Shown: piece by piece, positions 1 through 32,000 of the stretch | Layout of the letters: each line of letters begins with the position of its first letter | Position numbering within the stretch: position 1 is the first letter of the stretch | NCBI GenBank assembly: GCA_942492995.1 | Contig: OW818653.1 | Span: 1,230,001 to 1,262,000 of the forward strand | Direction of reading: 5' to 3' | DNA length: 32,000 bases | Origin: an uncultured Erysipelotrichaceae bacterium | GTDB lineage: Bacteria > Bacillota_I > Bacilli_A > Erysipelotrichales > Erysipelotrichaceae | The notes under the pieces: model-generated | What the model was told of the DNA's origin: nothing | Seen by the model: the letters and a program-made list of their open reading frames with translations, nothing else | Databases searched by the model: none | Position numbers and translations under genes: made by a program

Positions 1-116
1 TATCTGCAGTAACATCCACTCCAATGTGGCGCATGACTGTAATCTAAAGAATCAAAGAAATTAGGTAATTCTTCTGGGTTATTCGGATTAAGTGAATGAA
101 TGGTATAGTTTGACAT
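1..116 (-). CDS. GNAT-family N-acetyltransferase, N-terminal fragment (gene runs off the left edge)
   Basis: Absent from the ORF track because it is truncated. The reverse complement gives ATG at 116-114, then MSNYTIHSLNPNNPEELPNFFDSLDYSHAPHWSGCYCR. An AAGAGG Shine-Dalgarno lies at 122-127, 5 nt upstream. I recall the FFD...W.GCYC N-terminal pattern from a family of small GNAT acetyltransferases; this is from memory only. Confidence 0.45.
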   Translation of the reverse strand, partial: MSNYTIHSLNPNNPEELPNFFDSLDYSHAPHWSGCYCR

Positions 117-158
117 AAGTACCTCTTATTTAATCCTACCAGATTTAATAAAATAGAA

Positions 159-1067
159 CTATCGCTTTACTACAGGAATCCAAACTTCAGAATAACTTAA
201 TGTATCATCTAACATATAGTAAAGTTCCATATCAGGACCTTCCGCATGTTCATACCCTGAATTAGGGAACCACTCTGGGAAGATACGTCTCCATATTGCT
301 TGAATCTTTTCAACAGTTTCAGATGGTTTATGATTCTCTGTTCTAAAGATTGCCCAAGTATGCGACTCTACATTAACTGTTTTCAAATCACTTGGTACAG
401 AACTTGTTCCATCGAAATCAATCAACCCAATCATGTACGGAAATGTATCATTTTCTAACATTTCATAACACATAATCGCATTCACATTACATAGATTCTT
501 TACTGGATTCTTAAGTTCAATTTGTTCTAAACGTTTTACTGTTCCATCTTCATATTTCTTATCCCAAAACTCAGGTATGCTTGTGAAGTTTTCTTCATTT
601 GTATTCTTTACGACAAAATCTACTCCATGTACTTTGAATGCACTTCTCTCTTCAATACGATAATTCATTTCAATTTCTCCTTTTAATGTTAATTGGAATG
701 ACATTCTTGGATATGCTTTTAATTGAATTCCTTTATCTTTCGCAAGTGATGGGTTAATCCCATGACAATTCTGAAATGCACGCGAGAAGGAAACAGGCGA
801 ATCATATCCATATTTGAGCGCTAAATCGATTACTTTTATATCACTATTTTGTAGTTCAAAAGCCGCAAGTGTTAAGCGTCTACGTCGGATATATTCTGAT
901 AATGACACATCTGTAATAAACGAAAACATCTTCTGGAAATGATGATTTGAACAAAGTGCTTTCTGCGCTAGTTGTTCATAATCAATCTCATCCAATAAAT
1001 GTGTTTCAATATAATCCATCGCGCCATTCATTCGTTCTAACCAATCCATCGTATCAATTCCTTTCAA
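159..1067 (-). CDS. AraC-family transcriptional regulator with C-terminal GyrI-like effector-binding domain
   Basis: 302 aa. The N-terminal half carries the AraC dual-HTH signature (LAQKALCSNHHFQKMFSF...GYDSPVSFSRAFQNCHGINPS). The C-terminal ~150 aa (NYRIEERSAFKVHGV...WIPV) resembles a GyrI/SOUL-type small-molecule-binding domain. Confidence 0.85.
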   Translation of the reverse strand: MKGIDTMDWLERMNGAMDYIETHLLDEIDYEQLAQKALCSNHHFQKMFSFITDVSLSEYIRRRRLTLAAFELQNSDIKVIDLALKYGYDSPVSFSRAFQNCHGINPSLAKDKGIQLKAYPRMSFQLTLKGEIEMNYRIEERSAFKVHGVDFVVKNTNEENFTSIPEFWDKKYEDGTVKRLEQIELKNPVKNLCNVNAIMCYEMLENDTFPYMIGLIDFDGTSSVPSDLKTVNVESHTWAIFRTENHKPSETVEKIQAIWRRIFPEWFPNSGYEHAEGPDMELYYMLDDTLSYSEVWIPVVKR

Positions 1068-1129
1068 TACTAGTGTAGTGAGAATCTTCTTTAATCTCGC
1101 AACTTTTCTTGTTTAAATTAGTTTGTATC

Positions 1130-1993
1130 TTATTCAATTGATTTAAATAATTGGAAAGATAATACACTTGAGAAACAGGCGAGTAATACAAACACTCCAA
1201 CTTTTACGATTAGTACAGGAATAGGAATATCAATGTTTGCGACAAATTGAAATGCAGATTGTATTGGCAACATCACTCCCATTACGGTACATAGGACTAA
1301 CATACTTGATAAAAGAACTGTCCCAAATCCATCATTGCGTTTAATTAAATAATAACTTAGAAACATGATAGGACTAATAAATGCCATATCATAAACATAG
1401 GTAACTTCTGTTGTATATGTCTCGATTAATGATAATGAACTTCCACTTAACAAGGTTGGAATTATATCCATTAACCATATTCCGAATAAGGCGATTCCTG
1501 TAATGATTAAGAATATTGTATAACCTTTTATTGGCGATTTTAAGACTAATTTATTAAGATCTAATTCTTTTATTAAGAGGAAAATACTAATCCAACTTAA
1601 TATGACTGAACTAATGTAAAACAAGAATAAATAATTGTACGTAATTCCTGTGGAAATACTAATAGAATAATAGAATATAACACCTAATAATGATATTAAT
1701 ATTAATCGATTTTTTAGAGATGGTTTTATATTAACCCAAACCAATGTACCAATTAATGCCGGTAAAACTAATACTAAGATGGTGAAGTCTGACCCAATAA
1801 AAATAGGTGCTTTAAAATATGAATCATAGAAATAAACACCATTCCCAAACAATTGTATGGTTTGACCATAAATATTTGTCACAAAGAAAGACTTCTCTAT
1901 CACAAATGATTGTATACCTGTAACTGTAATTATAAGTAGAATGATAACTTCCAATCCCAATAAAACATTGATATGATTAAGACCTTTTTTCAT
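1130..1993 (-). CDS. Polytopic integral membrane protein, unknown function
   Basis: 287 aa with about 8 hydrophobic helices. I recognise no motif. It lies directly upstream of the AraC gene on the same strand. Confidence 0.6.
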   Translation of the reverse strand: MKKGLNHINVLLGLEVIILLIITVTGIQSFVIEKSFFVTNIYGQTIQLFGNGVYFYDSYFKAPIFIGSDFTILVLVLPALIGTLVWVNIKPSLKNRLILISLLGVIFYYSISISTGITYNYLFLFYISSVILSWISIFLLIKELDLNKLVLKSPIKGYTIFLIITGIALFGIWLMDIIPTLLSGSSLSLIETYTTEVTYVYDMAFISPIMFLSYYLIKRNDGFGTVLLSSMLVLCTVMGVMLPIQSAFQFVANIDIPIPVLIVKVGVFVLLACFSSVLSFQLFKSIE

Positions 1994-2028
1994 GTTTATA
2001 TTATTCCTCTATTTTGTATTTTACACTG

Positions 2029-2071
2029 ATAAAAAAACTTATCTATCTCTTTTTACGAAATAAATAAGTTT
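2029..2071 (-). terminator. Rho-independent terminator after the vWA gene
   Basis: Minus-strand RNA: AAACUUAUUUAUUUC-GUAAAAA-GAGAUAGAUAAGUUU, a 15-bp stem with two G.U pairs, followed by UUUUAUC. On the plus strand the same positions are C-A mismatches, so the structure is strand-specific. Confidence 0.75.
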
Positions 2072-2106
2072 CATCCTATAATCACGAATAATCTTAAACG
2101 ACCGTA

Positions 2107-2754
2107 TTACACTTTCGTTCTTTTTATGTAATCTTCATCGACTTCTTTCTTCCAATCATCTTCAATACAATCATTCGTCCTGAAATCACTAATAACTTTA
2201 TTCATCGCTTGATAGTTCAAATTGGTCCCTTGGTCATCAGAGTGAAAGTTAACAGCTCGATTTGCGTCTATCCCAAAATTGTTTGCCACATCAATCGCAT
2301 CCATATTCGCACCCATAAAGATAAACTCCCAATGGTACTTCTTCTTCTGATGTTCGACCATTCGTTTAATCATTTTATAGTTATACTTCCGACTTGCGTT
2401 TTCCATCCCATCAGTCGTAATCACAAATAACACTTTATCGGATTGATGTTCCTTCAATGTCGCTTTCTGTACATTCACAATCTTTTCGATCGTCATCCCT
2501 ATCGCATCAAGTAGCGCAGTAGATCCACGTACATAGTATTCTTTTTCAGTTATATTAGCGATTGATTTTAAGTTTAATCGGTCATGTAATATTTCATACG
2601 CATGATCAAATAAGACTGTGGTGATTATTGCTTCACCCTCTTCTTCTCTTTGTTTATTCAATAGAGAATTAAACCCTTTTATCGTATCACTTTCAAGTCC
2701 AGCCATCGATCCACTTCGATCGAGTATAAATATACATTCAACTTTATTTGTCAT
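2107..2754 (-). CDS. Cytoplasmic von Willebrand factor A (vWA) domain protein with intact MIDAS
   Basis: 215 aa with no signal peptide or TM helix. MIDAS residues are visible: D12-R-S14-G-S16 (ILDRSGSMAG), Thr in RGSTALLDA, and Asp in ITTDGMEN. Confidence 0.85.
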   Translation of the reverse strand: MTNKVECIFILDRSGSMAGLESDTIKGFNSLLNKQREEEGEAIITTVLFDHAYEILHDRLNLKSIANITEKEYYVRGSTALLDAIGMTIEKIVNVQKATLKEHQSDKVLFVITTDGMENASRKYNYKMIKRMVEHQKKKYHWEFIFMGANMDAIDVANNFGIDANRAVNFHSDDQGTNLNYQAMNKVISDFRTNDCIEDDWKKEVDEDYIKRTKV

Positions 2755-2779
2755 AATTAATCTCTCTTTCTAATCCAAG

Positions 2780-2809
2780 TGTATAAAAAGTGAGATATGT
2801 TAAGGTCAA
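2780..2809 (-). promoter_or_regulatory. Candidate sigma-A promoter for the vWA gene
   Basis: The minus strand reads TTGACC-N18-TATACA in the 68-nt gap between the macro and vWA genes. A GAGAG-type RBS precedes the ATG at 2754. Confidence 0.4.
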
Positions 2810-2822
2810 CTGTCAGGCTACT

Positions 2823-3818
2823 TTATAATGTATTACATCCTAATAAATTTTGATCATATTCAAATAACACTTTATTAATTTCGAAAATATCGTAGATTTT
2901 CTGTTCAATGAAATACCTCACAATTAAATCGTGTTTAGAGCTGTTTGAAAGGCTAAATCCGGCTTTTTCGAGTAAGTTGGCACTTTCAACCAGTGATAAT
3001 CTTAAAGCTACACAGAAGGCTAAAACAGTAGATTTAGTTGGTCTGTAATCCACATGACTTCGTATCTTAGAGAAATGTGCTTTACTTATATTTGCACGTT
3101 TATACACATCTACATCTTTCATATTCTTTTGATCAATCAAATTCAATAATGATTCAGAAAACGATTTATCCAATTGAGTAAATATGTCATCCATCTTACT
3201 TAATGGAATAGAGTCCATTTCATCAAATTGACGACTAAATACTGTATTTGTTCTACTACTTTCAAGTCGAATATTGCTAATCGATTTCTCTACATAATTA
3301 TCATCGATATAGGATTTTATTGATAAAAATAGCTTAGAACTTATTTGGTACGCAACTTTATCATAAACAACTAAATACACCATCATTTCATGTTCAAACA
3401 AAAAAGTTTGTATCGTATGAATCGCAATTCTTAATGCGTCTTCTTTAGGATATCCATAATTACCAGAAGAAATAAGCGGAAACGCAATTGATTTCAAATC
3501 ATGATTCAATGCACATTCTAATGATTTTCTATAACAACTCTCAAGTTGTTTAGATTCATTATCTATTCCACCATTCCAAATTGGACCTACTGTATGAATA
3601 ATATGTTTCGCATTTAATTTAAATCCTGATGTTAATACAGCTTCGCCTGGTGCACAATACCCAATTTGTTTACACGCATCCGTTAATTCATTTATTCCAG
3701 CCAACTTAAAAATAGATTCGCTTGTTCCTCTTCCCATTTTTAACTTAGGGTTAGTTGGATGCACAATCGCATCTGTCATTAATCGTGTTATATCTTCGCG
3801 GATTATCTCGAATGGCAT
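2823..3818 (-). CDS. MacroD/YmdB-type macrodomain protein (ADP-ribose / O-acetyl-ADP-ribose hydrolase) with C-terminal XRE-like HTH
   Basis: 331 aa. Residues 1-170 carry macrodomain motifs: DAIVHPTN (the equivalent of the NAAN Asn) and ISSGNYGYPKEDA (the G-x-Y-G-Y-P loop). Residues ~225-290 (VYKRANISKAHFSKIRSHVDYRPTKSTVLAFCVALRLSLVESANLL) resemble an XRE-type helix-turn-helix. An extended -10 TGATATAAT lies at 3832-3840, only 13 nt before the ATG, and no clear SD is present. Confidence 0.8.
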   Translation of the reverse strand: MPFEIIREDITRLMTDAIVHPTNPKLKMGRGTSESIFKLAGINELTDACKQIGYCAPGEAVLTSGFKLNAKHIIHTVGPIWNGGIDNESKQLESCYRKSLECALNHDLKSIAFPLISSGNYGYPKEDALRIAIHTIQTFLFEHEMMVYLVVYDKVAYQISSKLFLSIKSYIDDNYVEKSISNIRLESSRTNTVFSRQFDEMDSIPLSKMDDIFTQLDKSFSESLLNLIDQKNMKDVDVYKRANISKAHFSKIRSHVDYRPTKSTVLAFCVALRLSLVESANLLEKAGFSLSNSSKHDLIVRYFIEQKIYDIFEINKVLFEYDQNLLGCNTL

Positions 3819-3885
3819 AGTTTATAGTCTCATTATATCAAATAAAAAAAAATTAGATAGTTATCTATCCAATTTTATGTACACG

Positions 3886-4941
3886 TTAGTTTTTAAACCA
3901 ATGTTTAGTATTATTCGCAATCTTCACAAGGATTAACATAACAGGTACTTCAGTAAGTACACCAACAACTGTCGCAAGTACTGCAGGAGATGTTGTGCCA
4001 AATAACGCAATCGCAACCGCTACTGATAATTCAAAGAAATTGGATGCGCCAATCATACCGGCAGGTGCTGCGATATCATGACTTAGATTTAATTTCTTGG
4101 ATGTTAGATATGCGATAAAAAAGATTAAGAATGTTTGAATGATCAATGGAATACCGATAAGTACGATATGAAATGGATTGTTTATAATTACATCACCTTG
4201 GAATGAAAATAATAGAATTAGGGTTAATAATAAACCGATTGTGGTCGCATTATCAAACTTATTTACAAATTGATTCTCAAAGAAGTCTAAACCTTTATGT
4301 TTAATCACAAAGTGACGTGTCAATACTCCAAGTGATAATGGGATTACGACAAATAATACAACCGATAAGATTAATGTATCCCAAGGGACAAACACATTAC
4401 TAACACCCAATAAGAACTTAACAATCGGTACGAACGCAACCAAAATAATTAAGTCATTTGTCGCAACTTGTACAACCGTATACGCTGGATTCCCTTTTGT
4501 GAGCGTACTCCAAACAAATACCATTGCCGTACATGGAGCTGCCCCCAGAAGAATTGCGCCGGCTAAATATTGTGTTGCGAGTTCGGGAGTAATAAACGAT
4601 TTGAATACCACAAAGAAGAAAAATACTGAAATTGCGTACATCGTAAATGGTTTGATTAACCAATTTGTAACCCATGTGACATATAGTCCTTTTGGGTTCT
4701 TTCCAACATTTTTAATACTTTCGAAATCAACCTTTAACATCATTGGATAAATCATTACCCAAATAAGAATTGCGACTGGAATCGATACCTTAGAAAATTC
4801 GAACTGATTGAAAAAAGTTGGAATACTTGGTAAATATCGACCAATCAGAATCCCTAGAATCATACATAACGCAACCCAAATACTTAAATATCGTTGAAAG
4901 AAATTAATTCCTTCAAGCTTCTTACTTTTTTCGCGATTCAT
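3886..4941 (-). CDS. acr3: Arsenite efflux transporter, ACR3 family
   Basis: 351 aa, about 10 TM helices. It has the characteristic N-terminus (INFFQRYLSIWVALCMILGILIGRYLP) and the conserved LLGAAPCTAMVFVW segment with the ACR3 catalytic Cys. A GAGG RBS is present. Confidence 0.92.
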   Translation of the reverse strand: MNREKSKKLEGINFFQRYLSIWVALCMILGILIGRYLPSIPTFFNQFEFSKVSIPVAILIWVMIYPMMLKVDFESIKNVGKNPKGLYVTWVTNWLIKPFTMYAISVFFFFVVFKSFITPELATQYLAGAILLGAAPCTAMVFVWSTLTKGNPAYTVVQVATNDLIILVAFVPIVKFLLGVSNVFVPWDTLILSVVLFVVIPLSLGVLTRHFVIKHKGLDFFENQFVNKFDNATTIGLLLTLILLFSFQGDVIINNPFHIVLIGIPLIIQTFLIFFIAYLTSKKLNLSHDIAAPAGMIGASNFFELSVAVAIALFGTTSPAVLATVVGVLTEVPVMLILVKIANNTKHWFKN

Positions 4942-4958
4942 AGAACCTCAATTTCTAA

Positions 4959-5192
4959 CTATTTAACAAGTAATGGTTTAATTTGTTCAGCTGTTAATAC
5001 TCTTCCATACGACACAACTTTTTCATCTACGACAAGACCAGGTGTACGCATAATTCCATACGATGCGATTCCTTCCATGTCTTTAACTTTCACAAATTCA
5101 GCTTCAATCCCTAATTCTTTTGCGGCTAAACGAGCATTTTGTTCAAGATTTACGCAATTTGCACAACCAGATCCTAGTACTTTGATAATCAT
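4959..5192 (-). CDS. Small thioredoxin-fold protein (redox-active disulfide protein 2 type, CxxC)
   Basis: 77 aa, MIIKVLGSGCANCVNLEQNA..., with a GCANC CxxC near the N-terminus. Proteins of this size and pattern are typically paired with COG0701-type permeases. Confidence 0.8.
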   Translation of the reverse strand: MIIKVLGSGCANCVNLEQNARLAAKELGIEAEFVKVKDMEGIASYGIMRTPGLVVDEKVVSYGRVLTAEQIKPLLVK

Positions 5193-5209
5193 ATTTTTTC
5201 CCCTTTATT

Positions 5210-6214
5210 TTAAAGTAAATACATTCCAAATTGATTAAACATGAAACCAATAATCATAATCCCAACCACGACAATCGACACAAACACAATAAGTAATTTA
5301 GGCTTAATAACTTTTTTTAACATGACGATACTTGGAAGGGATAATGCGGTTACTGCCATCATAAACGCTAAGGCAGTCCCAATCCCAACACCTTTAGAAA
5401 CAAGAGCTTCCGCAATTGGTAATGTCCCAAAGATATCCGCATACATCGGTACACCAACAAGGGTCGCTAGTGGAACTGAATACCACTTATCGACGCCAAG
5501 TAGTGCCGTAATAAACTCTTCTGGTACTACATTATGGATAAGTGCCCCAATCCCTACACCAATTAATACATAAATCCATACTTTGCGAACAATCTCTTTT
5601 ACGGATTCACTCGCAACACGAATACGCTCTTGAGTAGTTAATTCTTCTAATTCCATTTCTGGTAAACCAGATTTACGAAATACAAATGCTTCAACTTGAT
5701 CTTCCATTTTAAGTTTAGAAATGATTGTGCCACTGAATACAGCTAACAGAACTCCCACAACTACATACGCTAATGCGATTTTCCAATTGAAGATACTCGC
5801 AAGAAGAATAACTGAAGCTAAATCCACAAGCGGAGATGATATTAAAAAGGAAAATGTTACACCGATGGGTAATCCAGCAGATGTAAATCCAATGAATAGA
5901 GGAATTGATGAACAAGAACAGAATGGGGTGATTGTGCCTAATACTGCGCCAATCAAGTTCGCACTTACCCCTTTATATCTTCCCAATATTTTACGCGTAC
6001 GTTCAGGTGGAAAATAACTTTGAATGTACGAAACACCGAATATTAAAACAGATAATAAGACGAATATTTTAACTGTGTCATATAGAAAGAATTGTACACT
6101 AGCACCAAGTTGACTCTGATTATCTAATCCAACTAGGTTTACAAGTCCGCCCATTAAGTCACTTAACCATGTCATTTTTAAGAATACGTCATTTATAAAA
6201 CTAAATATCTGCAT
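5210..6214 (-). CDS. ArsP-like (COG0701/DUF318-type) permease with vicinal Cys pair
   Basis: 334 aa polytopic membrane protein with a TPFCSCSSIP motif (a CxC pair within a TM segment), as described for organoarsenical permease ArsP. It sits between arsR and acr3. Confidence 0.75.
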   Translation of the reverse strand: MQIFSFINDVFLKMTWLSDLMGGLVNLVGLDNQSQLGASVQFFLYDTVKIFVLLSVLIFGVSYIQSYFPPERTRKILGRYKGVSANLIGAVLGTITPFCSCSSIPLFIGFTSAGLPIGVTFSFLISSPLVDLASVILLASIFNWKIALAYVVVGVLLAVFSGTIISKLKMEDQVEAFVFRKSGLPEMELEELTTQERIRVASESVKEIVRKVWIYVLIGVGIGALIHNVVPEEFITALLGVDKWYSVPLATLVGVPMYADIFGTLPIAEALVSKGVGIGTALAFMMAVTALSLPSIVMLKKVIKPKLLIVFVSIVVVGIMIIGFMFNQFGMYLL

Positions 6215-6227
6215 AACTCCTCCGAAT

Positions 6228-6278
6228 ATAGATAAACATCTATGTATAGATTATAGACCTGTAAAATAACCCTGTCAA
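6228..6278 (-). promoter_or_regulatory. Consensus sigma-A promoter plus inverted-repeat operator for the permease-trx-acr3 operon
   Basis: The minus strand reads TTGACA (6278-6273), N17, TATAAT (6255-6250). Six nt later comes the perfect 6-4-6 inverted repeat ATAGAT-GTTT-ATCTAT (6243-6228), which overlaps the expected TSS. GGAGGAG and the ATG at 6214 follow. Confidence 0.7.
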
Positions 6279-6297
6279 TTAATATATCGATATTTAT

Positions 6298-6627
6298 CTA
6301 TATATTTACTGAACAACATTTATCATCTGAATTAGATGAATCTAAAACATCTTTTTCGATTAATGTTAATCCTGATAGATCATTGATTAATAAGTTATAA
6401 TATTCAGAATTTACTTTATATCGAACCCATGTCCCATCTTTACGAGATACAACTAACCCACATTGCGTTAATTTTTTCATATGAAACGATAATGTAGGTT
6501 GTGTAATTTTATAGTCATCTAAAATATCACACGCACACAACTCATCCTTAGAATAGAGTTTCTTGATAATGGATAAACGTATTGGATCAGATATTGCCTT
6601 TAATATTTCTACAGTGTTGTATTCCAT
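6298..6627 (-). CDS. arsR: ArsR/SmtB-family metalloregulator
   Basis: 109 aa winged-HTH protein. It has the ELCACDIL motif (CxC in the alpha3 As(III) site) and an extra C-terminal vicinal pair, DDKCCSVNI. Confidence 0.9.
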   Translation of the reverse strand: MEYNTVEILKAISDPIRLSIIKKLYSKDELCACDILDDYKITQPTLSFHMKKLTQCGLVVSRKDGTWVRYKVNSEYYNLLINDLSGLTLIEKDVLDSSNSDDKCCSVNI

Positions 6628-6658
6628 AATTCCTCCGGTGTATAATTCAATATATTGA
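6617..6658 (+). promoter_or_regulatory. Divergent promoter region with 12-bp perfect palindrome (candidate ArsR operator)
   Basis: The plus strand reads TTGTAT-N18-TATAAT (-10 at 6641-6646), immediately followed by the palindrome TCAATATATTGA (6647-6658). It lies between arsR and the DUF2703 gene. Confidence 0.5.
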
Positions 6659-6717
6659 TTAATATCTATATTAAGCTTTTATTCATAATATGCAAGCCCA
6701 AAGGAAGTGGAAATCGT

Positions 6718-7218
6718 ATGAAAATTGTACAAAAAATGAGTTGTTGCGCAGAAGGAAGTGATTGTTGTAAACCTATCAAGAAGATTGAGATAGAGTTTTT
6801 ATACCTCGATTTAAATGTATGCGAGCGATGCCAAGGTTCAGATAAGAATCTTGATAATGCGATTGAACTAATCAAACCTGTTCTTACAAAGCTAGGTTAT
6901 GCTATAGATATTCATAAAGTTAATGTAAATACGATTGATCGTGCTAAACAATACAGATTTTTAAGTTCACCTACGATTCGTATCAATCAAAACGATATTG
7001 AATTAAGTGTTAAAGAAGATAATTGTAAGAGTTGTGGAGATTTGTGTGGTGATACGGTAGATTGTCGCGTATTTACGTATGACGGTAAAGAATATCATGA
7101 GCCTCCCGTTGAGATGATAATCGATGGTATTTTACGATCGATTTATAATCCATCAAAATTAAAAGAACTTGATGTTTATCAAGTTCCAGAAAATTTACTT
7201 AAATTTTATAAAAAATAA
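6718..7218 (+). CDS. Cys-rich DUF2703-like thioredoxin-fold protein
   Basis: I place the start at ATG 6718 (GGAAGTGG RBS 6 nt upstream) rather than the track start at 6655, which lies in the predicted leader. The sequence reads MKIVQKMSCCAEGSDCCKP...EFLYLDLNVCERCQGS...CKSCGDLCGDTVDCRV. I recall the LYLDL..CxRC pattern from DUF2703; this is from memory. Confidence 0.6.
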   Translation: MKIVQKMSCCAEGSDCCKPIKKIEIEFLYLDLNVCERCQGSDKNLDNAIELIKPVLTKLGYAIDIHKVNVNTIDRAKQYRFLSSPTIRINQNDIELSVKEDNCKSCGDLCGDTVDCRVFTYDGKEYHEPPVEMIIDGILRSIYNPSKLKELDVYQVPENLLKFYKK

Positions 7219-8265
7219 TTAAACAACTTTATTTTTCTTAAATATCCCAACTAAGTTACTTAAGAACACAAAACTTTGTGTCATTTTATCACTTGTCCCG
7301 AAGTTAAGTATAAAATGGATATCATTTATTGGATCATAGAAACAATGTGTCGATAATATTCCAATATGTCCAATCAAACGAGGGAAATTACGCATCAGAA
7401 AGAAGAATCCTTCAAAACGTATTTGCATCATACCCATACCATAATGAATTCCAGGTCTAAATACACCTTGCCAAACTTGCATTTGTTCTAAATGATTTTT
7501 TGTGATTAATTTTCCACTATACAATAATTTTTGGAATGTTAATAAATCATTTGGCGTTGAGACAATCCCCCCATCCGCTTGATCACAAGTTAAACTATTA
7601 AAAAGTTTAATATCAGTCTTTCCAAAATAGATTGATTCTGGAACCATCGCATGTTCAGTTGGATATCGATAGATCATAGATTGTGTATTTAATAATCCAA
7701 ATGGTTTAAACAACTCTTCATCCAATAAGATATGTATGGGTTTTCCCTTTATCGTTTCAATACACATTAGAACCAACATAAACGCTGTATCACCATAATT
7801 AAACTTCTCTCCACGTTCTCCAACGGGCTTTAGATTAGAACGCGCAAAATCGACTATATCTTCTCTATTCCATGCTTTATCTGGACGATTCACGACTAAA
7901 TCCGTAAATTTAACTCCCCGTTTATCTTTGCCTTCAAAATAATCGCTCGCGCCACTTCGATGTGTTAAACAGTCGCGTAATGTGATTAATGAATGCTCAG
8001 ATAAGAATAGTCCTTCAAGGTTAGATTTATCTAGATACTTAATTAAAGGATCATCTAAACTAAGAAGTCCTTCTTCCACAAGTCTTAATGTATACACTGT
8101 TGAGATTAATTTACCGATACTCGCGATATGGAATAATTTGTGTTTGGAATTAGGTGGATACTCAATATGGATGTCTTTCGATTCAGATTCGATAAGAATT
8201 TGTAGTGGAAAAATACCTTGTTTAGACTCTACCTTCTTGAGTAATTTCTCAATCGCTTGATCCAT
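7219..8265 (-). CDS. Beta-lactamase-fold serine hydrolase (class C / esterase-like), cytoplasmic
   Basis: 348 aa. The SxxK nucleophile motif is ASIGKL. The second motif reads NYGD where class-C-type enzymes usually have YxN. No signal peptide is visible. An AAGAGG RBS is present, and the start lies 1 nt after the upstream stop. Confidence 0.75.
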   Translation of the reverse strand: MDQAIEKLLKKVESKQGIFPLQILIESESKDIHIEYPPNSKHKLFHIASIGKLISTVYTLRLVEEGLLSLDDPLIKYLDKSNLEGLFLSEHSLITLRDCLTHRSGASDYFEGKDKRGVKFTDLVVNRPDKAWNREDIVDFARSNLKPVGERGEKFNYGDTAFMLVLMCIETIKGKPIHILLDEELFKPFGLLNTQSMIYRYPTEHAMVPESIYFGKTDIKLFNSLTCDQADGGIVSTPNDLLTFQKLLYSGKLITKNHLEQMQVWQGVFRPGIHYGMGMMQIRFEGFFFLMRNFPRLIGHIGILSTHCFYDPINDIHFILNFGTSDKMTQSFVFLSNLVGIFKKNKVV

Positions 8266-8266
8266 A

Positions 8267-8995
8267 TTAACCTCTTTTTCTTATCGCAAGCTTTAGCACC
8301 TGCTTAGGACAAATATTCTCACATTCCGCACAATTAATACAATCATATGATTCGATGGTTCCTTTTTTCAATTCATTCATCACATCAATACTCATTGGAC
8401 ATGCTTTATTACATTTTGAACATGATATACACGCACTTGGATTTGATTGTATACGTAGTTGCGGTATATTCAATTTATCCCCAATCCATGAACCAGCAAC
8501 AAGAAATGGAGACATCCAACAGATTGAATGACAAGCACCTCGTTTACCTATAACTAATGTAAGAATTACGAGTGTAAATAACACGGCATAATATGTAATG
8601 AATTTAAATGGTTCATCGACTGAAATGATTGATTCAGTCATATAGAAAGGATTGATTGAAATGTTGGAGGACACAATAAATCCAATAATCAACGCAGTAA
8701 ACCATAATCCAAAAATAGAATAACGTATGATTCGTAATTTCTTAATGTTCACATTTCGACTATTGATTTTCTCTGAATAATCCGCGATTGTGGAAACTGG
8801 ACAGAGATACGAACACCATGTTCTACGAAAGAATACAGAAGTACTTAATAATGCAATAAATAAAAGAACACTCCCTGCCACAACCCCATTAAATGCGGCT
8901 GTAACACTCACATAGGGCGAGAAATAGTTCAACGTTAATGGGAATAACAAGAAACACATAAACGCAATTGTACGTCGAATTTGAAGCTTATTCAT
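8267..8995 (-). CDS. NapH/MauN-like membrane-bound 4Fe-4S (polyferredoxin) protein
   Basis: 242 aa with about 4-5 TM helices. Membrane-proximal motifs are CSYLCP and CHSICW. The C-terminus has two ferredoxin motifs, CISCSKCNKACP and CINCAECENICP. Confidence 0.8.
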   Translation of the reverse strand: MNKLQIRRTIAFMCFLLFPLTLNYFSPYVSVTAAFNGVVAGSVLLFIALLSTSVFFRRTWCSYLCPVSTIADYSEKINSRNVNIKKLRIIRYSIFGLWFTALIIGFIVSSNISINPFYMTESIISVDEPFKFITYYAVLFTLVILTLVIGKRGACHSICWMSPFLVAGSWIGDKLNIPQLRIQSNPSACISCSKCNKACPMSIDVMNELKKGTIESYDCINCAECENICPKQVLKLAIRKRG

Positions 8996-9530
8996 TATTC
9001 TTCTCCTTTAACTTAATAATTGTTTCTTTTGACCATTCAAGATACGCAGAGTTTGTCTTAATCCCAAAATCGATTACAGATAGTACATCAGAGTGATTAT
9101 GAAATGGGTCATCAATCGATTCTAATTCTTTTTTAAATTGGTTCAAGATAAAGAGTTCTTGTTTATGTTGAAGTTCGAATTGCTGGATATGATTAATCAT
9201 AATTTCAGGTTCCACAATTCCCGCAAAATAGCGTTTCAATAAAATCTCTAAACGAAAGGACTCCGTATCTGGACGAATCATCAACCATTGTTTTAACTCT
9301 TCATATCCAAGCTGGGTGATACGATACAACTGTTTACCACGTTCAGATTCAAGTTCAATACATTCGATTAAACCATCTTCTATCATTTTTTTTAATTCAG
9401 GATAAATTTGTCCATACGATTCATTCCAAAAGAACTTAAAACGGATATCGATTATTTTCTTAATGTCATATCCACTTAATGGATTTTCAGTTAATAAACC
9501 TAATATGACATATTGAGTCTTACGCGCCAT
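8988..9530 (-). CDS. PadR-family transcriptional regulator
   Basis: MARKTQYVILGLLTENPLSGYDIKK...YGQIYPELKKMIEDGLI is the PadR winged-helix signature. The track start at 9554 is a TTG; the ATG at 9530 gives the usual PadR N-terminus. Neither start has a strong SD, so the start is uncertain by 8 codons. The stop overlaps the next ATG by 8 nt. Confidence 0.85.
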   Translation of the reverse strand: MARKTQYVILGLLTENPLSGYDIKKIIDIRFKFFWNESYGQIYPELKKMIEDGLIECIELESERGKQLYRITQLGYEELKQWLMIRPDTESFRLEILLKRYFAGIVEPEIMINHIQQFELQHKQELFILNQFKKELESIDDPFHNHSDVLSVIDFGIKTNSAYLEWSKETIIKLKEKNNE

Positions 9531-9532
9531 GA

Positions 9533-10012
9533 TTAGATAATCGATCTTGCCCAATTAATCGCAAGATTTCTTGAACTTTCTTGATTATCTTTGACACTTA
9601 CCAAGCCTAATCCACTTACATATGTATTACGTAGATTTATAATCTCTTTAGCCCGTTCTTCAGCGCGACTTGCGCCACCGTCATGAGTATAGAAATACGC
9701 AATCTTCTTATTATTTAATTGTGGGTGATCTAAAAATGCACGAACAGGTGGTGCATATGTACCTGCCCAAATTGGTGTTCCTAACCAGATAAAATCATAC
9801 TCATCTAAATTCACATTGATTGGTTCTAATTCTGGGATTGATCCCATCACAACTTGAGCTCCACCCCAAACAAATTTACTAAAGCCTTTTGACTTTAATT
9901 CTTTAACGGGCTTTAATCTTACACAATCTAACTCAAACTCTTCATGTAATACATTCGCAATAATTTCTGTTGTTCCTTCAAATGAATAATATACGATTAA
10001 TCCTTTTGGCAT
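9533..10012 (-). CDS. Flavodoxin-family protein
   Basis: MPKGLIVYYSFEGTTEIIA... (flavodoxin phosphate-binding loop region) and WLGTPIWAGT. I chose ATG 10012 because GGAGA lies 5 nt upstream; the track start at 10024 has no RBS. Confidence 0.85.
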   Translation of the reverse strand: MPKGLIVYYSFEGTTEIIANVLHEEFELDCVRLKPVKELKSKGFSKFVWGGAQVVMGSIPELEPINVNLDEYDFIWLGTPIWAGTYAPPVRAFLDHPQLNNKKIAYFYTHDGGASRAEERAKEIINLRNTYVSGLGLVSVKDNQESSRNLAINWARSII

Positions 10013-10037
10013 AGTGCTCTCCATATATATATCAATT

Positions 10038-10067
10038 ATATATCTATTAGATATATATTAGATATAT
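10038..10067 (-). promoter_or_regulatory. AT-rich inverted repeat plus tandem 11-mer in the flavodoxin-PadR operon promoter (candidate PadR operator)
   Basis: ATATATC-TATTA-GATATAT (10038-10056) is a perfect 7-5-7 inverted repeat. TATTAGATATA occurs twice in tandem (10045-10055 and 10056-10066). The element lies 26-55 nt upstream of the flavodoxin ATG. Confidence 0.45.
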
Positions 10068-10091
10068 AATAAATTGAGATTATATTAATGT

Positions 10092-10117
10092 CAAACAAAA
10101 AAAGCACAATGTGCTTT
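10092..10117 (-). terminator. Rho-independent terminator after the 132-aa membrane protein gene
   Basis: Minus-strand RNA: AAAGCAC-AUU-GUGCUUU followed by UUUUGUUUG, starting directly after the stop codon at 10118-10120. Confidence 0.7.
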
Positions 10118-10516
10118 CTATTTATCGACTGTTATTCGGTTTAATAAATTATTACCAATTAATGTACTAAAAATAAATACCAATATGGCTAAGAATGTTG
10201 AATCTAACAATTCTATAGGAAACATACCCGTTAACCAAAGATATCGATAAAAGACAATCGCTAAGAGTCCATCTGTCATGAACATGAGTATAAAAATTCC
10301 TAATAAATATACCCATTTCTTACGCAATAGAATTAGTTTATCTAACTTTTCGATTAGCCAGTAACACAATTGATAAAGCATAAGATTTATCACAATTCCT
10401 ATAAATGAATAATTTAGATTATAATTATCCATCGCTAACTGCTTAAACACACGTCTTACATATACACTAATAAGTAATACGATCAGAACCCCAATCATTT
10501 GAAATAAACGTTTCAT
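10118..10516 (-). CDS. Small 4-TM membrane protein, unknown function
   Basis: 132 aa with four hydrophobic segments. It starts 12 nt after the upstream ORF and has its own terminator. Confidence 0.55.
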   Translation of the reverse strand: MKRLFQMIGVLIVLLISVYVRRVFKQLAMDNYNLNYSFIGIVINLMLYQLCYWLIEKLDKLILLRKKWVYLLGIFILMFMTDGLLAIVFYRYLWLTGMFPIELLDSTFLAILVFIFSTLIGNNLLNRITVDK

Positions 10517-10528
10517 AATCCCCCTTAA

Positions 10529-10963
10529 TTAAGAATTATCATGTGCTTCCTTAATCTTACCCAACATCATGACTTCCTTAAAATGATAATTATATTGTAT
10601 CGCAATACGTTTAAGTGTGATTAATATTTCTTTTAAGTTGAACTCTATATCAACTGGCTTACTTTTATAACGGTTTATTTTTACATTTCGATAGAGTTGG
10701 TTCCCATGTAAATTATCATTATTTAATTTAAGTCCAAACGTAAATCCCTTATCCTTTTCAGATAATCGTTCTTGTACATAAATCGTTTCATCCTGTTCAT
10801 GAACTCCAATAAACAGTTTGTACTCAATACACTTAATTTTATCGTTCCATTTGTTATTCTGGAATTGTTCATGAATGATTAAATCTGCTTCATCGTTTTT
10901 AAAACATTCGAGTCCTAATCTCGATATCTCTTCTTGGATTGTTTGGATTATATTAGCCTTCAT
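10529..10963 (-). CDS. Hypothetical soluble protein, unknown function
   Basis: 144 aa with no TM helix and no motif I recognise. A strong AAAGGAG RBS lies 5 nt upstream of the ATG. Confidence 0.5.
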   Translation of the reverse strand: MKANIIQTIQEEISRLGLECFKNDEADLIIHEQFQNNKWNDKIKCIEYKLFIGVHEQDETIYVQERLSEKDKGFTFGLKLNNDNLHGNQLYRNVKINRYKSKPVDIEFNLKEILITLKRIAIQYNYHFKEVMMLGKIKEAHDNS

Positions 10964-11043
10964 TCAAACTCCTTTTTGGTAGAGTAAGAGTAGACATAAA
11001 CTGTATCCCAATTATTACACTCATCGAGTGTTTATACAATCAC

Positions 11044-12285
11044 TTACTTGATTACACCAATGTCTGTACGATAAAAACAATGTGACGCATCGATTTTCGC
11101 GATTTCTTGATAGATAGAACTCCGCACTTCATCAAGCGATTTTCCAAGACCAGTTATACTCAATACACGACCACCAACATTGATAAACTGATTATTTTCT
11201 AAGCGTGTTCCCATATGATAGATCGTCGCATTAACGTGATCGAGATTATTGATTGGTAAAGATTTTATGGGATCTGTCGGATAACCGATAGAGGCTAATA
11301 CAACCGTTAGCGCAACTCTAGGATCGATTTCAATTTCAATTGATTCATGATTGATTAAAGCGAAAATAATTTGATCAATCGGAGTTAACAATCTAGGAAG
11401 AATAACTTCTGTCTCAGGATCTCCAAAACGTACATTAAACTCGATGGTTTTAACACCCTGTTTTGTGTCCATCAGGCCACCATATAGAATACCGACAAAT
11501 GGCATACCTAATTCAACCATAGCCTTAGCCATTGGAATCATAACGTTTTCCATCGCTTCATTAACGCTCTTTTCAGAGATTTGCGGAACTGGAGAATATG
11601 CGCCCATGCCACCAGTGTTGGGTCCTAAATCATGATCAAAAGCACGTTTATGATCACGCGCAATCGGTAATGGAATAACACGATCATGATACACAAATGC
11701 CATTAAACTAAATTCTTCACCTTCAAGATATTCTTCGATTACAGTCACATGTGTTTCATTATGATTAGGGTATAGATTTTCTATCGCTTGGATTGCCTCG
11801 AAATCAGTTAAGGCAACTGTAACACCTTTTCCAGCCATCAATCCATCTGCCTTAATGACAATCGGCGCAGGATGAAGTGCTAAATAATCAATCGCTTCTT
11901 GATAGCTTGAAACTGAAACATACTTTGCGGTTGGGATAGAATACTGTTCCATTATTTTCTTCGCAAATGATTTACTGGATTCGAGTTGAGACGCTAATTG
12001 TGTTGGCCCAAAGACTATAATTCCTTTAGATTCCAAATAATCCACAATCCCCATTGATAATGGAGCTTCTGGTCCTATGAACACTAAATCAATCTTTTCT
12101 TGCTTAACAAATTGTTCAATCTTATCAAATTCATTTGCGTTGATTGGGACGATTATCGCCGTATCTGCCATCCCGGCATTTCCTGGCGCAACATATACCT
12201 CTCCAACAGTTGGACTTTGTTTAAAACATTTAGCGAGGGCATGTTCACGACCACCTGACCCAATGATAAGTATTTTACGTTTCAT
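11044..12285 (-). CDS. purD: Phosphoribosylamine-glycine ligase
   Basis: 413 aa. It has the MKILIIGSGGREHAL N-terminus and an ATP-grasp core (GPNTGGMGAYSP), which are unmistakable PurD signatures. Its start shares 1 nt with the purH stop. Confidence 0.96.
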   Translation of the reverse strand: MKRKILIIGSGGREHALAKCFKQSPTVGEVYVAPGNAGMADTAIIVPINANEFDKIEQFVKQEKIDLVFIGPEAPLSMGIVDYLESKGIIVFGPTQLASQLESSKSFAKKIMEQYSIPTAKYVSVSSYQEAIDYLALHPAPIVIKADGLMAGKGVTVALTDFEAIQAIENLYPNHNETHVTVIEEYLEGEEFSLMAFVYHDRVIPLPIARDHKRAFDHDLGPNTGGMGAYSPVPQISEKSVNEAMENVMIPMAKAMVELGMPFVGILYGGLMDTKQGVKTIEFNVRFGDPETEVILPRLLTPIDQIIFALINHESIEIEIDPRVALTVVLASIGYPTDPIKSLPINNLDHVNATIYHMGTRLENNQFINVGGRVLSITGLGKSLDEVRSSIYQEIAKIDASHCFYRTDIGVIK

Positions 12286-13820
12286 TAGTGTTTAAAATGC
12301 CTTTCACCCGTAAATATCATCGCAATCCCTGCTTCATCACAGGCATCAATGGATTCTTGGTCTTTTATTGAACCACCCGGTTGAATGATACATGCGATAC
12401 CATATTGAGCTGCTAATTTAACCGTATCGTTCATCGGAAAGAATGCGTCGCTCGCAAGAATCGCTCCTTTGGTTTTATCACCCGCTTGTTTAAGTGCAAT
12501 TTCAGCTGATCCAATACGATTCATTTGACCTGCACCAATCCCAATTGTTTGTCCATCTTTGACTATCACAATCGCATTTGACTTAACATGTTTAACTACT
12601 TTTTCACCAAATAATGCATCACTTATGTACGTTTGATCAACTTTACGTTCTGTAGGGACAGTCCAATTTTCTACACGTGATGATGTTTTATCGGTTTCTT
12701 GTTTGAGTAATCCACCACTTAATCGTGTAAATGTTTCTTTATATGGTGTTTCAACTTGATTATTTAAACGTAAGACACGTAGGTTCTTTTTCTTTGATAA
12801 ATGTGTTAAAGCATCTTCTGTAAACGATGGCGCAAGAATAATTTCCAAGAAAATCTCGCCTAATTCTTTCGCAATTTCTAATGTGACTTCACGATTAAAT
12901 GCGACAATTCCACCAAATATACTTGTTGGATCTGCCTCGAACGCTTTACGCCAAGATGTATAAATGGTTTCAGAAATTCCAACACCACATGGATTCATAT
13001 GTTTCAATGCCACAACACATGGTTCATTGAATTCAGAAATGATTTGTAAAGCCGCAGCCCCATCCTGAATATTATTATAGGAAAGTTCTTTCCCTTGAAG
13101 TTGTGTACATGACGCAATCGAATCTGCTTCAGGGAATACCGTTGAATAGAATTGTGCTTTTTGGTGAGGATTTTCACCATAACGCAGATTTTGTTTAAGC
13201 ACGAATGTTTCTGTGAAACGTTCAGGATTTTCTTCGTTTACCGCTTCAGTTAAGTACTTCGCAATCACCGCATCATAGGATGCACAAAGTCTAAATACTT
13301 TTGCGGCTTTAGCTTTACGATAGTCTAAGGTAGTTTCATTTAAATTGTCTAACATTTCAATTAAGCTAGGGTAATCGATTGGATCACAAATAACGGTCAC
13401 ATCTTGATGATTCTTTGCGGCACTTCTTAACATTGAAGGTCCACCGATATCAATATTTTCAATTGCCTCTTCGAACGTACAATTCGGTTTAGCGATTGTT
13501 TGTTGGAAAGGGTATAGATTTACGATCACAAAATCAATGGCTTGAATATGTGCTTGTTCAACTTGTGCGACATGTTCAGGGTTATTACGTTGGTAAAGAA
13601 GTCCACCATGAACATTTGGATGTAAGGTTTTAACACGTCCATCTAACATTTCAGCGAATCCTGTAATTTCCTCAATCCCTAATACCTTAAATCCAGCATT
13701 TTGAAGTGATGTCTTAGTTCCACCTGTTGAGATTAATTCAATGTCATGTTTAACCAATGCATGTGCTAATTCGATAATTCCCGCCTTATCACTTACACTT
13801 AATAACGCTCTTCTTTTCAT
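12285..13820 (-). CDS. purH: Bifunctional AICAR formyltransferase / IMP cyclohydrolase
   Basis: 511 aa. Signatures include ALLSVSDKAGI, STGGT, KTLHP.VHGG and the C-terminal FTGERHFKH. Confidence 0.97.
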   Translation of the reverse strand: MKRRALLSVSDKAGIIELAHALVKHDIELISTGGTKTSLQNAGFKVLGIEEITGFAEMLDGRVKTLHPNVHGGLLYQRNNPEHVAQVEQAHIQAIDFVIVNLYPFQQTIAKPNCTFEEAIENIDIGGPSMLRSAAKNHQDVTVICDPIDYPSLIEMLDNLNETTLDYRKAKAAKVFRLCASYDAVIAKYLTEAVNEENPERFTETFVLKQNLRYGENPHQKAQFYSTVFPEADSIASCTQLQGKELSYNNIQDGAAALQIISEFNEPCVVALKHMNPCGVGISETIYTSWRKAFEADPTSIFGGIVAFNREVTLEIAKELGEIFLEIILAPSFTEDALTHLSKKKNLRVLRLNNQVETPYKETFTRLSGGLLKQETDKTSSRVENWTVPTERKVDQTYISDALFGEKVVKHVKSNAIVIVKDGQTIGIGAGQMNRIGSAEIALKQAGDKTKGAILASDAFFPMNDTVKLAAQYGIACIIQPGGSIKDQESIDACDEAGIAMIFTGERHFKH

Positions 13821-14395
13821 TGTTTTTCCTCCAATAATTCCTTTAATACAGCTGGATAAAAGTTGTGTTCTAATGTATGTAATTTCTTCTCAATCTCTTC
13901 ACGAGATTCATCTTTACCTACTACAAACTCGAGTTGTTTGATAATACGACCTGTATCAACACCTTCATCTACATAATGAACCGTAATTCCAAGTAAGGTA
14001 TCATGATTCGCTAATGCTTGACCTAATGCGTCTACACCTCGATATTTTGGCAATAAAGAGGGATGGATATTGATAATATTCTGCTTATACGCATTGAGTA
14101 ATGTTGGTCCAATGATACGCATATAACCTGCTAATACAATCGTATCAACTTCCCATTGTTTTAATTGCGTAAGAATTGATTCTTCCATTTCAATTTTCGT
14201 AGAGTAATCTTTTCTTAAACAATTAAATACAGGAATAGTATGATTCCGTGCACGTTCAATAACATACGCATTTTCTTTATCGACGACACATCCAACGCAT
14301 TCCACATTAAATTGTTTATTCTCAATGGATTGGATAATAGCCTCAAAGTTTGAACCATTCCCCGATGCGAATATCGCAATTCGCTTTAATCCCAT
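13817..14395 (-). CDS. purN: Phosphoribosylglycinamide formyltransferase
   Basis: 192 aa. Signatures include [22 protein letters not shown] and NIHPSLLP. It has an ATGA overlap with purH. Confidence 0.95.
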
Positions 14396-15405
14396 TGGAT
14401 ACCTACTTGATCACTAACTTCTCCAATAATGTTTGCGGTTTCGCCATTTTGACGTAAGAGTTTAAGTGTTTTTTGCGCATCATCTGGTCGAACAATCATA
14501 ATCATACCGATTCCCATGTTGAATACATGGTACATTTCGTCTTCTTCCACATTTCCAAGTTCACTTAAATAATTAAAGATTGAGGGAATTTCCCATGAAC
14601 CTTTCTTTATCTTTAATCCTTGATTAGATTGAATACAACGCGGCATATTTTCATAGAAACCACCACCTGTAATATGCGCAATTCCAGATACACTAACATG
14701 TTGTAAAACATTGAGTACACTCTTAACATAAATGCGTGTTGGGGTTAATAGAACATCCCCAATTGTACGATTCTCAAAGCTTTGATTAAGTTGAATATCA
14801 TTATCTTTGAAGAGTATTTTACGAACTAAACTAAATCCATTTGAATGAATCCCACTACTGCTTAGTCCAATCACCACATCTTTTACTTGTACATTATTAG
14901 GATTGATTAATTTACTCTTCTCCGCAACCCCAACCGTAAATCCTGCGATGTCATATTCTCCATCGTGGTACATATCTGGCATTTCAGCTGTTTCTCCACC
15001 AATAAGTGAACAATCTGCTAATTCACATCCATCCGCTACACCTTTAACGATTGCCTCAATTACAGCTGGATTATTCTTTCCTACTGCAAGGTAATCTAAA
15101 AAGAAAAGTGGCTTTGCGCCTTGAGCCAATACATCATTGACACACATCGCAACGACATCAATCCCAATTGTGTCATGTTTATCCATCATGAACGCAATTT
15201 TAAGTTTCGTACCTACACCATCAGTTCCACTTACAAGAACGGGTTCTTTTATGTTGTGAAGTGATAGATCAAACAATCCACCAAAGGACCCAATATTTTC
15301 CATCATCCCAAGTCTACGTGTACGTTCTGTATGTTTCTTAATACGTTCTACAGATTCATACCCTGATTCTAAACTTACTCCTGCATCTTTATAGTGTTGA
15401 CTCAT
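14386..15405 (-). CDS. purM: Phosphoribosylformylglycinamidine cyclo-ligase (AIR synthetase)
   Basis: I place the start at ATG 15405 ([11 protein letters not shown]..., AGGAGA RBS). The longer track ORF would overlap purF. Signatures include GTDGVGTK and GGETAEMP. Confidence 0.95.
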
Positions 15406-15412
15406 AGTTCTC

Positions 15413-16837
15413 CTAGAATTTACCATCTTTATTGGCATTTTTGATTTCACCATAAAGGTGTGTTGGATATTGATTACTGAAACATGCTAAACATAAATCA
15501 CGATTTCCAAGGGCTTGTTTTAATCCTTCAATCGATAGAAACGCTAATGAATCTGCCCCGATAATTTTTCGTACTTGTTCGGTATTGTTAAATGCACTAA
15601 TCAATTCTTCATATGTCGATGTATCTACACCGTAGAAACATGGCGCAATAATCTGAGGTGACGCAATACGCATATGCACTTCTTTCGCACCCATATCCTT
15701 TAACATCGCCACAATCTGCTTAGATGTTGTACCACGTACAATTGAATCATCGATGAGTATGACACGTTTACCTGCCACAATTGAACGTACAGGAGATAAT
15801 TTCATCTTAACCCCTTTTTCACGTAAATTCTGTGAAGGTTCGATAAATGTTCTACCTGAATAACGATTCTTGATTAAACCCATTTCATATGGAATATGAC
15901 TTTCTTCCGCATAACCACTAGCGGCAGAGAGTGAAGAATCTGGTACCCCAATTACGATATCTGCTTCAACCGGTGCTTCTTGGGCAAGAATTCTTCCACA
16001 TTCCTTACGTGAACGATGGACATTCATACCTAACAAATCACTATCTGGTCGCGAGAAATAGATGTATTCCATGGCGCAAATTTTATCTTCTGTATCAAAT
16101 GAATAGAATGTACTCTCCATTCCTTTATCAGAGAATGTCACAATTTCGCCTGGTAATATATCTCTAAGAAATTTAGCGCCAATCGCATCAAACGCGCAGG
16201 TTTCTGAGCTTATGACATAACCATTATCGATTGTGCCAATTGAAAGTGGACGTAGTCCATGTTTATCGCGCATAGCGTACAATCGATCTTTAGTTAAGAT
16301 TAGAAACGCAAATGCGCCTTCTAAATAGATCAATGATTCTTTAATCGCATCAATGCGTTTAAGTCTTCCATCTTTTTTTAATAAATGCGCTAGTATTTCA
16401 CTATCCGATGAACTTTGAAAAATACTGCCACTGTTTTCTAAATTACGCTTTAATTGTTCAGAATTAACAATATTCCCATTATGACATAACGCAAAATCAC
16501 CTGCTCCATGTCTAAACAAGAAAGGTTGGACATTTAGAATTCCACCACCACCTGTTGTGGAATAACGTACATGTCCAATAGAATGATTTCCAACCAATTT
16601 CTTAAGTACTGGTTCAGTGAATACACTACGTACACTACCTTCATTCTTTATTCCGATTAATTGCGTTAAATCAGATGTGACAATACCACAGCCTTCTTGA
16701 CCACGATGTTGGAGCGCATGAAGACCATAGTAACTTAAGTTTGAAGCGTTTTCGACATTAAATACACCGAATACTCCACATTCTTCATGTAATTCACGAT
16801 CGTATAATAGACTTATTTCTTGCATGGGATTCCTCAT
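15413..16837 (-). CDS. purF: Amidophosphoribosyltransferase
   Basis: 474 aa. A propeptide precedes the catalytic Cys (HEEC-GVFGV), and the PRPP loop is [13 protein letters not shown]. The start is either ATG 16837 (ATGA overlap with the purC stop) or ATG 16825 (GAGGAA 4 nt upstream). Confidence 0.95.
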
Positions 16838-17541
16838 TTCGATAGACGCGCTAATATCTCCTGATAAGCATCTTCCACATTTCCTAAATCTCGTCTAAAA
16901 CGATCTTTATCTAACTTCTTCTGAGTTAATTTATCCCATAAACGACATGTATCTGGACTAATCTCATCTGCTAAAACGATTGAACCATCTAATTTGCGTC
17001 CAAATTCAATCTTAAAATCGACAAGTGTTATATCGATTTGATCAAACAATTCAATTAATACACGATTGATGTTTAACGTTAATGCCTTAATTTCAGATAG
17101 TTCTGTTTCAGTTGCGGCATTAAGTGCTAAGGCATGATCTTCATTGATTAGAGGATCTCCTAACTCATCATTCTTATAACATAATTCATAGATTGGTCTT
17201 GGAGCCAATGTACCTTCTTTGATATCTAAACGTTTCGCCATTGAACCCGCAATACGATTACGAATAATTACTTCCAATGGAATTATCGTTACTTTATGGC
17301 AAAGTTGATCGCGATTATTTAATGTCTCAATGTAATGAGTTGGGATATTGTGTTTATGAAGATGTTTAAAGATGATTGTAGAAATCGCGTTATTTAGTTC
17401 ACCTTTATGTTCTATTTGGGCTTTTTTTACTCCATTAAATGCGGTCGCATCATCTTTGTAGTGAATGATAATATGTTCATCATTCTCTGTTGTATATAAT
17501 TGTTTAGCTTTACCTTCATAAATCATTTCTAGTTTTTTCAT
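16834..17541 (-). CDS. purC: SAICAR synthetase
   Basis: 235 aa. Signatures include YEGKAKQLY, LEVIIRN, ADEISPDTCRLWD and LDKDRFRRDLG. Confidence 0.96.
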   Translation of the reverse strand: MKKLEMIYEGKAKQLYTTENDEHIIIHYKDDATAFNGVKKAQIEHKGELNNAISTIIFKHLHKHNIPTHYIETLNNRDQLCHKVTIIPLEVIIRNRIAGSMAKRLDIKEGTLAPRPIYELCYKNDELGDPLINEDHALALNAATETELSEIKALTLNINRVLIELFDQIDITLVDFKIEFGRKLDGSIVLADEISPDTCRLWDKLTQKKLDKDRFRRDLGNVEDAYQEILARLSK

Positions 17542-20500
17542 ATTTTACCTCTTTTGAAAAAATTAACACCATTCTCGAATAACTTCATTTCTTGCATATC
17601 TGGAATATTGATATAACAGCCATCTTGAATACGTTCTGTATGTCCCATCTTACCGAGTATTCTTCCGTTTGGAGAGATCATACCTTCTATCGCATAGCTT
17701 GAGCCATTCACATTGAAGTGTGGATCCATTGTAACTTGACCTTCATGATTTACATATTGGAAGGCGATTTGTCCATTGTTTAGACATGTCTTATATAAGC
17801 CAGAATTTATAACTAAACGGCCTTCTCCATGACTAAGTGGTACTTTACTTACGTGCGCTAAATCTTCGCGATTGAGCCAAGGTGATGCGTCACTACTTTG
17901 TCTGATATTCGCCATTGTGGAAATATGTCGATGAATTGTGTTATGTGCTAATGTCGCATCATTTTCATTCAATTCACGTATTTCTCCATAGGGTAAATAT
18001 CCTGTCTTGATTAGTGCTTGGAATCCATTACAGATACCAATCATTAATCCATCACGTTTCAATAGCCGACTAACCGCATTCTTGACATCTTCGTTAAGTA
18101 AGATATTTACGATAAATTTTGCACTTCCATCTGGTTCATCTCCACCAGAGAATCCTCCAGGTAATGCGAGTATATGTGCGTCATCAATCAATGTACAAAA
18201 TTCATGTATCGATTCTTTTAATTGATTCGCATCTAAGTTTCGAATTAATGCATGTTTTACAAATGCACCTGCTTTTTCAAATGCACGTGCTGTATCAACT
18301 TCACAGTTTGTGCCAGGGAATACCGCTATCACAACATTCACCTTTTCTACAGGTTCAAAGGCATACGGTTTATATCCAATGCTTGATGTGATTGTATCAA
18401 TAGAACTATCTTGTTTAGGTCCAACACTTGGGTATAAGAAGGTTAATCCACTTTCATACGCTAATTTTGCGTGATTATAATCAATTGTGATGTCATTAAA
18501 GATGAAATGATGTGCAGTAACTTTACCTAAGTAGTGATAATCAAGTTCTATTTCTGGTTTAACTTCGATGATAATAGAGGCTGGATAATCAATTAGTACA
18601 TCTAAATCAGTCTTTACCTCAAATCCTAATCCATTCCCAAATGACATTTCACAGAGTGATGTCGCAAGTGTTTGGCTTACTGTATGAGCACTTACTATTT
18701 GTTTGGATGCGATTAATTCTTCAAGTTTTAGATACGTTTCTTTGATTAACTCTAAATCAAACAAGCCATTTTCAAATCGTTTAGCTTGTACAAAATACAG
18801 CTTATTCCCAACACTCTTAGTCTCGTTAGATATGATATTTTTCACAGAACGTGTACTACACGCAAAACTTATAAATGTATCAATGACATCTTTCTCATTA
18901 AATGAACCACTCATACTATCTTTTCCACCAATTGCAGGTCGTCCAAATACTTCTTGAACACTTTGTGCACCGAGCAATGTTTGAACAACATTTCCCCATT
19001 TCTTAGGATCCTTATAGAGTCTTGCGAAATATTCTTGGAACGAGAAGAAGATATTTTGAATGGATCCACCAACCGCAATCGTACGTGCAATACTTTCAAG
19101 TACAGATGCCTGTGCACTCATAAATGGATTAATTTCAGCTAAATTTGGATTAAATCCATACGTTAAGATACTTACTGTATCCGTTGTGCCATGTTCTAAA
19201 CTAATCTTCTGTATACTTGCCAATGCAGGAGTTAATTGATGTTTACCCCCTAATGGATATAGAACGGTTGTAGCACCGATACTTCCATCAAATTGTTCGA
19301 TAAGACCTTTTTGGCTACTAACATTCAAATCATTGAGATGTTCTAATAGTGATAATTCAGTAAATGGTTTTTGTATATATTTGGTAATTGATTTTTGTGA
19401 TAAAGTAGCTTCAATCTTTTGACGTACACCATTTGTATTAATTAATTCACGAGGTAAATCCACAACAATTTCATTTCCATATTTCATGATTAATCGATTT
19501 GTATCAGTGATTGTGGCGACGATTGTTGCCTCAACATTCTCATTACGTGCATACGCTAAGAATGTTTCACAATCATTGGGTTCTATTACGACAGCCATAC
19601 GTTCTTGGCTTTCACTAATTGCGATTTCGGTTGGAGTTAGTCCTAAATACTTAAGTGGTACTTTATCCAATTGAATTGTGCATCCATCAGATAATTCACC
19701 GATTGCGACACAAACTCCACCTGCCCCAAAATCATTCGCTTTTTTAATTAATTGTGTGACCTTTGGATTTCTAAACAGACGTTGTAATTTACGTTCTTCA
19801 GGCGCATTGCCTTTTTGAACTTCACTTCCACTGGTTAACAGACTGTTGGAAGATTGAATCTTAGAGGATCCGGTTGCGCCACCAATTCCATCACGACCTG
19901 TTCTTCCACCTAATAGAATAACGATATCACCTGTTTCAGGTTTTAAACGCTTTACATATTCTTTTTTAACTGCCCCAACTACTGCGCCACATTCTAAGTG
20001 TTTTGCGACATACGATGGATGATAGATTTCCTTAACAAATGTCGTTGTGACACCAATTTGATTCCCATACGATGAGTTTCCCTGTGTCGCCTTAGAAGCG
20101 ATGATGCGTTGTGGAAGTTTATTCGGAAGTGTCGCTTCAAATGATTCTTTAACATTGCCACATCCACTAATACGCATTGCTTGATAAACATAACTTCTTC
20201 CACTTAATGGATCACGAATCGCTCCACCAATACAAGTTGATGCGCCACCAAATGGTTCTATTTCTGTTGGATGATTATGGGTTTCATTCTTAAACATTAA
20301 CAACCATTCTTCAACACGATTATCCACATCTACATCAATCATCACACTACATGCATTAACTTCATCGCTTAATTCGTTTCTAGGATCTTTATTGAATCGA
20401 CCAAACATCGTTGCCATTTCCATTAATGTAATGGGTTTATTACTGCGATTTAATGAATTTCGCATTGTTAGAAATTGATTAAACGCATGTTCAATCGCAT

Positions 20501-21212
20501 CTTTATATGGACCTTCTTCAATATTAATATGGGTAATTTCTGTCTCAAATGTCGTGTGGCGACAATGATCACTCCAATAGGTATCTAACACTTTGAATTC
20601 GGTATATGTTAAATCTCTATGTAAGTACTTATTAAAATAGGATTGAATTAGTTTTAAATCATCTAGTGTCATTGCGGCACTTTGGTCTTTTAGAAATTGT
20701 ATCAATTCAACTTCTTCCCATTTGCAGAAATTTAAAAGAAGCGGTTCGTTAATCACATCCACCGTTTGATTATCTTCCACTAAATTCTTCAATCGCATTT
20801 CTACAGGATTAATCCAATATTTTATAAATTTAGAATGTTCATTATCGGTAAGGTTTCGATTAAATAGCACAACTTGAAATGTTTTAACATTTGGTTCCGA
20901 TTCAAAATCTAAACATTTGATACATTGAATTGCACTATCGGATCGTTGATCATATTGACCTGGTATTGGTTCTCTGGCACAAATATGGCCATCATTCTTA
21001 GGAATTGATTCATACACAATATCCACCATTGGTTCACTAAAGACATGTTGGATGGAATTTGTTATATCTTTTTCTTCAATATTTTCGACTGTATATCCAT
21101 TAAGAATTCGAATATCACATTCTATATCTAATAGATTTTTTAATTGTGCCTTAAGATTAATCGCTTCTTGATTAAAGCCATTTCTTTTTTCTGTATAAAC
21201 CGTTAGTTTCAT
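17538..21212 (-). CDS. purL: Phosphoribosylformylglycinamidine synthase, single-chain large form (PurS/PurL/PurQ-equivalent fused)
   Basis: I place the start at ATG 21212 ([10 protein letters not shown]; GGAGAA RBS 8 nt upstream; ATGA overlap with the purK stop). The track start at 21227 is a TTG. The protein is about 1224 aa. It has an FGAM synthetase core (TFKNETHNHPTEIEPFGGA) and a C-terminal glutaminase domain (ICNGFQAL, HGEGR). Confidence 0.95.
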   Translation of the reverse strand: MKLTVYTEKRNGFNQEAINLKAQLKNLLDIECDIRILNGYTVENIEEKDITNSIQHVFSEPMVDIVYESIPKNDGHICAREPIPGQYDQRSDSAIQCIKCLDFESEPNVKTFQVVLFNRNLTDNEHSKFIKYWINPVEMRLKNLVEDNQTVDVINEPLLLNFCKWEEVELIQFLKDQSAAMTLDDLKLIQSYFNKYLHRDLTYTEFKVLDTYWSDHCRHTTFETEITHINIEEGPYKDAIEHAFNQFLTMRNSLNRSNKPITLMEMATMFGRFNKDPRNELSDEVNACSVMIDVDVDNRVEEWLLMFKNETHNHPTEIEPFGGASTCIGGAIRDPLSGRSYVYQAMRISGCGNVKESFEATLPNKLPQRIIASKATQGNSSYGNQIGVTTTFVKEIYHPSYVAKHLECGAVVGAVKKEYVKRLKPETGDIVILLGGRTGRDGIGGATGSSKIQSSNSLLTSGSEVQKGNAPEERKLQRLFRNPKVTQLIKKANDFGAGGVCVAIGELSDGCTIQLDKVPLKYLGLTPTEIAISESQERMAVVIEPNDCETFLAYARNENVEATIVATITDTNRLIMKYGNEIVVDLPRELINTNGVRQKIEATLSQKSITKYIQKPFTELSLLEHLNDLNVSSQKGLIEQFDGSIGATTVLYPLGGKHQLTPALASIQKISLEHGTTDTVSILTYGFNPNLAEINPFMSAQASVLESIARTIAVGGSIQNIFFSFQEYFARLYKDPKKWGNVVQTLLGAQSVQEVFGRPAIGGKDSMSGSFNEKDVIDTFISFACSTRSVKNIISNETKSVGNKLYFVQAKRFENGLFDLELIKETYLKLEELIASKQIVSAHTVSQTLATSLCEMSFGNGLGFEVKTDLDVLIDYPASIIIEVKPEIELDYHYLGKVTAHHFIFNDITIDYNHAKLAYESGLTFLYPSVGPKQDSSIDTITSSIGYKPYAFEPVEKVNVVIAVFPGTNCEVDTARAFEKAGAFVKHALIRNLDANQLKESIHEFCTLIDDAHILALPGGFSGGDEPDGSAKFIVNILLNEDVKNAVSRLLKRDGLMIGICNGFQALIKTGYLPYGEIRELNENDATLAHNTIHRHISTMANIRQSSDASPWLNREDLAHVSKVPLSHGEGRLVINSGLYKTCLNNGQIAFQYVNHEGQVTMDPHFNVNGSSYAIEGMISPNGRILGKMGHTERIQDGCYINIPDMQEMKLFENGVNFFKRGKI

Positions 21213-22321
21213 CGTTGTGTTCTCCAATTTTTCGCAATTTCTTTCACTTGTTCTACTGAATCATGATGAATCGTAAGATGTCCCATTTTACGATTGTGTC
21301 TAATTTCTTTCTTGCCATATACATGTAAGTGAATCGATTGTGTCGATTGTTTTTCAAATCGTTGGATAATTAATTCGATGTCTTGCCCAAGTATATTTTG
21401 CATAACACTTGCTTGAAGACGTTTAGGTTGAATAACTGAACTTCCACAAATTGCGGAAACATGTAAATCAAATTGGCTATAGTCACTTGAATTGATTGTC
21501 CCATGACCTGAATTGTGTGGACGTGGTGCTAATTCATTGAAGTAAAGCTGATTGTCTTTAACGAAGAATTCAACTGCTAATATGCCTTTATAATTAAACG
21601 TTTCGATTATCTTTAGTGCGCTTTGAATTGCCTGTTGTTGGATTTCAAGTGATACTTGTGCAGGATACAGAGATGTATCGAGTATTCCATTCACATGTTG
21701 ATTTTCAAATGGTTCATAGTAGGCTTGTCCATCCTTAAATCCACATACGATAACACTTATTTCTGTATCAAACACACATACTTCTTCCGCAATATACGCA
21801 TTGGGAAATTCTAACTTTAGTGATGTTAATGCTTGTTTATCATTAACTCGATATTGACCTTTTCCATCATATCCAAAACGTCTTGTTTTAATAATGATTG
21901 GGAAATTTAAATCTAGATTATCGAGTTCTTCTTGTGTTGAGAAAGGAGCGAATTGTACAGTTGGTATCCCTAAGTATTCAATAGTACTTTTCTCAAGCAA
22001 ACGATCTTGACTTACTTTTAGACAATCATACCCTTGTGGAACGTTATCTATTTGACTTACTTTGCGTAACATCTCAACATCTACATTTTCGAATTCATAG
22101 GTAAGTATTTCACTTATCTCTGCTAATTGACGTAATGCGGATTCATCAGAATACGATGCACAGATGAAGTGGTTCGCGATACTAGCACATGGACATTGAT
22201 TATCTGGATCAAGTACTACTACTTGATAACCTTGTTCAATCATGGAAATTGCCATCATTTTACCAAGTTGTCCTCCACCTATGATTCCAATTGTGGAAGG
22301 TGGTAAGATACGTTTCATCAT
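21209..22321 (-). CDS. purK: N5-carboxyaminoimidazole ribonucleotide synthase
   Basis: 370 aa ATP-grasp protein with [10 protein letters not shown] and [11 protein letters not shown]. It has an ATGA overlap with the purE stop. Confidence 0.94.
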
Positions 22322-22806
22322 GGAAGCTTAGTATCCCTTACTTCAGACGCAATGTTCATTTGATATTCTATGAGTTGTTTAGAAAGATTATCATCATTCA
22401 AACTTAGAATTCGAATCGCAGCTAAAGCCGCATTCTTTGCGCCGGCAACTCCAATGGCAGTTGTTAATACCGGAACTCCAGCTGGCATTTGAACAATTGA
22501 GAGTAAACTATCCAATCCATTCAATGATTTACTTTGAATTGGAACTCCTATAACAGGAAGTGTAGTGAGTGATGCGATCATTCCAGGGAGATGAGCTGCG
22601 CCACCAGCTGCCGCAATTATCACGTGTATGCCTTTATCTTTCGCTTCTTTCGCATACGTAAACATATCCTCTGGGGTACGATGCGCACTTACAATCTTCT
22701 TTTCATACGCTACTTTAAAATCATCAAGAATGGCTATTCCTTCTTTTACTGTTTCATAATCTGAATAAGAACCCATTACGACTGATACTTTAATTGATGT
22801 ATCCAT
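22318..22806 (-). CDS. purE: N5-CAIR mutase
   Basis: 162 aa. Signatures include [16 protein letters not shown] and [11 protein letters not shown]. An AAGGAGA RBS is present. Confidence 0.96.
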
Positions 22807-22821
22807 TTTTTCTCCTTAAAT

Positions 22822-22952
22822 AAATAAAAGACACTTGTTACAGTGTCTCTAGAAAAAACAAAAATAGCTAAAAAGCCTATAGTTGTTTTGTAGTCCTGTC
22901 AAAGGTAACAGGGTAGAGACTTGCAGACCATTTTTCTGCGATTATACAAAAC
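22822..22952 (-). promoter_or_regulatory. Purine riboswitch (guanine-type aptamer 22952-22885) with intrinsic terminator expression platform (about 22850-22822)
   Basis: Minus-strand RNA: GUUUUGUA-UAAUCGCAGAAAAAUGGUCUGCAAGUCUCUACCCUGUUACCUUUGACAGGAC-UACAAAAC. P1 is a perfect 8 bp. The conserved UAUAAUCGC, CAAGUCUCUACC and GAC-U-AC elements are present. The discriminator position is C (GGACUAC), which indicates guanine/hypoxanthine specificity. Downstream lies AGAGACACU-GUAACA-AGUGUCUUU followed by UAUUUAUUU, just before the purE RBS. Confidence 0.88.
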
Positions 22953-23091
22953 GATTTAGTTGTGTTAAGCAATTCAATAGATATAAAGTTTACCTAAAAT
23001 AGGATGGTTCTCTTTATATCTGTCTATTCTACACCAAGCCTATTTAATTTAAAAGCAATGAAACGAATGTAACTAATGAAAGTTTATGAAA

Positions 23092-23115
23092 TAAAAAAGT
23101 GATCAGTTGACCACT
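23092..23115 (-). terminator. Rho-independent terminator after the cupin gene
   Basis: Minus-strand RNA: AGUGGUC-AACU-GAUCACU (7 bp, one G.U pair) followed by UUUUUAU, 12 nt after the stop codon. Confidence 0.65.
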
Positions 23116-23127
23116 CGTTATTAAAAA

Positions 23128-23475
23128 CTATTTATGTCCTTCAGTTGGGACGATACAAATGAACTTTAATACTGCATTCGATGTATTTTGAAACTGATGA
23201 AGTTCATTTCCTGGAACATACGCATATGAACCAGCTTGTATTGAATTCTCTTGTCCATTTAGAAACAATGTCCCATTCCCTTCCACAATATAATTGATAT
23301 GTGGCCATGGATGTTGGTGGCGTGGTGTAAATCCACCCGGTTCAAGTTCAAATACACGCATGACGTGATTATCCCAACCTTCGTTTGATCCAACCAATAC
23401 TTTCATTTTAGCCTTATCCGCTAATGGGTTTTGTACTACTTTATTCTCTAAATCGTTTACATGTCCAAGTGGCAT
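23128..23475 (-). CDS. Cupin-domain protein (metal-binding single-domain cupin)
   Basis: 115 aa. Cupin motif 1 is GGFTPRHQHPWPHINYIVEG and motif 2 is GSYAYVPGNELHQFQN. Confidence 0.85.
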   Translation of the reverse strand: MPLGHVNDLENKVVQNPLADKAKMKVLVGSNEGWDNHVMRVFELEPGGFTPRHQHPWPHINYIVEGNGTLFLNGQENSIQAGSYAYVPGNELHQFQNTSNAVLKFICIVPTEGHK

Positions 23476-23524
23476 AATGTTTACCTCAAATTAATACTTC
23501 ATATAATACCATAAAGCTATAATA

Positions 23525-24211
23525 CTATTCAGTAATTCGCTTTAATGCGTTTATGTTTTTTACGATAATCTTACGTTGTCCGATTAATTCGATAACTCCT
23601 TCATCTTGAAATGAGGTTAGTTTACGACTTAATGTTTCTTGACTCATCCCAATCGACGACGCAAAATCACCTTTCGTCATATTCAATGTAATCTCATTTC
23701 TTTGATTAACTAAATCAAGTAGTGCTAATGCTAAGCGTTGTTCAACTGTATTAAGATTTATTTTCTCAATCAATGATTCAGCTTGTTCTAAACGTTTACT
23801 TAAAACTTCCATAACTTTAAACGCAATGGATGGATACTTATTCATCAATTCTTTTAACTTATTTCCATCAATCATACACATAAGCGTTTTCTCAAGTACT
23901 TCCGCATTATCAGTTAATGGTGTATTACTTAATAGCGTTAATTCTCCCATAAATTCGCCAGGTTCGACGATGCGAAGAACTTGTTCCTTACCATTAATAT
24001 TTAATCGTGATATTTTAACTCGACCTGAATGCAGAACATACAGTTTGCCTCCCAAATCATTTGCCATGTAGACATATGATCCTTTATCAAACTTTGCCTC
24101 AGTTGTAATATTCGCAATTTCCAACATTTCTTCTTCTGTTAGATTACTGAAAATAGGAACGATTTCGATACAATTGGATGGATTCTCATCTTGGTGATGG
24201 TTACATGTCAT
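23525..24211 (-). CDS. Crp/Fnr-family transcriptional regulator, FNR-type recognition helix
   Basis: 228 aa. It has a cNMP-binding-like beta-roll (GEFMGEL) and a C-terminal HTH, GMSQETLSRKLTSF, carrying the E-x-x-S-R motif typical of the FNR/FixK branch. The N-terminus is MTCNHHQDENPSNC (Cys3, His5, His6, Cys14), and there is a Cys at position 112. Confidence 0.85.
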   Translation of the reverse strand: MTCNHHQDENPSNCIEIVPIFSNLTEEEMLEIANITTEAKFDKGSYVYMANDLGGKLYVLHSGRVKISRLNINGKEQVLRIVEPGEFMGELTLLSNTPLTDNAEVLEKTLMCMIDGNKLKELMNKYPSIAFKVMEVLSKRLEQAESLIEKINLNTVEQRLALALLDLVNQRNEITLNMTKGDFASSIGMSQETLSRKLTSFQDEGVIELIGQRKIIVKNINALKRITE

Positions 24212-24244
24212 AGTTATCTCCTGATATTATCATAACTGATTCGA

Positions 24245-26086
24245 TTACTTTTCTCTATATTTAAGCAATCCTACCGCATTTAATATAACTAAGAAGACGG
24301 ATAGTTCATGAATTAACATACCTAAGGATAAGTTAACTGTTTTGATTAAAACACCAGCTAATAGAAACCCTGCCACAAGTAGAGCAAATACGATATTTTG
24401 CGTCATATTTTGAACGGTCTTACGACTTAATCCAAACGCATAGATTAGTTTTTTAATCTGCGATGATAATAATATAACATCTGCCGTTTCCATCGCAACA
24501 TCCGCTCCAGCTTGTCCCATCGCTATTCCAATATCGGCACTTGCAAGAGCTGGCGCATCATTAACACCATCTCCAACCATTGCGACTAAACCATATTTAG
24601 TTTTAAGGTTATTTAGTACTTCGACTTTGTTTTCTGGGAGTAAATCTCCATAGAATTCATCAATTTGAAGTTGTTTCGCTATTGATTCTGCAGTTCTATG
24701 ATTATCCCCTGTTAACATAATGACATTAATATTCGCTTTATGAAGTTGTTTAATCAGTTCATGTGAATCATCACGTATCGCATCCGCAATCATGATTAAC
24801 GCAAGGATCTTTTTATCATTGCTTAAGAGTATAGTTGTATAGCCTTGTTCTTCTTCATGTTTAATCTCTTCTTCAATATCACGATAATCAATGTTTAAAC
24901 TCTTCAGTAAGTTTCGATTACCAATTCGATAATGTGTACCTAAATAATCAAATTGAATGCCTAATCCAGTCAAAATTTCGATGTTATCTATTTTCTCTGA
25001 TAAATCAATCTTTTCAGTTTGTGCTTTAAGAATTATCGCCTTACCTAATGGATGTTCAGAATACGATTCTCCAAGTGCCGCAATTTTTAGTGCGTCATGT
25101 TCAGATAGTTCAAATGTCTTAATTTTCTTAACTTCTGGTTTACCAATGGTTAATGTCCCAGTTTTATCAAACGCAACAGCTTTTATTTTACCTAATTTCT
25201 CAATTGATTCTCCACCCTTAAATAGAACTCCATAATTCGCACCATTCCCAATTCCAGCCACGATCGAAACAGGTGTAGATATAACAAGCGCTCCAGGACA
25301 TGCGATCACGATGATCGTAAGTGATAATTCAACATCACGTGTAATTAAGTACATCACAATGGAAAGTACGACAATTGATGGTGTATAGTAAGCTGAGAAT
25401 TTTTCGATAAACTTCTGTGTTTTTGCCTTACTATCCTGCGCATCTTCAACTAACTGTAAAATATGTGCAAATGTTGTATCATCCCCAATTTTTTGAGCTG
25501 AAATAACTAAATAACCTGATTCAATGGTTGTGCCAGAAAAAACTGAATCATTTAGTGATTTATATACAGGGAGTGATTCTCCAGTAATTGATGATTGATT
25601 CACATACGCATTCCCTTCAAGTACACTTCCATCAACAGAAATTTTCTCACCTGGTTTTACGATTACAGTATCATCTATCAATACATCATCTACTCCAATA
25701 ACAATTTCTTTTCCATCGCGTAGAACTGTTGCCTTTTTTGGCGCTAGATCAAGAAGTGCTTTAATGGAAGATCGTGTTTTTTCGATTGTACGTGACTCTA
25801 GATAATCACCTAGCATAAACAAGAACGTAACTGCCGCAGCTTCCCAATATTCACCAATTAAAACAGCCCCAATAACCGCGATGGTCACAAGGGCATCAAT
25901 TCCAATAATTTTATAGCGAATTGCACTAAATGCTTTCTTGAATATTGGTGTTCCAGCAATAACGGTTGTGACCAACATAAAGATATTCGCATATAAGCTT
26001 AAATCTTCAAATTGTCTGAGAATAAACGCAATCGAAATCGTTATTAGAGAACTTGTGATAATTTGTTTTTTAGTTAATTTAAACAT
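24245..26086 (-). CDS. P1B-type heavy-metal-translocating ATPase lacking an N-terminal metal-binding domain; atypical CPG transmembrane motif
   Basis: 613 aa. Signatures include TGES, DKTGTLT, SEHPLGKAI and GDGVNDAPAL. The TM metal site reads IACPGALVISTP where CPC or SPC would be expected. The last TM helix reads LIHELSVFLVILNA. No HMA domain is fused. Confidence 0.9.
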   Translation of the reverse strand: MFKLTKKQIITSSLITISIAFILRQFEDLSLYANIFMLVTTVIAGTPIFKKAFSAIRYKIIGIDALVTIAVIGAVLIGEYWEAAAVTFLFMLGDYLESRTIEKTRSSIKALLDLAPKKATVLRDGKEIVIGVDDVLIDDTVIVKPGEKISVDGSVLEGNAYVNQSSITGESLPVYKSLNDSVFSGTTIESGYLVISAQKIGDDTTFAHILQLVEDAQDSKAKTQKFIEKFSAYYTPSIVVLSIVMYLITRDVELSLTIIVIACPGALVISTPVSIVAGIGNGANYGVLFKGGESIEKLGKIKAVAFDKTGTLTIGKPEVKKIKTFELSEHDALKIAALGESYSEHPLGKAIILKAQTEKIDLSEKIDNIEILTGLGIQFDYLGTHYRIGNRNLLKSLNIDYRDIEEEIKHEEEQGYTTILLSNDKKILALIMIADAIRDDSHELIKQLHKANINVIMLTGDNHRTAESIAKQLQIDEFYGDLLPENKVEVLNNLKTKYGLVAMVGDGVNDAPALASADIGIAMGQAGADVAMETADVILLSSQIKKLIYAFGLSRKTVQNMTQNIVFALLVAGFLLAGVLIKTVNLSLGMLIHELSVFLVILNAVGLLKYREK

Positions 26087-26108
26087 AAATCCTCCTTTTC
26101 AAAATCAA

Positions 26109-26324
26109 TTACTTTTCGCTAATTACGTTATAACCTAATTGATGAATTTTCGCCTTTATAAGTGCAGAAGTTACTTGTTCTTCATTAAAACTTACTTTTA
26201 CTCGAGAAGAGTTAAATAACACTTCAGACGTTTCGATTCCTTCGGTTTGTTTTAACATTCCTTCAATTTTTTTAATACAACTTGGACAAGATACTGTTTC
26301 TAATTGATATGTTTTATTTTGCAT
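26109..26324 (-). CDS. Stand-alone heavy-metal-associated (HMA) domain metallochaperone
   Basis: I place the start at ATG 26324 (MQNKTYQLETVSCPSCIKKIEG...; AAGGAGA RBS 5 nt upstream), giving 71 aa. It has the CxxC motif in the usual HMA loop. Confidence 0.85.
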   Translation of the reverse strand: MQNKTYQLETVSCPSCIKKIEGMLKQTEGIETSEVLFNSSRVKVSFNEEQVTSALIKAKIHQLGYNVISEK

Positions 26325-26391
26325 AATGTTCTCCTTGTCGAACAATTTAATTGTTTGATATCTAAAGTATACTCATTTTAATAATAGATAC

Positions 26392-26407
26392 TTTGACCTA
26401 AGTCAAA
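26392..26407 (-). promoter_or_regulatory. FNR/FixK-type box TTTGAC-N4-GTCAAA upstream of the HMA-ATPase-Crp/Fnr-cupin operon
   Basis: Perfect inverted repeat TTTGACCTAAGTCAAA. On the minus strand its centre lies 28 nt upstream of a TATACT hexamer, which would place it near -40.5 or -41.5. A second perfect 6-1-6 inverted repeat, ACAATT-T-AATTGT, lies at 26342-26354 in the leader. Confidence 0.6.
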
Positions 26408-26462
26408 TTTTCCCATTTATTTCATTTTTTCGCTTATACTTCTTATAAACACAGGATATAAC

Positions 26463-27407
26463 ATGCACAACCAAACAATCTCAAAAGCCTTCTCGATTCA
26501 AGGCACGACTCATAAGAAAGAATACTTTGAAGGCTGGTATTTCAAACAAGTTAATCTTAATCATGGTGTGACAATTAGTTTTATATTTGGCTATAGTACT
26601 AATACAATTAATCCTCATAGTTTCATTCAAATTATTCGTACTAATCCATTAAAAACATATTATATTAGTTATCCTTTAGATGATTTTATTTCAATCGATG
26701 ATGGGTATCAAATTGGTAGTACTTTTTTCTCAGTTAATGAACTCAAACTTAATATTGATACGGATGAGATTCGTTGTATCGGACATTTAAGTTTCAATAA
26801 TCATACTGAACTAAATGGAAGTAATTGGTATATGCCGACGATTATGGGGCCTTTTTCATATATTCCTAATATGGAATGTAATCATGGTGTTGTGAGTATG
26901 CATCATAGCGCAAATGGGACACTAAAATTAAATCATGAGTCATTTGAGTTTAAAGATGATATCGGATATATTGAAAAGGATTGGGGAACATCTTTCCCTA
27001 ATCGTTATATATGGCTTCAAGGCAATCATTTTACTGAACCTAATACTTCATTTATGTTAAGTGTTGCGAACATACCATTCTTAGGGTTGAATTTTGAAGG
27101 ATTAATCGCTTCATTAAATATAAATAATCGATCTTATCGTTTTGCGACATATACTGGCGCATTTAAACGTAAACTAACTAAAAATGATAATGGATTCGAA
27201 TTGATAATCCATCGTGGATTTTATAAACTAATCATTAATGTACATATTGATGAACAAGCTGATCTTGTTTCACCTCAGAATGGATTGATGATGAATACAA
27301 TCAAAGAAGGATTAGGCGGTAAAATTTCATTATCGTTGTATCATTTTAATAAATTGATTTGGACTGGATTATCCAATAATTGTGGAGTTGAGATTGAAGG
27401 ATATTAA
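26463..27407 (+). CDS. Tocopherol-cyclase-like family protein (function unknown in this context)
   Basis: 314 aa. The N-terminal ...KKEYFEGWYFKQV... matches the FEGWYFK motif I recall from the tocopherol cyclase (VTE1) family. No TM helix or signal peptide is visible. The assignment is from memory of one motif plus size. Confidence 0.45.
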   Translation: MHNQTISKAFSIQGTTHKKEYFEGWYFKQVNLNHGVTISFIFGYSTNTINPHSFIQIIRTNPLKTYYISYPLDDFISIDDGYQIGSTFFSVNELKLNIDTDEIRCIGHLSFNNHTELNGSNWYMPTIMGPFSYIPNMECNHGVVSMHHSANGTLKLNHESFEFKDDIGYIEKDWGTSFPNRYIWLQGNHFTEPNTSFMLSVANIPFLGLNFEGLIASLNINNRSYRFATYTGAFKRKLTKNDNGFELIIHRGFYKLIINVHIDEQADLVSPQNGLMMNTIKEGLGGKISLSLYHFNKLIWTGLSNNCGVEIEGY

Positions 27408-27436
27408 AAGGTAAACGATTGTTTACCTTTTTTAAT
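27407..27436. terminator. Hairpin terminator shared by convergent genes
   Basis: AAAGGTAAAC-GATT-GTTTACCTTT, a 10-bp perfect stem, followed by TTTA on the plus strand. The reverse reading ends in UUUUAAU. It sits between the stops at 27407 (+) and 27441 (-). Confidence 0.7.
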
Positions 27437-27440
27437 TTAA

Positions 27441-27977
27441 TTATTCAACTGTTAGAGCTCGTAAATGAATTTCATCGAGTTCTTTCGTTCCAAGAATTTT
27501 TTCACTTAGCCAAGCAATTCCTAAAATACCAAATATATTTAAACTAAATCGAGTAATTGTAAAGATAAGCCCCATCGAGGATGCTTCAAATAACAATAAT
27601 GGAATTTTGGTTGTGGACCATGCGCCTATAAGTATTAATACGTTTTTGAATGAACTTCCTTTTCGTAATAACGTTAACGCAACAGGAAATGCGGCATAGA
27701 GTGGTCCTGCAGCAGCAGATCCTAAGAAGAATGCTAACAACATCCCAACTGATCCGCTATCTTTGCCCATCATTTTGACCATCGTTTCGCGTTTAACCCA
27801 AACATCAAGTAATCCTAATAAAACGAATACAGGGGGTAAAACCATTATCATTTCTATGAAACTCGAATACGTCTTTTGTGTACTTGAATTAAATAATGCG
27901 TTATCAAAGAAATAGATAATTCCATAAATAACTAATAGTATAAACACTAATCTATATTTCTTAATGGTGTTCTTCAT
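27441..27977 (-). CDS. Half-size permease, subunit 2 of a split permease pair
   Basis: 178 aa with about 5 TM helices. It carries the motif GSAAAGPLYAAFPVALTLLRKG...TKIPLLLFE. It has an ATGA overlap with the upstream half. Confidence 0.65.
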   Translation of the reverse strand: MKNTIKKYRLVFILLVIYGIIYFFDNALFNSSTQKTYSSFIEMIMVLPPVFVLLGLLDVWVKRETMVKMMGKDSGSVGMLLAFFLGSAAAGPLYAAFPVALTLLRKGSSFKNVLILIGAWSTTKIPLLLFEASSMGLIFTITRFSLNIFGILGIAWLSEKILGTKELDEIHLRALTVE

Positions 27978-28450
27978 ACTAATATCACTCCTATAACAAG
28001 CGCTACAAGAAGTGAGAATAAGAATGCTAAACCATTTCTCAAATAAGCAGCTTTTTTGCCAAAATATTTAACTTCTAATGGTATTGTGACAATTCCAACC
28101 ATCATTAATGTAGAGATGAATGCGGCAATTTGCATATACCCCGCCCCATTTTTTAACAGTGCAGCCGATAATGGAAATGCGATAAAGCCTGGGATAAGCG
28201 TGATTGAACCAATTATTGACGCTATTAATACTCCAATCCATCCAGATTCACCACCAATGAATTTCGATATTTGAGTTGGATTAAGCACACTTAGCACAAC
28301 TCCTATTATGAGTAAAATACTTAAGAATTGAGGAAGGATGTTTTCAAATGATTTCCATGCTTTCTTTAGTGCTTGAACTGTTTTTCCTTTTGATTTATAC
28401 CATGAAATCCCAAGTGCAACCCCCGCAATGATATAGGCAATACTATCCAT
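27974..28450 (-). CDS. Half-size permease, subunit 1 of a split permease pair
   Basis: I place the start at ATG 28450 (MDSIAYIIAG...), giving 158 aa. The longer track ORF would run 66 nt into the upstream gene. It carries a motif paralogous to subunit 2: GSITLIPGFIAFPLSAALLKNG...VTIPLEVKY. Confidence 0.65.
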   Translation of the reverse strand: MDSIAYIIAGVALGISWYKSKGKTVQALKKAWKSFENILPQFLSILLIIGVVLSVLNPTQISKFIGGESGWIGVLIASIIGSITLIPGFIAFPLSAALLKNGAGYMQIAAFISTLMMVGIVTIPLEVKYFGKKAAYLRNGLAFLFSLLVALVIGVILV

Positions 28451-29165
28451 GATGATGTCCTTTATGATCATGTGAATGATTATGTGACCCACAACCTGAA
28501 CATTCATGTCCAACAAGTTCTTTATTTAACGTATTATTCAAATACGCTTCAAGTGCTTCATTAATATTCTTGTCTTCCGCATTGACACATTTAATGTTGA
28601 GAGCAATTAAACGATTATATGCACCTTTCCCCATCGTATTCATTATCAATACATCTACCCCAAGATCTTTAAGAAATTGTGGACGTTCTTGATGAACATG
28701 TACATCATCATGAATTTTTCTTTCACTAACTTTAACATTGTCTATTATTTCATAAATTATAAAGTCATTACATTGCCCAAAATGACCAGCAACTTTTTCA
28801 CCATCTACACCTATTGCGATTTTCATATTAACTTCTCCCTTTTCGTTTATGTTTAATGTATTCTCAAACATGTTATTTGAGTTGTAAGTAACATTACCAC
28901 CTTCAATTTCAAGTATTATTCCTCGTACGAGAGCTTCCGCGATTTTCATTCTTGCGCTTGCATAAATACGTTGTACAGTCGTTCTACTTATATTCATAGT
29001 AGAAGCACAGTTCTCTTGACTGAGTCGTTCAAAGTCACATTTACGTATAACATCGAATTCATCTAAACTTAATTTAATCTTTTCATGTGATTGTATTTTC
29101 TCAGGCACAAATTTACAACAAATCGGATTATCTCTAATATTTCTTTCTTTTACTGGTCTTGGCAT
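28443..29165 (-). CDS. DUF134 (UPF0251) HTH domain fused to a NifX/NifB-C-type cofactor-binding domain, with a His/Cys-rich tail
   Basis: 240 aa. The N-terminus, MPRPVKERNIRDNPICCKFVPE...LSQENCASTMNISRTTVQRIYASARMKIAEALVRGIILEIEGG, matches the DUF134 pattern. The middle section, MKIAIGVDGEKVAGHFGQCNDFIIYEI...VLIMNTMGKGAYNRL, matches the NifX/NafY/NifB-C family pattern (HFG motif). The tail GHECSGCGSHNHSHDHKGHHHG has 8 His and 2 Cys in 22 aa. Confidence 0.7.
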   Translation of the reverse strand: MPRPVKERNIRDNPICCKFVPEKIQSHEKIKLSLDEFDVIRKCDFERLSQENCASTMNISRTTVQRIYASARMKIAEALVRGIILEIEGGNVTYNSNNMFENTLNINEKGEVNMKIAIGVDGEKVAGHFGQCNDFIIYEIIDNVKVSERKIHDDVHVHQERPQFLKDLGVDVLIMNTMGKGAYNRLIALNIKCVNAEDKNINEALEAYLNNTLNKELVGHECSGCGSHNHSHDHKGHHHG

Positions 29166-29177
29166 ACTACCTCATTT

Positions 29178-29224
29178 TGAACATATGTTCATAACTATTA
29201 TACCTTTTACTTGAGTTAATGCAA
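29178..29224 (-). promoter_or_regulatory. Promoter TTGCAT-N16-TATAAT with a perfect 14-bp palindrome operator over the TSS
   Basis: On the minus strand, -35 TTGCAT lies at 29224-29219 and -10 TATAAT at 29202-29197. Five nt later comes TGAACATATGTTCA (29191-29178). A GAGG RBS and the ATG at 29165 follow. Confidence 0.65.
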
Positions 29225-29268
29225 TAAAAAGCCAAATGTTTATCGTGCAAGGAGTAACATTTGGCTTT
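29223..29268 (-). terminator. Rho-independent terminator after the flavin reductase gene
   Basis: AAAGCCAAAUGUU / AACAUUUGGCUUU form a 13-bp perfect stem with a 15-nt loop, followed by UUAUU. It begins 21 nt after the stop at 29290. Confidence 0.75.
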
Positions 29269-29289
29269 AATCTATTTAAAATTTATTAA

Positions 29290-31086
29290 TTAGCGTTTTA
29301 ATGCGGCACTTTCGCCCGCAATTCTACCGAATACAGTCACATCCGCTAGTGCATTTCCACCTAAGCGATTCGCACCATGAATACCACCAGTAACTTCACC
29401 AGCAGCGTACAATCCTGGAATGATTGCGCCAGTCGCATCAATAACTTGTGTGAATTCATTGATTTCAACACCACCCATTGTATGATGCACTGTTGGTACA
29501 CGTGCACCTGCATAATATGGAGGCGTATCTATTTTCTTATCGAATAATGTTCTACCAAATGCGTCAGGTTTTCCTGAATCGACAGCCGCATTAAATTCTT
29601 CTACAGCTTTGACTAGATTTGCAGGATCAACACCGATTTGTGCAGCTAATTCTTCTAATGTATCACCTTTGAAAGCACGTCCTTGTTCAATTAGGCCTTC
29701 AATTGTTTCATTAAAGTTATTTGTTGTTTCAGGTGTTGGATAATTCTTCGCATCCAATACAACCCACATCTTAGTTTCTTCTTGTTCAAACAATGCCTTC
29801 GTCATAACATCTCTACGTTGACCTTCATCAACGAAACGATTTCCATCGATATTAACGAAGATACGGTTTTCTACGCCTTGTTCGATATTACCACTTAAAC
29901 TACCTGTTACAGGATCGCCCATTGGTAATAATTGTATTGCGCTCATACCAATAAGATTTGCGCCTACTTCTTCAGCCATCACAATCCCATCACCTGTTGC
30001 GCCAGGATGATTGGTTGTTTTAATGCCTTCAAGTGTTGGCCAAATTTCATTGTATTTCTCTAACATTTCTTGGTTAGCGGAGAATCCACCTGTCGCAAGA
30101 ATAACCCCATTGTTCGCGTGAAGTATAACATCACCTTCCAATGATTCTGCTTTAACCCCAGTTACACGACCATCTTCGATGATTAGTTCGAGTGCTTCTG
30201 TATCAAGTAGAACTTCGATACCTTCATGCGTATCAATATAGTTTTGATAAGTACTGATAAATCCAGTTCCAAGTGGCGTTGTAGGTTTGTGTGCTCTTGG
30301 CCACATTCCACCTAAAACAGTAAATACTTGGTCTTTAAATTCCATGCCTAATCCTTCTAACCAAACAACTGCAGAATATGCATTTTCAACTAACGTTTGA
30401 ATCAAGACAGGATTGCCTTGTTTATCTCCACCTTCATACGTTTGTGTGAAGTGTTTTTCAACTGAATCTTCAATATCTTGTGCTTCTTGACGTACAGGAT
30501 CTACCGCATTAAATGCCCCACCGGATAGAATCGTATTACCACCAAGTCTTGACATCTTTTCTACTACAATAACAGTTGCGCCATTTTCATTAGCGGAAAC
30601 TGCAGCTGCTAATCCAGCTCCACCCCCACCAATAATAACTACGTCTGTTGTATATTCCTTAGTTTCGCCTTTAACAGCTGCACTATCATTCTTAACATTT
30701 AGCTTTTCAATATCAGCACCAGCAAGCTTTAGAGCTTCAGAAGCGCCATTAATAATTGCTTTACTGGAAACTGTTGCCCCTGAAATTGTATCAACCGCTA
30801 AACTTTGTTCATCAACGATCGCTACTGGAATTCTTTCAATCGCCGCATCAGAGATACTTGGACTTTCCATGTGATCTAAAATATTAACTTCTAGAATTTC
30901 GCTATCACTAACAACTACTTCAACTGTCATGTCCCCATTATGACCTGCGACAGTTGCTTCATATGTTCCAGCTTTGAATAACGCTTCATTACTTGATGAT
31001 TGACATCCAACAAGTGACATTAACATTAATACACTGAAAACGATAGACACTAACTTTTTAGTAAAACTTCTTTTCATTTCCCTCAT
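29290..31086 (-). CDS. Extracytoplasmic lipoprotein flavin reductase: FMN-bind domain plus FAD-dependent fumarate/urocanate-reductase-like (flavocytochrome c type) domain
   Basis: 598 aa. The signal peptide has the lipobox LVGC. The FMN-bind domain carries the flavinylation motif D-T-I-S-G-A-T. The FAD dinucleotide fold is VVIIGGGGAGLAAA. C-terminal catalytic motifs are VHHTMGG and HGANRLGGNA. Confidence 0.88.
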   Translation of the reverse strand: MREMKRSFTKKLVSIVFSVLMLMSLVGCQSSSNEALFKAGTYEATVAGHNGDMTVEVVVSDSEILEVNILDHMESPSISDAAIERIPVAIVDEQSLAVDTISGATVSSKAIINGASEALKLAGADIEKLNVKNDSAAVKGETKEYTTDVVIIGGGGAGLAAAVSANENGATVIVVEKMSRLGGNTILSGGAFNAVDPVRQEAQDIEDSVEKHFTQTYEGGDKQGNPVLIQTLVENAYSAVVWLEGLGMEFKDQVFTVLGGMWPRAHKPTTPLGTGFISTYQNYIDTHEGIEVLLDTEALELIIEDGRVTGVKAESLEGDVILHANNGVILATGGFSANQEMLEKYNEIWPTLEGIKTTNHPGATGDGIVMAEEVGANLIGMSAIQLLPMGDPVTGSLSGNIEQGVENRIFVNIDGNRFVDEGQRRDVMTKALFEQEETKMWVVLDAKNYPTPETTNNFNETIEGLIEQGRAFKGDTLEELAAQIGVDPANLVKAVEEFNAAVDSGKPDAFGRTLFDKKIDTPPYYAGARVPTVHHTMGGVEINEFTQVIDATGAIIPGLYAAGEVTGGIHGANRLGGNALADVTVFGRIAGESAALKR

Positions 31087-31196
31087 TAATCCTCTCTCTA
31101 TTAATTGAGTTATTCCAATCTAAAAACTAAATTCTTGAATAGAATATCGTTTAAAATCCTTGCCTTGTAATGTATGAATTTTTATATGTTTCAGTC

Positions 31197-31299
31197 ATAT
31201 TCTAACTTGAGAATATTTTAACGAACTAGTTCACTGAACTTATTCATTATATTATAGGGTAATTAATGGCGTCAATATGATTTGTTAATATATTATCAA
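31197..31299. promoter_or_regulatory. Divergent control region with three palindromic elements (candidate TetR operators)
   Basis: ATATTCT-N6-AGAATAT lies at 31197-31216. The overlapping palindromes GAACTAGTTC and GTTCACTGAAC lie at 31223-31239. An 18-bp palindrome with one mismatched pair, TTGTTAATATATTATCAA, lies at 31282-31299, about 35 nt upstream of an extended -10, TGGTATACT (31332-31340). Confidence 0.5.
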
Positions 31300-31362
31300 G
31301 CGTTTTTCACAAGTGATAAATTAGTGTGTTATGGTATACTTACTTTGGAGTTTTTAATTAAC

Positions 31363-31944
31363 ATGAACATCGAAAAACAAACAACTCGGCAAGCACAAGC
31401 CCAACAAACAAAAGATAAAGTTTATCAAGTTGCGATCGAGCTATTTGAGACAAAAGGATTTGAAAATATCACTGTAGATGAGATATGCAAAGTCGCAAAT
31501 GTTTCAACTGGTACGTTTTATAATGTATTCAAATCTAAATACGAGATTTTAGATCGAATATTTGAATTAGCGGATGATTATTTTAATGAAACGGTTAAGA
31601 ATACGGTTTTATCTGATAATACAAAGGATCAAATATTAACTTACTTTGATTACTATGCACTTTATAATTTGAAATGTGGAATTAAATTTACTAAACAATT
31701 GTATAATGTTAAAAATAATTTGTTCGCTAAAGAGAATCGACCAATGCAGATAATATTAAAAGAAATTATCGAAAATGGACAAAATAAAAAAGAACTTGAT
31801 ACAAGTATGAGTTCCAATGAAATCGTTCAATTCTTATTTATTTGTGTTAGAGGATTAGTCTATGATTGGTGCTTGAGGGATGGATCATTCGATTTAAGAT
31901 TAGAAATAAAAACATTAGTTACGCGTTTATTAAAGACAATATAA
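31363..31944 (+). CDS. TetR/AcrR-family transcriptional regulator
   Basis: I place the start at ATG 31363 (MNIEKQTTRQAQ...; GGAG 12 nt upstream). The track start at 31282 is a TTG inside the promoter palindrome. The N-terminal HTH is FENITVDEICKVANVSTGTFYNVFKSKYEI. Confidence 0.88.
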   Translation: MNIEKQTTRQAQAQQTKDKVYQVAIELFETKGFENITVDEICKVANVSTGTFYNVFKSKYEILDRIFELADDYFNETVKNTVLSDNTKDQILTYFDYYALYNLKCGIKFTKQLYNVKNNLFAKENRPMQIILKEIIENGQNKKELDTSMSSNEIVQFLFICVRGLVYDWCLRDGSFDLRLEIKTLVTRLLKTI

Positions 31945-31977
31945 AACCCTAGATAACTCTAGGGTTCGTTTTTTTAT
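31945..31977 (+). terminator. Rho-independent terminator after the TetR gene
   Basis: AACCCTAG-ATAACT-CTAGGGTT, an 8-bp perfect stem, followed by CGTTTTTTTATT. Confidence 0.8.
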
Positions 31978-32000
31978 TGGTTTCTACGATTTTGTCTACT

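Follow-up and report, generated by a model that had tools for sequence, protein, structure and literature searches.

A heavy-metal ATPase operon that encodes its own Crp/Fnr regulator

The window, the whole stretch of 32,000 nucleotides analysed here, contains a heavy-metal ATPase operon whose most likely controller, judged from its sequence, is the Crp/Fnr regulator that it encodes, acting at an FNR-type box in the class II activator position. When matched to published FLP (FNR-like protein) and FlpA systems by their descriptions rather than by their sequences, the locus is a further FLP/FlpA-type module. We think it probable that this module is self-contained, responsive to redox state or oxygen, and positively autoregulated; DNA binding and activation by the regulator are inferred for it, as are the kind of signal and the metal that the pump moves.

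The operon comprises genes for an HMA chaperone, a P1B-type ATPase, a Crp/Fnr regulator and a cupin, in that order, with gaps of 22, 33 and 49 nt and a single terminator. This layout, which had been proposed in the original prediction, was confirmed by the open reading frames together with Pfam and NCBIfam matches (Table 1). The HMA gene probably starts at ATG 26324, which is preceded by an AAGGAG ribosome-binding site, while the mechanical reading frame runs from TTG 26345. The ATPase carries the motif CPGALVI in its transport helix and GMLIHELS in its last helix. Domain searches of the four operon genes and the divergent neighbour returned no ArsR/SmtB, MerR, CsoR or CopY domain, and the earlier claim that the operon lacks a classical metal sensor was thus borne out. 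Of other regulators, the closest is a DUF134 protein in a separate unit (27441-29165).

A cupin gene follows the regulator gene only in the closest relatives (loci L003, L089 and L090) and is a lineage-specific addition. Within the regulator-cupin gap, TATGGTATTAT is kept in L089 and L090 while the remaining gap sequence diverges, and the cupin gene probably has a promoter of its own.

Table 1. Positions of operon genes and signals in the window
Feature	Position	Strand	Basis
HMA (CopZ-like) metallochaperone	26109..26324	-	Pfam HMA, 1.7e-11; NCBIfam CopZ-like matches below curated cut-offs; CPSC metal-binding motif
P1B-type ATPase, 613 aa, without fused metal-binding domain	24245..26086	-	TIGR01525 at 572 bits
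Crp/Fnr regulator, FLP type	23525..24211	-	Pfam cNMP_binding and HTH_Crp_2
Cupin, small, single-domain, 115 aa	23128..23475	-	Pfam Cupin_2, 7.6e-17; final gene ahead of the terminator
Intrinsic terminator	23097..23116	-	8-bp stem with 3 G-C pairs, then T-run
Palindromic FNR/FLP-type box TTTGAC-TTAG-GTCAAA (TTTGACTTAGGTCAAA)	26392..26407	.	Sequence read; core TTGAC-N4-GTCAA at 26393-26406
Probable -10 hexamer TATACT	26366..26371	-	Starts 21 nt past the 14-bp box core
Possible internal extended -10 promoter in the regulator-cupin gap, TGGTATTAT	23503..23511	-	Sequence read; putative

Predicted class II geometry of the operon promoter

The palindrome that had been noted upstream of the operon was read as TTTGACTTAGGTCAAA at 26407..26392. 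We aligned this promoter with 22 others from related loci (23 in total), which came from Erysipelotrichaceae, Clostridia, Paenibacillus, Acholeplasma, and plasmids of Enterococcus and Carnobacterium. Twenty-one of the 23 promoters have a -10-like TAnnnT hexamer exactly 22 nt past the box, and the remaining two, from this window and locus L080, have it at 21 nt. None of the 23 has a -35 hexamer. On the Enterococcus and Carnobacterium plasmids, dps and the crp, HMA and ATPase genes are preceded by the box with TATACT or TATAAT 22 nt after it. TATACT is conserved in loci L089 and L090, whereas the TATTAT/TATTAA stretch is not. Because box, spacing and TATACT are kept in close and distant relatives and TATTAT is not, we assign this promoter a class II FNR geometry, in which TATACT is the predicted -10 and the box is centred near -40.5/-41.5. 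The original prediction had placed the box in this activator position, and here it held.

It had also been suggested that the box would repress if TATTAT were the real -10. As a repression operator, the box would let the regulator occlude a promoter that uses the TTGACT half-site as its -35 and TATTAT or TATTAA as its -10. The TTGACT at 26406..26401 would make a good -35 hexamer, with TATTAA 17 nt downstream of it. Nevertheless, it is TATACT at 21-22 nt, and not the TATTAT/TATTAA stretch, that survives in L089 and L090, and the 22-nt spacing to a -10 recurs in nearly all promoters of the distant taxa. PMC3616900 gives activation as the mode of FlpA. Repression is therefore very improbable, and the proposal built on TATTAT was not sustained.

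The perfect motif TTGAC-N4-GTCAA, for which a genome-wide search had been proposed, occurs twice in the 2.0-Mb genome, a count that is not significant alone because base composition predicts 2.1. The operon box is the sole perfect copy at an intergenic promoter position, and the chance expectation of a perfect box in a region of ~120 nt is about 1e-4. The second copy (G000 517201) falls within the coding sequence of an ABC-ATPase and was dismissed as chance. When the genome was scanned outside open reading frames of at least 100 aa with the relaxed motif TTGAY-N4-RTCAA and at most one mismatch, 43 sites were obtained. We rejected a genome-wide regulon in this organism: among the 43, only the operon box is both perfect and correctly spaced from a -10-like hexamer. 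The two remaining perfect matches to the relaxed motif have no such hexamer after them, and one of these was read as coding (a small heat-shock-like gene).

Linkage of the regulator to a CPG/HExS ATPase subclass

Among 399 sampled class-level genomes, 11 have an orthologue of the regulator, this genome included. Nine of the ten orthologues outside this genome lie directly downstream of a homologous ATPase gene, and in all eight extended loci the box is found just upstream of the HMA gene. The motifs CPG and HExS are common to all 17 ATPases examined, each of which is tied to an FLP-type regulator or an FLP box; a literature search for a 'CPG motif' P1B-ATPase found nothing. PerR-controlled P1B-4 ATPases carry SPC and HEGxT, in contrast to the CPG and HExS seen here. 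At the level of logic only, these ATPases, B. subtilis ZosA/PfeT and streptococcal PmtA (PMC7012047), are analogous to the present one, in that control of a pump lacking any fused metal-binding domain falls to a regulator of oxidative stress and not to a classical metal sensor. The regulator in those systems is the Fur-like repressor PerR, whereas here it is a predicted Crp/Fnr activator.

Elsewhere, the partner genes of the regulator family belong to oxidative and nitrosative stress, and encode flavodiiron protein, hemerythrin, RIC/ScdA, nitroreductase and Dps. No box was found before the regulator-flavodiiron and regulator-nitroreductase pairs of Clostridiaceae, Dehalobacterium and Tissierella, and the stress-gene regulon is therefore seen in one genome only (G003). 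The Tissierella promoters of such regulator pairs look SigB-like instead.

Two invariant cysteines and the likely signal

The regulator consists of an N-terminal cNMP-binding-like beta-roll (PF00027, 8.1e-21) and a C-terminal Crp-type helix-turn-helix (PF13545, 9.7e-18), and no curated NCBIfam Crp/Fnr model matches it above cut-off; the Fnr model (NF008365) gives 75 bits against a cut-off of 228. It is 34% identical to plasmid forms from Lactobacillales, and 28% identical (E = 2e-22) to E. coli FNR. Alignment to FNR places Cys14 on Cys29, Cys112 on Cys122 and His6 on Cys20. Where FNR proper has four cysteines, the regulator thus has only the equivalents of Cys29 and Cys122, those of Cys20 and Cys23 being missing. 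The homologue-search matches for the regulator included no named Lactococcus or L. casei protein, and the L. lactis control genome returned no loci.

The E-x-x-S-R motif described earlier for the recognition helix was found within SQETLSRKL (E192-T-L-S-R196). Cys14, Cys112 and the helix segment QETLSR are invariant in 19 diverse homologues, and in the Acholeplasma orthologues, which retain operon and box, the equivalents of Cys14 and Cys112 are the only cysteines. The original prediction had pointed to three cysteines and two histidines, and these are present as described in the N-terminal segment MTCNHHQDENPSNC and at Cys112; this N-terminus is lineage-variable, and of the five residues only Cys14 and Cys112 are invariant. 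It had been asked whether orthologues keep the whole set along with the ATPase neighbourhood, and they do so for the neighbourhood (9/10), Cys14 and Cys112, but not for Cys3, His5 and His6.

In the model that we favour, the operon-encoded regulator would bind as a dimer to the single TTGAC-N4-GTCAA box, ~41 bp upstream of the transcription start, and from this class II position would activate a promoter that has a -10 (TATACT) and no -35. The genes induced in this way would be those for the HMA chaperone, the CPG-type P1B-ATPase and the regulator itself, which amounts to positive autoregulation, and the cupin would be expressed by read-through. The signal would most likely be redox state or oxygen, perceived through the invariant Cys14 and Cys112 much as L. 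casei FLP and L. lactis FlpA are reported to respond through a disulfide switch, with the lineage-variable Cys/His segment at the N-terminus acting as a modifier. In L. casei FLP, the cysteines at the FNR Cys29 and Cys122 positions are Cys5 and Cys102. PMC7162690 states that an intramolecular disulfide in oxidised Flp confers DNA binding. A point against the favoured model is the box-to-TATACT spacing of 21 nt, as opposed to 22 nt at most loci.

Another is that most clostridial orthologues have M-x-C-x-C-H and so a total of four cysteines, a set better suited to an Fe-S cluster of the FNR kind than to a simple disulfide switch. In most homologues the pattern is M-x-C-x-C-H-x(6-8)-C in addition to Cys112, with the four cysteines placed much as in FNR. 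In this organism the ligands of such an oxygen- or NO-labile cluster would be Cys3, His5 or His6, Cys14 and Cys112. The match of His6, Cys14 and Cys112 to Cys20, Cys29 and Cys122 of FNR agrees with this, and a report cited in an S. suis paper (PMC5039431) raises the possibility of an oxygen-labile Fe-S cluster in FlpA, with partly non-cysteinyl ligands. The N-terminal ligands, however, are not conserved, given the two cysteines of the Acholeplasma orthologues, the homologues that begin MNC, and the plasmid-borne forms that have N-terminal histidines only. The score on the Fnr model, far below its cut-off, argues in the same direction. An FNR-style sensor would moreover be active only with its cluster intact, so that the operon would be on in anaerobiosis and off after exposure to oxygen or NO, while the partner genes for Dps, flavodiiron protein and RIC are stress defences expected to be induced by oxidants, not shut off. 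We consider an Fe-S sensor of this kind unlikely, and the on-off behaviour that it entails equally so.

Metal itself could also be the signal, if the regulator were a Crp/Fnr-family metal sensor in which the N-terminal Cys/His residues, together with Cys14 and Cys112, bind the metal of the pump and so switch DNA binding. The regulator gene is almost always linked to genes for an HMA protein and the special CPG/HExS ATPase, and this persistent linkage to metal pump and chaperone, along with His-rich N-termini in some lineages, is compatible with direct metal sensing. N-termini rich in Cys and His, or in His, occur commonly (this window, L062, L063 and P0116), and the lack of a classical sensor in the operon is a further point in favour. 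Against direct metal sensing, the N-terminal segment varies greatly, and the Acholeplasma orthologues lack it despite the same operon and box; members of the regulator family also neighbour flavodiiron, hemerythrin and nitroreductase genes at places where no pump is close by. The published assignment (PMC7162690, PMC3616900) is to oxygen or redox. A metal sensor is, on balance, quite improbable. There is likewise only a small chance that an FLP-type regulator gained the N-terminal Cys-x-His-His and with Cys14 and Cys112 forms a true metal site, as a metalloregulator or dual redox/metal sensor dedicated to an uncharacterised CPG/HExS P1B-ATPase subclass with a non-canonical substrate.

Relationship to the FLP/FlpA system

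The gene order that Gostick described in 1999 is said to be orfX(HMA)-orfY(ATPase)-flp, the same as here. The nearest published counterparts are FlpA and FlpB from Lactococcus lactis, and FLP from Lacticaseibacillus casei (Gostick 1998, Gostick 1999, Scott 2000), which correspond to the FlpA regulon in RegPrecise. Ravcheev et al. 2013 (PMC3616900) list for Lactococcus and Lactobacillaceae a FlpA regulon of cadA, copZ, dps and flpA, controlled by a Crp-family activator with oxygen as its effector. As this regulon has already been catalogued, the arrangement is not unusual, contrary to what had first been supposed, and it recurs widely across Bacillota genomes and plasmids.

The regulator resembles FlpA and FLP in its Crp/Fnr family membership, in the two conserved cysteines at the FNR Cys29 and Cys122 positions, in the E--SR helix, and in a predicted FNR-type TTGA(C/T)-N4-(G/A)TCAA site in the activator position. 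As in the FlpA regulon, the unit behind the box groups the regulator with a CopZ-like HMA protein and a 'cadA' P1B-ATPase. Unlike FlpA and FLP, the regulator adds Cys3, His5 and His6 at its N-terminus; there is no dps in the unit or behind any box elsewhere in the genome, a cupin gene follows the regulator gene, and the divergent neighbour is a conserved tocopherol-cyclase-like gene. The host is an anaerobic Erysipelotrichaceae-like bacterium, as opposed to a lactic acid bacterium. With E. coli FNR the regulator shares the fold, the DNA motif family, a predicted box near -41.5 in a promoter without a -35, and the cysteines equivalent to 29 and 122; it differs from the global FNR in being dedicated to its own locus, through a single site in the genome.

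Significance

Work on the FLP/FlpA system dates back to 1998-2000, and catalogues list it as a regulon for heavy metals and oxygen; the present locus reveals no new kind of regulation. Found in an anaerobic bacterium of gut type, it is a clean minimal example of that system, with one box in the genome and a regulator encoded by the very operon that it is predicted to control. Comparison across Bacillota shows a fixed distance from box to -10, a CPG/HExS ATPase subclass that travels with the regulator, and only two universal cysteines. Together, these features narrow the mechanistic options and make the locus a compact system in which they can be tested.

Operon layout and kinship with FlpA systems

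The stretch 23097-26407 holds four co-oriented genes on the minus strand. The original prediction had ordered them HMA protein, P1B-type ATPase, Crp/Fnr regulator and cupin, with gaps of 22, 33 and 49 nt and one terminator after the cupin, and had placed a palindrome upstream; all of this was borne out by the sequence and by domain matches (Table).

Features of the operon and its upstream region
Feature	Position	Strand	Remarks
Palindrome ("box")	26407..26392		TTTGACTTAGGTCAAA, read upstream of HMA gene
TATACT hexamer	26371..26366	minus	begins 21 nt past the 14-bp box core
HMA (CopZ-like) protein	26324..26109	minus	CPSC motif; start predicted
P1B-type ATPase, 613 aa	26086..24245	minus	TIGR01525, 572 bits; without fused metal-binding domain
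Crp/Fnr regulator, 228 aa	24211..23525	minus	cNMP_binding + HTH_Crp_2
Cupin, 115 aa	23475..23128	minus	Cupin_2
Terminator-like hairpin	23116..23097	minus	3' of cupin; sole such hairpin in unit
Tocopherol-cyclase-like gene	26463..27407	plus	divergent neighbour

Automatic ORF calling starts the HMA gene at TTG 26345, but the ATG at 26324, six bases past AAGGAG, is the more likely start. A cupin gene 3' of the regulator was seen in the closest relatives alone, loci L003, L089 and L090. Since the 49-nt gap before it contains a conserved extended -10, TGGTATTAT, the cupin may be served by a predicted promoter of its own as well as by read-through. In relatives with different outer flanks (L089 1322-2266; L090 1307-2251), the divergent tocopherol-cyclase-like gene is still found beside the HMA-ATPase-regulator-cupin unit, so all five genes seem to travel as a block. 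TATACT (plus strand), the probable -10 of the tocopherol-cyclase-like gene, sits inside the conserved GAAGTATAAG, 27-28 nt from the box, whose centre would then fall near -47, no standard activator position.

The order HMA-ATPase-regulator is that of the lactococcal operons which Gostick et al. (1999) reportedly described as orfX (HMA-like), orfY (ATPase) and flp. In the supplements to Ravcheev et al. 2013, a FlpA regulon comprising cadA (heavy-metal ATPase), copZ, dps and flpA is listed for Lactococcus and 13 Lactobacillaceae genomes; the entry, with PMID 10760139 and 9534240 as its sources, gives the Crp family, the function 'heavy metal resistance', the effector 'oxygen' and the mode 'activator' (PMC3616900). 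What the original prediction took for an uncommon arrangement has thus been described before, and the operon, judged by published descriptions, belongs to the known FLP/FlpA kind.

A probable class II activator position for the box

We compared the window's promoter with 22 from related loci (n = 23), drawn from the same genus and family, Peptococcaceae, Clostridiaceae, Paenibacillus durus, 'Firmicutes bacterium FC7', Tissierella creatinini, Acholeplasma, two more Bacilli families, and Enterococcus faecium and Carnobacterium plasmids. TTGA(C/T)-N4-(G/A)TCAA was present in every promoter, a TAnnnT hexamer followed exactly 22 nt past the box in 21 of the 23 (21 nt in the window and in locus L080), and none of the 23 had a recognisable -35. 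The box centre lies 29.5 nt upstream of the first -10 base, which corresponds to about -41.5, where FNR classically sits at class II promoters. Of the relatives with upstream sequence, the closest two, L089 and L090 (regulators 83% and 93% identical), keep both box and TATACT but not TATTAT, the other candidate -10. As TATACT is kept, TATTAT is not, and the class II geometry is fixed, the predicted activator arrangement is supported. Repression from the box, which had been tied to TATTAT as the real -10, is highly improbable.

The count of boxes alone is no more than chance: two perfect TTGAC-N4-GTCAA sites were observed in the genome versus 2.1 expected (2.0 Mb, 33% G+C). The search for further boxes thus yielded one extra copy, within an ABC-ATPase coding region, and a relaxed whole-genome scan turned up no other perfect intergenic site with a suitably spaced -10-like hexamer. 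Judged by position and conservation, the candidate box is more than chance, and its regulatory reading is supported.

A distinct pump subclass travels with the regulator

Of 399 genomes sampled evenly from the host's GTDB phylum, 11 carried a regulator orthologue (E <= 1e-50). Within its own genus an orthologue occurs in only three of six sampled genomes, the window's counted, and the unit is therefore accessory. The ATPase neighbourhood is largely kept: a homologous ATPase gene immediately precedes nine of the ten other orthologues, and box then HMA-ATPase-regulator recurs in 8/8 extended loci. The transport helix reads CPGALVI and the last helix GML(I/V)HExS in all 17 ATPases examined, plasmid copies included, every one of which is linked to a regulator of FLP type or to the box. 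These CPG/HExS pumps therefore form a distinct subclass that travels with the regulator. No paper on a CPG-type P1B pump was found in the open literature.

Enterococcus and Carnobacterium plasmids carry a regulator of 34% identity together with dps, lgt, a hypothetical gene, an HMA gene and a pump of the same type; the box, 22 nt and TATACT or TATAAT precede the dps, regulator, HMA and pump genes. Some related loci carry a small protein, absent in the window, between box and pump (L077 566-685, L007 about 2650-3100, L049 1121-1423), either RIC/hemerythrin-like or an unassigned protein of roughly 100 aa (for L007 the call used just the residues that immediately follow a putative ATG). In Paenibacillus durus (L031 2108-2839) a DUF6448 gene comes first behind the box, then HMA-ATPase-regulator.

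Two invariant cysteines and the likely signal

Regulator homologues number more than 1000 at E <= 1e-10, with identity still 60-70% across Bacillota classes. Against every NCBIfam Crp/Fnr model the regulator falls short of the curated cut-off (Fnr model, 75 vs 228 bits). BLASTP against an E. coli FNR sequence, to be taken as a lead only, gave 28% identity and paired Cys14 with FNR Cys29, Cys112 with Cys122 and His6 with Cys20. Cys14 and Cys112 do not vary among 19 diverse members, nor does the recognition helix QETLSR, so that of the Cys3/His5/His6/Cys14/Cys112 set proposed earlier the last two held, while the N-terminal Cys/His varies. That segment is most commonly M-x-C-x-C-H-x(6-8)-C and in the window's genus M-T-C-N-H-H; certain homologues have histidines alone there, others an apparent start at MNC, and Acholeplasma orthologues (41-44% identical) have only the two invariant cysteines. 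Gram-positive FLPs likewise have cysteines at FNR 29 and 122, with the remaining cluster motif missing (PMC5039431). An Fe-S cluster held with extra N-terminal ligands is an unlikely reading; FlpA may itself hold an oxygen-labile cluster via non-cysteinyl ligands (PMC5039431). A second Crp/Fnr paralogue in the genome, outside the window (G000:C1:1960502-1961182, 27% identical), has an N-terminal C-x2-C-x4-C, which resembles the FNR cluster motif more than the regulator's N-terminus does.

Many clostridial and Tissierella orthologues have no adjoining pump and neighbour a flavodiiron protein, hemerythrin or nitroreductase. In another genome, G003, the only one where a wider stress-gene regulon was seen, the box with its 22-nt spacing stands ahead of an unlinked CPG-type pump, a regulator-hemerythrin-flavodiiron operon and a RIC/ScdA gene. 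These oxidative/nitrosative stress partners suggest that the signal is redox, oxygen or NO and not a metal, and argue against direct metal binding by the regulator, which is quite doubtful. No box was found at flavodiiron genes of Clostridiaceae or Tissierella.

Several Tissierella promoters without an FNR box, at regulator, hemerythrin and flavodiiron genes (L010 3330-3575, L012 1380-1550, L019 6250-6385, L022 237-440 and 1658-1805), carry GTTT(a/t)-N12-15-GGGTA(T/A), resembling SigB-type general-stress promoters. G003 also has an identical 19-mer with an FNR-like box, GTTTGACCTACATCAATTC, at L043 1501 and L058 2001; these sites, beside ABC-transporter ATPase genes, are unrelated and may represent a repeated element instead of regulatory sites.

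When oxidised, Flp acquires DNA binding through an intramolecular disulfide, and an L. lactis flpA flpB double mutant is hypersensitive to H2O2 (PMC7162690). We propose that the regulator dimer, most likely upon oxidation of the Cys14/Cys112 pair, would bind the box and, acting at class II distance, activate the promoter, which has no -35, so that chaperone, pump and regulator are all expressed more strongly. By analogy, the pump could under oxidative stress rid the cell of a redox-active or thiol-reactive metal or, alternatively, could serve zinc uptake, as proposed for L. lactis.

Follow-up and report, generated by a model that had tools for sequence, protein, structure and literature searches.

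One-component, autoregulatory metalloregulators of the ArsR/SmtB, CsoR/RcnR and ModE families combine a small dimeric repressor that uses Cys/His ligands, a palindromic operator overlapping the repressor's own promoter, and a co-transcribed transporter, either an exporter or an importer; ModE also fuses its helix-turn-helix (HTH) to a domain reserved for binding a cofactor or an anion. The unit that we propose here would share these features, but its regulator, a DUF134 domain resembling sigma region 4 joined to a NifX/Di-Nase sensor, has no sequence or fold kinship with any of them. Few unexplained genes of anaerobes are as widespread as those for DUF134 (COG1342) and for the PF02579 proteins that lie outside nitrogenase systems. 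Several structures of PF02579 proteins came out of structural genomics some two decades ago (entries released 2000-2010) but, to our knowledge, revealed no function. The same fold occurs in NifX, NafY, the NifB C-terminal domain, the orange protein (ORP) and the Di-Nase domain of MrpORP, which binds Fe-S clusters (PMC6345978), and PF02579 has been used as a marker of anaerobiosis (PMC13386939). We found no description in the literature of the NifX/Di-Nase fold as the sensor domain of a transcription factor, nor any functional study of DUF134/UPF0251 (PF02001, COG1342), DUF5320 or the DNA box described below, in line with an earlier, sequence-only reading of this locus, which knew of no experimental characterisation of DUF134.

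The closest described transporters belong to the ArsP family of organoarsenical efflux permeases (TC 2.A.119, PF03773), which includes Campylobacter ArsP, Shewanella Shew_3410 and B. anthracis BAS1632. Members of this family are linked to metal(loid) stress, and ArsP/DUF318 relatives have been connected with zinc stress (10.1101/072470), with binding by Zur (PMC6336718) and with induction by silver (PMC10694973). Their published topology is a fused 4+4 arrangement; the two membrane proteins examined here, pA and pB, are homologous to its 4-TMS repeat unit (PMC7176098), but the two repeats are encoded by separate genes. The SMU.746/747 pair (ScfAB, YcgRQ), termed a "two-component membrane permease", likewise places an ArsP_1-family permease in two adjacent genes. 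It consists, however, of a full-length 8-TMS permease and a non-homologous 2-TMS partner (PMC5584981), whereas pA and pB are two homologous halves, and this difference in architecture led us to reject it as the same system. One repeat per gene of an internally duplicated transporter, as in pA and pB, is also seen in the short-chain CHR chromate transporter pairs and in semiSWEET, which are of different families; short-chain CHR pairs adjoin distant DUF134-NifX fusions at 15 of 78 loci.

The locus lies on the minus strand of a 32-kb window, the whole stretch of DNA that was analysed. Its regulator gene (28443-29165) encodes a single 240-residue protein in which, as the sequence-only reading had proposed, a DUF134 HTH domain (residues 3-92, nt 28890-29159), a NifX-like domain (residues 121-209, nt 28521-28832) and a His-rich Cys/His tail (nt 28446-28511, GHECSGCGSHNHSHDHKGHHHG) are joined. 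Pfam searches matched the first two well above their cut-offs, PF02001 (DUF134) at E 2.5e-20 and 73.3 bits (cut-off 27) and PF02579 (Nitro_FeMo-Co) at E 1.8e-19 and 70.3 bits (cut-off 26.3). A disordered linker runs between the two domains. The regulator has 102 homologues, with at least 588 genome loci, and the RTTV...Y..AR helix of the DUF134 domain is invariant across 61 homologues. In the AlphaFold2 model (pLDDT 81), the HTH and sigma region 4 (9m98_F) can be superposed over 47 residues with an rmsd of 0.9, by which the DUF134 domain is modelled as an HTH resembling sigma-70 region 4. This superposition and the co-occurrence of DUF134 genes with a conserved box lead us to predict sequence-specific DNA binding for the whole family.

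The NifX-like domain superposes on PH0822, MJ0327 and TM1816 with a target-normalised TM-score (TMt) of about 0.8 in Foldseek, and profile matches to the PDB entries 1o13 and 1t3v have E values of 1e-21 to 1e-22. The regulator is not NifX proper, scoring 19.5 bits against the NifX equivalog TIGR02663 (cut-off 112), and it reaches 63.9 bits against the MrpORP family NF041136 (cut-off 450), which joins an Mrp/NBP35 P-loop domain to a Di-Nase domain and of which the C-terminal Di-Nase part alone matches. It differs from the NifX/NafY/ORP group in its fusion to a DNA-binding domain, in the lack of nitrogenase genes among the window ORFs scanned against Pfam, and in the replacement of the GxGHG motif of the family. 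In the clade to which the regulator belongs, that motif gives way to Cys132, Asp134 and His152, which are 95-100% conserved there but 0% in distant fusions. The regulator retains the HFG motif, with His128 nearly invariant.

The regulator is followed by pA (27974-28450, minus strand; 158 aa, 4-5 TMS by hydropathy) and pB (27441-27977, minus strand; 178 aa, 5 TMS), each a half-size ArsP_1-type permease subunit. The regulator stop overlaps the pA ATG by 8 nt and the pA stop overlaps the pB start as ATGA, exactly as first read, and a Shine-Dalgarno-like sequence precedes both pA and pB. Against PF03773 (ArsP_1), pB scores 37.4 bits, above the cut-off of 32.3, and pA falls just under it (E 9.9e-7, 28.6 bits); both cover the N-terminal half of the model, about positions 9-140 of 294. 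All of the Pfam families expected at the outset (PF02001, PF02579, ArsP/DUF318) were matched. The two halves are also homologous to each other (BLASTP E 1e-8, 23% identity), which upholds the idea of related permease halves, and the AlphaFold2 model of pB is all-helical (pLDDT 78). With 5,756 homologues of pB, and pA always paired with pB, the split pair is far commoner than the regulator, and most pairs have no DUF134 neighbour. The conserved polar residues of the halves are Asp58, Glu64, Lys124 and Glu131. A soft-metal substrate is not obvious, because neither half has a conserved Cys or His, and because the vicinal cysteine pair of ArsP is absent from the GS...P membrane motif (GSITLIP in pA, GSAAAGP in pB). 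In contrast, full-length DUF134-linked ArsP_1 relatives carry the CSC pair, as in MCSCSIIP at locus L120.

The unit has its own promoter (29197..29224, minus strand), with a -35 TTGCAT at 29224-29219, a 16-nt spacer and a -10 TATAAT at 29202-29197. A consensus scan did not list it because the -35 matches TTGACA at 3 of 6 positions; both hexamers and their 16-nt spacing nevertheless recur in L001, L081, L084, L086 and L002, where the spacer sequence diverges. Upstream, the unit is insulated by the intrinsic terminator of a flavocytochrome c gene (29223..29268, minus strand), which has a 13-bp stem, a 15-nt loop ACTCCTTGCACGATA and a T-run, folds at -15.7 kcal/mol (z -4.4), and keeps its loop invariant in L001, L081 and L083-L085. 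Downstream, a terminator scan located a bidirectional terminator (27406..27431, both strands) common to the unit and a convergent tocopherol-cyclase-like gene, with -12.0 and -12.1 kcal/mol on its two strands and z -6.6. The bracketing of the unit by terminators, one of the initial claims, is borne out by hairpins that both fold well.

A perfect 14-bp palindrome, TGAACATATGTTCA, lies at 29178-29191 between the -10 and the ribosome-binding site; it begins 5 nt past the -10, and both promoter and palindrome are present as originally described. It is contained in a 20-bp box, TTATGAACATATGTTCAAAA (29175..29194, unstranded), that we predict to be a DUF134 operator. The palindrome alone is not beyond chance, since first-order Markov simulations of this AT-rich sequence (34% G+C) give 3.7 perfect 14-bp palindromes on average and the window holds 2. 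Its significance comes from being conserved, not from being perfect. Of the 13 orthologous upstream regions listed, 12 have the core ATGAACATATGTTCAT unchanged and in the same place between diverging flanks, and orthologues that retain it reach down to 48% protein identity; the exception, L087, has one substitution in the core (A to G). A scan of metagenomes with the 20-bp box returned 120 contigs, 76 of which carry a DUF134 gene, mostly starting 11-40 nt downstream. Another 8 have DUF5320 genes and 3 have NifX-like genes directly downstream of the box, and on about 7 contigs the box precedes an unrelated wHTH-nucleotidyltransferase gene. Distant DUF134-NifX fusions have a related TGACATATGTCA box, at 4.77 per kb upstream versus 0.086 per kb elsewhere (55-fold), often in two copies of which one overlaps the -35; at L037, a second box stands upstream of a thioredoxin gene. 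Further copies in the 32-kb window are limited to 2- and 3-mismatch matches inside ORFs, within chance expectation. Because the core is conserved, the box contigs carry DUF134 and the distant fusions have the TGACATATGTCA box, the palindrome extends beyond this locus and is the predicted operator of the whole DUF134 family. The initial suggestion of an operator linked to the regulator gene is thereby strengthened, as the palindrome is kept at orthologous loci and appears to travel with DUF134.

The idealised Firmicute LexA box is CGAACATATGTTCG, and the GAAC-N4-GTTC core of TGAACATATGTTCA, with its ATAT middle, is equal to it. The palindrome could on these grounds be a LexA (DinR, Cheo-box) site that places the operon in the SOS regulon and not under its own control, but T and A take the place of the flanking C and G, the box accompanies DUF134 genes in different phyla (76 of 120 contigs), and distant fusions use TGACATATGTCA, which is not a LexA core. 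Since none of the 66 other ORFs flanking the 20-bp box belongs to the LexA, RecA or Uvr families, and given the family-wide DUF134 linkage, we regard a LexA site as largely refuted and extremely improbable. An RNA hairpin in the 5' untranslated region, acting on translation or on the stability of the mRNA instead of serving as a DNA site for a protein, would suit a palindrome that is probably transcribed, given its position downstream of the -10, and the natural variant in L087 would keep a G-U pair. This hairpin is weak, however (-3.9 kcal/mol, z -1.07), the region has no Rfam match at gathering score, it is the sequence and not the pairing that is conserved, and one box copy of the distant fusions overlaps the -35, a position that is not transcribed; an RNA element was rejected as very improbable. 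Control of DUF134 genes by another transcription factor, such as the CRP/FNR-family protein encoded at 23525-24211, with a different role for DUF134 itself, is also quite improbable. The 5-4-5 architecture of the palindrome does resemble FNR-type sites, and a gene of the CRP/FNR family is found at a distance of 5 kb both in this window and in L081, as well as in 5 distant loci. Yet the P0008 contig, L086, L087 and L090 have none within 6 kb, the form of the box changes together with the DUF134 clade, and it is DUF134 itself that is present on 76 of the 120 box contigs.

The regulator-pA-pB trio is present in L001, L081, the P0008 contig, L086, L087 and L090, so that the genes are kept as neighbours, as had been supposed, among orthologues down to 48% identity. 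In 16 other box-linked operons a stand-alone DUF134 gene is followed by a full-length ArsP_1 permease, and at 5 loci DUF134 and NifX are separate adjacent genes. A sister clade (L002, L088) keeps the regulator and box with no adjacent permease; in place of the permease it has a NifX-like gene that stands alone, together with a small membrane protein resembling Fer4_5 (a weak match in that clade, E 0.033). The permease pair of this sister clade lies elsewhere, behind trxB, at a locus where the exact box GAACATATGTTC, the form searched, is absent, and no exact box match precedes the unlinked permease pair in L092. The permease link of the regulator is clade-specific. Taken together, the matched families, the conserved trio, the operator-like palindrome and the absence of an earlier description make the predicted autoregulated regulator-transporter module well supported by comparative evidence.

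From the domain composition, the clade-specific Cys/Asp/His residues, the relatives (PMC6345978; 10.1101/072470) and the gene neighbourhoods, we infer a metal or metal-cluster signal that acts via the NifX-like domain and the tail. Of the candidates, a thiophilic metal or a metal-sulphur/redox state is the likeliest. The neighbours, which include thioredoxin, rhodanese, CoA-disulfide reductase, PerR-Dps and rubrerythrin, point to thiol/peroxide stress as much as to metals. The signal might instead be no free metal ion but redox state or Fe-S cluster status, as for IscR, SufR, RirA and NsrR: an oxygen-labile cluster in the NifX-like domain and C-x2-C tail would be lost under oxidative or thiol stress, derepressing a permease that moves a thiol or sulphur compound and not a metal. 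Fe-S binding by the MrpORP Di-Nase domain favours a cluster (PMC6345978), PF02579 is an anaerobe marker found in 65% of anaerobes versus 7.6% of aerobes (PMC13386939), and the second box upstream of the L037 thioredoxin gene points the same way. Recurrent redox neighbours extend to a CoA-disulfide reductase-rhodanese, thioredoxin reductase, rubredoxin-rubrerythrin and C_GCAxxG_C_C; a small Fer4_5-like membrane protein with conserved Cys motifs, which matches at E 5e-5 to 0.033, close to or short of the Pfam cut-off, occurs in the same operons, and other DUF134 operons contain Mrp/NBP35 ATPases, ferredoxin, Thioredoxin_3 and DsbD_2. Most of the redox neighbours are, however, outside the operon, the clade Cys/Asp/His in place of GxGHG are more typical of a mononuclear metal site, and the long poly-His tail suggests metal ions. 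We consider redox or cluster sensing a serious alternative that is nonetheless unlikely.

The explanation that we favour, by a modest preference, is an autoregulated three-gene operon with a DUF134 repressor, metal or metal-sulphur sensing by the NifX-like domain and tail, and a heterodimeric ArsP-type permease as output. In this gut-type, Erysipelotrichaceae-like anaerobe, the operon would run from 29224 to 27441 on the minus strand, and the one-component regulator would bind as a dimer to (TTA)TGAACATATGTTCA between the -10 and the ribosome-binding site, so that neither its own gene nor the two translationally coupled ones behind it would be transcribed. The NifX-like ("Di-Nase") domain and Cys/His tail would form the sensing part, in which a thiophilic metal ion or small metal-sulphur species may be gained or lost at Cys132, Asp134, His152, His158 and the HEC-x2-C tail, changing DNA affinity. 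pA and pB would form a heterodimer that rebuilds the 4+4-helix architecture of the ArsP family, made when its substrate must be moved, most likely exported.

More tentatively, DUF134 may constitute a large, anaerobe-centred autoregulatory family that uses one operator, TGAACATATGTTCA, or its variant TGACATATGTCA in the Clostridia fusions. Its regulon of NifX-like carriers, DUF5320, Mrp/NBP35 ATPases, ArsP_1 permeases, small Fer4_5-like membrane proteins and thioredoxin-like proteins could be an uncharacterised system for metal-sulphur species or a thiophilic metal, and in the NifX-fused forms, this locus included, the carrier fold would have been recruited as a one-component sensor. The observation is real and moderately novel. 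Drawn from hundreds of related loci, it provides the first predicted DNA target of the DUF134 family, and the locus and its relatives also provide a predicted regulon and a compact three-gene module with an assayable output, the permease. Split ArsP-family permeases, with more than 5,700 homologues, are documented as a common and probably heterodimeric form, and the ligand of NifX-like domains outside nitrogen fixation becomes a directly testable question. If the proposal is true, the NifX-fused DUF134 regulators would form a new class of transcription factors that sense clusters or metals.

The unit comprises three minus-strand ORFs arranged head to tail, namely the regulator (29165-28443; 240 aa, ending ...HHHG-TAG) and two half-size membrane proteins, pA (28450-27974; 158 aa) and pB (27977-27441; 178 aa). 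The overlapping junctions that the sequence-only reading had described are both present: the pA ATG lies 8 nt before the end of the regulator stop codon, and pB starts within the terminal ATGA of pA. A Shine-Dalgarno-like sequence precedes every start (GAGG, AAAGGA and AGGAG). The families predicted for these proteins were all matched in Pfam, with pA below its cut-off. Regulator residues 3-92 match PF02001 (DUF134; 73.3 bits, cut-off 27) and residues 121-209 match PF02579 (Nitro_FeMo-Co; 70.3 bits, cut-off 26.3). The NCBIfam models ruled out NifX proper (19.5 bits vs 112) and MrpORP (63.9 bits vs 450) as identities of the sensor domain. In an AlphaFold model of the regulator (pLDDT 81), short strands lead into a three-helix HTH, after which come a disordered linker (residues 96-104), an alpha/beta domain and a tail (residues 223-240) that is again disordered. 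The alpha/beta domain can be superposed on PH0822, MJ0327, TM1816, NafY, NifX and orange protein (best target-normalised TM-score 0.86). The HTH fits sigma region 4 with an rmsd of 0.9 over 47 residues, and residues 31-75 give weak Pfam matches to sigma-70 region 4; no solved DUF134 structure was found.

Both membrane proteins align with PF03773 (ArsP_1), pB at 37.4 bits and pA at 28.6 bits (below the cut-off of 32.3), in each case only with the first half of the 294-position model. They are homologous to each other (E 1e-8) and carry 4-5 hydrophobic segments apiece, in keeping with the 4+4-TMS internal duplication published for the ArsP family (PMC7176098). Asp58, Glu64, Lys124 and Glu131 are the invariant polar residues of the halves, which have no conserved Cys or His, and no PDB fold match to a permease half was found. 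The split pair is very common (5,756 pB homologues), and most such pairs lack a DUF134 neighbour.

The regulator promoter reads TTGCAT-16-TATAAT-5-TGAACATATGTTCA, the layout of promoter and palindrome first proposed; its -35 element matches only 3/6 consensus positions and is therefore missing from the consensus scan list. The palindrome alone could not carry an operator interpretation, since the 34% G+C window holds 2 perfect 14-bp palindromes against a simulated mean of 3.7. The second, TATGATTAATCATA at 9188-9201, is within chance expectation for the base composition. Both flanking hairpins, taken earlier as bracketing terminators, fold significantly better than shuffled sequence. The one directly upstream of the promoter (29223-29268, minus strand) has an unusually large 15-nt loop, ACTCCTTGCACGATA, that is invariant in five orthologous loci (including L001 and L081, both at ~5900-5945, L084 and L085), in contrast to the diverging promoter spacer. 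In its stem, one G-C pair has become A-T by a compensatory change, and the gene upstream differs, being a flavocytochrome c in the window and a faint DUF2202 match in L081. The hairpin seems to belong to the control region of the regulator, not to the upstream gene.

We aligned the 130 nt upstream of each regulator start from orthologous loci at 48-82% protein identity, taken from genomes and assemblies. The promoter spacer and surroundings diverge freely, and ATGAACATATGTTCAT is invariant except for one substitution in L087. It is usually widened to a 20-bp palindrome, TTATGAACATATGTTCATAA, and always lies 3-5 nt past the -10 and ~10 nt ahead of the start codon. A scan of metagenome contigs for exact TWATGAACATATGTTCAWAA returned at least 120 contigs. 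Among the 120 listed, 76 have a DUF134 gene near the box, mostly starting 11-40 nt downstream and only 33-54% identical to the window's domain; DUF5320 lies directly downstream of the box in 8 and a NifX-like gene in 3. In distant DUF134-NifX fusions (78 loci, among them Clostridia and spirochaetes; 33-40% identity), the box has a shorter, related form with the consensus tATTGACATATGTCAgAA. Its density is 4.77 sites per kb within 160 nt upstream of the gene and 0.086 per kb in the rest of these loci. This form occurs in 47/78 loci, with two copies in 12, and often one copy overlaps the -35 and one lies past the -10, TTGACA itself being half of the distant-clade box. Thus, the box tracks DUF134 genes across phyla, and its form shifts with the DUF134 clade. 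In comparative work this pattern is the usual mark of an autoregulator with its predicted operator, and a box that covers either the transcription start or the -35 speaks for repression by the regulator.

Other explanations of the palindrome fare less well. The LexA box of Firmicutes has the core GAAC-N4-GTTC, but four points make a LexA site very improbable: T and A flank the core where a LexA box has C and G, the distant-clade box lacks the LexA core, LexA, RecA and Uvr families account for 0/66 of the other ORFs flanking the 20-bp box, and the linkage runs to DUF134 itself. A role as an RNA hairpin is unlikely: the fold is weak (-3.9 kcal/mol, z -1.07), sequence rather than pairing is conserved, the distant-clade copy at the -35 is not transcribed, and no Rfam family was matched at gathering score. 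The box sequence is not exclusive to DUF134, since on ~7 of the listed box contigs the same 20-bp palindrome stands directly upstream of an unrelated toxin-antitoxin-like module, a wHTH-nucleotidyltransferase/HEPN pair. In L145, L180, L204 and their relatives, the boxed genes encode winged-HTH (MarR/ArsR-like)-nucleotidyltransferases and HEPN genes follow. It is very improbable that the nearby CRP/FNR regulator, or another transcription factor, serves the box instead of DUF134, and the CRP/FNR gene is missing from most orthologous loci.

That gene belongs to a four-gene cluster (23128-26345, minus strand) with a P1B-type ATPase, a separately encoded CopZ-like HMA protein and a cupin. The ATPase (613 aa) lacks an N-terminal metal-binding domain, and its membrane motif reads CPG where CPC is usual. 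Because the cluster is found in L081 but is missing from the P0008 contig, it is not an obligate partner of the trio. A tocopherol-cyclase-like gene (PF14249; 26463-27407, plus strand) is convergent to pB with a terminator in common; in L081, L082 and the P0008 contig it is found at the same place. On the other side lie a lipoprotein flavocytochrome c (FMN_bind + FAD_binding_2; 29290-31086, minus strand) and a divergent TetR gene (31282-31944, plus strand). On Sedimentibacter-like contigs (L093/L094 2374-4196), a similar flavoprotein immediately precedes a split permease pair that has no regulator, which hints at a functional link between flavoprotein and split permease.

Within the clade the three genes stay neighbours and overlap at the same junctions; this holds for the window, L001, L081/L082, the P0008 contig, L086, L087 and L090/L091. 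The sister clade (L002, L088; 52-54% identity) departs from this arrangement: it retains regulator and box, but the genes behind them encode a stand-alone NifX-like protein, a ~186-aa membrane protein and a 114-aa protein. The sister-genome permease pair sits behind trxB, a locus with no exact box copy. The ~186-aa protein (L086 7719-8279; L088 7245-7802; L090 2154-2723; L037 5317-5898) has the conserved Cys motifs YCPR and WCxxCP and a Fer4_5-like match that is around or below the Pfam cut-off in L086, L090 and L088 (E 5e-5 to 0.033) and reaches E 1.5e-7 in L037. In L086 and L090 it follows the permease pair; it accompanies DUF134-NifX regulators of close and distant clades and is absent from the window.

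In at least 16 box-linked metagenome operons (L120 681-2047, L196 10364-11344 and 14 further loci), a full-length ArsP_1 permease (E 1e-58) comes after a stand-alone DUF134 gene. These operons resemble an ars-like operon with a DUF134 regulator in place of ArsR. The L120 permease, read as an example, retains a CSC motif, and the DUF134 proteins (~100 aa) have, in the examples read, Cys-rich N-termini and a C-terminal GGCC motif. Thioredoxin_3, SAM methyltransferase and DsbD_2 genes recur further along these chains. By this comparative evidence, the DUF134-ArsP_1 association is real and predates the window's clade, to which the combination of NifX fusion and split permease is restricted. A second, unrelated split transporter is associated with the regulator family: pairs of half-size chromate-transporter (PF02417) genes, oriented divergently from the regulator, adjoin 15/78 distant fusions (L008, L013, L017, L022, L023 and others).

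As to the signal, a metal or metal-sulphur ligand is suggested by the fusion and its tail, by clade-specific residues and by what is known of relatives. In 5 loci, DUF134 and NifX are encoded by separate genes that adjoin each other, so the fusion unites two functionally linked partners, and all fusions end in a variable Cys/His-rich tail. Cys132, Asp134 and His152 were acquired in the window's clade, where their conservation is 95-100% (0% among distant fusions); they accompany His128 and His158, which are shared family-wide, and a conserved H-E-C-x2-C. In L122 (1336-1764), a stand-alone NifX-like protein whose gene lies behind a box has a long internal His-rich insert, HQHEHHNHEHHNHEHHNHEHHG; poly-His decoration thus recurs in the regulon outside the regulator. 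Other members of the NifX/Di-Nase fold bind FeMo-co precursors or a Mo-Cu cluster, and methylarsenite efflux is tied to ArsP/DUF318 relatives. MrpORP binds Fe-S clusters through its Di-Nase domain (PMC6345978). Fitness data link ArsP/DUF318 relatives to zinc resistance (10.1101/072470), and such relatives are also tied to Zur binding (PMC6336718) and silver induction (PMC10694973). We rank first a reading in which the regulator would sense a thiophilic metal or metal-sulphur species and the permease would export the same species. Simple metal efflux is disfavoured by the lack of conserved Cys or His in the permease halves, by recurrent neighbours with roles in thiol and peroxide stress (thioredoxin, rhodanese, CoA-disulfide reductase-rhodanese, thioredoxin reductase, PerR-Dps, rubrerythrin and C_GCAxxG_C_C), and by Mrp/NBP35 ATPases and ferredoxins in other DUF134 operons. 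Weighed against these three points, the metal reading stays first, and sensing of Fe-S or redox status is a strong second.

The architecture itself has been seen before: at least 588 species-level genomes carry the fusion, and databases name it after its domains, for example as 'predicted DNA-binding protein (UPF0251 family)/predicted Fe-Mo cluster-binding NifX family protein'. Among 8 million full texts, no paper was found that treats DUF134 or DUF5320 function, or an operator or regulon of either family. The predicted working logic is that of a classical autoregulated metalloregulator-transporter operon, but the parts come from an uncharacterised family of HTH proteins, a sensor with the NifX fold and an ArsP-family permease split in two. 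Of the new results, the most useful is a predicted DUF134 operator that extends across the family.
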